DNA of 64,000 nt from an uncultured Rubrivirga sp. (GTDB lineage Bacteria > Actinomycetota > Actinomycetes > S36-B12). The notes beneath the pieces were generated by a model. That model saw only the letters and a program-made list of their open reading frames with translations. It made no database searches and was not told the DNA's origin. The stretch spans positions 15,060 through 79,059 of the forward strand of contig CAYLOH010000004.1 in assembly GCA_964385255.1 (NCBI GenBank), read 5' to 3'. The translations under genes were made by a program, and so were the position numbers. This document shows, piece by piece, positions 1 to 64,000 of the stretch; within the stretch, counting starts at the first letter, position 1, and the number at the start of each line of letters is the position of its first letter.

Positions 1-383
1 CGATCGGCCCGGAGTTTGGTACGCATGTCGACTACCGGCCGGTCGTGGGTGTACCTGGTGCGGGCGAGCCGCCCCGCGCCCTGGGATGGCTTCGCACCGC
101 GGAGGAATTGCAGCAATGGACCGCGGCGACGACATTGGGCATCGTCGATGCTTGGTGGCCGGCCAGTTACATCGCGATGCCGGCCGTCCGCCCCATGGCC
201 ACGGTTTCATTCAGTGCGCACCTTCTGGTCGACCCACAGACTCTCGATCCACGTGAACCGCTCGGCTACGAAGCATGGGTCTCCTCCACCGACGAAGGCT
301 TCACGAGTGAGACTCGCAGGTTGTGGTCGCCCGACGGCCGCCTCGTCGTGGAAAACCATCAGGCGATCGTCGTTATCAAGTAG
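1..383 (+). CDS. Acyl-CoA thioesterase family protein (TesB-like hot-dog fold), 5'-truncated by window edge
   Basis: Frame is open from position 3. C-terminal motifs IVDAWWP, ATVSFSAH and GFTSETRRLWSPDGRLVVENHQ are typical of thioesterase-like proteins. Confidence 0.75.
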   Translation, partial: IGPEFGTHVDYRPVVGVPGAGEPPRALGWLRTAEELQQWTAATTLGIVDAWWPASYIAMPAVRPMATVSFSAHLLVDPQTLDPREPLGYEAWVSSTDEGFTSETRRLWSPDGRLVVENHQAIVVIK

Positions 384-412
384 TCCCTCGCAGGCATGCC
401 TTGTCTGGGACG

Positions 413-1045
413 TCACTCCCCGAGCTGCGGAGCGGGGAATCTCTGCGCTAGATCCAGCACGCGCTGAACGTAGTTCTCCGTCTCCGGGAATGGCGGAATG
501 CCGTCGTACTTGCGTACTGCTCCGTGGCCAGCGTTGTATGCAGCGAGGATGTTGTGCAGGGGTGAGCCCGGAACTTCGGAAACCAGGCGGCGGTTCACGC
601 AGTTGAGCTCGGCTGCCGAGTGGATCGCATCCACGGGATCCCAAACGTCGCGTTTGCCGTCACCATCGGCGTCGATGCCGAACTGCTCCCACGTTGCCGG
701 CATGAATTGCGCGATCCCCTCGGCGCCGGCGGGGCTCACTGCATCTATTCGCCACGAGCTCTCGGTTGCGATCTGTGCAGCGAGAACGCGGGCGGGGATG
801 GCTGGGCACCGACGAGCGGCTTCGACGATGACGGCCTGGTACTCCTGAGGAATAGTCGGGGTCCCGCCGAAGCGCCCGTTGTCGCGGGCCTGCTGTAGCC
901 GGTCCCAATCAACCAGCCTTGCACCGGTGACGAGCAACCCGCCGACAGTCAGTGCCACGACAGCGACCACGCTCACCCCGATCACCCACGAGATCAGCGA
1001 TCTCCTGGCTTGGGAAGAGCGAGTGCCATTACGCGAGGAAGTCAT
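413..1045 (-). CDS. Membrane-anchored lytic transglycosylase (SLT domain)
   Basis: N-terminal TM helix; SLT motifs AAQIATESSW, AVSPAGAEGIAQFMPATW, LAAYNAG and PPFPETENYV. Confidence 0.88.
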   Translation of the reverse strand: MTSSRNGTRSSQARRSLISWVIGVSVVAVVALTVGGLLVTGARLVDWDRLQQARDNGRFGGTPTIPQEYQAVIVEAARRCPAIPARVLAAQIATESSWRIDAVSPAGAEGIAQFMPATWEQFGIDADGDGKRDVWDPVDAIHSAAELNCVNRRLVSEVPGSPLHNILAAYNAGHGAVRKYDGIPPFPETENYVQRVLDLAQRFPAPQLGE

Positions 1046-1106
1046 GGTCGTTCCACGGTAACCCAGTCATGGCTCTCCTGGTCTGTGACCCGCGTACGCT
1101 GAACGT

Positions 1107-2273
1107 ATGTCCACGGAGCCCGGCGATGACGGGCGTCCCCGCGCCGGTGACCTGGATGTCCCTGCTTTGGAGGGGATGTTCACCAAGGAACTGACCAATG
1201 CCTTCGCCGCCTTGGGGTGTTTCAACTTGGCGGTCTTCGGGTCGACGGGCGCGGGCAAGTCGACCTTGGTGAATGCGATATTCGGCAAAGACGTCGCTGA
1301 CACCGGTGTGGGGCAGCCCGTCACGAAGGGGATCGAGTACCACCGCCGGGATGACGGCTTCCTCGGCATTTTCGATTCGGAAGGATTCGAAACTGGTTCG
1401 GCCGGTGATCAGATCCTCGACGGTTTGCAGTCGGTTGTCCAATCCCGGCGCTCGGGTCCGATCGATCAGCAGATCCATGCTGCGTGGTACGTGGTCCGGT
1501 GGTCGGATCGACGATTCGAGAATGCGCAGGCCGAATTCGTTCGAAGCTTGGCCGGCATGGGCCTCCCGGTCATCATCGTGCTTACCCAGGTACCGAGCAA
1601 AGACGGTGAGGTCCACCCGCACGCTCGCGAGCTCGCCGACTACATCGCGAGTTTGGATCTGCCGATCCGCGCTGACGGCGCCCCGGTGTTGACGAACGCA
1701 CTCGCGGACTCCTTCACGCATGCTCCCGTCTTCGGGCTGGATCGACTTCTCGATGTGACATACGACGTTGTTCCCGAGGCGGCTCAAGCCGCGCTAACCG
1801 CCGCGCAGCGGTTGGACATGGAGCGCAAAAAAAAAGCCGTGAAGGCCATCGTCAATCAGGCCGTCACCGTCGCCTCTGGAATAGGCGCAGTCCCGATTCC
1901 CTTCACTGACGCCGCCCTGCTGGTGCCGAACCAGGTCACGATGATCGCCCGGATCTCAGCCGCCTACGGCCTTCCGCCACAACGCTCGCGTGCGATGGCT
2001 ATCGCCGGATCACTCGTCTTGACGGGTGGGGCCACCATGGCCGGCCGCTTCGCGGTGACGAACCTGCTGAAGTTCGTTCCGGGAGGAGCAATCGCGGGCT
2101 CGGCGATCTCCGCCACGGTCGCTGGTTCGCTCACGCGCGCTGTCGGTATGGCGTGGGCGCGTGTGTGTGAATACGCCATCTCCTTGCCTCCCTCACAGCA
2201 GGAAGCCTTCTGGAACAGTTCGGCGGTCGTGGACCGCTTTCGGTCGGCGCTCAGTGATCGCAAGACACGCTGA
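1107..2273 (+). CDS. P-loop GTPase fused to a DUF697/YcjF-like hydrophobic C-terminal domain
   Basis: G1 GSTGAGKST, G2 PVT, G3 DSEG; C-terminal GAVPIPFTDAALLVPNQ...LLKFVPGG region; TACGCT -10 six nt before the ATG. Confidence 0.8.
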   Translation: MSTEPGDDGRPRAGDLDVPALEGMFTKELTNAFAALGCFNLAVFGSTGAGKSTLVNAIFGKDVADTGVGQPVTKGIEYHRRDDGFLGIFDSEGFETGSAGDQILDGLQSVVQSRRSGPIDQQIHAAWYVVRWSDRRFENAQAEFVRSLAGMGLPVIIVLTQVPSKDGEVHPHARELADYIASLDLPIRADGAPVLTNALADSFTHAPVFGLDRLLDVTYDVVPEAAQAALTAAQRLDMERKKKAVKAIVNQAVTVASGIGAVPIPFTDAALLVPNQVTMIARISAAYGLPPQRSRAMAIAGSLVLTGGATMAGRFAVTNLLKFVPGGAIAGSAISATVAGSLTRAVGMAWARVCEYAISLPPSQQEAFWNSSAVVDRFRSALSDRKTR

Positions 2274-2305
2274 ACTCGATGCTCTCCTGCTGTTAGCGTC
2301 GGCCT

Positions 2306-2653
2306 GTGCGTCGCATCCTCTGGCTCCTGGTGGCAGCTGCCGTGGGCCTCGTTGGTTGGTGGGGATGGCGCCAACTGCAAGAAGCGCGCCAGCCGCAGGT
2401 CACGCGCCAGCCGCGGGAAGCCGTGATGCCGGTGCCCTCCGCACCCGATTCCTCCGGCGGTCGTGCTCGGGCGTCTGCCACCGGCACGGAGTCTGCACAC
2501 GATCAGAAGAAGACCACGAAGAAGACCACGAAGAAGGCCACAAAGAAAGCCACCAAGAAGGCGCCGACTAAGGCAACCAAGGCAACCAAGGATGCCCCGG
2601 CCAAGCCCGTGCGCAAGAAGGCATCGGGCGACGAGAAGCCGAAATCCACGTAG
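2306..2653 (+). CDS. Small membrane-anchored protein with Lys/Thr/Ala-rich (histone H1-like) tail
   Basis: N-terminal hydrophobic helix, KKTT/KKAT repeats, TAGCGT -10 six nt before the GTG. Confidence 0.7.
   Translation: MRRILWLLVAAAVGLVGWWGWRQLQEARQPQVTRQPREAVMPVPSAPDSSGGRARASATGTESAHDQKKTTKKTTKKATKKATKKAPTKATKATKDAPAKPVRKKASGDEKPKST
2507..2590 (+). repeat. Degenerate 12-bp tandem repeat (AAGAAGRCCACN) encoding KKTT/KKAT
   Basis: aagaagaccacg aagaagaccacg aagaaggccaca aagaaagccacc aagaaggcgccg..., read directly from the sequence. Confidence 0.85.
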
Positions 2654-2735
2654 CGGGTTTCGCAGCCGGCGAAACCGGGGGACGCCCGAGCGCGGGCCCT
2701 GCATTTCCCGCGTAGCCTGGGGGTCGGGAGGTTTT

Positions 2736-3689
2736 ATGCGATCGCCGAGGAAGTTGATCTCTTTCGCGCAGGACGTCAACTCCGTCGATCGGCCTGCGGT
2801 ACCTACGTTGGTGCACGCCTTCCAGGGTTTCGTCGACGCTGGAGCCGGCGTCCGACTGGCGGCCGCGCACCTTCGTGAAACCTGCAGCGCGGAGGTGATC
2901 GCCACGTTCGACCCGGATGAGTTGATCGACTATCGGGCGCGCCGCCCGCGGATGACGTTCTCCAGCGATCACTTCACCTCGGTCGATCACCCGCGGATAG
3001 CCCTGACTCGAGTCTTCGACCAAGCGGGGCGGGATTTCCTGTTGTTGGATGGCCCCGAACCGGACTATCAGTGGTCGCGCTTCCTCGCAGCCATCGACAT
3101 CATCGTCGACCAATTCGACTTGACCCACGCCGTTGGGTTGACCGCCATTCCGTGGCCAAGTCCCCACACGCGGCCGATCGGCATCACCGTTCACGGCAAC
3201 GACCCGCAACTCATCGCAGGGCGCAGCGCGGTGCTCGGGGACATCGAAGTGCCCGGCCACATGGGGGCCCTCGTCGAGTTCCACTTGGGTCAGCGCGGGT
3301 TGTCCTCCATCGGTGTGACGGCGCAGGTTCCTCATTACCTCGTGCAATTCGAATATCCGCGTTGCGCCATGGCCTTGATCGAAGGACTCACCGACGTGAC
3401 GGGTCTACAGCTCTCGTCCGTGGGATTGGAAGGACCAGCGGTCAAGGCTGATAGCGAAGTCACCGATCAACTATCTGGAAACGACGAATTCGCGGCGGTC
3501 GTCAGTGCGCTCGAGAGTCAGTACGACCAGATGCTCGAAGCGCGCACCGCGCTCACCAAGCCCAGCAGTGCTCCCCAGGGAATGGTGCCGAGTGGGGACG
3601 AGATCGCCGCTCAAGTGGAGGAATTCCTGGCGGGGTTGCACAACCAGACCGACAAGGAAGACAAGTCCGCAACGGATGAGGCCGGTTGA
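2736..3689 (+). CDS. PAC2-family (proteasome assembly chaperone-like) protein
   Basis: Motifs FQGFVDAG, DELIDYRARRP, GPEPDYQW, PHTRP, AQVPHYL and LESQYD; GGAG RBS before ATG 2736. Confidence 0.88.
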   Translation: MRSPRKLISFAQDVNSVDRPAVPTLVHAFQGFVDAGAGVRLAAAHLRETCSAEVIATFDPDELIDYRARRPRMTFSSDHFTSVDHPRIALTRVFDQAGRDFLLLDGPEPDYQWSRFLAAIDIIVDQFDLTHAVGLTAIPWPSPHTRPIGITVHGNDPQLIAGRSAVLGDIEVPGHMGALVEFHLGQRGLSSIGVTAQVPHYLVQFEYPRCAMALIEGLTDVTGLQLSSVGLEGPAVKADSEVTDQLSGNDEFAAVVSALESQYDQMLEARTALTKPSSAPQGMVPSGDEIAAQVEEFLAGLHNQTDKEDKSATDEAG

Positions 3690-3707
3690 GCCATCCGCTC
3701 GGTCGGA

Positions 3708-5231
3708 TCAACGCGAGCAGGTTGTGCCGGAAGCTGGCAATTCGCCAGTCAACAGGTAGCGATCGGTGAGATCGTCGACGCAGAGGTTGGAATCCCCATA
3801 AGCAGTGTGGCCGTCCGCTCGGTTGGTCAAGAGTCTGCTTGTTGGCAATTGGCGATTCAGCGATTGCGACCACCAATACGGAGTGGCGGGATCGAACGTG
3901 GTGCCGATGATCAATATCGGGGCTTGCGTGGTCGAGGTCACCGGCGCGGGCGGCGTCGCCGAATGCGCAAACCAACTGCTGCATGGTGCGTTACCCCAGG
4001 ACATCGCTCGCGTCATCTCGGGCACTGCCGCTCGTTGAGACCACATCTGTGCCGCAGCGGCGAGGCCTATCGGTCCAGGGGGAGCGGGGTAGTCCCAGCA
4101 ACCGATCGCATAGAAGGCCGAGGCGATGTTGCTCCCGTATCTGTTCGGTCCGGTCTGGTCGTTCGCCAACTGTGCCAGCAGTTGCAAAGTCGTGCCGTCG
4201 CCGATTGCGGCTTGGCGCAGACCGGCTCGCAGAGTTGGCCACAGGTCGGTCGAATACATGGCGAAGAACAAGGCGGTAATCGCCTCGGATTGCACGAGCC
4301 GACGGCTGCCATCGGTCGGCATCGCTGTTCGATCGAGGTTCTCGAGGAGTCCGTTGATGGTGGTGATCACCCCTTGCGGCGTCGATGCGACGCAATCGGA
4401 CCGACCGGCGCAGTTCTCAGCGAACCGTCGAATGGCCCGCTGGAAGCCCTCTGATTGATCCTTCGACAACTGCATTGCATCCAGCGCAGGATCGACTCCA
4501 CCATCGAGAACCATGCGCCCGACCCGGTCGGGGAATTCCTGCGCGTAGCGAGCACCCAGTAACGAGCCGTGGGAGAAACCGAGCCAGTTCAGGGCCGGCT
4601 CTCCCAGGGCTTGTCGTATGACGTCCATGTCCTTGATGGTGTTGTCGGTACCCACGAAGCGCGCTAACTCAGGATCGCGGGAGAGGCATCGTTGGGAAAT
4701 CTCGGCAGCACGCTTGACGAGGGTGTCCTGCTCGCGGGGTGTGTCGGGTGTCATGTCGGTTCGGTACCAGCGCGAGGTCTGGCGACCCGTCAGGCATTCC
4801 ACGGGCGAGGACTTCCCGACGCCCCGTGGGTCGAAGCCGACGATGTCGTAGGCGCTTCGAACGTCGGCGTCGATGACCGTTCCCAGGTACTGGACGTAGT
4901 CCACCCCGCTTGCCCCCGGCCCGCCGGGATTGACGAGCAGACTGCGCGGGGAGGTTCCGGTGGCCGGCAGCTTGACCAGCGCGAGATCGATCGTTCGCCC
5001 GGCGGGCCGCTGGTAGTCCAGTGGAACGGTCACCGTGGCGCACTGGACCCGTGGCCCACGGCCCGTGCACGCCTCCCATGCGATGTCTTGGTTGTAGAAC
5101 TCGCGCAGTTGGGGATCAGTCGGATTGCTGGGCCGCGAGGCCTCGATCGGGTCCGCGTTGACTGTCGGGGCTGCCAGGCCCCAGGTCAGAACGCAGACCA
5201 GTGGCAGCCCCCATCGCCGGATCGAGCGCAT
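3708..5231 (-). CDS. Secreted alpha/beta hydrolase, tripeptidyl-aminopeptidase (TAP)-like peptidase
   Basis: Signal peptide; motifs VPLDY, NPGGPGASG, GFDPRGVGKS, GFSHG nucleophile elbow, DPATP and GHTAY. Start chosen at MRSIRR. Confidence 0.88.
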   Translation of the reverse strand: MRSIRRWGLPLVCVLTWGLAAPTVNADPIEASRPSNPTDPQLREFYNQDIAWEACTGRGPRVQCATVTVPLDYQRPAGRTIDLALVKLPATGTSPRSLLVNPGGPGASGVDYVQYLGTVIDADVRSAYDIVGFDPRGVGKSSPVECLTGRQTSRWYRTDMTPDTPREQDTLVKRAAEISQRCLSRDPELARFVGTDNTIKDMDVIRQALGEPALNWLGFSHGSLLGARYAQEFPDRVGRMVLDGGVDPALDAMQLSKDQSEGFQRAIRRFAENCAGRSDCVASTPQGVITTINGLLENLDRTAMPTDGSRRLVQSEAITALFFAMYSTDLWPTLRAGLRQAAIGDGTTLQLLAQLANDQTGPNRYGSNIASAFYAIGCWDYPAPPGPIGLAAAAQMWSQRAAVPEMTRAMSWGNAPCSSWFAHSATPPAPVTSTTQAPILIIGTTFDPATPYWWSQSLNRQLPTSRLLTNRADGHTAYGDSNLCVDDLTDRYLLTGELPASGTTCSR

Positions 5232-5305
5232 GTAACGACCGTACGTCACGCCGTCCGAGGTGCCGGGCAGCGCACCGGGAGGGCTCATGGCAGGCTAGTA
5301 AGACC

Positions 5306-6403
5306 ATGGTGAAGGGAAGTGAACCTGTGGCCCCAGGCCTTGAGTCCGCCGGCGGCAGTGAGGTGGGGCGAACGAGCTCCCCCTCGGGCAGCTCGGTGCT
5401 CACCTACAAGGACACATCGGTCCTCGCCGTTTCAGCGGTGGACGCCCCCGACATCGTGTCGTCGGCCCAGATCGACGAGTGGTTGGAGCCGGCCTACCAG
5501 GCCGCCGGACTGCATGGCGGAATGCTGGAGCAACTCGCGGGAATCGTGGAGCGTCGGTGGTGGCCTCAAGACGTCACCTTCGCCGATGCGGCTGCGATGG
5601 CCGGCGCAAAGGCTCTCGCGGAAGCGGGCGTTGATCCGGCGAACGTCGGTCTGCTTATCGACACTTCCGTATGCCGTGAGCGACTCGAACCCTCGGCCTC
5701 CGTTGACGTCCATCGTCAATTGGGTCTGTCCACTGCCTGCATCAACTTCGACCTCAGCAACGCTTGTCTGGGATTTCTGAGTGGCATGCAATTGGCGGCG
5801 ACCATGATCGACGCCGGCCAAATCGACTACGCCCTCATCGTGGATGGAGAGGGCAGTCGGCACACGCAGCAGGTGACCATCGAGAGACTGAACGCGTCCG
5901 GGGCGAGTCGAGAGGACATCTTGGAGAACTTCGCGACGTTCACGCTCGGATCGGGTGGAGCTGCGATGGTTCTCGGCCGTGCCTCGATGCACAGCGAAGG
6001 CCATCGGTTCGTTGGGGGAGTAACCCGCGCGGCCACCGAGCACAACCAGTTGTGCCTGGGCGACTTGGACGGGATGCGAACGGACAGTCGGGCACTTCTC
6101 GAAGCAGCGGTCGTGCTGGCTCGTGTGACGTGGGCCGATGCCGCTGAACATTTCGACTGGTCGGACCTGTCGATGTACGTCATCCACCAGGTGTCCAAGA
6201 TCCATACCGAGGCGATCGCCCGAGCACTGTGCATCGATGAGAAGCGAGTTCCCCAAACCTTCCCAACCCGGGGCAATATCGGGCCAGCATCGATCCCCTT
6301 CACGTTGGCACTGAACTCCGAAGGACTGACGTCTGGTGACCGCGTTGCATGCATGGGTATTGGATCGGGTTTGAACTCGGCCGTCATCGAAATCGAGTGG
6401 TGA
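5306..6403 (+). CDS. oleA: OleA: thiolase-fold acyl-CoA condensing enzyme (KAS III-like)
   Basis: Catalytic motifs DLSNACLGF (Cys), HQVS (His), GNIGPAS (Asn) and LEPS (Glu); first gene of the oleBC-oleD operon. Start uncertain. Confidence 0.85.
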   Translation: MVKGSEPVAPGLESAGGSEVGRTSSPSGSSVLTYKDTSVLAVSAVDAPDIVSSAQIDEWLEPAYQAAGLHGGMLEQLAGIVERRWWPQDVTFADAAAMAGAKALAEAGVDPANVGLLIDTSVCRERLEPSASVDVHRQLGLSTACINFDLSNACLGFLSGMQLAATMIDAGQIDYALIVDGEGSRHTQQVTIERLNASGASREDILENFATFTLGSGGAAMVLGRASMHSEGHRFVGGVTRAATEHNQLCLGDLDGMRTDSRALLEAAVVLARVTWADAAEHFDWSDLSMYVIHQVSKIHTEAIARALCIDEKRVPQTFPTRGNIGPASIPFTLALNSEGLTSGDRVACMGIGSGLNSAVIEIEW

Positions 6404-8934
6404 CTCCCGCTCGTACGCCGCCGGACTTGCCGGGCCTGCGACCGGAGTGGTCCCGCATTCTTTTCATCCCCGATCACGATGGTTCGGACATCGGCGTCCA
6501 TGTTCTCGAGGCAGGTTCACAGGACCCGGACTTCACGGTCGTGTGCGTCCATGGCAATCCAACGTGGTCGTACCTGTGGCGAGCGGTGATCGCCGAGGCT
6601 CCGGCGAACGTGCGAGTCATCGCGGTCGACCAGGTAGGTATGGGCTATTCGGCCAGGAGTCCGTTCCCCCGGCGATTGGCCGACCGTGTGGCCGATCTCG
6701 AAGCGATAGTCGAAACGGCGCGTGTTCGGGGTCGCGTCGTGCTCATGGCCCACGATTGGGGTGGGCCGATCGCGTTGGGTCTGGCCGAACGCCTCGTCGA
6801 ACGCAGCGACATTGACGTTGCCGCTCTGGTCCTAACGAACACCGCGATCCATCAACCCGAAAACAGCGCAGCACCGCTGCTCATCTCCGCCGCGCGTCTT
6901 CCTGGTGTCCTGCCCGCAGTCACGATCCGAACGCCGGCTTTCGTCGCTGCGACGACAGCTATTTCCTCGATGGACCGCGGCTCCGCGCATGCCCTACGAA
7001 GCCCTTACGCCCGTGCGGCCGATCGCCGATCCATCATGGAGTTCGTCGCTGATATCCCACTGTCTTCGTCGCATCCGTCCCGCAGCACGTTGGAATCGAT
7101 CGCAGCAGGCTTGCCGACGTTGTCGCAGATTCCGACGCTACTTGTGTGGGGAATGAAGGACCCTGTCTTCTCGCGACGTTACCTGGACGACCTGCGCCAT
7201 CGGATTCCGCACGCGGACGTCCATCAGTACGAGGATGCAGGACACCTTGTGCTCGAAGATCGACCGGATGCCATCGCCGACATCTGGCGGTGGGTTGCTG
7301 CAAAGAACGCTCGGGAAGTGCGCTCGACGATTCCGTCCGAGGAACCGGCGGACCTGCTCGCGAATCTTCGGTCTCTCGCAGCGTCGGGTGATGCGGCGGT
7401 GTGTGAACCGTTCGGCAATGGATGGCGAACCATCTCCTGGTCTCGCCTGGATGACCGGGTGCTTCGACTCTCGCGCGGCTTGTCGGCGCGTGGTGTGCGG
7501 GCCGGCGATCGTATCGCATTGTTGATGCCGCCGGGAGCCGATTTGCTTGCCGTGGTCTACGCAGCGTGGAGTATCGGAGCGGTCATCGTCGTTATCGATG
7601 CAGCCAACGGCCCTCGGGCATTGTTGCGCGCCCTGCGCGCAGCGCGCGTCGATCATGCAGTGGCGATCCGGCGTGCCCGCCCGGTCGTGGCGCTCCTGCG
7701 AATCCCTGGCGTCGTCATATGGGCCGATGAATTGGCCGACATCTCTCGCGTGCAGGCCGAGGAGGCAGATGACGGCGAGGTGTCGTCGAACGCCGACGCC
7801 GCAGTCGTCTTCACCTCGGGTGCGACGGGGCCGGCGAAGCCGGTTGCCTATACACGAGCGCGCATTGCCGCCACCCGCGATGTGTTGCTTGATCACTATG
7901 GATTCACGCGCTCTGACGTGCTCGTCGCGGCCTTCGCTCCCTGGGCGGTATTGGGACCGCTGCTGGGTATTGGTTCGGTTATTCCACGCATGGACGCGTC
8001 GCGACCGGGATCGCTGACTGCATCGGCATTGGCCGAGGCGATGGAACAGGCGGGGGGAACGGTGATGTGGATGTCCCCCGCGGCGCTGCGCTCGGTCCTC
8101 ACGGGAGCCCGACCCGGCACGGCAGACCGACGGCGATTGGTCGAGGCGAGTGCGGACCTGAGGTTTTTGCTCGTCGCCGGAGCGCCCGTGTCGCGCCGGC
8201 TGCTCCACGAGGCCAGGGAACTGTGGCCCCACGCGGACCTTCGAACGCCCTACGGCATGACCGAGGTGCTGCCGGCCACCGACGTCCAGGCGTCGGAGGT
8301 AATCGGCGAGTCCGCATCCCTCGGGGTTCTCGTCGGACGGCCTCTGCCATCGGTTGACGTCGCCATCGCCGCCCTCGACCACGACGGTGAGCCCAGTGAT
8401 GAACTCGAGCAGGTTCCCGGTGTTCTCGGAGAGGTCGCCATTCGCGCGCGTCACGCCAAGTCCCGGTATGACGGTCGGGCATTCGTCGAACTGCGATCTT
8501 CCCGGAATGCGGGGTGGCATCGCACCGGCGATGTGGGTCTCCTGGATGAGCGAGGTCGATTGTGGATCCAAGGTCGATTGAGCCACGTCATCACTGCCGA
8601 AGGTGGCCCGCTGGGTCCTGTGCCGTTGGAGCAACAAGTGGAGGCGTCCTTGGTCGATGCAGGTCACCTCGACGTCGTGGCAGCCGCCGTTGGCGTTGGC
8701 CCCGTGGGATGCCAGGTACCGGTGATCGTGTGCGCTCCCGCCGTCTCGGCGGGGTCGGACAGTGGTCTGCACATCGCCGATCGGGAGGTCTGTGACATCG
8801 TTCGACGGGTGCTGCCCGGCGTTGCGGCCGTGCTGTGGCGTTCGCGCATGCCTGTAGACATTCGACACGGTGCCAAGATCGATCGCTCGAAATTGTCCCG
8901 GGAAGCAGCAGCGTTCCTTGCGGGTAGGCAATGA
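6400..8934 (+). CDS. oleBC: OleBC fusion: haloalkane-dehalogenase-like beta-lactone decarboxylase plus AMP-dependent beta-lactone synthetase
   Basis: N-domain HGNPTWSYLWR and AHDWGG; C-domain FTSGATGPAK, TPYGMTE, WHRTGDVG and PVDIRHGAKIDR. The GTG overlaps the oleA stop (GTGA). Confidence 0.85.
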   Translation: MTPARTPPDLPGLRPEWSRILFIPDHDGSDIGVHVLEAGSQDPDFTVVCVHGNPTWSYLWRAVIAEAPANVRVIAVDQVGMGYSARSPFPRRLADRVADLEAIVETARVRGRVVLMAHDWGGPIALGLAERLVERSDIDVAALVLTNTAIHQPENSAAPLLISAARLPGVLPAVTIRTPAFVAATTAISSMDRGSAHALRSPYARAADRRSIMEFVADIPLSSSHPSRSTLESIAAGLPTLSQIPTLLVWGMKDPVFSRRYLDDLRHRIPHADVHQYEDAGHLVLEDRPDAIADIWRWVAAKNAREVRSTIPSEEPADLLANLRSLAASGDAAVCEPFGNGWRTISWSRLDDRVLRLSRGLSARGVRAGDRIALLMPPGADLLAVVYAAWSIGAVIVVIDAANGPRALLRALRAARVDHAVAIRRARPVVALLRIPGVVIWADELADISRVQAEEADDGEVSSNADAAVVFTSGATGPAKPVAYTRARIAATRDVLLDHYGFTRSDVLVAAFAPWAVLGPLLGIGSVIPRMDASRPGSLTASALAEAMEQAGGTVMWMSPAALRSVLTGARPGTADRRRLVEASADLRFLLVAGAPVSRRLLHEARELWPHADLRTPYGMTEVLPATDVQASEVIGESASLGVLVGRPLPSVDVAIAALDHDGEPSDELEQVPGVLGEVAIRARHAKSRYDGRAFVELRSSRNAGWHRTGDVGLLDERGRLWIQGRLSHVITAEGGPLGPVPLEQQVEASLVDAGHLDVVAAAVGVGPVGCQVPVIVCAPAVSAGSDSGLHIADREVCDIVRRVLPGVAAVLWRSRMPVDIRHGAKIDRSKLSREAAAFLAGRQ

Positions 8935-9920
8935 CGCGAGAGTGCGCAGGTCGTCTGCTGGTGACGGGGGGACGCGGACTGCTCGGGAATGCGGTCATCT
9001 CGACCGCTCGGGATCGCGGGTGGAACGTCGTTGCGCTGCAAAGGCATGCCTCCGGGCTAGAGGACGGCGATCGGGTCGTGGACGTTCTGGGAAGCGTCAC
9101 GGACCGGGCGAGTGTGGAACGTGCGATCACCGACTGCGACGCCGTCATCCACATGGCAGCGCGAGTGGGCATCGAGGGACGGTGGCGCGAGTTCGAGGAC
9201 GTCAACGTGAACGGCACACGTACGGTGCTCGATGCGGCCCGACGAGCCAATGTTCGTTCGTTCGTCTACGTGTCCTCACCCTCTGTGGCACATGCCGGAC
9301 GCGCTCTGGTGGGCGCGGGCGCCGACCCCGCCGACCCCCACAAGACTCGCGGTCACTACGCACGCTCGAAGGCGATCGCCGAGCTATTGGTCATGCAAAC
9401 GCCGGACCTGCCGGTCGTGGCACTTCGTCCGCATCTGGTCTGGGGCCCCGGAGACGAGCAGTTGATTGGTCGCATCGTGTCCCGCGCTCGAAGCGGGCGG
9501 CTTTTCGTGATCGATGGTGGTCGAGCCCTGATCGATACGACCTATATCGACAACGCCGCCGATGCGATCGTGCATGCGCTCGATAAGGCCAACGATGATG
9601 GCGTTCGCGGACGAGCCTTTGTCGTCAGCAACGGCGAACCTCGCCCGGTGAGGGAGATCGTGCAATCGATACTCGCGGCGGCGGGGGTGGACGGCTCCCT
9701 TCGGTCGATTCCCTTCGCCCCGGCCTTCTTCGCGGGTGCGGTGGGGGAGTGGGTCGGGGCCCTGTCGCATCGAGAGCCACTGGTGACGCGCTTCCTGGTC
9801 GAACAGCTCGCCACGGCACATTGGTTCGACCCTCGGCCGAGTTGGGAGGCCCTCGACTGGCGTCCACGTGTCGGGTTCGACGAGGGCATGCGTCGTGTGG
9901 CGGCGCACTTTGGGTCGTAG
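8931..9920 (+). CDS. oleD: OleD: NAD(P)H-dependent 2-alkyl-3-oxoalkanoate reductase (extended SDR)
   Basis: Motifs VTGGRGLLG, SSPSV, YARSK and LRPHLVWGPGD; ATGA overlap with oleBC. Confidence 0.85.
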   Translation: MTRECAGRLLVTGGRGLLGNAVISTARDRGWNVVALQRHASGLEDGDRVVDVLGSVTDRASVERAITDCDAVIHMAARVGIEGRWREFEDVNVNGTRTVLDAARRANVRSFVYVSSPSVAHAGRALVGAGADPADPHKTRGHYARSKAIAELLVMQTPDLPVVALRPHLVWGPGDEQLIGRIVSRARSGRLFVIDGGRALIDTTYIDNAADAIVHALDKANDDGVRGRAFVVSNGEPRPVREIVQSILAAAGVDGSLRSIPFAPAFFAGAVGEWVGALSHREPLVTRFLVEQLATAHWFDPRPSWEALDWRPRVGFDEGMRRVAAHFGS

Positions 9921-9975
9921 TCCGGCGTGGCGGGACGATCGCGCCCGCCTCGTGAGGTAGACAGTCCTACATAGA

Positions 9976-10012
9976 GCAAGGCCCCTCGAAGTATGAGTTC
10001 GAGGGGCCTTGC
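9976..10012. terminator. Strong hairpin, probably a bidirectional terminator
   Basis: Perfect 15-bp stem GCAAGGCCCCTCGAA / TTCGAGGGGCCTTGC with a 7-nt loop, lying between oleD and the converging candidate ncRNA. Confidence 0.75.
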
Positions 10013-10217
10013 CATGGGGCTACGAGGGTTTCACCCGGTTTCCCGGGGCCTTCGCGGTGTGTGCAGACCGCGCGGCTCGCTCCTGTCGCCAGGAACCGAA
10101 ACCTCTCGACACTCCTCGACCCGTCCCTTGCGACCACCCTCGCCAGCACTCGAGGGTCTTCGGGTCTAACCCGATAGGCCGCCGGTTTTCGGACCGACCC
10201 GCACCTTGCGGTGCGTT
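9976..10217 (-). ncRNA. Candidate highly structured non-coding RNA, family unassigned
   Basis: About nine back-to-back hairpins; the loops read as GNRA (GCAA, GCGA, GAAA) only on the minus strand. Promoter-like elements upstream, terminator downstream, and no credible ORF. Confidence 0.65.
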
Positions 10218-10223
10218 AGGACA

Positions 10224-10345
10224 GTTCTAACAGTGCTTGGCAAGCCGACACAAGGTTTTTCCAAAGATTTTTTCGTCAATGTAGCCACGCTGTTAACAAT
10301 GATTTTTTCTGGTCACTTCTTTCACTTTCATTCTGCGATTTTCTT
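10224..10345 (-). promoter_or_regulatory. AT-rich divergent promoter region; putative promoter of the candidate ncRNA
   Basis: Minus-strand TTGTGT (10248-10253), 18-nt spacer, TAGAAC (10224-10229), preceded by several A-tracts. Markedly AT-rich compared with its flanks. Confidence 0.45.
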
Positions 10346-10363
10346 GCCCGGTAGCGTGCGCGC

Positions 10364-11566
10364 GTGACCGGATTCGGCTTCCAGGTGGACTCCCGACTGC
10401 GCGATTCGCTCGGTCGAACCGGAGTCATCACGACTCCACGCGGCACCATCCGCACCCCCGCTTTCATCCCGGTCGGAACGAAGGCGACGGTCAAGACGGT
10501 CCTACCCGAGACCGTGGCCGAGTTGGGCGCCCAGGCGGTCCTGGCGAACGCGTACCACCTGTATCTGCAGCCCGGCGCCGACATCGTCGAAGCAGCCGGC
10601 GGTCTCGGCGCCTTCATGAATTGGTCCGGCCCCACGTTCACCGACAGCGGGGGATTCCAAGTGCTGTCTCTCGGTGTCGGATTCAAGAAGGTGCTGGCCA
10701 TGGACACAACGGGCAAGACGATGGATGACGTCGTCGCGGAGGGAAAGGATCGACTTGCCCACGTGGACGACGACGGCGTCACCTTCACCTCGCACCTGGA
10801 TGGGTCGCGACACCGATTCACGGCAGAGGTTTCCATGCAGGTGCAGCACGCGATCGGCGCCGACATCATCTTCGCATTTGACGAATGCACCACGTTGATG
10901 AACTCTCGCGAGTACCAACAACGTGCCATGGCTCGCACGCTGGCCTGGGCTAACCGTTGCCTGGAGGAGCATCGACGCTTGACGAACGCGCACCCAGCCC
11001 GCCCCTATCAGGCATTGTTCGGGGTCGTGCAAGGAGCACAGTTCGAGGATCTACGTCGGCAGGCTGCCCGGGAGATCGGTGCGCTGGATTTCGACGGTTT
11101 CGGTATCGGTGGAGCGATCGAGAAGGAACGCATGGGGCAGATCGTGGCGTGGGTGTCCTCGGAGCTACCCGAAGACAAGCCCCGGCACCTGCTCGGCATC
11201 GGAGAGCCGCGTGACTTCTTCACTGCCATAGAAGCGGGTGCTGACACGTTCGATTGCGTATCCCCCGCTCGGGTGGCTCGAAACGCAGCGCTCTACTCCT
11301 TCGATGGACGCTTCAACGTCACAGCGAGCGCCCATCGCCGCGCCTTCGAGCCGATCGACGCGGAGTGCAGCTGCTACACCTGTCGCCATTACACACGGGC
11401 CTACCTGCACCACGCGTTCAAGGCCAAGGAGTCGATCGCGTCCACGCTGGCGACCATCCACAACGAGCACTTCATCGTCTCGCTGGTAGATCGAATCAGG
11501 TCGTCCATCGATGACGGCACCTACGAAGAATTCCGGGACGAGTTCCTCGGTAGGTATCCGGCTTAG
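10364..11566 (+). CDS. tgt: tRNA-guanine transglycosylase
   Basis: Motifs TPAFIPVGT, LANAYHL, TDSGGFQV, DECT, GVVQG, HLLGIG, DTFDCV, CSCYTC (Zn) and TIHN; TAGCGT -10 six nt before the GTG. Confidence 0.96.
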   Translation: MTGFGFQVDSRLRDSLGRTGVITTPRGTIRTPAFIPVGTKATVKTVLPETVAELGAQAVLANAYHLYLQPGADIVEAAGGLGAFMNWSGPTFTDSGGFQVLSLGVGFKKVLAMDTTGKTMDDVVAEGKDRLAHVDDDGVTFTSHLDGSRHRFTAEVSMQVQHAIGADIIFAFDECTTLMNSREYQQRAMARTLAWANRCLEEHRRLTNAHPARPYQALFGVVQGAQFEDLRRQAAREIGALDFDGFGIGGAIEKERMGQIVAWVSSELPEDKPRHLLGIGEPRDFFTAIEAGADTFDCVSPARVARNAALYSFDGRFNVTASAHRRAFEPIDAECSCYTCRHYTRAYLHHAFKAKESIASTLATIHNEHFIVSLVDRIRSSIDDGTYEEFRDEFLGRYPA

Positions 11567-12237
11567 GCGGACGGTGCGAGTTCGTAGGTCGGCTCACGTC
11601 TCTTCACGAAGGCGATCACTTGATAGGTCACCGGAAGCAAGATCACCTCGACGGCCGTCTTGTACACGAAGCCCACGATGACGTACGTGACGAAGTCTCC
11701 ACCGGTGATCACGCCGTAGAAGGCAATGGTGCAGAACACGACCGTGTCGGCGAACTCGCCCACCACCGTGGAGCCCAGGAGGCGTGCCCACAACTTGCGC
11801 TCCTGGGTGCGCCGCTTTATCCAGACCAACACGTAGGCGTTGAGCAGTTGTCCGACGAGGAAACCCAGCACGCTAGCCAGGACTATCCGCGGAACGAAGC
11901 CCAGAACTGCTTCGAAGGCGGCCTGGTTCTCCCACCCAGCCGCTGGCGGGGACATCTGCACCAGGAAGAACGTGAGGGCGGCCAAGGCCGACATGGCGAA
12001 CCCCAGGACGATCGCCCGCCGCGCGGCCTTCCAGCCGTACACCTCAGCGAGGACGTCACCCACTATGTAGACCAGTGGGAACAGGAACGCTCCGCCGTCG
12101 GTGATGAGCGGGCCAACCGCGATCAACTTCACCGCACCGATGTTGGAGATCAACAGCAGACCCACGAATATCGCTACCAGGGCCGGGTACACCCCGCCGG
12201 GCACCTTCGCGAAGTGTGGAGCGTGAGTCACGGACAT
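11563..12237 (-). CDS. yhhQ: Queuosine precursor transporter (YhhQ/VUT family)
   Basis: Multi-TM protein with SNIGAVK, FPLVYIVGDVLAEVYG, PRIVLAS and STVVGEFADT; adjacent to tgt. Confidence 0.9.
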   Translation of the reverse strand: MSVTHAPHFAKVPGGVYPALVAIFVGLLLISNIGAVKLIAVGPLITDGGAFLFPLVYIVGDVLAEVYGWKAARRAIVLGFAMSALAALTFFLVQMSPPAAGWENQAAFEAVLGFVPRIVLASVLGFLVGQLLNAYVLVWIKRRTQERKLWARLLGSTVVGEFADTVVFCTIAFYGVITGGDFVTYVIVGFVYKTAVEVILLPVTYQVIAFVKRREPTYELAPSA

Positions 12238-12238
12238 G

Positions 12239-12311
12239 CGCCCCCGGCAGGATTCGAACCTGCGGCCTTCGGTACCGGAAACCGGCGCTCTATCCCCTGA
12301 GCTACGGGGGC
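12239..12311 (-). tRNA. tRNA-Arg(CCG)
   Basis: Cloverleaf GCCCCCG TA GCTC AGGGGATA GAGC G CCGGT TTCCGGT ACCGA AGGCC GCAGG TTCGAAT CCTGC CGGGGGC G; CCA is not encoded. Confidence 0.96.
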
Positions 12312-12353
12312 CGAGGGGAGCGACAGGTTATCAGCGCGACGGTGCGCGATGAT

Positions 12354-13283
12354 GTGGCGGTGGTTGACCGAGCCCGGCCTGTGATCGAGTTCGGTCGCGG
12401 GGTTCTGCTGCGTTATTCCTCGGTCGGTGGCGGCATCGTCGCTGCTGGTTTGTCCTTCTACGTCTTCTTCGCCCTCGCGCCGACGGCGCTGGCGGTCGGT
12501 GCGTTGGCGGGGGCGTTCTTGACCGAGCAACAGGTCCAAAGCGGCATCCAGCAGATCGTCAATCGCAGTCCCGACACGCTGCAGCCTCTCGAGCCGGCTA
12601 TCGACGCCATCGCGACGTTGGCCGATCGCGGCTCGACAGGCGCATTCACCCTCACCACGATCGCCTCGATCGTGGTCGCAACTTACGTTGCGTCCAAGGT
12701 GGTCTACGGATTGCGCGTAACCCTCACGCAGATCTTCGGTGTCGCCGAACGCACCCACGGCGTCATCGACCGCGGCGTGTCGGCCGTCGTTGCCCTCATC
12801 GGCATCATCGCGATGGTTGCCGCCCTACTCGTACTGCAGCTACTACCCAGAGTCCTGGACGAACTGGGTATCAGCTCGTTCCTGCAACTCATGGGGTCAC
12901 GGGTCGTGAACTGGATCGTCCTAGCGCTCTTCGCCTTCATCATCTGCGGTGTCGCGATCCGAATCGTGTCCGACGTGCGCCCCCGCATCAGGATGCGCTC
13001 GTGGGGAGTTTTGTTCGCCACACTGTGGATGGTCGGATCTAGCGCGGTGTTCGGTCTGTACACGTCGCTGTCAAGCACGGTCGGAGCCACGGTGGTCGTG
13101 TTCGGTGCGCCGATCGTGTTGATGTTGTGGTCGTACTTGATATTCGTCGGCATCGTCCTCGGCGCGGCGATCGAAGCCCAGCGCATGGGGATCGCCGAGC
13201 CGGCGCGTCCAGCGCCGGTGTTGCGGCCCGAGTGGCTCGCTTGGTGGACGGCACGACGCGGGCGGTCTCGGAAGTCGAACTGA
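12354..13283 (+). CDS. YihY/virulence factor BrkB family membrane protein
   Basis: AAGLSFYVFFALAP motif, about 6 TM helices, and C-terminal FGAPIVLMLWSY...LGA. Start approximate. Confidence 0.8.
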   Translation: MAVVDRARPVIEFGRGVLLRYSSVGGGIVAAGLSFYVFFALAPTALAVGALAGAFLTEQQVQSGIQQIVNRSPDTLQPLEPAIDAIATLADRGSTGAFTLTTIASIVVATYVASKVVYGLRVTLTQIFGVAERTHGVIDRGVSAVVALIGIIAMVAALLVLQLLPRVLDELGISSFLQLMGSRVVNWIVLALFAFIICGVAIRIVSDVRPRIRMRSWGVLFATLWMVGSSAVFGLYTSLSSTVGATVVVFGAPIVLMLWSYLIFVGIVLGAAIEAQRMGIAEPARPAPVLRPEWLAWWTARRGRSRKSN

Positions 13284-13290
13284 CGCAGCC

Positions 13291-13587
13291 CTACGAGGAG
13301 AACCAACGCGGGGGGCCGGCGATCAACGCCGCGACGAAGGCTCCGAAGGCTGCGCCCACGCCGGCGGAGAAAGAACCGACGAAGGGCATCAAGAGTCCGC
13401 CGACCCAGCCGGCGGCGCCCAGCACGACCCCCGAGCCCACCGCGAAGGCGAGTCGTCCTCCGGCGGATGCCTCGCCCTGGGGCGCCGGCACTCGGGTCGG
13501 TGACTTCCCCGGGGACGTGGCTGGTGCGGAAGAGGTGTTCACGGAGTCGACCTCACGCAGGAGTCGTTCTATGTCGTCGTCGGCCAT
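13291..13587 (-). CDS. Small hypothetical membrane protein
   Basis: Acidic N-terminal helix (MADDDIERLLREVD) followed by two Gly/Ala-rich TM segments. Confidence 0.65.
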   Translation of the reverse strand: MADDDIERLLREVDSVNTSSAPATSPGKSPTRVPAPQGEASAGGRLAFAVGSGVVLGAAGWVGGLLMPFVGSFSAGVGAAFGAFVAALIAGPPRWFSS

Positions 13588-13613
13588 GGCACCAGTGTCC
13601 CCCACACGAGCAA

Positions 13614-13640
13614 GGGGCCCCACCCGAAGGTGGAGCCCCC
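13614..13640 (-). terminator. cspA terminator hairpin
   Basis: Minus-strand GGGGCTCCACC-TTCG-GGTGGGGCCCC (UUCG tetraloop) about 23 nt after the cspA stop. Confidence 0.7.
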
Positions 13641-13662
13641 TGTCGAAGTCGACGGGTGTGGA

Positions 13663-13866
13663 CTAGGCAGTCCGGACCTTGTCGGCCTGGGGACCCTTGG
13701 GTCCTTGGACGATGTCGAACTCGACGACCTGGTTCTCCTCGAGGGAGCGGTAGCCATCGGATTCAATCGCTGAGTAGTGGACGAATACGTCCGGTCCGCC
13801 ATCGGCTTGCGCGATGAAGCCGTAGCCCTTCTCTGAGTTGAACCACTTCACGGTTCCTTGAGCCAT
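13663..13866 (-). CDS. cspA: Cold-shock protein
   Basis: [18 protein letters not shown]...DVFVHYSAI (RNP1/RNP2); AAGGAG RBS. Confidence 0.96.
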
Positions 13867-14065
13867 GTTGCACTTTCTCCTTGCACGAAGTTTCGCGCCG
13901 GACACCGCGTCCGCCGCGGGCTAGCCGCTCAAACCTTCGTCCGGAATCTGTGCTCGTGCTCAGAAACTTCTGCGTCACCTGGCTGGCGACACTATGAACG
14001 GTGGTGCTGATCGGGCCGTGCCTACCGTGAGCATAACCACAGCCGCCCGTCGCTACGCTCGCGCG

Positions 14066-15724
14066 GTGACCATCGACGAATTGCGGACCGCAATTGCCCG
14101 GTCACTGGGCCAGGTGCTCGCGGGTTCGCAAGCACCGGTGCCCCCGGTGGATCAGATCGTCGTCGAGCGCCCGAAGTCGCGAGACCATGGCGATTACGCC
14201 ACGAACGTCGCGCTCGTTCTTGCCAAGCAAGTCGGACGAAATCCCCGCGATCTAGCCCGAGATCTGGCTGACGCACTGCTCACGGTGGAGGGCATCGACT
14301 CGGTGGAAGTCGCCGGTCCCGGGTTCGTCAACATCACTCTCGAAGCCGCTGCGTTGGGCGAGGTCGCACGGACTGCAGTCATCGAAGGTTCGACCTACGG
14401 ACACTCGGCCACGCTCGCAGGCCGAAACGTCAACGTCGAATTCATCTCGGCCAACCCCACGGGACCTTTGCACCTGGGACACACGCGGTGGGCTGCAGTG
14501 GGTGATGCAATCGCGCGCGTTCTCGCGGCTGCTGGCGCGAACGTTGCACGCGAGTTCTACATAAACGATCGCGGCGTGCAGATGGACAAGTTCGGTGAGT
14601 CGGTGATGGCTGCCGCACACGGGCAACCGGTGCCGGAGGACGGATACCACGGTGGCTACATCACCGACCTGGCTGCACAGATACTCGCGGAGGATCCCGA
14701 CATCCTCGATCAGCCCGATGACGATCAACTCGTCTCCTTCCGCGAGGCCGCCTACGCGAAGCAACTTCGCCAGCAACAGCAAGTTCTGGAGCTATTCCGC
14801 ACCCACTTCGACGTCTGGTACTCCGAACGTCAACTCCACTCCTCGGGAGCCGTCGAGCGGGGACTGGACCGGCTGCGAGAACAAGGACACGTCTTCGAGC
14901 AGGACGGCGCCCTATGGCTGCGCACCACAGACTTCGGTGACGACAAGGATCGGGTACTCATCAAGGCGGACGGCGAATACACCTACTTCGCCTCCGATAC
15001 CGCGTATTACGTCGACAAGCGCTCACGAGGCTTCGACGTCAACATCTACCTGCTAGGGGCCGACCACCACGGATACGTGAATCGGTTGCGTGCTGTCGCC
15101 GCCTGCGCCGGTGACGACATGGATGCGGCTATCGAGGTACTCATCGGACAATTGGTCAAGATCACTCGGGGGGGGCAGGAAGTCAAGCTGTCCAAACGCG
15201 CGGGGAACATCGTCACTCTCGAGGACCTCGTCGAGGAAGTGGGTGTCGACGCGGCTCGCTACACCCTCACCCGGTACCCCGCCGATTCGCCCTTGACATT
15301 GGATCTTGAGACGATCACGCGGCAGACCAGCGATAACCCCGTCTTCTACGTTCAGTACGCGCACGCTCGGATCAGCTCGGTGTTGCGAGGAGCGGAGGAT
15401 TTGGGAATCGACTGGCGCGCCCTCCCGTTCAATCCGTCGCTGCTCGTCCATGAGCGAGAAGACGATCTTCTGGGCACCATCGCCCAGTTTCCCTCCGTCG
15501 TTGCCAGCGCCGCCGAGTTGCGCGAACCGCACCGCATCGCCCGGTACCTCGAGGAACTCGCGACCGTTTATCACCGCTTCTACGACGTGTGCTGGGTGCT
15601 GCCCCGAGGCGACGAGGAGTTGGGGGACCTCCATGTGGCGCGTCTGTGGCTGTGTGCTGCGACGCGACAAGTCCTTGCCAACGGGCTCGATCTGCTCGGC
15701 GTCAGCGCTCCGGACCGCATGTAG
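14066..15724 (+). CDS. argS: Arginine--tRNA ligase
   Basis: Motifs HGDYATN, VEFISANPTGPLHLGH, LSKRAG and NPVFYVQYAHAR; TACGCT -10 six nt before the GTG. Confidence 0.97.
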   Translation: MTIDELRTAIARSLGQVLAGSQAPVPPVDQIVVERPKSRDHGDYATNVALVLAKQVGRNPRDLARDLADALLTVEGIDSVEVAGPGFVNITLEAAALGEVARTAVIEGSTYGHSATLAGRNVNVEFISANPTGPLHLGHTRWAAVGDAIARVLAAAGANVAREFYINDRGVQMDKFGESVMAAAHGQPVPEDGYHGGYITDLAAQILAEDPDILDQPDDDQLVSFREAAYAKQLRQQQQVLELFRTHFDVWYSERQLHSSGAVERGLDRLREQGHVFEQDGALWLRTTDFGDDKDRVLIKADGEYTYFASDTAYYVDKRSRGFDVNIYLLGADHHGYVNRLRAVAACAGDDMDAAIEVLIGQLVKITRGGQEVKLSKRAGNIVTLEDLVEEVGVDAARYTLTRYPADSPLTLDLETITRQTSDNPVFYVQYAHARISSVLRGAEDLGIDWRALPFNPSLLVHEREDDLLGTIAQFPSVVASAAELREPHRIARYLEELATVYHRFYDVCWVLPRGDEELGDLHVARLWLCAATRQVLANGLDLLGVSAPDRM

Positions 15725-15773
15725 TCGCTCTCGTCATCGCCGGCCGCTGGGACCGCTGCCCTAGCCTTATGTC

Positions 15774-17189
15774 GTGCGCGCTCACCCGGCTGGTCCTCGG
15801 CATGGGGAATTCGTGACCGATACGGGCGTGGCCCCCGGCCCGCCGTCACCCGAATACATCGATCACCTCAACGATCGGGTGTGGCCACGTGATTGCCAGC
15901 GTGACTCATCGGGTGTCATGACCATCGCGGGCGTCGACGTCAGAGACATTGCACGTGACTTCGGCACCCCGGTCTTCGTTTTGGACGAAGCCGATCTGCG
16001 GGCGCGGGCTCGCGAGTACGCCGACGCCTACCGCCGCGCAGGTGCCGGAATGGTCTTCTACGCCGCGAAGGCCTTCTTGTCGACGGTGGTCGCCCGCTGG
16101 GTCACCGAGGAAGGTCTGGGCATCGACGTCGCCACCGGGGGTGAACTCGCCGTCGCTATCCGCGCAGGCGTTCCCGGTGAACTGCTGTTGATGCACGGCA
16201 ACAACAAGTCCGATGCGGAGATCGCCGCAGCGGTGACGCACGGGGTTGGCCGCATCGTCATCGACTCCTTCGAGGAGATTGCTCGCGTGGCGCACGCCGC
16301 CGCCAGGGCCGGACGTGTGCAGCCCGTTCTGGTTCGCGCGACAGTGGGTGTCGAGGCGCACACGCATGAATTCATCGCGACTGCGCACGAGGATCAGAAG
16401 TTCGGTCTGTCTGCCGCCGGTGGTGCTGTCGAGGAGGCGGTGCGCAGAATCGCCAAGCTGCCGAGTCTGACGCTGGTCGGTTTGCACTCGCACATCGGTT
16501 CTCAGATATTCGACGCGGCGGGATTCCAGATCGCTGCTGCCCGCGTGGTGGCTCTGGCTCAACGCATTTATGACGAGCAGGGGATCGAGATCGAGGAGTT
16601 GAATCTCGGTGGCGGCATGGGTATCGCTTACCTGGATTCCGATGATCCCATTGACGTCGCGGATATGGCCGCACAGATCGGTGACATCGTGGCCAAGGAG
16701 TGCGCCGATGCCGGAATCACAACTCCCTCCTTGGCTTTCGAACCCGGTCGCGCGATCGTTGGGCCCGCAGGTATCACCGTGTACGAGGTCGGCACGGTCA
16801 AACCCGTCGAACTCGACCACGGGGTGGTGCGCTCGTATGTGTCCGTGGACGGGGGAATGAGCGACAACATTCGAACCGCGCTCTACGGTGCCGACTACAC
16901 AGTCCGACTGGCGTCGAGATCCTCGACCGCCGAGCCCATGCTCTGTCGCGTAGTCGGCAAGCACTGCGAGTCCGGCGACATCGTCGTCCGGGACGCGTGG
17001 CTTCCCTCGGACCTAGCGCCCGGCGATCTCTTGGCGGTGGCCGCGACGGGCGCCTACTGCAGATCGATGGCGTCCAACTACAACTACGTCCCCCGACCAG
17101 CGGTCGTGTCCGTGCACGACGGTGTCGCGTCGGTGGTCCTGCGCCGCGAGACCATCGACGACCTGCTCAGCCTGGAACCGACCACCTGA
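15774..17189 (+). CDS. lysA: Diaminopimelate decarboxylase
   Basis: Motifs YAAKAF (PLP Lys), [20 protein letters not shown] and HCESGD. Confidence 0.96.
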
Positions 17190-17237
17190 CAGGCTGTGCC
17201 CCGGGTTGTCGAACGAGACGGAACGTAAGGAGTCGGA

Positions 17238-18536
17238 ATGTCCACGCGGGATGAGGTGACGATCGCCCTGCTCGGCGGGGGCACCGTGGGAACCTCGGTG
17301 GTCGAACTCCTGTCCGAGCATGCGTCCGACTTCGCCGAGAGGGTCGGGGCTCCGCTCCGACTCACCGCCGTAGCCGTGAGGGACAAAGCTCGCCCACGTC
17401 CGGGTATTCCAGCGGAGCTGCTCTCCGACGATCCGATGGCGGTGGCCACAAGCGGTGCGGACATCGTGATCGAGGTCATGGGCGGCATCGAACCGGCGCG
17501 TTCCTGCATTCTGGCTGCCATGGCCGCAGGGTCGAGTGTGGTCACTGCCAACAAGGCGTTGCTGGCGGAAGATGGTGCCGCCTTGTATGAGGCCGCCGCT
17601 CGCCATGGTGTCGATTTGTATTTCGAGGCCTCGGTAGCGGGAGCGATCCCCCTTTTGCGACCGCTGCGTGAGTCCTTGGCTGGAGATCGTGTTCGCAAGG
17701 TCATGGGCATCGTCAACGGCACGACCAACTTCATGCTCACGAAGATGGACGAGCAGGGTGTCGCGTACGCGGATGTCTTCGACGAAGCCAACGCACTCGG
17801 GTACCTGGAGGCCGATCCATCGCTCGACGTCGACGGCCATGACGCCGCAGCGAAGGCGGCGATCTTGGCTGAGTTGGCCTTCCACACCCGTGTGACCCTC
17901 AAGGACGTCCACGTGGAAGGCATTTCGAACGTGACCCCCGACGACATGGCGGCGGCACGTGACATGGGGTTCGTCATCAAGTTGCTGGCGATCGCCGAAT
18001 TGGTGGATGACGGTGAATCGCTCGGCGTGATCGTCCGCGTTCACCCCGCGATGCTGCCCCGCACCCATCCGCTCGCAGCGGTGCGTGAGTCGTTCAACGC
18101 GGTCTTCGTCGAGGCGGACGCCGCCGGGCAGATGATGTTCTATGGCCGAGGGGCCGGGGGAAGGCCCACGGCCAGTGCCGTTCTCGGGGATGTCGTCGCC
18201 GCCGCGCGCAACCGGTTGAGCGGCAGCAAGGGACCGGGGGAGAGCACCTACACCCAGTTGCCGATCCTGCCGATCGGAATGGCGAAGACCGAGTATTACG
18301 TCAATCTCGATGTCGCCGACAGGCCAGGGGTGCTGGCGAGTGTGGCGACGGCTTTCGCAAACAACGGTGTGAGCATCCAGGTCGTCCATCAAGAAGGGCA
18401 CGGTCACGACGCTGGACTTGTCGTGCGCACCCATCGGGCCAGTGATGCCGCGCTCCAGGCAACTGTGGAGAACCTGCGTAGCTTGGACACCGTCCGCAGA
18501 GTCGTCGGAGTGATGCGTGTGGAGGGTGAGGCATGA
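17238..18536 (+). CDS. hom: Homoserine dehydrogenase with C-terminal ACT domain
   Basis: Motifs [32 protein letters not shown] and DAAAKA; ACT motif DRPGVLA. Confidence 0.96.
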
Positions 18537-19600
18537 GCGGCGCGCACCAGTGGCGCGGTGTCATCGAGGAGTACCGGGATCGCCTTCCGGTCGACGACGC
18601 CACTCCCGTCGTCTCGTTGCGCGAAGGTGGTACGCCGCTCGTCTACGCATGTTCGCTCAGCGAAACGTTGGGTTGCGAGGTGTGGCTGAAGTTCGAAGGC
18701 GCCAATCCCACCGGATCCTTCAAGGACCGAGGCATGACCCTCGCCATCAGCAAGGCAGCCCAAGAAGGCGCACGCGCCGTCATCTGCGCTTCGACCGGGA
18801 ACACCTCGGCAAGTGCCTCCGCGTATGCGGTGAAGGCGGGAATGGTCTCGGGAGTTCTCGTTCCCCAGGGGAAGATCGCGATGGGCAAGCTCGCTCAGGC
18901 GATCATCCACGGCGCCCGGTTATTGCAGGTGGACGGGAATTTCGATGACTGCCTGACAGTTGCTCGGGAACTGTCCGACTGCTATCCCGTGTCCTTGGTC
19001 AACAGCGTGAACCCGGTTCGTATCGAAGGACAGAAGACGGCAAGCTTCGAGGTCGTCGACATGCTCGGTAGAGCTCCAGACATCCATGCATTGCCCGTAG
19101 GCAATGCTGGAAACATCACTGCGTACTGGCGCGGATACACCGAGTACCACCGCGATGGTCTCGCCGATGGGTTGCCCCGAATGTGGGGATTCCAGGCGGC
19201 GGGCGCTGCGCCCTTGGTCTCCGGGACACCCGTGCTCAAGCCCGAGACCATTGCGACCGCCATTCGAATCGGCAATCCGGCGTCCTGGGACGCGGCGATC
19301 GCCGCACGAGACGACTCCGGGGGGTTGATCGATTCGGTCACCGACGAGGAGATCCTCGCGGCTTACCGCCTGTTGGCGGCGACCGAAGGGTTGTTCTGCG
19401 AGCCGTCGAGCGCAGCGGGCGTCGCAGGATTGTTGAAGATGAAGAGTTCCGGCACGTTGGACCCCGGGCAGGTCATCGTGGTGACGTTGACGGGCAACGG
19501 GTTGAAGGACCCCCAGTGGGCCCTGGACGCGGCCCCGGAACCGATCGTCGTGCCGGTCGACGTCGACGAAGCCGCTCGCGCCTTGGGCTTGACCGGCTGA
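18533..19600 (+). CDS. thrC: Threonine synthase
   Basis: Motifs [24 protein letters not shown] and TGNGLKD. Confidence 0.96.
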
Positions 19601-19627
19601 TGGGTACGAACTCATGAGCCAGAACCC

Positions 19628-20554
19628 ATGAGCGCTTCACTTCGCAGTGGTCCGGTTCGCGTGCTGGTGCCGGCGAGCAGTGCCAACATCGGCGCGGGTT
19701 TCGACTCCCTGGGTTTGGCGCTGGCCGTCCACGATGAGCTCATTGCCATGGTCACCGAGGACGAAGGCGTCCTGGTCGAGGTGGCAGGCGAAGGTGAAGC
19801 CGAGTTACCCCGCGACGAGAGTCATCTCGTCGTGCAGGCGATGCAGGTCGCGTTCGATGCGATGGGTGTGCGACCGCCGGGTTTCGTCCTGCGATGTCGC
19901 AACGCGATTCCCCACGGGCGCGGTCTGGGTTCATCGGCTGCCGCGATCATCGGTGGCATGGTGCTCGCACGCTCCCTGGTGACCGGCGTGGAATTCGACG
20001 ACGACGCGCTCTTGGCTACCGCGACGACCCTGGAGTCGCATCCGGACAACCTGGCGGCGGCGCTATGGGGAGGTTTCACGGTTGCCTGGTTGGGGGAGGA
20101 CGGGAGCCCCGGCGCCGTGCGCTTGACCCCGCATGAGGACATCCGCGTGGTGGTGGCGCTGCCGATCGACACGTTGCCGACCGTTACGGCCCGTGAGGTA
20201 CTGCCGCAGGTGGTTGCGCATGCGGATGCAAGTCACAACGTGGCCCGCTCCGCCTTGATGGTTCATGCGATGACCACGCGACCGGATCTGCTGTGGGAGG
20301 CCACGTCCGATCGACTGCATCAGCAAGCGCGGTCGGGGGTCTACCCGGCGTCGGTTGCCTTGATGGAGCGTTTGCGTGGCGCCGGAATAGCCGCGGCCAT
20401 CTCCGGTGCTGGACCTTCCGTCATCGCCTTGTCCGGGGAGTCCGACATCGAGGCTTCCGTGGCACAGGTCGTAGCGGATCTTCCCCGCTGGGGTGTCCGG
20501 GAGATCCCGATCGGTCTGCTGGGAGCCCACGAAAGCCCCCTGAGCGGGGTGTGA
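19628..20554 (+). CDS. thrB: Homoserine kinase
   Basis: Motifs PASSANIGAGFD, IPHGRGLGSSAAA, ESHPDN and ISGAGPS. Confidence 0.95.
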   Translation: MSASLRSGPVRVLVPASSANIGAGFDSLGLALAVHDELIAMVTEDEGVLVEVAGEGEAELPRDESHLVVQAMQVAFDAMGVRPPGFVLRCRNAIPHGRGLGSSAAAIIGGMVLARSLVTGVEFDDDALLATATTLESHPDNLAAALWGGFTVAWLGEDGSPGAVRLTPHEDIRVVVALPIDTLPTVTAREVLPQVVAHADASHNVARSALMVHAMTTRPDLLWEATSDRLHQQARSGVYPASVALMERLRGAGIAAAISGAGPSVIALSGESDIEASVAQVVADLPRWGVREIPIGLLGAHESPLSGV

Positions 20555-20759
20555 CGACGCGGGTGGTACCTTGGAGGTGCCTCGCAGGTCCGCTTGGGGC
20601 GTTCTCCGATCCAAGCGACGCACATCAAGGCGAATCCACGGCTCTTCTTCCCCGCTAGGCACAAAGACCGGGATTCACGGGGCGGCCCACGATTCGGCAC
20701 AACGCCGACGGGCCCATGTTCACACTCCCGTCCGGGAGTCCGGTAATCCGAAGGACACC

Positions 20760-22406
20760 ATGACTGACACCACCACATCGCGCGCTGCCGATCGCGGCAG
20801 CAGCCTCGCCTCCATGCTGCTTCCTGAACTCAAGCAACTGGCACAGCAGTTGGGCATCACGGGCTCAAGCGGGATGCGCAAACAAGACCTCGTCGCTGCC
20901 ATCAGTGAGCGCCAGAAGCAAGGCGGTGCTCCGCGCCGCTCACGGAGCGCCTCGCGCCCGGCGGGTGCACCGGGAGAGGGTGGGACCGAGGACCGCGATC
21001 AGTCCGGACGCGATCAGTCCGGACGCGATCAGTCCGGGCGCGATCAGTCCGGGCGCGAGCAGTCCGGACGCGAGCGACAAGGACGCGACCAGTCCGACCG
21101 AGGCGGGTCGGCTTCCGACCGCGATTCGGGGGATCGGGGCGACCGGGGCGACCGCGACGAAGGCGGACGCCGCCGCCGCCGCGGCCGAGATCGCTTCCGC
21201 GACCGGCGGGACCGCAAGGGCGGCTTCAGCGAAGCCGAGCCGGTCATCTCCGAAGACGACGTACTCGCTCCCGTCGCCGGCATCGTGGACGTTCTCGACA
21301 ACTACGCGTTCGTTCGCACCAGTGGCTACCTGCCCGGTCCCAACGACGTCTACGTTTCGCTGTCCTTGGTGCGCAAGTACGGCCTTCGCAAAGGTGATGC
21401 GATCACCGGACAGGTTCGTCAGCCGCGAGACGGCGAGCGTCGCGAGAAGTTCAATCCGCTCGTTTCGGTCGACACGATCAACGGAGGCGACGTCGATGCC
21501 GCCAAGAATCGCCCGGAGTTCTCGAAGCTGACCCCTCTGTACCCCCAGGATCGGTTGCGTCTGGAGACGACGCCGCAGAACCTCACGACCCGTGTCATCG
21601 ATCTCGTGGCCCCCATTGGCAAGGGGCAGCGTGGACTGATCGTCTCGCCGCCGAAAGCGGGCAAGACCATGGTTCTCCAGGCCATCGCGAACGCGATCAC
21701 GGAGAACAACCCCGAATGTCACCTCATGGTCGTGCTCGTCGACGAACGCCCCGAGGAAGTCACCGACATGCAGCGCTCGGTCAAGGGTGAGGTCATCGCC
21801 TCCACCTTCGACCGGCCGGCGGAAGACCACACGATCATCGCCGAGTTGTCGATCGAGCGTGCCAAGCGTTTGGTCGAACTCGGTCACGACGTGGTGGTGT
21901 TGCTCGACTCGATGACTCGGTTGGGCCGTGCCTACAACCTCGCGGCACCTGCATCCGGGCGCATCTTGTCCGGTGGTGTCGATTCCACCGCGCTCTACCC
22001 ACCCAAGAAGTTCTTCGGCGCGGCACGCAACATCGAAAATGGTGGTTCGCTCACGATCCTGGCGACGGCTCTCGTGGAGACGGGCTCGCGAATGGACGAG
22101 GTCATCTTCGAGGAGTTCAAGGGCACCGGCAACATGGAGCTCAAGCTGGATCGTCGTCTGGCCGACAAGCGCATCTTCCCCGCGGTCGATGTCGATGCCT
22201 CGGGCACCCGCAAGGAGGAGCTGCTCATGTCGAGCGAGGAGCTCAAGATCGTCTGGAAACTCAGGCGCGTCCTCCATGCTCTGGATCAGCAGCAGTCGAT
22301 CGAGTTGCTCCTGAGCAAGCTTCGGGAGAACGACAACAACTACGACTTCCTCCTTCAGGTCCAAAAGACCACCCCGTCCGTCTCGGGGTCCAGCGACGAC
22401 GACTGA
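20760..22406 (+). CDS. rho: Transcription termination factor Rho with actinobacterial N-terminal insertion
   Basis: Motifs [24 protein letters not shown] and FKGTGNMEL; GAAGGA RBS before ATG 20760. Confidence 0.97.
20994..21098 (+). repeat. Seven tandem 15-bp units (CGCGATCAGTCCGGR consensus) encoding RDQSG in the Rho insertion domain
   Basis: Four near-identical units followed by three degenerate ones, read directly from the sequence. Confidence 0.9.
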
Positions 22407-22418
22407 CGGTGGGCGTGG

Positions 22419-22497
22419 CATACTTTCCAGGCTCCGGTTCACGGCCGTCGGCGCGAAGGATGCCGACAAGTCCGACCCGGACGACCGACTGAAGGAC
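22419..22497 (+). promoter_or_regulatory. rpmE promoter and structured 5' leader (probable actinobacterial L31 r-leader)
   Basis: CATACT -10 at 22419-22424, then CCGGTTCA...CGACCCGG enclosing a GTCGGC/GCCGAC hairpin before the GAAGGA RBS. The resemblance to the L31 leader is from memory. Confidence 0.55.
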
Positions 22498-22506
22498 GTG
22501 ACGATC

Positions 22507-22725
22507 GTGAAGGCTGACATCCACCCCGAGTACGTCGAAACGACGGTGACCTGCACATGCGGGAGCACCTTCACGACGCGTAGCACCGCGAAGAACGGAG
22601 TCATTCACGCGGACGTGTGTTCGCAGTGTCACCCGTTCTATACTGGCAAGCAGAAGATCCTCGACACCGGTGGACGCGTAGCGAAGTTCGAAACGCGGTA
22701 CGGCAAGGGTTCAGGATCCAAATAG
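22507..22725 (+). CDS. rpmE: 50S ribosomal protein L31, Zn-binding type
   Basis: [11 protein letters not shown]...[13 protein letters not shown]; alternative start at 22498. Confidence 0.96.
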
Positions 22726-22844
22726 CACCACTTCCGGGCGCCGGCCCGGGATCGGCCGCGTGTCTCCCCCGTCGCGCGGTCGATCCCCGACCGGCGCCCG
22801 ATCTTTTTGTCCCGCGTCGAGTCGTGTAGGGAAGGTGGGGATCG

Positions 22845-23918
22845 GTGTTCGAAAGCTGCGAGGAACTCGCGCGCGAACTCGACGAGGTCGAGCGCGAGTT
22901 GGCCGATCCTGGGGTGCACGCGGATCAGGCCCGGGCCCGCAGACTCGGGCGCCGGTACGCGGAACTACGTCCGGTCGTTGCCGCTTACCGCTTGTGGGCC
23001 GGCTTGCGGGATGACCACCAGGCTGCGCTGGAACTGGCGACCATGGGTGATGCCGCATTCGCCGCCGAGGCCGCTGCGCTCGCCGAGCGCGAGGCCCGGG
23101 CCGCCGAGCGGCTCCAGGAGTTGTTGCTACCCCGCGATCCGATGGATGACAAGGACGTGATCGTCGAGATAAAGGCTGGCGAGGGCGGAGAGGAATCCGC
23201 CCTGTTCGCCGGCGACTTATTGCGCATGTATCTGCGCTATGCCGAGCGCCGCGGATGGAGTACCGAGATCATCGACGCCGTCGAGTCCGATCTCGGCGGC
23301 TACAAGGACGTCTCGGTGGCCGTCAAGGCGAAGGGTGTGCCAGAACCGGGGGAGGCTCCCTACGCCCGATTGAAGTTCGAAGGGGGCGTACATCGCGTTC
23401 AACGCGTCCCCGTGACCGAATCCCAGGGACGCATTCACACGTCGGCAGCAGGAGTCCTCGTTTTGCCGGAAGCCGAAGATGTCGACGTCACCATCGACCC
23501 GAATGATCTGCGCATCGATGTATACCGATCGTCCGGTCCGGGTGGGCAGAGCGTGAACACCACGGACTCCGCGGTACGCATCACGCACCTTCCCTCGGGA
23601 GTCGTCGTCTCCTGTCAGAACGAAAAGAGTCAGCTTCAGAACCGAGAGCAGGCCATGCGCATCCTGCGTGCAAGGCTCTTGGCCCTCGCCGAGGAGCAGG
23701 CGGCACAAGAGGCATCGGATGCCCGGCGTAGCCAGGTGCGCACGGTCGATCGAAGTGAGCGCATTCGCACGTACAACTTCCCGGAGAATCGCATCAGTGA
23801 CCATCGAGTCGGCTTCAAGGCGCACAACCTCGATCAGGTGCTGGATGGAGATCTCGACGCCATCGTCGACGCGTGCTCCAGCGCCGATCGCGAGTCACGG
23901 CTGACATCCGAGAGTTGA
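22845..23918 (+). CDS. prfA: Peptide chain release factor 1
   Basis: PVT recognition motif, GGQ motif and RIRTYNFP. Confidence 0.97.
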
Positions 23919-23933
23919 CGGGGTGTTCCTGCG

Positions 23934-24962
23934 GTGACCTCTTCGCGCGGATCGAAGTACAGCTTCGACGACACAGGTGCTGCCGCCCAAGGCGCACTGG
24001 GGGATGCGCGCCGCTCGTCGGTTCGTGACCTTCTGTACGACGCTCAGCGGCGCCTGACGGCGGCGGGCGTTGCGTCCCCCAAAGCCGATGCGGCGTTGCT
24101 CATGTCCTGGGTGCTGGACGTCCCCATGACTCGCCTGATCTTGCAGGATGAACCGACACCCGAGCAGCGCCTGGCCTTCGAGCGAGCGCTGGCTCGCCGC
24201 CTCAGTCGCGTGCCCGTGCAGCACATCACCGGTCGGGCGCCGTTTCGACGCATCGAAGTGAGCGTCGGCCCGGGAGTTTTCATCCCACGACCGGAGACGG
24301 AACTGGTGTGTGAGGCCGCCCTGCGTGGCGCACGCGAGACGAGTGCCCCGATCGTGGTCGACCTGTGCGCAGGTTCAGGAGCTATCGGGTTGTCGTTGGC
24401 GCTCGAGGCGCCCGGCTCGAGCGTGTACATGGTCGAGCTCGATGACGCGGCGCTGGACTGGGCGCGGCGCAACCTGCACGAGCACCGCCGTGCCCTCGAC
24501 GACGCAGGCTCGACAGTCGAGCTCATCCAGGCTGACGCAGGAGCCGTTGCCGATCCCGGCGGGGCTCTCGCGGGTTTGATCGGGCGAGTCGATGTCGTCG
24601 TATCGAACCCGCCCTACATACCTGATGGGATGGTCCCGCGGGACGTCGAAGTGCGCGACCACGATCCAGCGATGGCGTTGTTCGGCGGTCCGTCGGGGTT
24701 GGATGTGGTGGAACGGGTGATCACGACCGCGGCGCTTCTTCTGCGACCTGGGGGACTGTTCGTCATCGAACATGCCGACGTCCAAGGTCCGCAGGCGTCG
24801 GACGGGGGAGTCGTGCAGATGGTGCGATCGCTGACACTGGACGAGTCGATGGCGACGGTGCTGCCGGGCCTGCCCGGTCGCCCGTTGTTCGAAGGCGTGC
24901 AGGATCGATTGGACTTGACAGGTTTGCCGCGCTTCACCATGGCGATCAGGAGCAATCCGTGA
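23934..24962 (+). CDS. prmC: Release factor glutamine methyltransferase
   Basis: Motifs VFIPRPETE, DLCAGSGAI and SNPPY; follows prfA. Confidence 0.94.
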   Translation: MTSSRGSKYSFDDTGAAAQGALGDARRSSVRDLLYDAQRRLTAAGVASPKADAALLMSWVLDVPMTRLILQDEPTPEQRLAFERALARRLSRVPVQHITGRAPFRRIEVSVGPGVFIPRPETELVCEAALRGARETSAPIVVDLCAGSGAIGLSLALEAPGSSVYMVELDDAALDWARRNLHEHRRALDDAGSTVELIQADAGAVADPGGALAGLIGRVDVVVSNPPYIPDGMVPRDVEVRDHDPAMALFGGPSGLDVVERVITTAALLLRPGGLFVIEHADVQGPQASDGGVVQMVRSLTLDESMATVLPGLPGRPLFEGVQDRLDLTGLPRFTMAIRSNP

Positions 24963-25654
24963 GCGCAGCGACGGTGTGGGACTGCGCCGACATGGCCTCG
25001 CGAGACAAGGCTCTGTCCGGAGCCGTTGCGGCGATGCGCCGAGGTGGTCTCGTAGTGCTGCCTACGGAGAACTGCTATGTCGTGGCGACCGACGCCTTCT
25101 CGGTGAAGGGCACCGCGCTACTTCGGCGGGCAAAACTCCAACAGCCGAACGCGCCCCTCGGTTTGCTCGTTGCCTCCCCGGAGACGGTATCCGGTGTCGC
25201 GGCTCGCATCCCGCCTACCGCGCAGGTACTCATGCGGACCTTCTGGCCGGGTCTGCTCACCATCTTGCTTCGGCCACAGGCGACCCTCGCCTGGGATCAC
25301 CCACCGCAGGCGCCGCTCGCCGTGCGCATGCCACTGCACCCGATCGCCTTGGCGGTGTGCCGTCGACTGGGTCCGATAGCCGCGAGCGCCGCAGCACTCT
25401 CGGGTGCTCCGGCGCCAACGACGGTGGCCGAAGCCCTGGATTCCCTGGGTGACGACGTAGCCGGCGCCCTGGACGTCGGTCCCGTGGGAATGCAATCGTG
25501 GTCGAACACCGAAGACCACAATCAGGCCAGCACCATCGTGGACGTCCGCACGCGACCAGCGACCATCGTCCGTGAGGGCGCGGTCAGTTCGCAGCGTGTG
25601 GAGGAAGTCCTTGCCGGGCTCTCGGGGGATACAGTGGCCGACGAGCCGACGTAA
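24959..25654 (+). CDS. tsaC: L-threonylcarbamoyladenylate synthase (TsaC/Sua5 family), somewhat divergent
   Basis: Motifs LPTENCY, FWPGLLT, AVRMP and ASTIVD; conserved position after prmC. Confidence 0.8.
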   Translation: MSAATVWDCADMASRDKALSGAVAAMRRGGLVVLPTENCYVVATDAFSVKGTALLRRAKLQQPNAPLGLLVASPETVSGVAARIPPTAQVLMRTFWPGLLTILLRPQATLAWDHPPQAPLAVRMPLHPIALAVCRRLGPIAASAAALSGAPAPTTVAEALDSLGDDVAGALDVGPVGMQSWSNTEDHNQASTIVDVRTRPATIVREGAVSSQRVEEVLAGLSGDTVADEPT

Positions 25655-25695
25655 TGAACCGGTAGTCAAGTGGCGTGCGGAGTAGGAGTCGTCTG

Positions 25696-26991
25696 ATGAA
25701 CCCAGCGGCGGACCGTGACATTTTCTGGGGACCGGACTTCGGTGCCCTGCAGGCGGAGGATCCGCAGATCGCCGCGATCATCCTCAGCGAGTTGGAGCGT
25801 CTGCGAAGCGGTCTCCAGTTGATCGCGAGTGAGAACTTCACCTCGCCGGCGGTTCTCGCCGCACTGGGCTCCACGTTGAGCAACAAGTACGCCGAGGGTT
25901 ATCCCGGCCGTCGCTACTACGGAGGGTGTTCGGAAGTCGATTCAGCGGAGGAGATCGGCATCGAGCGCGCCAAGGTGCTTTTCGGTGCTGAGCACGCGAA
26001 CCTCCAGCCGCATAGTGGTGCGAGCGCGAACATCGCCGCTTACGGCGCCTTCACAATGCCAGGCGACACCGTCTTGGCGATGAGTCTCCCGCACGGTGGT
26101 CACCTCACCCACGGTTCTCCGGTGAACTTCTCTGGCAAGTGGTTCAACGTGGTGTCCTACGGCGTTCGCCGTGACACTGAGTTGATCGACTACGACCAGG
26201 TGCGTGAACTAGCTCGACAGCATCGACCCAAGATGATCATCTGCGGTGCTACCGCCTATCCACGACTCATCGACTTCGCAGCATTCCGAGAGATTGCCGA
26301 CGAGGTCGGCGCGATATTGATGGTGGACGCTGCTCACTTCATCGGTCTCGTGGCAGGCAAGGCCATCCCGAGTCCGGTGCCCTACGCCGACGTTGTCACC
26401 TTCACCACGCACAAGGTTCTTCGTGGACCACGCGGGGGGATGATGCTGTCGAAGGCAGAACATGCCAAAGCGATCGACAAGGCGGTCTTCCCCATGATGC
26501 AGGGCGGGCCGTTGATGCATGCCGTCGCGGCCAAGGCAGTCGCCCTCAAGGAGGCGGCCTCATCTGAGTACCAGGCCTACGCAGCTCAGGTGATCCGCAA
26601 CGCCCAGGCGTTGTGCGAGGGGCTCGCCGAACACGGAATGCGGCCGACCAGCGGCGGCACCGACACGCACTTGGCGCTGATCGATCTCCAGCCGATCGGT
26701 GTGACCGGCACCGAGGCTGAGCAACGTTGCGACGCAGCGCGCATCACGCTGAACAAGAACGCTATTCCCTACGACCCGCAGCCGCCGTCCATCGGTTCGG
26801 GCATCCGCGTGGGCACCCCGGCGGTCACCACACAGGGCATGGTCGAATCGGACATGCGGGAGATCTCCGAACTCATCGCTCGCGCCGTAGTCGACGCGGA
26901 CGGCTCGGCCGCTGGGGACATCGCGACCCAGGTGGGCAAGTTGGTGTCGCGTCACCCGGCTTACCCGCGAGCGGGCACGAGCGTGGGCTAG
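25696..26991 (+). CDS. glyA: Serine hydroxymethyltransferase
   Basis: Motifs LIASENF, NKYAEGYPGRRYYGGC, GGHLTHG and TTHKVLRGPRGG. Confidence 0.97.
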   Translation: MNPAADRDIFWGPDFGALQAEDPQIAAIILSELERLRSGLQLIASENFTSPAVLAALGSTLSNKYAEGYPGRRYYGGCSEVDSAEEIGIERAKVLFGAEHANLQPHSGASANIAAYGAFTMPGDTVLAMSLPHGGHLTHGSPVNFSGKWFNVVSYGVRRDTELIDYDQVRELARQHRPKMIICGATAYPRLIDFAAFREIADEVGAILMVDAAHFIGLVAGKAIPSPVPYADVVTFTTHKVLRGPRGGMMLSKAEHAKAIDKAVFPMMQGGPLMHAVAAKAVALKEAASSEYQAYAAQVIRNAQALCEGLAEHGMRPTSGGTDTHLALIDLQPIGVTGTEAEQRCDAARITLNKNAIPYDPQPPSIGSGIRVGTPAVTTQGMVESDMREISELIARAVVDADGSAAGDIATQVGKLVSRHPAYPRAGTSVG

Positions 26992-27002
26992 GCGCCTTTC
27001 TC

Positions 27003-28142
27003 GTGCGCGAATACATCCTGTGCCTGTTGGCCGCGGCAGCGGTCACGTACCTGCTCACGCCCTTCGCCCGGGAGTTGGCCCTCAAGTGGCGGGTGATGGC
27101 GGTCGTTCGCGACAGGGACGTCCACGCCACCCCAACGCCGCTGTTGGGCGGGCTGGCCATGGTGGGCGGATTGCTCGCAGGTCTGATCCTGGCAAGCAAA
27201 CTCCCCATGATGAGTTCAGTCTTCGACAGCGCTCGCACGCCTGTCGCCCTGCTCTCTGGCGTGGCGATCATCGTCGCCCTGGGCATCATCGATGACAAGT
27301 GGGGACTCGACGCCCCCACGAAACTCGCTGGGCAAGTCCTTGCTGCCGGTGTCATGGCCTTCCAAGGAATCGCGATCATCTGGCTACCGATCGGTGGGAC
27401 GTTCGTTCTCGACCCGCTGACGAGTGTCCTGTTCACGGTCTTGATCGTGGTCATCAGCATCAACGCCATCAACTTCGTCGACGGTTTGGACGGTCTGGCC
27501 GCCGGCATAGTTCTCGTCGCAGCTGGCGCGTTCTTCGGCTATGCCTATCTGCTCAGCGTCGAGTCAGGACTGGAGCGGGCCACCTTGGCCACGTTGGTCA
27601 GCGTGTTGCTCGTCGGCATGACGGCCGGCTTCCTCCCGCACAACTACGCGCCCGCACGCGTCTTCATGGGAGACACCGGTTCGATGCTGCTGGGCTTGCT
27701 CTTGGCCGCCGCCACCATCACGCTCGCTGGTCAGGTCGATCCGAGCGCCCTGGGCACCGGCGTTCTGTTGCCCACGTTGCTCCCGATCCTGTTGCCGATC
27801 GCGGTTATGGCCATACCGCTCATCGACCTATTGCTGGCCGTCATCCGCCGCACCAAGGCAGGTCGCAACCCCTTCGCCCCGGACAAGCAGCATCTGCATC
27901 ATCGACTCCTCGAGATGGGGCACTCCCACTCACGGGCGGTGCTGTTGATGTACGCGTGGACGGGTTTGGTCGCCGGAACCGCGGTCGCCGTCGCGTTCGT
28001 ACCGTGGCCCTACGCGATCGGCGGCTTCGCTGTCGGCCTTGCGCTACTGGTGTGGTTGGTGCGCCGACCCGGGAGGTCGTCGGCGGTTAACGAGCGTGCG
28101 CAGCAGCCCGGCGATTCCGCCAACGTTCGAAGGATAGGTTGA
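27003..28142 (+). CDS. wecA: Undecaprenyl/decaprenyl-phosphate GlcNAc-1-phosphate transferase (WecA/MraY family)
   Basis: Motifs TPLLGG, GIIDD, NAINFVDGLDGLA, FMGDTGS and DKQHLHHRL. Confidence 0.92.
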   Translation: MREYILCLLAAAAVTYLLTPFARELALKWRVMAVVRDRDVHATPTPLLGGLAMVGGLLAGLILASKLPMMSSVFDSARTPVALLSGVAIIVALGIIDDKWGLDAPTKLAGQVLAAGVMAFQGIAIIWLPIGGTFVLDPLTSVLFTVLIVVISINAINFVDGLDGLAAGIVLVAAGAFFGYAYLLSVESGLERATLATLVSVLLVGMTAGFLPHNYAPARVFMGDTGSMLLGLLLAAATITLAGQVDPSALGTGVLLPTLLPILLPIAVMAIPLIDLLLAVIRRTKAGRNPFAPDKQHLHHRLLEMGHSHSRAVLLMYAWTGLVAGTAVAVAFVPWPYAIGGFAVGLALLVWLVRRPGRSSAVNERAQQPGDSANVRRIG

Positions 28143-28146
28143 ATCA

Positions 28147-28602
28147 GTGACCTCCTCCTCCGTGTCCGACTCCTCCGCACGAAAGGGTGACGGGCCGCTT
28201 CCAGGGGTCCGTGTGCCGATGACCGCCGTCCTGCGATGGGGCTCGTTGGGTTCGCTGGCCGCGCTGGTCGTAGCGGCAGTAATCGGCTACCTCGTTGCAG
28301 GAACGGAGGGCCTGTGGGGAGCTGTCCTCGGCATCGCCATTCCCGTCGTCTTCTACTCCATCACCGTGGTCGTTGCGGTGGTGACCGTGCGTGTTCGCCC
28401 TGAGGTGTTCGGAGCCGCGATTCTGGGTTCATGGGTGGTGAAAATCGCTGTGTTGATCGGCGTTCTCGCGATCTTGAGCAATGCGACCTTTTACAGTCGC
28501 GGAGCGTTCTTCGTTGCATTCGTCGTCGGCACCGTTGGGTATCTGGTCGCTGAAGCGGTGATTGTCGTGCGCACTCGGGTGCCGTATCTCGAGCCTCACT
28601 AA
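28147..28602 (+). CDS. ATP synthase protein I-like membrane protein
   Basis: Four TM helices ending in RVPY; located upstream of the atp operon. Confidence 0.7.
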   Translation: MTSSSVSDSSARKGDGPLPGVRVPMTAVLRWGSLGSLAALVVAAVIGYLVAGTEGLWGAVLGIAIPVVFYSITVVVAVVTVRVRPEVFGAAILGSWVVKIAVLIGVLAILSNATFYSRGAFFVAFVVGTVGYLVAEAVIVVRTRVPYLEPH

Positions 28603-28680
28603 TCCGCGAGTGTGCGGCCTGCGTCACAGCCCAATTCGCGGCGAGCGGGCCCCTTGGGGGCTGTGCTAGTTTCGGTGCCG

Positions 28681-28911
28681 GTGAACGACCGGCGGGATTC
28701 GGCTTCCCAGCAGCCCATCAAGGGCCGAGGGGACGAGCACGTATGGTCGATGATCGGCACCCTGGTCGCCGGCCCCCTCACCTGGGGGGTCATCGGAATG
28801 GGCGTGGATCACCTGGTGGGCACCACCCGCGTGTTTGTAGCGGTGGGTGTCGTAGTGGGCTTCATCACTTCCCTGCTTTTCGTGTACGTCCGTCATGGTC
28901 GCAACGCGTGA
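28681..28911 (+). CDS. AtpZ/AtpI-family small membrane protein
   Basis: WSMIGTLVAG...WGVIGMGVDHLVGT two-TM pattern directly before atpB. Start approximate. Confidence 0.75.
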   Translation: MNDRRDSASQQPIKGRGDEHVWSMIGTLVAGPLTWGVIGMGVDHLVGTTRVFVAVGVVVGFITSLLFVYVRHGRNA

Positions 28912-28942
28912 CCACCGAGGTTAAGACTGTGGGAGAGCAGCC

Positions 28943-29743
28943 TTGCTGACCGCGCTCGTGCCGATGGCAACTTCGCCCGATGGTGGCTTCAAGGCGCCGA
29001 CCGTCGGAGAGTTCTTCCCCGGCGAATTGATCTTCGTGGGTACGCCCTTTGCGATGACCCGCATCAACCTCATGGGTCTGCTGATGGCCGGGGTCGTGTG
29101 TCTGTTCTTCGTTGCGGCTTTCGCCAAGCCCAAGTTGGTTCCCTCTGGAGTTCAGAACCTCGGCGAGATGGCCATCGATCTCGTCCAGAAGAACGTGATC
29201 GATGAGGCATTGGGCGAGAAGGGGAAGAAGTACGCCCCGTACCTGATCTCGATGTTCTGGATGCTGTTCGCCTTCAACATCACCGGCATCTTGCCCACCA
29301 TGCACCTGGCGATCAGCAGCGTCATCGCCATCCCGCTCATGTTCGCCGTCATCGCCTGGGTCGTCTTCAACGTCCAGGGGGTGCGAGCCCTCGGCTTCTT
29401 CCACTACCTCAAGGCGAATCTCTTCCCGCCGGGCATTCCGTGGCCGATCTACATCCTGGTCACGCCGATCGAGTTCGTCTCGACGTTCTTGCTACGTCCC
29501 CTCACGCTCACCATCCGTCTCCTGGCCAACATGATGGCCGGTCACCTGCTGCTCGTCCTGTTCTTCAGCGCCACCAGCGCCCTCCTTCTGGCCGATGGCT
29601 TCCTCAAGATCTTCGCGATTCCCTCGTTCTTCATGGGCTTCGCGTTCACCATGTTCGAGATCTTGATTGCAGTCCTGCAGGCCTACATCTTCACGCTGCT
29701 CACGGCTGTCTACATTGACAGTGCAACCAGCGAGGAGCATTAA
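28943..29743 (+). CDS. atpB: F0F1 ATP synthase subunit a
   Basis: Motifs RPLTLTIRLLANMMAGH and LQAYIFTLL. Confidence 0.96.
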   Translation: MLTALVPMATSPDGGFKAPTVGEFFPGELIFVGTPFAMTRINLMGLLMAGVVCLFFVAAFAKPKLVPSGVQNLGEMAIDLVQKNVIDEALGEKGKKYAPYLISMFWMLFAFNITGILPTMHLAISSVIAIPLMFAVIAWVVFNVQGVRALGFFHYLKANLFPPGIPWPIYILVTPIEFVSTFLLRPLTLTIRLLANMMAGHLLLVLFFSATSALLLADGFLKIFAIPSFFMGFAFTMFEILIAVLQAYIFTLLTAVYIDSATSEEH

Positions 29744-30016
<273 letters not shown>

Positions 30017-30103
30017 AAGCCGCCCGATTCACCTATCCATCACGTCGATGTCGCTGAGTCGAGCGGCTGAGGCGAAGGTCCAACCACGAAGGTCCAGGTC
30101 ACA

Positions 30104-30673
30104 ATGAACCTAGTTCAAGCGAACCTCCTAGCAGCAGGAGGCGAGGCCCCTGAGGGCAGCGCGATCTTGTTCCCCGCGTCCTACGACCTCATCTGGGGCG
30201 GATTGTCCTTCCTGATCGTCTTGACGCTCTTCTGGAAGTTCGTCCTTCCGCGGATGAAGCAGGTCATGGACGAACGCGCGGAACTCATCGAGGGTGGCAT
30301 CGCCCGTGCTGAGGAGATGCAAGAGCAGGCACGAGCAGACCTCGAGGCGTATCGGAAGGCTCTTGCCGAGGCGCGCGAGGAAGCAGCCGAGATCCGCACC
30401 CAGGCACAGGCTGATCGGCGATCGATCGTGGACGAGGCACGGGCCGAGGCGGCGGCGGCGGCCGCGGCGATCACCCAGGCCTCCGAGGCGGCCATCGAAC
30501 GTGACCGCGCTCAGGTAGTCAGCCAACTCACTGCCCAGGTGGGAGCACTGTCCGTCGAACTAGCGAGCAAGATCGTCGGTCAGTCTTTGGAGAACGACGC
30601 CACCGTGCGCAAGACGGTGGAGGACTTCGTCGCAGACCTCGAGCAGATGGCGAATACGCAAGGTAGCCGGTGA
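30104..30673 (+). CDS. atpF: F0F1 ATP synthase subunit b
   Basis: N-terminal TM plus long coiled coil; operon position. Confidence 0.94.
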   Translation: MNLVQANLLAAGGEAPEGSAILFPASYDLIWGGLSFLIVLTLFWKFVLPRMKQVMDERAELIEGGIARAEEMQEQARADLEAYRKALAEAREEAAEIRTQAQADRRSIVDEARAEAAAAAAAITQASEAAIERDRAQVVSQLTAQVGALSVELASKIVGQSLENDATVRKTVEDFVADLEQMANTQGSR

Positions 30674-31482
30674 TGCTGTCCGCTAGTCGAACCTCGTTGG
30701 CCCAGGTCGCCGAACTCCTCGAGAGTCGGCGAGCGGATCCTGCGTTCCCGGGTGTGGCCGCCGACCTCTACGCCGCGTGCGATCTCCTTGATCGCGAGAA
30801 GGCCCTGCGGGAGGCGCTTTCGGACTCCGGTCGCCCCGAGCGCACACGCGCCGACATTGCGGGACAGTTGTTCGAAGGCCGCATCAGCCCTCTCGCCAAC
30901 GAAGTTCTGGCCGCCACCGTGCGTCAGCGCTGGTCCAGCCCGCAAGACCTGGTTTCGGGATTACGGACGCTGGGAGATCGTGCAGCGCTGACCGTGGCCG
31001 CTGACAACGGGACGCTCGACGCGACCGAGGATCAGATCTTCCGCATCGGTCGGATCATCTCGGGTTCGGCCACCTTGCAGTCGGCTCTCACCGACCCCGC
31101 CATCGCGACGTCCGCGAAGACCGGCATCATCACCGACCTACTGGCGGGCAAGGTGACGGATACCACCGCCCTGGTGGTCGGCTTCGCTCTGAGCCACCTC
31201 GATGGTCGCAGAGTGGAGCAGGCGATCGACGACCTCGTGGAGATGGCTGCCGAGCAACGTCAGCGTGTTGTTGCGGTTGTGAAGGTTGCCAAGCCCCTGG
31301 ATCCGGATCTGGCCGAGCGCATGGCGGCGGCGCTCGGGCGATTGACGGGTCGAACGGTGAGTGTGAACGTCGTCGTCGACCCATCGGTTTTGGGTGGCGC
31401 ACACGTCACGATCGCCGGTGAGGTCATCGATGGCACCGTCGCCTCCCGACTAGAGCAAGCCCAGCGATTGATCGCTGGTTAG
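30670..31482 (+). CDS. atpH: F0F1 ATP synthase subunit delta (long actinobacterial form)
   Basis: Motifs RWS and VDPSVLGG...EVIDGTVASRL; operon position. Confidence 0.93.
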   Translation: MMLSASRTSLAQVAELLESRRADPAFPGVAADLYAACDLLDREKALREALSDSGRPERTRADIAGQLFEGRISPLANEVLAATVRQRWSSPQDLVSGLRTLGDRAALTVAADNGTLDATEDQIFRIGRIISGSATLQSALTDPAIATSAKTGIITDLLAGKVTDTTALVVGFALSHLDGRRVEQAIDDLVEMAAEQRQRVVAVVKVAKPLDPDLAERMAAALGRLTGRTVSVNVVVDPSVLGGAHVTIAGEVIDGTVASRLEQAQRLIAG

Positions 31483-31542
31483 ACCACTACTACCGAACTA
31501 GCCCCACCTCAGGCGGTGGGCCGAGAAAGAGAGCAGGACACG

Positions 31543-33177
31543 ATGACGGAGCTGACGATCCGGCCGGAAGAGATCCGGGATGCGATCGAGCGGAACGTGG
31601 CGGCGTACTCGCCGTCGACCGCCCGAGAAGAAGTGGGCCGCGTCACCGAAATCGGCGACGGTATCGCCCGCGTCGAGGGACTGCACTCGGCCATGACCAA
31701 CGAACTCTTGGAGTTCGAGGGTGGGTTGCTGGGGCTAGCCCTCAACCTCGATGTGCGCGAGATCGGCGTTGTGCTGCTCGGTGACGGTTCACGCATCGAA
31801 GAGGGTCAGCCAGTTCGCCGGACCGGCGAGGTGCTGTCCGTCCCCGTGGGCGACGCCTATCTCGGTCGCGTGGTAGACCCTCTGGGGAATCCCATCGATG
31901 GGTTGGGCCCGATCGCCGCGGAGACCCGCCGCGCCCTCGAAGTCCAGGCGCCCACGGTGGTCCAGCGTCAGCCCGTGAAAGAGCCCATGCTGACCGGAAT
32001 CAAGGCGATCGATGCCATGACGGCGATCGGGCGAGGCCAGCGCCAGTTGATCATCGGTGACCGGCAAACGGGCAAGACCGCCGTGTGTTTGGACACGATC
32101 CTCAACCAGCGCGAGAACTGGAAGTCGGGGGATCCTGCCAAGCAGGTTCGCTGCATCTACGTGGCTATCGGACAGAAGGGCTCGACGATCGCCTCGGTCA
32201 AGGGCGCGCTCGAAGAGTACGGCGCCATGGAGTACACCACCATCGTCGCGGCGCCGGCATCCGATCCTGCGGGCTTCAAGTATCTGGCCCCTTACACCGG
32301 TTCGGCTATCGGACAGCACTGGATGTACGGAGGAAAGCACGTCCTCATCGTGTTTGACGATCTGTCCAAGCAGGCGGAGGCCTACCGAGCCGTCTCGCTG
32401 CTGTTGCGCCGCCCACCAGGTCGCGAGGCTTACCCGGGCGACGTCTTCTACTTGCACAGCCGCTTGCTGGAACGTTGCGCCAAACTCTCCGACGAAATGG
32501 GCGGTGGATCGATGACGGGTCTACCGATCATCGAAACCAAGGCGAACGACGTTTCGGCGTTCATCCCGACCAACGTCATCTCCATCACGGATGGGCAGTG
32601 CTTCCTGGAGTCGGACCTGTTCAACTCCGGCGTGCGCCCCGCAATCAACGTGGGTATCTCGGTGTCCCGCGTGGGTGGTTCTGCCCAGCCCAAGGCCATG
32701 AAGAAGGTGGCTGGCCAATTGCGTCTGAATCTCGCCCAGTTCCGTGAGCTCGAGGCATTCGCCGCCTTCGGCTCCGACCTGGACGCGGCGTCCAAAGCGC
32801 AGTTGGAGCGGGGTTCGCGACTTGTCGAGCTCCTGAAGCAGGCGCAGTACCAGCCGCAGCCCATGGAGCGCGAGGTCGTCTCGGTGTGGGCGGGAACCAC
32901 CGGGCGGCTGGATGACGTCCCCGTGGAAGACATCCGCCGTTTTGATGCGGAGTTCTTGGACTATGTCGAGCGAAACAAGCCTGAGATCTTCGACGCGATC
33001 CGGTCCACGACCGACCTCTCGGACGACACCGTGAGCGTGCTCGAGGGTGCGATAGCCGACTTCAAGCGGCAGTTCACCACCTCGACCGGCCAACTGTTGG
33101 TGAACGACGAGCCAGTCGAAGCTCTCGAGGACGAGGCGATCGATCCCACTCAGATCAAGCGGTCAGTGCGGGGCTAG
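31543..33177 (+). CDS. atpA: F0F1 ATP synthase subunit alpha
   Basis: Motifs GDRQTGKT and [21 protein letters not shown]. Confidence 0.98.
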
Positions 33178-33180
33178 TCA

Positions 33181-34086
33181 ATGGGCGCGCAGCTGAGAGT
33201 CTTCCGACGACGGATTCGGTCCGTTCAGGCGACCAAGAAGATCACCAAGGCGATGGAGTTGATCGCGTCATCGCGGATCGTCAAGGCGCAACAGCGCCTG
33301 GACGCTTCGATGCCCTACCTCACCCAACTCGTCGACGCCGTTTCCGCTGCTGCCTCCCATGCATCCGATGTCTCTTCCCATCCGCTCACCGCGAAAGCGG
33401 AAAAGCAGGAGAGCGCCGCGATGCTGATCATCACCGCTGACCGTGGTTTGGCCGGTGCCTACTCGACCAACGCCATCAAGGAGGGGGAGGCGCTGACGCG
33501 CAACCTCAACGAGAAGGGTTTGAAGGTCATCCCCTACATCGTCGGGCGTAAGGGCGTGTCGTACTACCGCTTTCGCGGTCGCGTGATGGGCGGGGAGTAC
33601 ACCGGCTTCACCGACCAACCCACCTACGCCGACGCCAAGCGCATCGGCGAGGACCTCCTGGCGGCATTCCACGGCGATGAGAACGGTGAGGGTGGCGTAG
33701 ACGAGATTCACGTCGTGTACACCCACTTCGTCAACATGGGCACTCAAGAAACTCGAGTGAGGCGGATCCTTCCGCTGGAAGTCGTCGATGAGGTTGTCGA
33801 AACCACCGAGGCGGGAACGCCCTTTCCGTTGTATGAGTTCGAGCCGAGTCCCGAAGCTGTCCTCGATTCACTTCTTCCTCGGTACATCGAGCAGATGGTG
33901 TACCTGTCCTTGCTCACGTCGGCCGCGTCGGAGCATGCAGCCCGCCGCCGTGCCATGAAGTCAGCCACGGACAATGCAGAGGAACTCATCCGCACCCTCA
34001 CCCGGCAGGCCAACCAGGCTCGCCAGGCCGAGATCACCCAGGAAATCAGTGAGATCGTCGGCGGAGCCGACGCGCTCTCCGCGTAA
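33181..34086 (+). CDS. atpG: F0F1 ATP synthase subunit gamma
   Basis: Motifs KITKAMELIA, DRGLAGAY and RQAEITQEISEIVGG. Confidence 0.97.
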   Translation: MGAQLRVFRRRIRSVQATKKITKAMELIASSRIVKAQQRLDASMPYLTQLVDAVSAAASHASDVSSHPLTAKAEKQESAAMLIITADRGLAGAYSTNAIKEGEALTRNLNEKGLKVIPYIVGRKGVSYYRFRGRVMGGEYTGFTDQPTYADAKRIGEDLLAAFHGDENGEGGVDEIHVVYTHFVNMGTQETRVRRILPLEVVDEVVETTEAGTPFPLYEFEPSPEAVLDSLLPRYIEQMVYLSLLTSAASEHAARRRAMKSATDNAEELIRTLTRQANQARQAEITQEISEIVGGADALSA

Positions 34087-35583
<1,497 letters not shown>

Positions 35584-35585
35584 TC

Positions 35586-35987
35586 GTGGCCGACGCTTCG
35601 ATTCTCGACGTCGCAGTTGTTTCTGCCGAACGATCGTTGTGGCAGGGACAAGCCAGGTCCGTCGTTGCCAAGACCCCGGAAGGTGAAATCGGCATCCTTC
35701 CCGGTCACGAGCCGATCCTGGCACTCCTACTCGAGGGCCCCCTGCGTATCGAAGGGGTGGACGGAACCAAGATGATGGTGGCCGTCCACGGCGGCTTTTT
35801 CTCCGTCGATTCGAACAAGGTGAACGTGATTGCCGAGATCGCGGAACTGGCGGAGGACATCGACCTCGATCGTGCCCAGGCTGCACTCGCGCGCGCGCAG
35901 GCGGCAAGCGATGACGACGATCGTTCAGCGATCAAGCGTGCGGAGACCCGCATCACCGTGGCGGGAGCCGCGAAGGGTCTGCGGTAG
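35586..35987 (+). CDS. atpC: F0F1 ATP synthase subunit epsilon
   Basis: Motifs EGEIGILPGHEP and VHGGF. Confidence 0.95.
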   Translation: MADASILDVAVVSAERSLWQGQARSVVAKTPEGEIGILPGHEPILALLLEGPLRIEGVDGTKMMVAVHGGFFSVDSNKVNVIAEIAELAEDIDLDRAQAALARAQAASDDDDRSAIKRAETRITVAGAAKGLR

Positions 35988-36024
35988 CCGCGCGCTCTAG
36001 GTTTCGACTGTCGAGCGTTGGTCG

Positions 36025-36603
36025 CTATGAAGTCTCGGCTTCTTCCACCACGACCGTGATTCTCTCGATGATCCTCATGCGCCTGCGCCGGATCGAGGAG
36101 CGCCACACCTCCATCGTGACGAGTTGAACAGGGAACCAGAGCATGACCCAACTGGTCACACTCAGTCCCTCACCGATCGCGTCGAAAAGGTACTCGTCGT
36201 CGGGGGCGCCGGAGTTTCGAACGAAGATCGATAGCAGCTGCAGTACGAGAAACGTAACGATGCCGAGAGCCAACAGCCTCCTACCAACCGCCCCTCCGGC
36301 GTGCGTCGCATCGACGTCGATCAGGTTCTGCACGCGTAGCCAGCGGCGAACGGCGACGGTGAGGTCATCCTGAATACCCGGGTGAAGATGATGCCCTGGT
36401 AGGCGAATCACGAGTTCTACTTCCGAGTTTCGCGGTGGTTGCCGCGCGAGCAGCATGTCGCGAACGGTGTCCATAGCCGGCTGGGCCGTGTACTCCGTGT
36501 AGTCGACAGACGTGGGAGGTATTGGCTTCACTTGGAACAGTTGGTCAGGATCCTGCAGGGAGACGACTATGCGTCGGACGACGGGTGAGCGGGCTTCCAC
36601 CAT
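36025..36603 (-). CDS. Hypothetical membrane protein with two C-terminal TM helices
   Basis: Fills the atpC-pduO gap; GGAG RBS; EGLSVTSWVMLWFP hydrophobic motif. Confidence 0.65.
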   Translation of the reverse strand: MVEARSPVVRRIVVSLQDPDQLFQVKPIPPTSVDYTEYTAQPAMDTVRDMLLARQPPRNSEVELVIRLPGHHLHPGIQDDLTVAVRRWLRVQNLIDVDATHAGGAVGRRLLALGIVTFLVLQLLSIFVRNSGAPDDEYLFDAIGEGLSVTSWVMLWFPVQLVTMEVWRSSIRRRRMRIIERITVVVEEAETS

Positions 36604-36624
36604 GGGACTCCTTGGCGGCGATGG

Positions 36625-37200
36625 TTACCGGTGGGCCCCAGGTTGCCATAGGACGTCGCCCTCGGATGTGGAATTCGCCACCCGTGCCAGGATGAAGAGC
36701 AGATCACTGAGCCTGTTCAGATACGTGGCGGTCAGCGGGTTCATACCCCCGTGATACATGTCCAAGGCCGCCCAGGTGCTGCGTTCTGCTCGTCGCACGA
36801 CGGTTCGCGCGACGTGCAGATTGGCTGCTGCCAGCGTGCCTCCCGGCAAAACGAAGGACCGCAAAGGCTCCAAACGCTCGTTGTACTCGTCGCACGCCTT
36901 CTCCAGGGACTCAACGTATGAGTCGGTTATGCGTAGCGGAGGATGTTCGGGGTTCTCGACCACCGGTGTACACAGGTCGGCGCCGACGTCGAAGAGGTCG
37001 TTCTGGATGCCAGTCAGCAGTGATCGAACATCCTCATCAACGCCACCATGAGCCAGAACGACGCCGATGGCGCAGTTCGCCTCATCTACGTCGGCGTAGG
37101 CCTTCAGGCGCGGATCGTTCTTGCCCGTTCGGCTCATGTCCCCCAGAGAGGTGGTGCCGTCGTCGCCGGTTCGGGTGTAAATGCGCGTCAGATTGACCAT
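36625..37200 (-). CDS. pduO: ATP:cob(I)alamin adenosyltransferase, PduO type
   Basis: Motifs [35 protein letters not shown] and [10 protein letters not shown]. Confidence 0.94.
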
Positions 37201-37249
37201 GAGGTCGACCCTAGGCCACGAGGGTTCTTTCCGCTCGTACGATGCCCGC

Positions 37250-38551
37250 GTGGAGTCATCAGGTGGAGGTCGCCCCGATGAGGGCGAGGTAGTGAGCCTG
37301 ACTGGAGGTGTTCGACTCCAAGGGTCCGTACGGGTTCGCGGTGCCAAGAATTCCGTCCTGAAACTGATGGCCGCAGCCCTCCTAGCTCAAGGCCGGACGA
37401 CGATCACCAATGTCCCCGACATCCTGGATGTCGAGATCATGTCCGAGTTGCTGCGCCGCCTCGGCTGCGAAGTGGAACGGGATGTGCCCGGTGAGTCGGT
37501 CACCATCACCGTTCCCGAGCGACCGGACCATCGTGCTGACTATGACCTGGTGCGTCGCATGCGCGCCTCCATCTGCGTCCTCGGTCCGCTCATCGCACGC
37601 TGTGGTGAGGCGGATGTGGCCATGCCGGGAGGCGACAACATCGGCTCGCGTGGATTGGATCTGCACATCGAGGGTCTGCAGCGCATGGGCGCGGATGTGG
37701 TCAACGAGCACGGTTACCTGATCGCCACGTCCCGTCAACTGCGAGGGGCCGATATCTGGTTGGACTTTCCCAGCGTCGGGGCGACGGAGACCTTGGTCAT
37801 GGCTGCGGTCTTGGCCAAGGGGCGCTCGGTCATCGACAACGCCGCACGGGAGCCGGAGATCGTCGACATCTGTCACATGCTGGTCGGGATGGGGGCCTGC
37901 ATCGACGGTATCGGAACCTCGACTCTCGCTATTGAGGGAGTCGATCAGCTGCATCCGGTCGAACACCGCACGGTGCCCGACCGCATCGTGGCAGGCACCT
38001 GGGCGGTAGCGGCAGCGATCACCCGGGGCTCGATCCGCATCGACGAGGCCGACCCCGAGCACTTGCACATCGCATTGGAGAAGTTGACCTCGGCAGGAGC
38101 CCACATCGAGCGCGATGACCAGGGATTCTCGGTCAGCATGGATTCTCGACCCAAGGCCATCGACATAGTGACTCTGCCGTATCCGGGTTTTCCCACGGAT
38201 CTGCAGCCGCAATTCATCGCCCTGAACGCCATCGCCGACGGTGCGGCTCTCGTGACCGAGAACTTGTTCGAAGCTCGATTCCGATTCGTCCGGGAGTTGG
38301 CCAGACTGGGCGCTGATGTGCGAACCGATGGACATCATGCGCTCATCCGTGGGAAGGAGAGACTGTCGGGTGCGCCCGTAGAAGCCACGGATATCCGAGC
38401 GGGGGCTGGGTTGGTTCTCGCTGGGTTGATCGCCGAAGGCACTACGGACATCTACGGGGTTGGGCACATAGACCGCGGGTACGCCGGATTGGTCGAGGAC
38501 CTTCGCCGCCTCGGTGCGCAGGTCCACCGTTCAGGCGAACCTACGAGGTGA
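37250..38551 (+). CDS. murA: UDP-N-acetylglucosamine 1-carboxyvinyltransferase
   Basis: Motifs [23 protein letters not shown] and PGFPTD; TACGAT -10 six nt before GTG 37250. Confidence 0.96.
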
Positions 38552-38858
38552 GCACGGCTCGGGCGCGCTGCTCGTCGTTCGGCCAGACCATCACTCGGGG
38601 ACCATCCAAGGTGCTCGCGAGGTTCGCGCGGATGCCGGCGTCCTCGAGCCGACGGCGGAGCATCTCCCCGTCGACGTAGTTGCTGGGTGCTGCAACGGCA
38701 ACCAACATCCCGTAGTCGGTCTCCGGTCCCGGTTTGGCCGCGGCTGCCACGACGGACGTCTTCTTGGAATTGAATGCCCAGCGCAGTACCAGCACGAGGA
38801 CACCGATGGCGATGAAAGCGACCATCGGGCCGAAGGCGTACGAGAAGGAATTGCCCAC
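38541..38858 (-). CDS. Small membrane-anchored hypothetical protein (DUF2007-like C-terminal domain)
   Basis: N-terminal [22 protein letters not shown] and [12 protein letters not shown]; overlaps the 3' end of murA. Confidence 0.7.
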
Positions 38859-38926
38859 GGGCTCATCGTCGCGCGCGAGCCCCGGATGCGCCACCTGGGT
38901 ATCCCGGCGACACGTACGCTGAAGCC

Positions 38927-40915
38927 ATGGCGGGCCTGAGCGAGGCCGGGCGCGAGCGCCCGTGGCTGATGCGCACCTATGCGGGGCACTCCTCGGCCGC
39001 AGCCAGCAACGAGTTGTTCCGTAGAAATCTCGCCAAAGGTCAAACCGGGCTGTCGGTTGCTTTCGACCTACCCACGCAAACCGGCTACGACCCCGATTCG
39101 CCGATGGCCGCGGGAGAAGTGGGCAAGGTGGGCGTTCCGATCGCCCACGTCGGTGACATGCGGCGACTGTTCGCCGACATCCCGCTCGATCGAATGAATA
39201 CATCGATGACGATCAACGCGACGGCGATGTGGCTGCTGGCCCTCTACGTGGTGGTGGCTGAAGAACAGGGTGTGACCGCGAGCGAACTCCACGGAACGAC
39301 ACAGAACGACATAATCAAGGAGTACTTGAGTCGGGGAACGTACATTTTCCCTCCCGAACAGTCCCTTCAACTCATCACCGACATGGTCGTCTATTCGGTG
39401 AATGAGATTCCTCATTGGAATCCGATCAACATTTGCAGTTACCACCTGCAGGAGGCTGGTGCAACTCCCACTCAGGAAATCGCCTTCGCCTTGGCAACAG
39501 CGATCGAGGTGTTGGATCGCGTGCGGGACTCGGGGCGTGTGCCCGAAGCGGAATTCGGCAATGTCGTCTCACGCATGTCCTTCTTCGTCAACGCGGGTGT
39601 GCGATTCATTGAAGAGATGTGCAAGATGCGCGCCTTCGTACACATGTGGGATGTCATCACACGTGAGCGATACGGCATCGAGGATCCCCGACAGAGGCGC
39701 TTTCGATACGGCGTGCAAGTGAACTCGTTGGGATTAGCGGAGATGCAGCCGGAGAACAACGTCTACCGGATCATGGTGGAGATGCTCGCCGTGACTCTCT
39801 CGAAGGATGCGAGAGCCCGGGCAGTCCAATTGCCGGCGTGGAATGAGGCTTTGGGGCTCCCGAGACCGTGGGACCAGCAGTGGTCTTTGCGAATGCAACA
39901 GATTCTCGCGTACGAGACTGATCTGCTGGAGTATGACGATCTGTTCGCTGGCTCACCGGTGATCGAACGTAAGGTCGATCAGATGGTCCACGATGCCACC
40001 GAGGAGCTTCAGCGGGTATTGGATCAAGGCGGGGCGGTGAGTGCCGTGGAGAACGGTTACATGAAGGGGGAACTGGTCACCTCGCTCACCCGTCGCCGAG
40101 CGCGAATCGAGTCTGGCGACATCACGGTGGTCGGTGTCAACGCATTTCAAGCGAGCGAGCCGAGTCCCCTGCAGGTCGAGGGTGAGAATGCCGTGTACCT
40201 GGTGGACCCTGCTGTGGAAGCCGAGGCCATCGCCGGCATCCGCGAGTGGCGCGCCAACCGTGATGCAGCGAATGTGGAGCAGGCCCTCGATAGTTTGAAG
40301 GCGGCGGCCATGTCGGGATCAGACTTGATGCAACCGAGCATCGATTGCGCCCGTGTGGGAGTGACGACGGGGGAGTGGTCAAGCGTTCTGCGAAGCGTCT
40401 TCGGCGAATATCGGGCGCCCACCGGGATCGACGCTGCTCCGGCCCTAGCGCCTACCCCCGACGGAACATCGCCGATGGCCGCGGTAGCGGCAAGGGTTCG
40501 CGCCTTGTCCCGTGCGCGCGGACGTCCGTTTCGGTTCCTCGTAGGCAAGCCCGGTTTGGACGGGCACTCCAACGGCGCCGAGCAGATCGCAGTGCGGGCG
40601 CGAGATGCCGGATTCGAGGTTGTCTATCAGGGCATCCGCCTGACCCCCGAGCAGATCGTGGACGCTGCCCTGGCCGAGGACGTCGATGTGGTGGGTCTAT
40701 CCATCTTGTCTGGCTCACACCGAGCTCTCGTGCCGATGATCGTCGAGGGGCTGGCGAACGCAGGAGCATCCGAGGTCGTGGTCGTCGTGGGAGGGATCAT
40801 CCCAGAAGAAGACGCTCAGTGGCTCAAGGAACGGGGGGTGGCCGAGGTCTTCACACCCAAGGACTACGACGTCGCAGCCATCCTCGACCGCATCGTCGAT
40901 CACTTGGGTTCGTAG
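38927..40915 (+). CDS. meaA: MeaA / B12-dependent ethylmalonyl-CoA mutase
   Basis: Motifs PWLMRTYAGHS, SVAFDLPTQTGYD, YGVQVNSLGL, PAWNEALGLP and B12-binding GLDGHSNG...SILSGSH. Confidence 0.93.
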   Translation: MAGLSEAGRERPWLMRTYAGHSSAAASNELFRRNLAKGQTGLSVAFDLPTQTGYDPDSPMAAGEVGKVGVPIAHVGDMRRLFADIPLDRMNTSMTINATAMWLLALYVVVAEEQGVTASELHGTTQNDIIKEYLSRGTYIFPPEQSLQLITDMVVYSVNEIPHWNPINICSYHLQEAGATPTQEIAFALATAIEVLDRVRDSGRVPEAEFGNVVSRMSFFVNAGVRFIEEMCKMRAFVHMWDVITRERYGIEDPRQRRFRYGVQVNSLGLAEMQPENNVYRIMVEMLAVTLSKDARARAVQLPAWNEALGLPRPWDQQWSLRMQQILAYETDLLEYDDLFAGSPVIERKVDQMVHDATEELQRVLDQGGAVSAVENGYMKGELVTSLTRRRARIESGDITVVGVNAFQASEPSPLQVEGENAVYLVDPAVEAEAIAGIREWRANRDAANVEQALDSLKAAAMSGSDLMQPSIDCARVGVTTGEWSSVLRSVFGEYRAPTGIDAAPALAPTPDGTSPMAAVAARVRALSRARGRPFRFLVGKPGLDGHSNGAEQIAVRARDAGFEVVYQGIRLTPEQIVDAALAEDVDVVGLSILSGSHRALVPMIVEGLANAGASEVVVVVGGIIPEEDAQWLKERGVAEVFTPKDYDVAAILDRIVDHLGS

Positions 40916-40924
40916 GCTCCCGCC

Positions 40925-41587
40925 GTGCGTTTGGTCGTGACCCGTTGCACCGTCGATTATCAAGGTCGCCTAAGTGCTCACTTACCCGAGGCAGTTCGCG
41001 TCATCATGATCAAGGCTGATGGATCCGTCCTTGTCCACGCCGATGGTGGGTCCTACAAGCCGTTGAATTGGATGAGCCCACCGTGTCGATTGATCGAAGA
41101 GCGAGACGAAGCACTCAGGTGGATCGTGGAGAACAAGGCAGGGGAGCGGTTGACGATCACTGTGCTCGAGATCATGCACGATTCCGAACACGAGCTGGGT
41201 GTCGATCCTGGATTGGTGAAGGACGGCGTTGAGGCGCATCTGCAGAAGTTGCTTGCCGAGCACGCGCACTCGTTCGGCTGGACTCTCGTTCGACGGGAGT
41301 ATCCGACGGCCATTGGACCAGTCGACCTACTGTGTCGTGATGCGGACGGCATCAGCGTGGCTGTGGAGGTCAAGCGACGAGGGGAGATCGACGGCGTCGA
41401 GCAACTCACCCGCTATCTGGAGCTTCTCAATCGCGATCCGTTGCTCGCTCCCGTCACCGGCGTCCTTGCGGCGCAGGAGATAAAGCCCCAGGCGCGGACA
41501 TTGGCCCAGGATCGCGGCATCGCGTGTCTCATGCTCGACTACGAGGGACTCAAGGGATCCGAGGATTCGGGTCTGCGACTGTTCTAG
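40925..41587 (+). CDS. nucS: Mismatch-specific endonuclease NucS/EndoMS
   Basis: Motifs [32 protein letters not shown] and QLTRY. Confidence 0.96.
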
Positions 41588-41607
41588 ACCTTTGGCAGAC
41601 TGCCACC

Positions 41608-43389
41608 GTGAGTGGCCCGAACGGGATTCAAAGTGTCGCCGTCATCGGTCTGGGCACCATGGGCACGGGGATCGCGGAAGTCGTCGCTCGGCATGGCTTC
41701 CGCGTGCAAGCCATCGACGTATCCGAGCAGGCGGTTCAGGCCGCTCGGCAACGAATCGAGAACTCAACCGAGCGCGCCGTCTCGCGAGGGAAGTTGGGGG
41801 AACGAGAGCGAGCGGAACTCCTCGATCAGATCACCTTCACCACGGATATCAACGGTGGCGCGGGCTGCGACCTGGTGATCGAAGCGGCACCCGAGGATAT
41901 GGAACTCAAGCGCTCGATTCTCATGCAGTTGGACGGCAAGGTGGCAGACCACGTGATCTGGTGCACCAACACGTCATCCCTCTCGGTCACCCAGCTCTCG
42001 ACAGCGGTCAGCCAGCCGTCACGAGTTGTCGGTCTGCACTTCTTCAACCCAGCGCCTGTTCAAGACTTCGTCGAGATCGTTCGGACTGTGGTGAGCGATG
42101 ACACCGTGGTGCAAGAGGTTCTCGGCTTCGCCCAGCGCATCGGAAAGCAAGCCGTCATATGCGAGGACAAAGCCGGATTCATCGCGAATAGTCTGCTCTT
42201 CGGCTACTTGAACCATGCGGCGTCGATGTACGAGCAGAAGTATGCGAGCCGGGAGGACATCGACGCTGCAATGCGATTGGGCTGCGGGCTGCCCATGGGT
42301 CCGTTGGCTCTACTCGACTTGATCGGCTTGGACACCGCCTACCAAATTCTGGACACCATGTACCGGGAAGGACGCGACAGACTCCATGCACCCAGTCCGA
42401 TCCTTAAGCATTTGGTCACGGCGGGTCTGAAGGGACGAAAGTCCGGACGCGGTTTCTATACGTACGCGAAACCTGGCTCACCAGATGTGATCGATGACGA
42501 TCTGACGCCGCAGGACTCGGGTGAACCAACCCACGGAAGGCCGGTGTCGTCGGTGGGCGTCGTCGGGTCCGGCACGATGGCGACGGGCATCATCGAGGTC
42601 TTCGCCAAGGGTGGCCTCCCCGTCACGTTCGTCGCTCGGACTCAGGACAAGGTGGAGAGAGTGACCGAGGCGGTTCGAAGGAGCCTCGAGAAGGCCGTGG
42701 ATCGAGGGAGGATCGCGGAGGAGGACGCACGCGCCACCCTTGCTCGCATTCGCGGCACCACGCACCTTGAAGACCTCGCCGGTGTCGATCTGGTGCTCGA
42801 AGCGATCGCCGAGGACCTAGACGTCAAGACATCGCTATTCCGAGAACTCGATCGAATTTGTCGGCCCGGTGCGATCCTGGCCACCACGACCTCCTCGTTG
42901 CCGATCATCGAGGTGGCGGCCGTCACCACTCGCCCGAGCGACATCGTGGGACTTCACTTCTTCAACCCAGCGCCAGTCATGAAGCTTGTGGAAATCGTTG
43001 ACACGGTGGCTACATCGCCAGATGTGATCGCAACGGCGATAGACGTGGTTGAAGCGATCGGAAAGGTCGGTGTTCGCTGCGGTGATCGCGCGGGCTTCAT
43101 CGTGAACGCATTGCTGTTCCCCTATCTCAATGACGCCATCAAGATGGCCGAGGGAAACTACGCGAGTACTGATGACATCGACACTGCGATGAGACTCGGC
43201 TGTGGGTACCCGATGGGACCCTTCGAACTGCTCGACGTCGTCGGGCTTGACGTATCGCTCGCTATCCAGCAGACGCTGTATCGGGAACTCCGCGAACCGG
43301 GTTACGCGCCGGCTCCATGGCTTGAGCACCTGGTCACCGCTGGCTATACGGGGCGCAAAGCCGGGCGCGGCTTTCGCTCTTACGCGTGA
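41608..43389 (+). CDS. 3-hydroxybutyryl/hydroxyacyl-CoA dehydrogenase, tandem-duplicated
   Basis: Two complete modules, each with GxGTM, (N/T)TSSL, GLHFFNPAPV, PMGP and GxKxGRGF. Confidence 0.92.
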   Translation: MSGPNGIQSVAVIGLGTMGTGIAEVVARHGFRVQAIDVSEQAVQAARQRIENSTERAVSRGKLGERERAELLDQITFTTDINGGAGCDLVIEAAPEDMELKRSILMQLDGKVADHVIWCTNTSSLSVTQLSTAVSQPSRVVGLHFFNPAPVQDFVEIVRTVVSDDTVVQEVLGFAQRIGKQAVICEDKAGFIANSLLFGYLNHAASMYEQKYASREDIDAAMRLGCGLPMGPLALLDLIGLDTAYQILDTMYREGRDRLHAPSPILKHLVTAGLKGRKSGRGFYTYAKPGSPDVIDDDLTPQDSGEPTHGRPVSSVGVVGSGTMATGIIEVFAKGGLPVTFVARTQDKVERVTEAVRRSLEKAVDRGRIAEEDARATLARIRGTTHLEDLAGVDLVLEAIAEDLDVKTSLFRELDRICRPGAILATTTSSLPIIEVAAVTTRPSDIVGLHFFNPAPVMKLVEIVDTVATSPDVIATAIDVVEAIGKVGVRCGDRAGFIVNALLFPYLNDAIKMAEGNYASTDDIDTAMRLGCGYPMGPFELLDVVGLDVSLAIQQTLYRELREPGYAPAPWLEHLVTAGYTGRKAGRGFRSYA

Positions 43390-43395
43390 TTGCCC

Positions 43396-43674
43396 ATGGG
43401 TCGCAAGAATCGCAGGCGGGATGATCCGGTGCGCCCTGCACCGGTGTCTCATCAGCGGTTGGAGAGTCATCCCGATGGTGATTGGTACGTGCGATCCCTG
43501 ACGGGTTCTTCCGCTACCAAGACGTACCGATGCCCCGGATGTGACCAGGAGATCCGCCCGGCGACGCCGCACGTCGTTGCCTGGCCAGCGGATGATCCTC
43601 GGGGTGCGGAGGAGCGACGGCACTGGCATACGCCATGCTGGGCAGCCCGCAACAGACGAGGACCCCGTCGGTGA
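43396..43674 (+). CDS. Conserved actinobacterial small protein with putative C2HC zinc site
   Basis: Motifs KTYRCPGCDQEI, PHVVAWP and RRHWHTPCW. Confidence 0.8.
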   Translation: MGRKNRRRDDPVRPAPVSHQRLESHPDGDWYVRSLTGSSATKTYRCPGCDQEIRPATPHVVAWPADDPRGAEERRHWHTPCWAARNRRGPRR

Positions 43675-44423
43675 ATGCGCACGGACGTCAGGCGATTACC
43701 GCGAATTCCGTATTGCCAGCCAGCAGGCAACCCATCCGATTGCGCACGGCGGACGGATTGGCGTTGATCGGGGAGTTGGCCATGCCAACGAATCGCGCAC
43801 CGGTCGCCACGCTCGTATGTGTTCATCCGCTGCCGACCCACGGCGGCATGATGGATTCGCATGTCCTGCGAAAGATGGCGTGGCGTTTGCCAGCCCTCGC
43901 GGATATCGCGGTGTTGCGATTCAACACCCGTGGAACCGCGAGCGCGGCAGGCAGGAGTGAAGGAACCTTCGACGCTGCGAATGGTGAGGGTGAGGATCTG
44001 CACGCTGCGATCGATGAGGCCGTTCGATCCGGGGGTGGCGATGTATGGCTGCTCGGGTGGTCGTTCGGAACGGACGTTGTGCTCAAGCACGGTGACGTCG
44101 AACCCGTGAAGGGGGCGATCCTCCTGAGTCCACCCCTGCGCTACACGACGGCGAAGGAGTTGGCTTCCTGGGAGGAGTCACCTCGGTCGGTCGTTGCGTT
44201 CGTGCCCGAGCATGACGACTACCTACCTCCCGCTGCTGCCCGCGAAGCGTTCGCCGTCGCGCCCTCCATTCGCGTGGAACCGGTGCCCGAAGCTAAGCAT
44301 CTATGGATAGGAGAGCGATTCGTCGCAGATCTGCTCGATCGCATCGTGAACGTCGTGCGCCCGGGCTTCGGGGCTCTCCCGCGCGAGTGGGACGGACCCA
44401 TGGACAAGTGGAGCGACATATGA
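43671..44423 (+). CDS. Alpha/beta hydrolase
   Basis: Motifs HPLPTHGGMMDS, RFNTRG, GWSFG and AKHLW; GTGA overlap with the upstream gene. Confidence 0.88.
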   Translation: MNAHGRQAITANSVLPASRQPIRLRTADGLALIGELAMPTNRAPVATLVCVHPLPTHGGMMDSHVLRKMAWRLPALADIAVLRFNTRGTASAAGRSEGTFDAANGEGEDLHAAIDEAVRSGGGDVWLLGWSFGTDVVLKHGDVEPVKGAILLSPPLRYTTAKELASWEESPRSVVAFVPEHDDYLPPAAAREAFAVAPSIRVEPVPEAKHLWIGERFVADLLDRIVNVVRPGFGALPREWDGPMDKWSDI

Positions 44424-45223
44424 CTCCCATCGCCTGGCATGACCACGGCAGCGGCCCCGTCGTGGTCCTCGTACACGCATTCCCGTGCGACCACTCCATG
44501 TGGAACGAGCAGATACCGGCGCTCGTGGATGCCGGTTGGCGAGTTCTGGTGCCCGACCTGCCTGGGTTCGGTGAAAGCCAACGGCTCGATCAGGCCCCCG
44601 CTCTGTCGGCGATCGTCGAAGCACTGGCGGGCTCGTTGCTCGAGCGGTCCGTCGATCGATGCGTGCTCGTTGGGCTTTCGGTTGGCGGTTACCTCATCAT
44701 GGAGTGGCTGCGACGCCACCCGGAGATGGTGGCCGCCGCTGCGTTATGCGACACAAAGGCCAGCGCCGACAGCGCAGAGGCCGTTGCCGCACGACTCGAC
44801 ATGGCGGCGGCCATCGAACGTGATCCGGCAATCTGCGCGCAGATGCTTCGGGAACGCCTATTGCCGGTGATCGTCGGGGGCACCACCACCGATCACCGTC
44901 CCCAGGTAGTCACCACCGTCCGACGTTGGATGGAGACGGTCGATCCAGCCACCGTCGCTTGGTACCAGCGCGCCATGGCTGCTCGCCCTGACTCCCTCGA
45001 AACGCTGCGCGAATCCGAAATCCCGATCCTTGTCGTCTGGGGTGAGGAGGACGCGATGGCCCCCGAAGCCGAGCAGCGCTCGATGGTGCAGGTCCTCCGA
45101 GAAGGGCGACTCGCGGTCATCCCGAACGCAGGGCACCTCGCTGCCATCGAGAACCCAGACTCGGTGGCCCGAGAGTTGGTGGATTTCCTCGGGGCGGTGC
45201 GCCGAGTCACAAACGACGGGTGA
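44420..45223 (+). CDS. Alpha/beta hydrolase (PcaD-like fold)
   Basis: Motifs HAFP, PDLPGFG, GLSVGG, GEED and AGHLAAIE; ATGA overlap. Confidence 0.88.
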   Translation: MTPIAWHDHGSGPVVVLVHAFPCDHSMWNEQIPALVDAGWRVLVPDLPGFGESQRLDQAPALSAIVEALAGSLLERSVDRCVLVGLSVGGYLIMEWLRRHPEMVAAAALCDTKASADSAEAVAARLDMAAAIERDPAICAQMLRERLLPVIVGGTTTDHRPQVVTTVRRWMETVDPATVAWYQRAMAARPDSLETLRESEIPILVVWGEEDAMAPEAEQRSMVQVLREGRLAVIPNAGHLAAIENPDSVARELVDFLGAVRRVTNDG

Positions 45224-45236
45224 GGGAAATCCCTCG
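45221..45236. promoter_or_regulatory. Palindrome TGAGGGAAATCCCTCG (core of a longer hairpin); possible operator or terminator
   Basis: Matches the palindrome at 48497-48512 at 14 of 16 positions. Confidence 0.45.
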
Positions 45237-45348
45237 CCGTCGTCGTGCGCGCTCGAGGGCCCGGGTACCGTGGGAGGGCCGGTCCCTCGCGGGACGGCTC
45301 GCGCGCGGAATCCCGCGTGTCAATCCGATGAGCGAATGAAGGAAGTAA

Positions 45349-45894
45349 ATGTCAGACAAGACGTATGTGCTGTACGCCGCAAGTTACGCCTCCAAGGAGG
45401 ACGCCCTCGAGGACCTGAAGGCCCTGAAGGAGATCAAGTCCGCAGGAGAAATCCGTGACCTCACCGCCGCCGTGGTCTCCAAGAATGAGAAGGGCAGACT
45501 GCACGTCCACGAGACGACGCACGCTGGCAAGGTAGCCGCAGGCGTGGGCGTCGTTGCCGGTGCCATCATCGGTGCGGTGTTCCCGCCCGCTGGTGTCGCG
45601 GTGGTCACCGCCGCCGTCGGCGGCGCTGCTGGCGTGGGAGTGGTGGCCGGTGCCATCGGTCACTTCGCCGGTGGTATCAGCCGCAAGGACATGAAGGAAC
45701 TCGGTGAGTATCTCGATGCAGGCGAGGCAGCACTTCTCGCCGTTGCCGTCGACGCCGTATCGACCGACATCGATGCCGCGCTGACCCGGGCGAGCAAGAA
45801 GGCTAGCCGAGCCATTGACAAGGGCGACGTTGATGCTGCCGTCGCCGACCTGGAAAAGGGTCTCGATAAGGCTGCGAATATCGCAGGTGAGTAA
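45349..45894 (+). CDS. DUF1269-like membrane protein
   Basis: DLTAAVVSKNEKGRLHV, central glycine-zipper TM, GISRKDMKELGEYL; AAGGA RBS. Confidence 0.75.
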   Translation: MSDKTYVLYAASYASKEDALEDLKALKEIKSAGEIRDLTAAVVSKNEKGRLHVHETTHAGKVAAGVGVVAGAIIGAVFPPAGVAVVTAAVGGAAGVGVVAGAIGHFAGGISRKDMKELGEYLDAGEAALLAVAVDAVSTDIDAALTRASKKASRAIDKGDVDAAVADLEKGLDKAANIAGE

Positions 45895-45900
45895 TCCCGG

Positions 45901-45944
45901 GTGGGGCCATGGCATCGAGCCGTGGCATCGAGCCGTGGCCCCAC
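45901..45944 (+). terminator. Hairpin containing a 13-bp tandem duplication
   Basis: GTGGGGCCATGGC...GCCGTGGCCCCAC with (GGCATCGAGCCGT)x2, directly after the DUF1269 stop. Confidence 0.55.
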
Positions 45945-46009
45945 ACGGAGACACTTCGACCAGTCCAATGGTCGGAGTGCAACTCACATGGATTGCGTAG
46001 CGTTCAGTA

Positions 46010-46663
46010 ATGCCGGTAGATGCAAGGCGAGTCCTCGTGGTTGAGGATGAACCGCTCATGTCATCGCTTCTCACTGATGTGCTGACCGAGCATGGTTTCG
46101 AGGTCCGGGCTGTGGCAGACGTGTCCGCAGCAAAGCGGGAAGTCGACGTGTTCGATCCGGACATGCTCCTGTTGGATGTTTCCTTAGGGGAGGGACCGAC
46201 AGGCATCCATTTGGCCCACTCCGTGCGATTGTCTCGCCCCGACATCGCGATCCTGGTCTTCACAAGTCAGACGGATGTAGGAGGTTCCACAACGGATGGA
46301 CTCTCCCTACCCCCAGGAGTAGGGCTGCTGCGGAAGCACTTGGTGAGTGATCAGTCGTATCTGATCGAAGCGATGGACAAGGTATTGCGCGAGCAAGTGG
46401 ATCTCGCTAACGAAGCTCTCAAGGTCGATGACCCGTTTGCCTACCTCGGTATGAATGGGTCCCGTGCGTTGAGGTTACTGGCCGAGGGTTTCGACAATGA
46501 GGAAATGGCTCGGCGCTGCAATGTGAGCCGCAAAACGGTAGAGCGTTGGATCGAGCAGGTATATCGGGATCTTGGTATCGATACCAGGGGAACACAGAAT
46601 CCACGAGTTGCGGCAGCACGCAGGTACTTCTTCACTGTCGGCCTACCTGGTGCTAAGGAATGA
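46010..46663 (+). CDS. Response regulator (receiver plus LuxR/NarL-type HTH)
   Basis: Motifs VLVVEDE, LLLDV (phospho-Asp), FTS and LRK; C-terminal LLAEGFDNEEMA...SRKTVE HTH. Confidence 0.88.
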   Translation: MPVDARRVLVVEDEPLMSSLLTDVLTEHGFEVRAVADVSAAKREVDVFDPDMLLLDVSLGEGPTGIHLAHSVRLSRPDIAILVFTSQTDVGGSTTDGLSLPPGVGLLRKHLVSDQSYLIEAMDKVLREQVDLANEALKVDDPFAYLGMNGSRALRLLAEGFDNEEMARRCNVSRKTVERWIEQVYRDLGIDTRGTQNPRVAAARRYFFTVGLPGAKE

Positions 46664-48401
46664 CCGCAGTCCTCTCATCCGTCTGGAAAGGCAGGAGGCA
46701 GGTGGTGGTCGTGCGGACGCTGGAGCGACTTCGGGTCCAGACGATAGAAGCCTCGTCGAGGATGGTCGAACCCAGCCCGTAGCGAGTGGCGATCAAATCA
46801 TTCGCCCCATCGTCGATCACGCTCAGGTTCAACGTCCTGTGATCGGCGACCTCGAGCTTGATTTCGATCGAAGTTGCATTTCCGTGCTTGACGCCGTTGA
46901 AGACCAGTTCGGGAATGAGTTCGTTGACCGAACGGGCACACAGTGGGTCGCCCTCCAAGATTTCGCGAGCTTGAGGATCGCAAGAGAAGTCGATATGCAC
47001 GGCTCCAGACCAATTACTCTGGGTCAAGGCGACCACCGTGTCGATCGGTTCTGCTTCGGATGCGCTGGTGTCGAGCTCGGATACCGACCGGAGGACGTCA
47101 AGGCGGAGGCCCTCCATGAGAATCGCGTCATCGGCACCTTGGGCGATAGCACGATCCAGTCGAAGGAACGATGCAGCTAGCGACGCTTGAAGCCGGCCGT
47201 GCAAAGCACGAGCCAGTGCACCCTCCTGCTGCCGGTATCGCTCACGAGCACGCGCGAGTGCCCAACGCAAGTCCGCAGTCGTGGCCCTCAGGTCCTTCTC
47301 CAGTTCCACATCCTGGTCCCGGGCGGCCTCGGCGATCGCTAGCGGACCGCTCACCAGCAAGTTGAGTAGTGGGGCCACGACGACGAAGACGAAGGGTTGG
47401 GGTTGGCCCTGCATGTACGGCAGCGTCGCCAGCCCTAGCGTCAGGCCACCGACAAGGACCGCGATAACGAAAGCCGTGGCCTTGGCGCGCGTGCTGCGAC
47501 CCCTGGTGAGTCGAACTGCCACCTTGCGGGCAAGCCAGAAGGCGGGGATCGTGACGATGAGCGTTGCAACGAGACCTGCGGTGAGCGTTGGCCCGAATTG
47601 GAAAAGGTGAATGGGAAGGCCCACCCAGACGAGTATGACGGGAACGATCACGGGATGGATGCGCACCGGATCCAGGCCCTGTCGGACGGCTAGTGGCCAG
47701 TCGACTCCCATGCTCGGCTCGGGTGCTTGAGGCGAGGGCCATGCGGACGGCGCTGCGGCGAGCCGGTGACTAAGTGGACGCACCACGTCGTCGATTGTGA
47801 TGCGGAGTCGTTCGCGAAACTCCAATGACCCTTGCGCCCCAAGCCCGCCGAGGCTCTCAAGGACCGATAGTCGGATCTCCTCGGTAGCGCGGTCGCTGAG
47901 CTGCACGAGGTCACGCTCGGCGCTCGCTTGTAGGTCGAGAAGTTGCTCGCGCTCGGCGATGAGTTGGCGGCGTAGGGCGTGCGAGCCACGCACCTGGCTC
48001 ACGAGGAGCCACAACAGGACGGTGATGACCGCCAAGTGACTGACGGAGGCCGCAACCCTGTACCCGAATTCGGGTGATTCGGTCACTCCCGTGAGGACGA
48101 ACAGGGCGCCGAGAGCGAAGCCGCGGGCTATTGCTCCCACCACGATGGACACCAGAAGCGTCCAGGTCCAGTCTCGAGGACGGATTCGAGGACAAATGGT
48201 CCGCAACGTCACAAATGGGAACGCGAACATAAGAACCTGGACGGCAAACGCCAATGTCAGACGTATGGCCAAATTGCCAGGGGTGTCTCCGAGGGCGGCC
48301 CCTTCGCCGACCTGTACCAATGCCACCCAAAGGAATGAAAGACCGAAGACGGGAACCGACACCAAAGCATCGGGCAGCAATCGGATACGACTTGGGGTCA
48401 T
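46653..48401 (-). CDS. Multi-TM sensor histidine kinase-like protein (HisKA_3/HATPase, degenerate)
   Basis: About 8 TM helices in two blocks; LARALHGRLQ H-box, ELVFNGVKHG N-box, IDDG and GLG. Confidence 0.75.
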   Translation of the reverse strand: MTPSRIRLLPDALVSVPVFGLSFLWVALVQVGEGAALGDTPGNLAIRLTLAFAVQVLMFAFPFVTLRTICPRIRPRDWTWTLLVSIVVGAIARGFALGALFVLTGVTESPEFGYRVAASVSHLAVITVLLWLLVSQVRGSHALRRQLIAEREQLLDLQASAERDLVQLSDRATEEIRLSVLESLGGLGAQGSLEFRERLRITIDDVVRPLSHRLAAAPSAWPSPQAPEPSMGVDWPLAVRQGLDPVRIHPVIVPVILVWVGLPIHLFQFGPTLTAGLVATLIVTIPAFWLARKVAVRLTRGRSTRAKATAFVIAVLVGGLTLGLATLPYMQGQPQPFVFVVVAPLLNLLVSGPLAIAEAARDQDVELEKDLRATTADLRWALARARERYRQQEGALARALHGRLQASLAASFLRLDRAIAQGADDAILMEGLRLDVLRSVSELDTSASEAEPIDTVVALTQSNWSGAVHIDFSCDPQAREILEGDPLCARSVNELIPELVFNGVKHGNATSIEIKLEVADHRTLNLSVIDDGANDLIATRYGLGSTILDEASIVWTRSRSSVRTTTTCLLPFQTDERTAVIP

Positions 48402-48473
48402 GCGCGGCTCGGGATCACTGTCACGTCGAGTCCTCGGTTGGGGCGGCCTGCTCGCGCAGGCTATCGCTGTTCG

Positions 48474-48512
48474 ATTGAGCGCGCTCAATGCGTGAATGAG
48501 GGAATTCCCTCA
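48474..48512. promoter_or_regulatory. Two adjacent perfect 16-bp palindromes in the divergent kinase/phosphoesterase intergenic region
   Basis: ATTGAGCGCGCTCAAT (48474-48489) and TGAGGGAATTCCCTCA (48497-48512). Confidence 0.55.
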
Positions 48513-48607
48513 CGCAGGACGGTCCAAGATCTTCTTCGGCTAGCGTGCAGATGTCTCAGACTCGGTGGACTGAGTGCATCCGAACAATGATCTGTTAGGG
48601 GTAAGCG

Positions 48608-50284
48608 ATGACGCAGTACACAAATGCCAACGCCATGGATCACGTGATCTTGGTGCTCTTCGAAAACCGCTCGTTCGACAACATGCTCGGGCACCTCTAC
48701 GGACCGGCAGACGGCAAGACATTCGAAGGCGTGATCGGGAAGGATCTCTCCAACCCGGTACCCGCATGGGCTGAGCATCAACCACCGGACGGCAGCGGTG
48801 TGGTGAAGTACCACCCGGCCACCGACATGGACTCGCCGAATCCGGACTCCGGTGAGGAGTACTTCCACACCAACGTGCAGCTCTTCAACACCCTCGACGA
48901 TCACAACCGCGGCAAGATGGGTGGTGACGTCACAGCGCCTTGGAATGCGCCGGCCCCGCACACCAAGCCCACCATGGATGGCTTCGTCACCGACTACATC
49001 AGCGCATTCATGCCTCAGATGACGCGCCAGCCCACGTTCGAGGAGTACTCGCAGATCATGACGGGCTATCTGCCCGAGGACATCCCGGTGCTCGCTGGTC
49101 TCGCGCGTGACTTCGGAGTATTCGACCACTGGTTCTCCGAGGTGCCCTCTCAGACCTTCATGAACCGCTCGTTCTGGACGGCTGCTACGTCCTCCAACAT
49201 CACGATCAACCATCCGGTATCGAACTTCATCAACTACAACACCGCGGAGACGATCTTCGAGCGGCTCGAGGCACACGGCAAGACGTGGAAGGTCTACGTC
49301 ATGGAGCCATGCCCGGTGTCGTTCGCGGGAATCATTCATATGTCGAGGTTGAAGGAAAAGTTCGCAACGAACTTCGCGCCGTTCTCGGAGTTCGAGAAGG
49401 ACGCGAAGGAAGGCACCCTGCCGAACTTCTCCTTCATCGAGCCGAACCTTTTTGCTGGCCATGGCGATTACCACCCGGCAGCCGATCGTGCGATGGTCCC
49501 GGGCGACGTCGTGATTCCGTTCGATCCACCCTCGTCGATTCTGGCGGGGGAGAACTTCCTGAACAAGCTCTTCACTGTCTACCGCTCGATGAAGAGCGAA
49601 ACGGGCGCGAACGTCTACAACACCACCTTGTTCATCGGGTGGGACGAGCCGGGCGGTACGTACGACCACGTGCCTCCGGGTGATGTACCCCCTCCGGATC
49701 CCAATGCAGGCCCAGGCCAGTGTGACTTCGCTTTCGACCGCTCGGGGTACCGCGTCCCGGCGATCGTTGTCTCACCTTGGGTCGAGTCGGGCTCGGTGTA
49801 CAACGACGAGCACCGGCACACCTCGATGATCGCCACTTTGCGAAAGTTGTGGGACTTGGGTGAGCCGCTCACCGATCGCGATGCGATTGCAAAGCCGTTC
49901 GACTATGTGTTCTCTCGGGAGACCCCACGTGAGCCGAAGGATTGGGCGGCCATCAATCCTCGCCCGATGGCTGAGTATCACGTGAACTGGGAGTACACCA
50001 ACCATTCGCTCAGCGCGCTGGGCAAAGCGGCAACTCCGGGCATCATCGCCCAGTTGAAGGCTCATGGCGTCGAGATCCCGGCCGCCGTCGAGTCCCCCAA
50101 CTTCGCATTGACGCCGCAGATCGCCTGGAGCCTTGTCGAGTTGGCCTCGTATCAGCTTTTCCCAACCTTGGCGCCGACGAAGAAGTCGATCGAAGCCCTG
50201 AAGAAGCAATTGAAGGAGCAGGTGGCTCAGGCTGAAAAGAAGGCAGCCGAAGCCGACGCGGTTACTGCGGGTACCTCTGCATGA
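48608..50284 (+). CDS. Phosphoesterase of the phospholipase C/AcpA family, no signal peptide
   Basis: Motifs ENRSFDNMLG, FDHWF, SQTFMNR, LPNFSFIEP, DYHP, WDEPGGTYDHVPP, GYRVPAIVVSPW and HTSM. Confidence 0.9.
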   Translation: MTQYTNANAMDHVILVLFENRSFDNMLGHLYGPADGKTFEGVIGKDLSNPVPAWAEHQPPDGSGVVKYHPATDMDSPNPDSGEEYFHTNVQLFNTLDDHNRGKMGGDVTAPWNAPAPHTKPTMDGFVTDYISAFMPQMTRQPTFEEYSQIMTGYLPEDIPVLAGLARDFGVFDHWFSEVPSQTFMNRSFWTAATSSNITINHPVSNFINYNTAETIFERLEAHGKTWKVYVMEPCPVSFAGIIHMSRLKEKFATNFAPFSEFEKDAKEGTLPNFSFIEPNLFAGHGDYHPAADRAMVPGDVVIPFDPPSSILAGENFLNKLFTVYRSMKSETGANVYNTTLFIGWDEPGGTYDHVPPGDVPPPDPNAGPGQCDFAFDRSGYRVPAIVVSPWVESGSVYNDEHRHTSMIATLRKLWDLGEPLTDRDAIAKPFDYVFSRETPREPKDWAAINPRPMAEYHVNWEYTNHSLSALGKAATPGIIAQLKAHGVEIPAAVESPNFALTPQIAWSLVELASYQLFPTLAPTKKSIEALKKQLKEQVAQAEKKAAEADAVTAGTSA

Positions 50285-51126
50285 GTCCGCAACAACCGAC
50301 CAACAACGACTGGGAGAGCCCCGGCTTCTGGCCCCACCTGGGTTTGTCGGGGCTCCCCAAGGGCGTTATCGAGCGCATCACCGACTTCAACAATCCGAAG
50401 CAAGAGTGGCGTCGGTTGTTCTCGGAGGTCATGGGCACCTTCCTGCTCCTGTTGGTTGCTGCGGGAGCAGGAATGATGAACGCCGCCTTCGGAGACCCGA
50501 TCTCGCGGACTGCGGCTGTCGTCGCACCAGGGCTCATGGTCATGGCGATGATCTTGTTCATGGGCCGGGTGTCGGGAGCCCACTTCAACCCAGCCGTGAG
50601 TATTGCGTTCGCGTTGCGTGGTGACTTCCCATGGCGACGGGTTCCCGGTTACATCGTCGCCCAGTTCGTCGGTGCGGTTCTGGCCGTCCTGTTCCTGCAG
50701 GCGGTCGTTGGCGCGTCGGCGTCGAATGGTGGGACCTATCCGGCGCAGTCCACCACCGACTTCGCAGCCTTCCTCATGGAAGTCGTGCTCACGTTCGGTC
50801 TGGTTAGCGTGATCCTCGGGACTGCATCCGGAGCTCAGAACATCGGCATCATCGGTGCCTTGGGGGTGGGTGGCTACATAGCCCTCGCCGGGTTGTGGGC
50901 AAGTCCGCTGTCGGGTGCGTCGATGAACCCCATCCGATCCTTCGCACCTGACCTCGTCGCGAATAACTTCACCGCGTATTGGGTTTACCTCGCTGGTCCG
51001 CTCCTCGGCGCAGCGCTCGCGGTCGTCGCTGCGGGTCTTTTGCGGGGTCGTGGCGGGGGCTTGGCGGGTTCGCAGGCGGCGCAGGGTGCGTTGTTCACCG
51101 AGCCGAAGCGCCCTGAGAAGGCCTAA
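50281..51126 (+). CDS. MIP-family channel (aquaporin)
   Basis: Motifs SGAHFNPAVS, YIVAQFVGA and SGASMNPIRSFAP; ATGA overlap with the phosphoesterase. Confidence 0.92.
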   Translation: MSPQQPTNNDWESPGFWPHLGLSGLPKGVIERITDFNNPKQEWRRLFSEVMGTFLLLLVAAGAGMMNAAFGDPISRTAAVVAPGLMVMAMILFMGRVSGAHFNPAVSIAFALRGDFPWRRVPGYIVAQFVGAVLAVLFLQAVVGASASNGGTYPAQSTTDFAAFLMEVVLTFGLVSVILGTASGAQNIGIIGALGVGGYIALAGLWASPLSGASMNPIRSFAPDLVANNFTAYWVYLAGPLLGAALAVVAAGLLRGRGGGLAGSQAAQGALFTEPKRPEKA

Positions 51127-51190
51127 TCAAGGGGCGACGACAACCAGGGTTGCGTTCCCAAGCGTGGTTTCCCTGCGAAGGCGTGGGCGC

Positions 51191-52288
51191 TCAGCCTCGC
51201 GACAGTCGAAGACTGAGGATGCGGTCATCACGCGGCCCAGGCTCTCCGCGGCCGTCGGTGTTGTTCGTCAGCAGCCACAGGCGACCGTCGGGGGCGATCT
51301 CGACCGTTCTCAGTCGGCTGCGCTCACCGATGGGAACGGCTACGGGTTTGCCCGCACGAGTGCCCCGTAGCGGAACCCGCCACAGCACCTCACCGCGAAG
51401 GCTCGCGACGTAGGCGTCGCCTGCGTGAATCGTCATCCCACTGGGGGATGCCGTTGACGTGGGTGACCAGGTGACCTTCGGATTGGTGAAACGGCGATCG
51501 GAACTTCGCCCTTCCGCGATCGGCCAGCCGTAGTTGCGCCCAGGAAGCAGCAGGTTGAGTTCGTCGGCCTTCGATGTGCCGAACTCGGTAGCCCAGATGC
51601 GATTCGCATCGTCAACAGCCAACCCCTGCACGTTGCGATGTCCGAGCGTGAAGACTGGCGAATCGGGAAACGGATTTCCCGCCGCCGGTTTGCCGTCGAA
51701 GTCCACCTTCAACACCTTGCCGGCGAGGCTCTCGCGGTCTTGGCTGAGTTCGGGAATACCCGCGTCACCCGTGGCCACGTACAACGTGTCGTCGTGGACG
51801 AGGAGTCGACCACCGTTGTGGAAACTGGCCTTGGGGATTCCCGTCACGATGGGGGTCTGTTCACCGAGGCGACTGCCGTCCCATGCGATTTTCACCACTC
51901 GGTTATCACGGCGGCCGGTGTAGTAGGCGAATATGAAGTCGGGCTGCTGTCCTTCGGTCGTGGGAGGAACGGCGATACCGAGCAAGCCACCCTCGCCACC
52001 GGACACGACGCCACGAACCTCACCCACGACCGGCGCATTGGACAGGGTGGATGCCGGAAGCCCGTCTGCTGCGGCGGGCACACGGCGGATCAGCGCGGTG
52101 TCGCGTTCGGAGACGAGTGCGGACCCGTCAGGAAGAAAGGCGATTCCCCATGGGCTCGTCAGGTCCTGAGTGATCGTTTGCGAAGACGTGACCCGCAAGG
52201 CCGACGTCGCCCAGCCAGGGGAGATGACTACCCCGGAGGCGATGAGCGCCACGGCCAGCGATGTCGTCAGGGTCTGTGTCAGTCGCAC
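51191..52288 (-). CDS. Secreted PQQ-dependent sugar dehydrogenase (glucose/sorbosone family)
   Basis: Signal peptide; motifs PWGIAFLPDG, GEGGLLG, HNGGR, GHRNVQG, NYGWP and SPSG. Confidence 0.9.
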   Translation of the reverse strand: MRLTQTLTTSLAVALIASGVVISPGWATSALRVTSSQTITQDLTSPWGIAFLPDGSALVSERDTALIRRVPAAADGLPASTLSNAPVVGEVRGVVSGGEGGLLGIAVPPTTEGQQPDFIFAYYTGRRDNRVVKIAWDGSRLGEQTPIVTGIPKASFHNGGRLLVHDDTLYVATGDAGIPELSQDRESLAGKVLKVDFDGKPAAGNPFPDSPVFTLGHRNVQGLAVDDANRIWATEFGTSKADELNLLLPGRNYGWPIAEGRSSDRRFTNPKVTWSPTSTASPSGMTIHAGDAYVASLRGEVLWRVPLRGTRAGKPVAVPIGERSRLRTVEIAPDGRLWLLTNNTDGRGEPGPRDDRILSLRLSRG

Positions 52289-52330
52289 GCTTCCAGTATG
52301 CGTCAGATCGCCAGTCTTGGCACCCGTGGG

Positions 52331-54262
52331 CTAGAGCCCTGCGCTTTGCTTGATCAGGTTGGCGAAGGCCGCCGCGCCTTGGCGAGTGAGGTGCACTCCG
52401 TCCGAGACGAAGAATTCACGCTGACCGTCGGCAGCCTTGTTCCAGTCCGCAACGACCACGTTGGGATAGTCCGGAGCGACATCGTCGATGATCGCATTGT
52501 TCGGCTTCTCCCACGATCGAGGGACCGATGCGTTGACGAGTACCACGCGTTCATAGTCGGCAAGAGGTTCGAGAGTGTTGCGCAGTATCTCCTCGGTCAA
52601 GACCCCATTCGTGGCCAGATGCAGGACGACGATGTTGGCGAGGTTGTCGCGTCGGTCGAGCTTCTTCACCCGCCCCGTGAACGCTCCCGGCATCCTCGAG
52701 ACTTCGGCATCCACCTTCGCTCCCGGGATCGCGGCTGTGATGGTTTTGCGTGCTCCCAGCACGACGGAATCTCCGAGCACGCTCACCGAGCCGTTCTCGG
52801 CTCGAATCTCCTCAATAGGTCGCTCAACGACCGGCAACACCTCGGGTGAATCGGCGGTCCCCATCGTGTCCGCGACTATCGGTTCTCCGGCCTCGGGGGC
52901 GTCGTCGATCGACACGACCTCCGGTCCGCCGTCGGCGATTCCCATGGCCTCGGCAACGTCCGCGGGAATCGCATCGCGACCCTCTCCGGGAGTGACGATC
53001 AAGGCGATCGCGACGACCGCGGCCACGATCGCGGTTAGCGTTGCAGCCGCCAGGGTGACGATCTGCTGAATTCCACGATTCGCTCCGGAGCGAACGGCGT
53101 GCCACGCGCTCCCCAGGGCGCCCCTCCTGATCGGCATCTCCACGAGCTGATAACTGATCTCGGCTATCGCCAGCGTCACGGCTATGCGAACAACGAATGC
53201 CACGGGTTCGCTCCACGGCACATCGATCCCTGGTCGGGTCACCATGAAGATCGGCCAGTGCCATAGGTAGATGCCGTAGGAGCGGCGCCCCAGATAGCGC
53301 AGCACACCGACTCCGAGGAGTGCACCAAGGGGTGAGGCCGGGTGGGTGGCCGCTGCGATCAGGACGGCCGTGAAGATGGACAAGGCCAGGAAGCCTCCCC
53401 GGTACAGCCACGGTGTGAATTCACCGACGAACAGGTAGAAGCCGGCGATCGTCGCGATCATCGCGATGCCTATTCCCGTGACCAAGGCTTGCGCCGATCG
53501 CGGAATCGTGGTGCTGAGTCGACCCGGTCGCCAGATCGTGGCCAGTGCTGCTCCGACGAGCAGCCCCATGATGTGGGAGTCGGTGCCGAAGTAGGCGCGA
53601 CTGGGGTCGGCGTCCAGTGGATAGCCGCCGCGAATGGCCAGGTATGCCATCCATGCGGTCGACAAAAGTGCGATCACGATCGCAACGCGTCTCACCAGTG
53701 GTCTGCCGCCTCGGCGCACGAGGACGAGCGCGACCGCGGGCCAGATCAGATAGAACTGCTCCTCCACCGAGAGCGACCACAAGTGCTTGAGCAGTGGCGG
53801 CCGACCCATGGATTCGAAATAGGACTGATCGACGACGATGTACCACCAGTTATTGAGGTACAGAAGGGTGGCGAGGGCGTCCTCGCGGAATGCACTGAGC
53901 GCGTCCCGATAGAACAGCAGCACGGCGATGCCGACTGCGATGAGCATGATGAAGACCGCCGGCAGTAGGCGCCGGGCGCGCCGGATGTAGAAACGGCGAA
54001 AGTCCACGCGTCCCGAACGGTCGTACTCCTCGAGGATCAAGGACGTGATCAGGAAGCCACTGAGGACGAAGAAGACATCGACCCCCAGGAATCCGCCCGG
54101 GACCCAGTCCACGCCGGAGTGGTAGAGCAGTACCCCGATGATGGCCAGCGCTCGCAGACCGTCGAGCCCGGGCAGGTAGCCCATCTCGCCCGCGCTTCTG
54201 CCTCGATCGAGATTCCAGGGCATGCGAGCATCGACCGGGGAGCTTTCGGTCGGCGCGCTCAC
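52331..54262 (-). CDS. OatA/OafA-like O-acyltransferase (Acyltransferase_3 plus SGNH)
   Basis: Motifs GLDGLRALA, GVDVFFVLSGFLIT, HLWSLSVEEQFY and SYGIYLWHWP; SGNH motifs GDSV and DGVH. Confidence 0.9.
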   Translation of the reverse strand: MSAPTESSPVDARMPWNLDRGRSAGEMGYLPGLDGLRALAIIGVLLYHSGVDWVPGGFLGVDVFFVLSGFLITSLILEEYDRSGRVDFRRFYIRRARRLLPAVFIMLIAVGIAVLLFYRDALSAFREDALATLLYLNNWWYIVVDQSYFESMGRPPLLKHLWSLSVEEQFYLIWPAVALVLVRRGGRPLVRRVAIVIALLSTAWMAYLAIRGGYPLDADPSRAYFGTDSHIMGLLVGAALATIWRPGRLSTTIPRSAQALVTGIGIAMIATIAGFYLFVGEFTPWLYRGGFLALSIFTAVLIAAATHPASPLGALLGVGVLRYLGRRSYGIYLWHWPIFMVTRPGIDVPWSEPVAFVVRIAVTLAIAEISYQLVEMPIRRGALGSAWHAVRSGANRGIQQIVTLAAATLTAIVAAVVAIALIVTPGEGRDAIPADVAEAMGIADGGPEVVSIDDAPEAGEPIVADTMGTADSPEVLPVVERPIEEIRAENGSVSVLGDSVVLGARKTITAAIPGAKVDAEVSRMPGAFTGRVKKLDRRDNLANIVVLHLATNGVLTEEILRNTLEPLADYERVVLVNASVPRSWEKPNNAIIDDVAPDYPNVVVADWNKAADGQREFFVSDGVHLTRQGAAAFANLIKQSAGL

Positions 54263-54300
54263 CGGTTCATGCTAGGTGAATGCAGGTGGACGAGGGGTTA

Positions 54301-55653
54301 TCAGGAATCGCGAAACAGGTTAAGTCGATCCGCGACTTTCGCCCGAAGGGTGGGATCGGTTATCCCCATTCCTTCTGCGGGCGCCAGGCACAAAACCGCG
54401 ACCTTGCCTTGATGCATATTGCGATGCACCTCCCACGCCGCTTGACCGGTCTGCTCGAGAGGTAGCACCTTGGACACGGTGGGATGGATCATTCCCTTCG
54501 CGACGAGTCTGTTCGCCTCGTAGGCCTCTCGGTAGTTTGCGAAGTGGCTACCAACGATGCGTTTGAGGTTGTTCCACAGGTATCGGTTGTCGTACTCGTG
54601 CATGAATCCCGAAGTGGAGGCGCAGGTGACGATGGTGCCGCCTTTGCGGGTGACGTAGACGCTGGCGCCGAACGTCTCGCGCCCAGGGTGCTCGAAGACT
54701 ATGTCGACGTCGTCACCACCGGTGAGCTCTCGTATCTTCTTGCCGAAACGCTGCCACTCCTTCGGATCCTGCGTGGTCTGGTCTTTCCAGAATCGATAGC
54801 CCTCGGCGGATCGGTCGATCACTAAATCAGCGCCCATGGAACGGACGATGTTCGCCTTCTGCTCGCTGGACACAACGCACACGGGAATCGCGCCGCCGTT
54901 GAGTGCGAGTTGGGTCGCATAGGAACCGAGTCCACCGGAAGCTCCCCAAATCAATACGACGTCGCCTTGTTTCATCGCACCACCGTTGTGAGAAACGAGT
55001 TGCCGGTAGGCCGTGGAGTTCACCAACCCCGGGGCTGCTGCCTCCTCCCATGAGAGGTGCTCGGGCTTGGGCAGGAGTTGATTGGCCTTGACGACCGCGA
55101 GTTGGGCGAGGCCGCCGAAATTGGTCTCGTATCCCCAGATTCGCTGATCGGGATCCAGCATGGTGTCGTCGTGGCCCAGCGGGGATTCGAGCTCCACGGA
55201 CAGGCAGTGCGCGACGACCCGATCACCGGGCTTCCACGAATGGACTCCCGGTCCGGTGCGCAGCACCACACCCGAGGCATCCGACCCGATGACGTGGTAA
55301 TCGAGTGCGTGACGCTGCGCGTCGGGATTGGTTCTTGCGTATCTGTCCAGGTGGCCGAAGGCCGATATGGGTTCGAAGATCGACGACCAGACGGTGTTGT
55401 AGTTCATGCTGGAGGCCATGACGGCGATGAGTGCCTCTCCGGGCGCCAACTCGGGCGTGGGAACCGTCTCGATGTGAATCGATTCGCGTGGATCCTTATC
55501 TGCAGACGATCGCCCGTCGAACATCCGCTCATCCGCGCGGTGGAGTGTGGCTGCTCGATAGTCGTGAGGAATCGGTACCGCACCGATCGAGGAATCCCGT
55601 GCTTCGATCGCTTGGACGAGCTGGTCGAAAGCGGCGGTCATTCGCTCATTCAA
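54301..55653 (-). CDS. ccr: Crotonyl-CoA carboxylase/reductase
   Basis: Motifs SSMNYNTVW, GSDASG, WGYETNFGG, WGASGGLG, FEHPG and GSHFAN; start is TTG 55653 or ATG 55641. Confidence 0.94.
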   Translation of the reverse strand: MNERMTAAFDQLVQAIEARDSSIGAVPIPHDYRAATLHRADERMFDGRSSADKDPRESIHIETVPTPELAPGEALIAVMASSMNYNTVWSSIFEPISAFGHLDRYARTNPDAQRHALDYHVIGSDASGVVLRTGPGVHSWKPGDRVVAHCLSVELESPLGHDDTMLDPDQRIWGYETNFGGLAQLAVVKANQLLPKPEHLSWEEAAAPGLVNSTAYRQLVSHNGGAMKQGDVVLIWGASGGLGSYATQLALNGGAIPVCVVSSEQKANIVRSMGADLVIDRSAEGYRFWKDQTTQDPKEWQRFGKKIRELTGGDDVDIVFEHPGRETFGASVYVTRKGGTIVTCASTSGFMHEYDNRYLWNNLKRIVGSHFANYREAYEANRLVAKGMIHPTVSKVLPLEQTGQAAWEVHRNMHQGKVAVLCLAPAEGMGITDPTLRAKVADRLNLFRDS

Positions 55654-55659
55654 CCGAAG

Positions 55660-55911
55660 CTAGGAAGCGAGCGGAAGCAAACCGGTATTCCAGGCCGCGA
55701 TCAGTCCTACGACTCCAACCGTTGCGGCCAGCACCGTGCGGCGTGCGCGCCGCCACGCCCACACAGACACGACGGCGACGGCTGCGCCGAGCAGAGCCCA
55801 CGACCAGGGAGAACCTCCCGACAAGGCGCTCGGAATCGCGCTCAGGTCGGGCAGGGGTGGCACCGCGATGGGCCAATCGATAGGAACATCGAAGGGTAGC
55901 TGGGGAAGCAT
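55660..55911 (-). CDS. Small hypothetical membrane protein
   Basis: ATG with GGAG upstream; Pro-rich N-terminus plus two TM helices; fills the mce-ccr gap. Confidence 0.55.
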   Translation of the reverse strand: MLPQLPFDVPIDWPIAVPPLPDLSAIPSALSGGSPWSWALLGAAVAVVSVWAWRRARRTVLAATVGVVGLIAAWNTGLLPLAS

Positions 55912-55959
55912 GCTCCGATTGTGGGGGAGGACCGTGCTGGTTCGTGGGCGACGCGCCCG

Positions 55960-56400
55960 CTAGTGGCCTCTGGCTTGGTGGTGTTCCGTGTGTTGAACGA
56001 GCTCGATGAGCACCCCACCTGTGTCCTTCGGATGGGTGAAATTGATCAAGGAACCGCCCGTTCCGACCCGCGGCTCGTCGTACAGCAATCGCACGCCGGC
56101 CGACCGCAGGTGCGCGCTCACCTCGTCTATGTCGGTCACGGTGTACGCCATCTGCTGGATCCCAGGACCGTTGCGATCCAAGAACCGCCCGATGGGGGAG
56201 TCCGATGACAACGGGGCGAGCAACTGGATGTACGTCCCCGACTGCCCCACCTCGAGCATGGCCTCGCGAACACCTTGTTCCTCGTTCACTTCTTCGTGGG
56301 CCACGGCCATGCCGAATGCGCGTGCGTAGAAGTCGATGGCCTGATCAAGATCGGAAACGGCGATTCCCACGTGATCGATGCGCGACACCCACGGCTTCAC
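55960..56400 (-). CDS. mce: Methylmalonyl/ethylmalonyl-CoA epimerase
   Basis: Motifs IDHVGIAV, EEQGVREAM, GPGIQQMAY and HPKDTGGVLIELV. Confidence 0.93.
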   Translation of the reverse strand: MKPWVSRIDHVGIAVSDLDQAIDFYARAFGMAVAHEEVNEEQGVREAMLEVGQSGTYIQLLAPLSSDSPIGRFLDRNGPGIQQMAYTVTDIDEVSAHLRSAGVRLLYDEPRVGTGGSLINFTHPKDTGGVLIELVQHTEHHQARGH

Positions 56401-56515
56401 GGCAACTATGGTGTCACCCGATGACGGTGCGACGCCGAGCGGGTGCACCGATGACAGGAGACGGTGATCGCATGAGCTTTCACAACGGGTCGGGGCTCCT
56501 CGAGGTTTGTGCTGC

Positions 56516-57508
56516 ATGATGGATCACGCTCGTGAACCGGGAGTCGACGCTCTGGTTGAGGGTGTTCGGGCACGGAGAGTGCGAGACGTCGCGCGTGCCA
56601 TCACGATGGTGGAGAACCGGAGTGCGGCCGGACGCGATCTCATGGACGCGCTCGCCGCTCAGGAGACGGCCGCGCGGCGTGGGCGCACCATCGGTTTGAC
56701 GGGCGCACCGGGAGTCGGCAAGTCCACGATGACAGCTGCACTGATCGCCGCCTACCGTGAGTCGGGTCTTTCTGTGGGTGTGTTGGCCGTCGATCCTTCG
56801 TCGCCCTTCTCTGGCGGCGCACTCCTTGGGGATCGCATTCGAATGCAATCCCATTCCGGCGATCCGGACGTCTTCATTCGATCTATGGCCTCCCGTGGTC
56901 ACCTTGGTGGCTTGGCCGCCACCGCTGGACAAGTCCTGCGTGTCTACGACGCCGCCGGTTTCGATGTTGTGCTGATCGAAACGGTCGGAGTCGGCCAATC
57001 GGAGGTCGAGATCGCTGCGGCGGCCGACACCACGGTCGTGCTCGTCGCCCCGGGCATGGGTGACGGGATTCAAGCCGCCAAGGCCGGCATCTTGGAGATT
57101 GGCGACGTGTTCGTCGTCAACAAGGCCGATCGGGAGGGAGCTCAGACGACCGCTCGCGACCTGCGCCAGATGATCGCGTTGGCGACGGATGATGGCGATG
57201 ACGTCTGGAAGCCGCTGGTCGCCCTATCCGTGGCCAGTACAGGGGAAGGCGTACCGGACGTAGTCGCGGCAATCGACGCGCACTACTCCTGGGCGCGCGA
57301 TCACGGTGAACTCGAACGGCGCCGGATCAAGCGGGCACGTGAGGAGATCATGTCGGATCTCACGGGCATGGTGCGGGCGATCGCGAACCAGGGACCATCG
57401 GCGGGGGAGATGGATCAGGCCGCGACAAGCGTTGCTCAGGGTCATCTGACGGTGCACGCCGCCGCTGAACGGGTATGGCGGGTCTTGCGTGATCCAGACG
57501 TGGTTTAG
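56516..57508 (+). CDS. meaB: B12-mutase-associated GTPase chaperone MeaB
   Basis: Motifs GAPGVGKST, VDPSSPFSGGALLGDRIRM, ETVGVGQSE and NKAD. Confidence 0.95.
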   Translation: MMDHAREPGVDALVEGVRARRVRDVARAITMVENRSAAGRDLMDALAAQETAARRGRTIGLTGAPGVGKSTMTAALIAAYRESGLSVGVLAVDPSSPFSGGALLGDRIRMQSHSGDPDVFIRSMASRGHLGGLAATAGQVLRVYDAAGFDVVLIETVGVGQSEVEIAAAADTTVVLVAPGMGDGIQAAKAGILEIGDVFVVNKADREGAQTTARDLRQMIALATDDGDDVWKPLVALSVASTGEGVPDVVAAIDAHYSWARDHGELERRRIKRAREEIMSDLTGMVRAIANQGPSAGEMDQAATSVAQGHLTVHAAAERVWRVLRDPDVV

Positions 57509-57972
57509 CGGCGACGCCAGGCGTCTGGTTCGTCCAAGTAGGCGCGTACCCGTTCGGGAAGTGTCCCCGATCTGACATCGTCGATGGTCGTGTGTTCGAG
57601 CACGTCGCGCATCGCCGAGCGCAGAGCCACCCACACCTCGCGTAGGTGATCGGCGCCCCCTGCGTAGTGGACGTCCTCGGGACGAAGATCGCGAACGGCT
57701 GCGAGCGGCCCGTCCAGGGCGCGGACGATATCGGCGATGGTGATCGTGGATGGGTCCTTGTCCAGCCGGTACCCACCCTCGGCGCCCCGTTGGCTCGCCA
57801 CGAGTCCGGCTTGACGCAGGTGCCGAAGGATCCCCTCGAGGAACTTCGCGGGAATGCCTTGGGCCGCCGCAAGCTCCTCGCCTTTGGTGAGGTGGTGCGG
57901 GTCGAGTCTCCACGCGGCTGCTAGTTCGACCATGGCGCGAGTGCCGTAATCGACGCGGGCAGACACATGCAT
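57505..57972 (-). CDS. Rrf2-family transcriptional regulator (no cysteines)
   Basis: Motifs SARVDY, IPAKFLEGIL, SQRGAEGGYRL and ITIADIVRALDGPL. Confidence 0.9.
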   Translation of the reverse strand: MHVSARVDYGTRAMVELAAAWRLDPHHLTKGEELAAAQGIPAKFLEGILRHLRQAGLVASQRGAEGGYRLDKDPSTITIADIVRALDGPLAAVRDLRPEDVHYAGGADHLREVWVALRSAMRDVLEHTTIDDVRSGTLPERVRAYLDEPDAWRRR

Positions 57973-58059
57973 GACCCCATTCTGACGGGAACTTGTGTCG
58001 GGAGCGGACGGCGGGAGTGGGCCTGAGTCGGCGCTCGAGGGGTGCGCCAGAATGGGGGC

Positions 58060-58974
58060 GTGAGCAAGCCGAACTTCGCGGGGGCAGTCGACCTGGGCGC
58101 GCTGGCAGCCCAGAAGGAACAACGGCGCAAGACCGAAGCGGCGCTGGCCGGCGCACCGGACGGGGTGATCGTCGACGTCACCACGTCGACATTCCAGGCG
58201 GAGGTCCTCGACCGCTCGATGACCGTGCCGGTGATTGTCGACCTATGGGCGACATGGTGCGGTCCGTGCAAACAGTTGTCACCCGTTCTCGAGCGTCTCG
58301 CGGCCGAGTACGGCGGTCGCTTGGTGCTCGCGAAGGTCGACGTGGATGCCGAACAGCAGATCGCCGCAGCCTTCCAGGTGCAATCGATCCCGTCGGTCTT
58401 CGCGGTGCTCGCAGGACAGGTCATTCCGTTGTTCCAAGGAGCGTTACCGGAGCAACAGATACGGCCGGCCTTGGACAAGCTCCTCGAGGTGGCAGCCAGT
58501 CAGGGCATTAACGGAAACGTGCAAGGTGACGTCGAGGCCACTGAGCCAGTCGAGGAACCCGCGGGCGATCCACGATTCGACGCCGCTGCCCAAGCCATCG
58601 AATCCGGAGATTGGGTCGCGGCACGTCAGGCGTACGCGCGCATTCTCGACGAGACTCCGTCGGACGCCGACGCGGTGGCTGGATTGGCGATGGTGGACCT
58701 ATTCGAACGGACCGAGGGCGTCGATCACGCGAGCGCCTTGGATGCGGCAGCCTCGATGACAGGTGATGTGGCGGTCCAGTTGACGGCTGCGGACGTCGAG
58801 GCTCTGAGCGGCGACTGGGCCGGGTGTTTTGCTCGTCTGGTGGCCCTCATTCGGGTGACCTCCGGCGATGAGAGGGACCTGGTACGCAACCGGCTGGTCG
58901 AACTGTTTACCTTGGCCGGCGATGACCCGGCCGTGGGTCCGGCGCGCGTCGCACTCGCCAACGCGCTCTTCTAA
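58060..58974 (+). CDS. ybbN: Thioredoxin-TPR co-chaperone (YbbN/CnoX family)
   Basis: GAVDL N-terminus, WATWCGPCKQL, TPR region, ends LANALF. Confidence 0.9.
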   Translation: MSKPNFAGAVDLGALAAQKEQRRKTEAALAGAPDGVIVDVTTSTFQAEVLDRSMTVPVIVDLWATWCGPCKQLSPVLERLAAEYGGRLVLAKVDVDAEQQIAAAFQVQSIPSVFAVLAGQVIPLFQGALPEQQIRPALDKLLEVAASQGINGNVQGDVEATEPVEEPAGDPRFDAAAQAIESGDWVAARQAYARILDETPSDADAVAGLAMVDLFERTEGVDHASALDAAASMTGDVAVQLTAADVEALSGDWAGCFARLVALIRVTSGDERDLVRNRLVELFTLAGDDPAVGPARVALANALF

Positions 58975-58977
58975 CTT

Positions 58978-61155
58978 CTAGATCGAGGGTCGATCGGCGA
59001 AGAAATAGCAGGCTGACAGAGGTGGGACGTGGATCGCGGCGCTCGCCGGCCTGCCGTTCCACGGTTCGGGCTCAGCGTGGACGATCCCAAGATTCCCGAC
59101 GCCGGATCCCCCGTAACCGGGCGCATCTGTGTTGAGGATCTCCCGCCACTGCCCGTCCCACGGCAGTCCGAAACGTGCTTCGGCGCGTGCCACGGGCGCA
59201 AGGTTGACGATCACGGCTACACAGTTCCCTGCGTTGTCTCGGCGCAGGAAACTGAAGGTGTTGGTTTCTGCTGCCCCGGCATCGATCCATTCGAAGCCTG
59301 TGGCTTCATGGTCGCGCTCCCATAGGGCGGGGTATTGGCGGTAGACGCGATTGAGATCACAGACGGTGCGCCACACTCCCTCGTGTTCGGCGAACTGCAG
59401 CAGCCACCAGTCCAAACCGCGTTCGCTGGACCACTCATCCGACTGCGCGAATTCCCCACCCATGAAGAGCAACTTCTTTCCGGGGTGTGCCCACATGAAC
59501 CCGAGGTACGCGCGAAGGTTGGCCAGGGCTTGCCAACGGTCTCCCGGCATTCTCGCGATGAGTGATCCCTTGCCATGAACCACTTCATCGTGAGACAGGG
59601 GAAGGATGAAGCGCTCCGAGTACGCGTACATCATCGAGAAGGTCATATCGTTGTGGTGGAAAGAGCGATGGATCGGATCCCGCTTCATGTAGTCCAGCGA
59701 ATCGTGCATCCATCCCATGTTCCACTTGAATCCGAATCCCAGGCCACCTGCGTATGTCGGAGTCGTGACACCCGGCCACGCCGTCGATTCTTCTGCGATG
59801 GTGACGGCACCCGGCACGCGCTTGTAGACCGTGGCGTTCATCTCCTGCAGGAAACGGACAGCATCGAGGTTCTCCCGTCCCCCGAACTCGTTCGGTGACC
59901 ACTGTCCTGCCCCGCGCGAGTAGTCCAGGTAGAGCATCGACGCCACGGCATCGACGCGCAGCCCATCAATGTGGAACTCCTCCAACCAATAGACGGCGTT
60001 GCTCACGAGGAAGTTGCGCACTTCACGTCGCCCGAAATCGAAGACGTACGTGCCCCAATCGGGGTGTTCGCCCCGCTGAGGATCTGGGTGCTCGTACAGG
60101 CATGTCCCGTCGAAGCGCGCCAAAGCCCAGTCGTCCTTCGGAAAATGGGCCGGAACCCAGTCGATGATCACTCCGATGCCGGCCTGGTGGAGCCGGTCGA
60201 CGAGGTAGCGAAAGTCATCCGGGTTCCCGAGTCGGGACGTGGGCGCGAAGTACCCGGACACCTGGTAGCCCCACGACGGCCCGTAGGGGTGTTCCGAGAT
60301 CGGAAGAAGCTCGACGTGAGTGAAGCCGGATTCGGTCACGTAGTCGACGAGTTGTTCCGCGAGGTCGCGGTAGGACAAGCCCGGTCGCCACGATGCGAGG
60401 TGAACCTCGTAGATGGACATCGGTCCGTCGTGCGGGTCCGTGCCGGCGCGTCGTGACAGCCACGCTTCGTCGGACCAGGTGTAGCGGCTTTCGAAGACGA
60501 TGGAAGCGTTGGCGGGCGGTTCCTCGGCGAACGATGCGACCGGGTCCGCCTTGGTGCGCCAGATGCCGTCACGGCCGAGGATCTGGAACTTGTAGCGAGC
60601 ACCCGATTCGACGCTGGGCACGAACAGTTCCCAGACGCCGCTTCCTCCAAGGGATCGCATGGGGTGCGCCGAGCCGTCCCAGAAGTTGAAGTCACCGATT
60701 ACCCGGACGCCCAGGGCATTCGGCGCCCAGACCGCGAAGGAGGTTCCGCACACGGGGCCGAAGGCGCTGTCGAAACGCCGAACGTGGGCGCCTAGGTGGT
60801 GCCACATCTCCTCGTGGCGCCCTTCGGCGATGAGATGTAGATCGACGTCGCCGAGGAACGGCCAGTAGTGGTAGGGATCGTCGGCGGGAATCGGATCTGC
60901 GTCGTATTGCACGTCGATGCGGTAGTCGGGAATCGTGGCGCTGGGGATAACGCACAACCACACGCCGGAGGCTTCGTGATCCATCGGAATCCGCGCATCC
61001 GGCAGCACCAAGGTGACGGCGCGCGCATGTGGCCGCAAGACACGGATCGTGGTGGATTCCTCGAACGGATGCGCTCCCAGGATGGAGTGCGGATCATGAT
61101 GGGCACCGTCGACGAGGCGCTCCATGTCCGAACGCGATACCGGCGCGGCTCTCAT
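58978..61155 (-). CDS. glgB: 1,4-alpha-glucan branching enzyme
   Basis: Motifs [37 protein letters not shown] and [10 protein letters not shown]. Confidence 0.97.
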
Positions 61156-63176
61156 CTCTTGGGTACCGTGACTGAAACCACGTGTGCGACGTTTTCCCAC
61201 GGACGCAGATGTACGTAGGTCTCGCCCGACCACGTCCACGTCCGCTGCGTGATCAGATCGGTCGCGATGAAGCGCTCGTGTGGATCCATGCCCAAGCTCG
61301 CCAGGTCCCACCACACCGAACTCGCATGCTCCCGATGGGGATCTACGAGGCAGACCACCAGGATGACATCGTCACCCACGCGTTTGCTGAACGCGATGAT
61401 GTCGTCGTTGTCCGTGTGATGGAAGCGCAGAGATCGAAGATCTTGCAGAGCGGGATGCTCGCGACGGATGGTGTTCAGCAAAGTCAGGTATGGAGCCAAG
61501 GTCCTGCCTTGACGTGCAGCCAAAGCCCAATCTCGAGGTCGATACTGGTATTTCTCCGAGTCGAGATACTCCTCGCTGCCGGGTTTGACTGCAACGTGTT
61601 CGTACAGCTCGAATCCGCTGTAGATGCCGTACGTGGGTGACAGTGTCGCTGCGAGCGTGGCTCGGATCGCGAAAGCGGCAGGCCCTCCATGTTGCAGATA
61701 CTCGTGCAAGATGTCGGGAGTGTTTGCGAAGAGATTAGGCCTCATGTAGGCCGAGGCAGGACCCGCCAGCTCGGTGAGGTAGTCGACGAGCTCGTGTTTG
61801 TTGTTGCGCCAGGTGAAGTAGGTGTAGCTCTGCTGGAAGCCGACCTCCGCCAGGGCCTTCATCATCGGTGGTTTGGTGAACGCCTCAGCCAGGAACAGGA
61901 CGTCGGGATCGGTCGCATTGATGGAGGAGATCAGCCGATCCCACAGCCACAGGGGCTTCGTGTGGGGGTTATCGACACGGAATATGCGCACGCCATGACC
62001 CATCCAGTGGCGCACGATTCTCTCCACCTCGGCGTAGATCCCCTCGGGGTCTGAGTCGAAGTACAGGGGATAGATGTCCTGGTACTTCTTCGGTGGGTTT
62101 TCCGCGTAGGCGATCGATCCGTCGTGGCGCTTCATGAACCACTCGGGATGCTCACCGACCCACGGATGATCAGGTGAGGCCTGCAGTGCGAGATCGAGTG
62201 CGACCTCCATGCCCAGTGCTCGAGCCGATGCTACGAAGGCGTCGAAGTCCTCGAGTGTTCCCAACGCCGGGTGGATCGCGTCATGACCCCCCTCGTTCGA
62301 TCCGATCGCCCACGGTGATCCCGGATCCGATGGACTGGGCTGCAGGGAGTTGTTCCTGCCCTTGCGGTGCGCTGAACCGATGGGGTGAATCGGTGGGAGA
62401 TAGACGACGTCGAACCCCATGTCGGCGATGGCGGGTAGGCGCAGCATCGCGGTCCGAAAGGTGCCGGACGCGGCAGGTTCCAGTGTTGCGCCCTCACTGC
62501 GAGGAAAGAACTCGTACCACGAGCCGACGAGTGCGCGCCGACGTTGGACCAACAGCGGCCACGGCCCATTTTCCGACTCATCGTGCTTCAGTGGGTTCTC
62601 GCTCATCACGCGCCCGACATCAGCGGTGGTCGCGGCACTGAAGCGCACCTGTGCAGGAAGGCGCGGATCCCTCATCGCTTTGATCGCAGACGCGAGGACG
62701 CCGAGAGAATCGTCCCGTCCCGGAGTCAGGCTCTGGGAGGCTTGCTCCAGTAGCCATGCCCCCTCGGCCAACTCGAAATCGACGTCCAGGCCTTCGGGGA
62801 TCTTGATGCTCGCGCGTTCGAGCCAGTGCTGCCAGGGATCGGACCAGGCGTGGATGGTGAAGGTCCACATCCCGGGCTGGTCTACACGTACCCACGCCTC
62901 CCACCGATCCACCGACTCACCCGATGCGCTCATCGGAACGGTCGTGGCGACGTCTCCCGTTGGTGCGTTCACGGTCACTGCAACCGACAGGGGAGCGTGC
63001 CCGTCACGGAAGACGGTGGCTCTGATGGGTAGCGTCTCGCCATCTGCCGCTGCCGCGGGTCGAGTACCGCAGTGAACCTGGGGCCAGACGTCGACAATCG
63101 GAATACGTGAGGTGAGGCCGTCCGCCGGGATTCCGCGTTCGCGCGTGAGCGGAGGTCGTGCGGGCCGCTTGGGCAT
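61152..63176 (-). CDS. glgE: Alpha-1,4-glucan:maltose-1-phosphate maltosyltransferase
   Basis: Motifs [38 protein letters not shown] and NTPDIL; TACAGT -10 six nt before the ATG. Confidence 0.96.
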
Positions 63177-63228
63177 ATCACGACTGTAGTGCGCGGGTGC
63201 GGCAGGTGAGCCCACTACGGTGGCGGCC

Positions 63229-64000
63229 GTGAAGGCGATTCGACGGTTCACAGTGCGAGCGGTTCTGCCCGATTCACTCGCCGGGCTCGAGGAATTGGCC
63301 ATGAATCTGCGGTGGTCGTGGCATCCGGAGACCACCGACCTGTTCGCAGCGATCGATCCCGGACTGTGGCGTGATTGCGGCGCTGATCCGATTCGACTGC
63401 TCGGATCCTTGTCGGCTGAGCGCTTGGCCGAGTTGGCGACCGACGCTGAGTTCATCGCCCGAGTCGCCCACAACGTCGACGAACTGCACTCGTATCTCCA
63501 GGTACCGCTGTGGTTCCAGCGTTGGTCGGCCGAAACCGCGCAGGCGACCGACCTGAACGGCGTCGCGTACTTCTCGCCGGAATACGGTGTCGCGCCCGTA
63601 CTCCCGCAGTACTCCGGCGGCTTGGGAATCTTGGCCGGTGATCATCTGAAAGCGGCGAGCGACCTCGGCGTGCCGATCATCGGCATTGGCTTGTACTACC
63701 GATCGGGGTACTTCCGACAAAGCCTGACCCGCGATGGCTGGCAGCAGGAGCGGTATCCGGTGTGCGATCCGGATGCGGCGCCCATGACGCTCGTTCGTGA
63801 GCAGTCGGGTGTGCCGGCACGCGTCTTCCTCGGCTTGCCGGGCGATCGGACCCTCGCCGCTCGGATGTGGCTGGTTCGCGTCGGCCGGGTGCCGCTATTG
63901 CTGTTGGATTCCGGCGTCGAAGAAAACACCCCCGCAGAGCGCGAGATCACCGATCGGCTCTATGGAGGAGGGGGTGAGTATCGCCTTCAGCAGGAAATGC
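63229..64000 (+). CDS. glgP: Alpha-glucan (glycogen/maltodextrin) phosphorylase, 3'-truncated by window edge
   Basis: Hand translation from GTG 63229: KAIRRFTV...NLRWSW...AYFSPEYG...YSGGLGILAGDHLKAASDLG...ITDRLYGG. Absent from the ORF track because it has no stop in the window. Confidence 0.95.
   Translation, partial: MKAIRRFTVRAVLPDSLAGLEELAMNLRWSWHPETTDLFAAIDPGLWRDCGADPIRLLGSLSAERLAELATDAEFIARVAHNVDELHSYLQVPLWFQRWSAETAQATDLNGVAYFSPEYGVAPVLPQYSGGLGILAGDHLKAASDLGVPIIGIGLYYRSGYFRQSLTRDGWQQERYPVCDPDAAPMTLVREQSGVPARVFLGLPGDRTLAARMWLVRVGRVPLLLLDSGVEENTPAEREITDRLYGGGGEYRLQQEM

Follow-up and report, generated by a model that had tools for sequence, protein, structure and literature searches.

Bacillus has two 6S RNAs, 6S-1 and 6S-2, and two further classes of large structured RNA, OLE and the raiA motif RNA, are orphans. 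The raiA RNA measures ~200-250 nt, has conserved helices, GNRA loops and a pseudoknot-type contact, occurs in Actinobacteria and has no established function. Both 6S RNA and Ms1 are described in the relevant passages of PMC4191392 as folding into a long rod with a central bubble. Ms1 is defined, in the parts of its literature that deal with the matter, by binding of the RNA polymerase (RNAP) core, by the rod-with-bubble fold and by its place next to a HAD-IB hydrolase gene and at a distance of one gene from 6C RNA (PMC9130861, PMC4191392, PMC6582537, PMC9569102). According to the pertinent sections of PMC11077062, the CoRP RNA of Corynebacterium glutamicum is 516 nt long, has tRNA genes on both sides and is cut in two. 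The same sections, which come from the laboratory behind Ms1 and CoRP, propose one abundant RNAP-associated RNA per species and, where 6S and Ms1 are missing, the existence of as yet unknown classes of such RNAs.

A preliminary description of a 64-kb window (the whole stretch of DNA analysed here) had placed a multi-hairpin RNA gene between oleD and tgt and judged it unlike tRNA, SRP, RNase P, tmRNA, 6C or raiA RNA. The comparison with Rfam 15 agreed with this assessment, and none of these six families was matched at the position of the RNA. At gathering scores the only match in the whole window was a tRNA at 12239-12311, positions 9800-10450 gave 0 matches at E<=10 (raiA, OLE and riboswitches included), and the position of the RNA in eight homologous loci gave no match at E<=1. 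6S RNA (RF00013) was found neither in the window nor in the rest of its genome at E<=10, nor in 31 related genomes at E<=0.01, while control genomes were matched. The 6C RNA, used as a marker for an Ms1 locus, yielded only one 26.6-bit candidate below the cut-off, on the same contig and ~17.6 kb off. Searches with the sequence string of the 3' hairpin of the RNA (P13) returned no paper among the main texts of freely accessible journals, and topical searches of the same scope returned nothing relevant on the RNA family.

The present RNA is the first described member of an undescribed RNA family of freshwater and soil Actinobacteria. Like 6S RNA, it may be abundant and bind the transcription machinery, and some genomes have paralogs of it; in contrast to 6S RNA, it is longer than is typical of that class, is not rod-shaped and does not match RF00013. 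It differs from raiA RNA by the lack of an Rfam match, by its genomic surroundings and by an invariant terminator hairpin of its own. With CoRP, as presented in those sections of PMC11077062, it shares restriction to an actinobacterial lineage in which neither 6S nor Ms1 exists, and CoRP sets a precedent for such lineages carrying an RNA class of their own; the length of 516 nt, the tRNA flanks and the cleavage given there set CoRP apart from the present RNA.

Locus, promoter and terminator

The genome assembly comprises 2.06 Mb in 103 contigs and is 93.8% complete, with 63.7% G+C. The element occupies a 443-nt gap between two plus-strand genes, a 3-beta-HSD/epimerase-family (SDR) gene and tgt (Table 1), and its proposed position was confirmed by the z-score of its fold, by conserved consensus helices and by the limits of homology. 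The SDR gene is preceded by a fused alpha/beta-hydrolase and AMP-ligase gene, and the name oleD given to it previously is therefore plausible. Gene order in the window's subtype is oleBC, oleD, the RNA (convergent with oleD), tgt (divergent from the RNA), a yhhQ-like gene and a brkB-like gene; this order is common, not universal, among loci of this subtype. Loci of Intrasporangiaceae have a GT2 glycosyltransferase gene 3' of the RNA, many family loci have neither tgt nor an SDR gene as neighbours, and flanks vary by lineage. The lack of a constant neighbour fits a trans-acting RNA. Because the element is present in one copy in the 2.06-Mb assembly (blastn and regular expression), it is not a dispersed repeat, which rules out the REP/MITE-like nature that had been named as a possible objection.

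Table 1. Features of the RNA gene and its flanks (window coordinates)
Feature	Position	Strand	Remarks
Fused alpha/beta-hydrolase + AMP-ligase gene	6349-8934	+	precedes SDR gene
SDR gene, 3-beta-HSD/epimerase family (oleD)	8931-9920	+	Pfam E = 4.9e-36
RNA gene, ~245-250 nt	9967-10217	-	start from promoter spacing; homology begins and ends at same limits
U-rich tail after P13	9967-9974	-	
P13, terminator hairpin	9975-10013	-	16 bp, 7-nt loop CUCAUAC; 100% paired; 11/16 pairs unvarying
Domain II	10016-10115	-	imperfect closing helix P7/P7b around hairpin junction
P7/P7b	about 10097-10115 with 10016-10033	-	closes domain II
P12	10034-10047	-	GNRA hairpin, domain II junction
P10/P11	10048-10076	-	domain II junction hairpin
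P11 loop CUGCAC, kissing 3' half	10061-10066	-	pairs with 10144-10149
P8/P9	10079-10096	-	GNRA hairpin, domain II junction
Domain I	10117-10196	-	long-range P2-P4 around P5 (10160-10174) and P6 (10136-10157)
P6 loop GUGCUG, kissing 5' half	10144-10149	-	pairs with 10061-10066
P1, 5' hairpin CGCACC-GCAA-GGUGCG	10200-10215	-	GNRA loop; 6 pairs, 98.2% of cells paired, almost invariant
-10-like hexamer TAGAAC, TGT before it	10224-10229	-	family consensus GTAGAA(C/A)T
-35-like hexamer TTGTGT	10248-10253	-	family consensus TTGnnn within CCCTTG
A/T-rich tract, UP-element-like	10256-10283	-	conserved A/T block in genus alignment
tgt	10364-11566	+	Pfam TGT E = 1.2e-128

Spacing from the promoter puts the predicted 5' end of the RNA at A10217 or A10216, in agreement with the start given in the preliminary description, and the 3' end falls within the U-rich tail beyond the terminator hairpin. 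The A-tract-rich, promoter-like region that had been pointed out 5' of the RNA is indeed a conserved promoter-like block. Across all subtypes the promoter pattern is TTGnnn, 17-19 nt and TA(G/C)A(A/C)nT, with the 5' hairpin ~7 nt further on, and in the window an 18-nt spacer separates TTGTGT (10253-10248) from TAGAAC (10229-10224). The motif TTGnnn recurs 18 nt 5' of the -10 across all RNA types, the -10 motif is also present in types A, B and D, and CTTGTG is identical in 19 of 19 aligned sequences. Within the -10 region of this 19-sequence alignment, CTGTT and one A are invariant in an otherwise variable A/T-rich stretch. Conserved sequence blocks and no conserved pairing characterize the region 5' of the structured part in the genus alignment. 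The A/T-rich tract lies inside the 146-nt spacer common to the RNA gene and the divergent tgt, similar tracts occur at the equivalent place in other lineages, and it may serve as an UP element. This conservation suggests that a sigma-A-type promoter with the A/T tract would drive the RNA gene. A generic promoter scan picked another, weaker hexamer pair.

The terminator stem reported earlier at the end of the RNA was also found, its length being corrected from 15 to 16 bp (9975-10013). Its inner 11 pairs and its CUCAUAC loop showed no variation in either the 19-sequence or the 33-sequence alignment. With a promoter and terminator of its own and with flanks that differ between lineages, the element is a standalone gene, as originally supposed.

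Conserved fold and kissing-loop contact

The minus strand of 9976-10260 folds at -149.8 kcal/mol, compared to -113.9 +/- 5.2 kcal/mol for 200 shuffles (z = -6.9), and 0 of the 200 shuffles folded as well. The RNAalifold consensus of 19 sequences contains 71 pairs in 13 helices, and standard pairs account for 97.0% of the 1345 pair cells of these homologs. Compensatory changes were present in 25 of the 71 consensus pairs, 0 of 500 shuffles reached any of five covariation measures, and sliding the pair partners by 1-3 columns lowered pairing to 35-47%. Covariation among homologs, which had been suggested as a check on the RNA gene, was thus clearly present. Cells with G-U in the consensus pairs numbered 113 versus 12 with A-C, which indicates that the RNA is read from the minus strand; this comparison is biased by a structure predicted on that strand, and the margin is large. 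The promoter and U-rich tail also lie on the minus strand, and the initial strand assignment therefore stands.

A cis-acting element, either a plus-strand leader or riboswitch of tgt or a bidirectional terminator of the SDR gene, would be in keeping with a location 146 nt upstream of tgt, with the tgt linkage that is common in one subtype and with the good folding of the plus strand of 9976-10260 as well (z = -4.7). It is scarcely credible given the excess of G-U over A-C cells, the minus-strand promoter and U-tail, the many family loci that lack both tgt and the SDR gene, and the result that neither preQ1 nor any other riboswitch was matched.

Nine local hairpins had been drawn in the preliminary description, and six of these are conserved helices: 10201-10214 (P1), 10160-10174 (P5), 10136-10157 (P6), 10079-10096 (P8/P9), 10053-10072 (P11) and 10034-10047 (P12). 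The hairpins at 10181-10198, 10123-10134 and 10106-10119 are not conserved, and their bases go into the long-range helices P2-P4 and P7 instead. Two pairs are compensatory in each of P2, P4, P5 and P6, as are four of five pairs in both P7 and P9. The closing of a junction by pairing of CGAGAGGTTTC with GAAACCCTCG had also been proposed, and these segments pair in 18 of 18 tested sequences, with letters that differ between sequences (the 18 come from the 19-row alignment, a row with N being skipped). The energy of this duplex is -13 to -23 kcal/mol versus -6 to -12.5 kcal/mol in shuffles, and it makes up the inner portion of a closing helix that is long and imperfect. In domain II, the closing helix is interrupted by no more than a small internal loop, the size of which varies. 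Loops and junctions do not vary in sequence.

Several short unpaired stretches are conserved, for example UCGAGGA, GCGAGC and the loop CUCAUAC, and in a regulatory sRNA acting by base pairing these would be the segments that pair with mRNAs. A standalone gene with promoter and terminator would suit such an sRNA too. We nevertheless consider this unlikely, because the RNA measures 245 nt, is almost wholly paired and has conserved tertiary contacts, unlike seed-type sRNAs, and because the length of family members ranges from ~185 to 770 nt, yet the structural core is kept.

The conserved tertiary contact is a 6-bp pairing of the P6 and P11 loops. We built a covariance model from 33 sequences and aligned its matches from 78 loci, and 57 distinct rows had letters at all twelve kissing-loop positions. 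At least five of the six pairs are kept in 57 of 57 rows and all six in 12 of 57, with 19 letter combinations; variants include AUGCUG/CAGCAU, UUGCUG/CGGCAA, AUGCUA/UAGCAU, GUGACG/CGUCAC and GUGCCA/UGGCAC. Overall, 85.4% of 364 cells are paired and four of the six pairs show double changes, while 0 of 500 shuffles reached this paired share and slid versions gave 9-60%. The shorter type B RNAs of Jatrophihabitantaceae have a perfect 6-mer at the equivalent loops in six of seven cases (GUGACG/CGUCAC, GUGGCG/CGCCAC, GUAACG/CGUUAC), and type D RNAs have GUGUCA/UGACAC there in two of three. This covarying loop contact indicates that domains I and II are docked. As modelled with the kissing loop and three GNRA loops, the RNA looks globular rather than rod-like.

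Distribution of the family and presence in RNA libraries

A DNA search for the element covered 61 related genomes. Of the 19 genomes of the genus, 18 carried it, mostly at full length and with 77-93% identity; in the rest of the family 28 of 36 genomes had it, as did two of four genomes of one further family, and the other eight families of the same order were without it in this search. The covariance model gave 55 full-length matches of at least 94 bits, located in 54 of the 78 loci supplied, and a sequence profile identified ~75 loci whose homologs are nearly full length. When one genome per species was scanned for the exact pattern, the P13 hairpin (24-29 nt of the same sequence) was detected in at least 118 stretches. 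Carriers among the matches listed were mostly MAGs labelled Nanopelagicales, Actinomycetota or Jatrophihabitantaceae, and cultured carriers among the matches listed were Pedococcus, Phycicoccus, Knoellia (K. koreensis) and Longivirga (L. aurantiaca). The hairpin was present in 4 of 401 genomes of the order that holds Jatrophihabitantaceae and Mycobacterium and in 2 of 121 genomes of the order of Pedococcus. Other loci differ in the body of the RNA and agree with the rest of the family in four features alone: promoter type, 5' hairpin, kissing pair and 3' hairpin. The promoter motif of Pedococcus, Knoellia and Phycicoccus is found 400-800 nt 5' of the hairpin, and the RNAs of these genera are therefore longer. 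At some loci of Jatrophihabitantaceae the hairpins stand in tandem. One genome of the genus carries a second full-length copy (188 bits). Taken together, the family was seen in Nanopelagicales-type freshwater Actinobacteria, in Jatrophihabitantaceae and in some Intrasporangiaceae. Nanopelagicales-type Actinobacteria are among the most numerous bacteria of lakes and rivers.

Twenty RNA runs from 20 studies contained 6-9% of the sampled words of window positions 9600-10700, and these runs came from river, sediment, mangrove, root, sea water and fresh water. Four metatranscriptomes were aligned at a likeness of at least 85%, and they gave six contigs of 62-200 nt that were 95-99% alike to the window, that derived from close relatives rather than from the strain itself and that lay entirely within 10011-10209. 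None of the six extended to tgt or to the SDR gene in any of the four runs, and the two genes were without cover in these runs, which says nothing on their expression. Mean word depths in one riverine run were 212-295. One contig stops at 10209, where it abuts AGATCGGAAGAGCACACGTCT, which we take to be the Illumina read-1 adapter, and the insert therefore ended 7-8 nt from the predicted start. If this library was dUTP-stranded, read 1 on the plus strand would point to a minus-strand RNA.

The transcript that had been anticipated is thus represented by RNA-library contigs confined to the RNA body; the contigs do not give its strand, exact ends or level, and DNA can occur in RNA libraries. The gene has the features generally looked for in an independent sRNA, namely a promoter, a terminator, a covarying structure and contigs in RNA libraries, and it is almost certainly a real sRNA gene of a new family. 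Independently of what it does, the support for a new class of structured RNA is good, and the unusual invariance of its 3' hairpin calls for explanation. For further work the family offers an alignment and a covariance model, together with a secondary structure that has been tested, a tertiary contact that covaries and carriers in culture.

Relation to Ms1 and candidate partners

Ms1 (Ms1 of M. smegmatis, MTS2823 of M. tuberculosis and scr3559 of S. coelicolor) is like the present RNA in being actinobacterial, standalone, highly structured and 230-300 nt long, with a sigma-A-like promoter, an intrinsic terminator, an expected abundance and genomes that lack 6S RNA. The two differ in that there is no sequence or profile similarity between them, and in that the present RNA has no Ms1 motifs, no HAD-IB neighbour, a different 3' hairpin, and two branched domains with a kissing loop instead of a rod. 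Using primer sequences printed in the relevant sections of PMC4191392 and PMC9130861, we recovered Ms1 loci from six mycobacterial genomes (~300 nt, directly after the HAD-IB gene) and from one Streptomyces genome. The HAD-IB gene (orthologs MSMEG_6173, Rv3661 and SCO3558) was present in 6 of 6 mycobacterial loci and in the single Streptomyces locus, at 55-57% identity; for the mycobacteria the value is 56-57%, relative to one of the HAD-IB genes of the window's own genome. No conclusion draws on the unpublished genomes G281 and G415. Conversely, no HAD-IB homolog was found at E<=1e-8 in the RNA-family loci L002-L148. The genome that contains the window has three HAD-IB genes, all on other contigs and with adjacent gaps of at most 115 nt, and Longivirga has a HAD ortholog with no gap after it and its hairpin RNA elsewhere.

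Sequence comparisons gave the same picture. When the RNA-family profile was compared to the Ms1 loci (nhmmer --max), nothing was better than E = 7.9, and the 7-sequence Ms1 profile had no match at E<=1 in L002-L148 and a single match in the window's own genome (E = 0.042), inside a 696-aa ORF. The seven recovered Ms1 sequences from mycobacteria and Streptomyces have GGCACCCACGCG and ACGCTTGGTAACCGG in common, neither of which occurs in the present RNA family. The second of these Ms1 motifs (ACGCTTGGTARCCGG) was absent from genomes G000, G061 and G062, was at noise level in G063 and was exact in the Streptomyces control. The rod-like fold with a central bubble was not found; the consensus instead has a hairpin at the 5' end, two domains with multiple branches, a terminator and a kissing loop. 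With no profile match, no motifs and no HAD-IB synteny, membership in Ms1 is not supported, and the comparison with published Ms1 and scr3559 that the preliminary description had called for found no homology.

A very diverged and relocated true Ms1 homolog is accordingly quite improbable. The kind of gene, the -10 region and the size range are alike in the two RNAs, one flank of the present RNA is an oxidoreductase, and Pedococcus, Phycicoccus and Knoellia are named as Ms1 carriers in the relevant part of PMC9130861. Against such a homolog, nhmmer --max found no similarity in either direction and Rfam nothing at E<=10, GGCACCCACGCG and ACGCTTGGTAACCGG are missing, the 3' hairpin is different, L002-L148 have no HAD-IB gene versus 7 of 7 recovered Ms1 loci with it, and Longivirga has the HAD ortholog with nothing in the way of a gap after it, its hairpin RNA being elsewhere. 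The -10 region reads GTAGAAnT here, GGGTACAAAG in mycobacteria and GAGTACAAAT in Streptomyces, a likeness that is generic for sigma-A promoters, and oxidoreductase is a generic synteny word for Ms1 in that part of PMC9130861. The Ms1 candidates listed there for Pedococcus, Phycicoccus and Knoellia may be the loci found here. A likeness by eye of the anti-Ms1 oligo region to GGUCGGUCCGAAAACCGGCGGCC of the present RNA was dropped, since this region lies in the middle of the full Ms1 RNA. The invariant hairpin was also considered as the cause of the wide BLAST reach of the Cellulomonas 'Ms1' reported in the corresponding part of PMC9130861, and this was rejected, the hairpin being present in only 2 of 121 genomes.

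We infer that the RNA works by binding a protein. Our best guess is that RNAP is the single most likely partner, with some other protein or ligand partner about equally likely overall. An RNAP-binding RNA that stands in for Ms1 or 6S, as suggested in the preliminary description next to a possible protein sponge, is a tentative reading, toward which all pointers are circumstantial. These are the absence of 6S RNA at the thresholds given above from the window's own genome and the 31 related genomes; the absence of Ms1, as judged from gaps of at most 115 nt beside the three HAD-IB genes and a missing profile match and motif; the second paralog of some genomes, which recalls the Bacillus pair 6S-1 and 6S-2; and the proposal, in the sections of PMC11077062 concerned, that unknown RNAP-associated classes exist, for which this family is a concrete candidate. 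In addition, the P13 hairpin and the Ms1 oligo pattern never coincided in the 401-genome sample, in that none of the 4 hairpin genomes (Mycobacteriales) was among the 29 that matched the oligo pattern; this is weak, as close relatives of M. smegmatis are all that the pattern picks up and the genomes in the comparison are related to one another.

Positions 9967-10217 of the minus strand form an independent gene for a compact RNA of ~245 nt, presumably trans-acting and abundant. A sigma-A-type promoter with the A/T tract would give a transcript that ends at an intrinsic terminator with the near-invariant CUCAUAC hairpin, and the RNA folds into a 5' GNRA hairpin and two multi-helix domains locked by the 6-bp kissing-loop contact. 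Were RNAP the partner, the RNA would bind it and sequester or buffer the enzyme, as the counterpart of 6S, Ms1 or CoRP in this lineage, a role that would be held by analogy and not by descent from Ms1. What speaks against RNAP is that 6S and Ms1 fold as a long rod with a central bubble (PMC4191392, in the passages noted above) and the present RNA does not, and that the branched domains, three GNRA loops and kissing loop look like those of a ribozyme, ligand binder or RNP scaffold. Many families of the order also lack even the hairpin (0 in f2-f9), which only 2 of 121 genomes have in the order that includes Pedococcus, and a lack of 6S and Ms1 is therefore not always accompanied by this RNA.

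A globular RNA with another partner has a fair claim to be considered, while falling short of probable: it might belong to an unknown RNP as its RNA component, or be a trans-acting ligand binder or ribozyme, comparable to raiA or OLE, and the invariant loop of the 3' hairpin would then serve for recognition by a protein or for stability. The three GNRA tetraloops, the multi-helix junctions, the covarying kissing loop and a fold that is not rod-like are consistent with this, as are the invariant loops and junctions and a hairpin loop that is constant even where its stem covaries. It is opposed by the lack of a linked gene for a partner protein, the flanks being different between loci (oleD/tgt, GT2 and others), by the lack of an Rfam match to raiA, OLE or others, and by the fact that no ligand or reaction can be named.

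Returning to RNAP, it is possible, if rather doubtful, that the family is a fourth class of abundant RNAP-associated RNA after 6S, Ms1 and CoRP, present in the most abundant freshwater Actinobacteria. Such a class would have a globular kissing-loop fold rather than mimic an open promoter, and the invariant loop CUCAUAC would be a contact read by the enzyme or by a partner protein. A bolder alternative would be an RNA with a catalytic or ligand-binding function outside the known classes.

The letters of the P13 stem are almost frozen across orders. In the paralog, the second full-length copy noted above, the P13 stem is changed in compensation (CCCAAA/UUUGGG) and the CUCAUAC loop is unchanged. 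The covarying stem and constant loop indicate that selection acts on the sequence of the loop and, in the stem, on structure.

Second copies and paired hairpins

The genomes of some members of the same genus were found to carry a diverged second copy of the RNA, with scores of 188 and 168 bits against the covariance model of the family. In the copy from genome G015, the terminator stem, which is invariant elsewhere, contains two compensatory changes, and the sequence of its loop, CUCAUAC, is identical. In several loci from Jatrophihabitantaceae and related groups, it is the invariant terminator hairpin that is present twice, with the two copies 130 to 800 nt apart. For two of the loci examined, L037 and L145, the second unit looks like a mini-gene in which a promoter-like motif precedes the 5' start ACCGCAC and the hairpin follows immediately. 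This unit may be a tandem paralog, or it may have been derived by deletion.

Locations of RNA copies, doubled hairpins and associated features
Feature	Locus or sequence	Position	Strand	Remark
Second RNA copy	L182	411-663	-	genome G015
Second RNA copy	L181	479-711	+	genome G002; truncated by contig end
Second RNA copy	L183	433-462		genome G001
Doubled hairpin	L037	5356 and 5621
Doubled hairpin	L081	4674 and 4871
Doubled hairpin	L125	7043 and 7178
Doubled hairpin	L133	394 and 1190
Fused alpha/beta-hydrolase and AMP-dependent ligase gene (861 aa), then 3-beta-HSD-family reductase gene	window	6349-9920
6C RNA (RF01066) candidate	contig C4	7418-7481	+	window's own genome

Modular RNAs and a loop variant

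The hairpin lies 400 to 800 nt downstream of the family promoter motif in loci L084, L108, L032, and L049, which belong to Pedococcus, Knoellia, and Phycicoccus. The body of the RNA in loci from these genera is made up of similar hairpin modules that are repeated, such as the GCCGTCACCTCGGTGACGAC and CCGCACGTGGG repeats, and RNA length therefore varies through module duplication. A hairpin variant with the loop CUCAUGC was located after an apparent coding sequence in three loci (L035, L043, and L050), and no recognizable promoter was found within 1.5 kb upstream of it. This variant may act as a terminator only or may be part of a longer or different RNA.

Carriers with unexpected taxon labels

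The hairpin was also present in metagenome-assembled genomes (MAGs) with nonactinobacterial or distant labels. Three of these records (L071, L093, and L098) are labeled Candidatus Binatia. The complete RNA and its synteny with tgt were found in two MAGs labeled Rubrivirga (L076 and L077) and in one labeled Bifidobacteriaceae (L102). These carriers are likely explained by binning or labeling errors or, for the Binatia records, by a hairpin that arose by chance or independently.

6C RNA and linked genes

The sole 6C RNA candidate in the window's own genome, which lies approximately 7.6 kb upstream of the window start, scored 26.6 bits, under the RF01066 cutoff of 47 bits, and 6C RNA may thus be absent or very diverged in this lineage. 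Within the window, the hydrolase-ligase fusion gene and the reductase gene overlap by 4 nt, and the pair resembles an oleBC-oleD cluster for olefin or lipid synthesis. The linkage of this oleBC-oleD-like cluster to the RNA is preserved in many loci.
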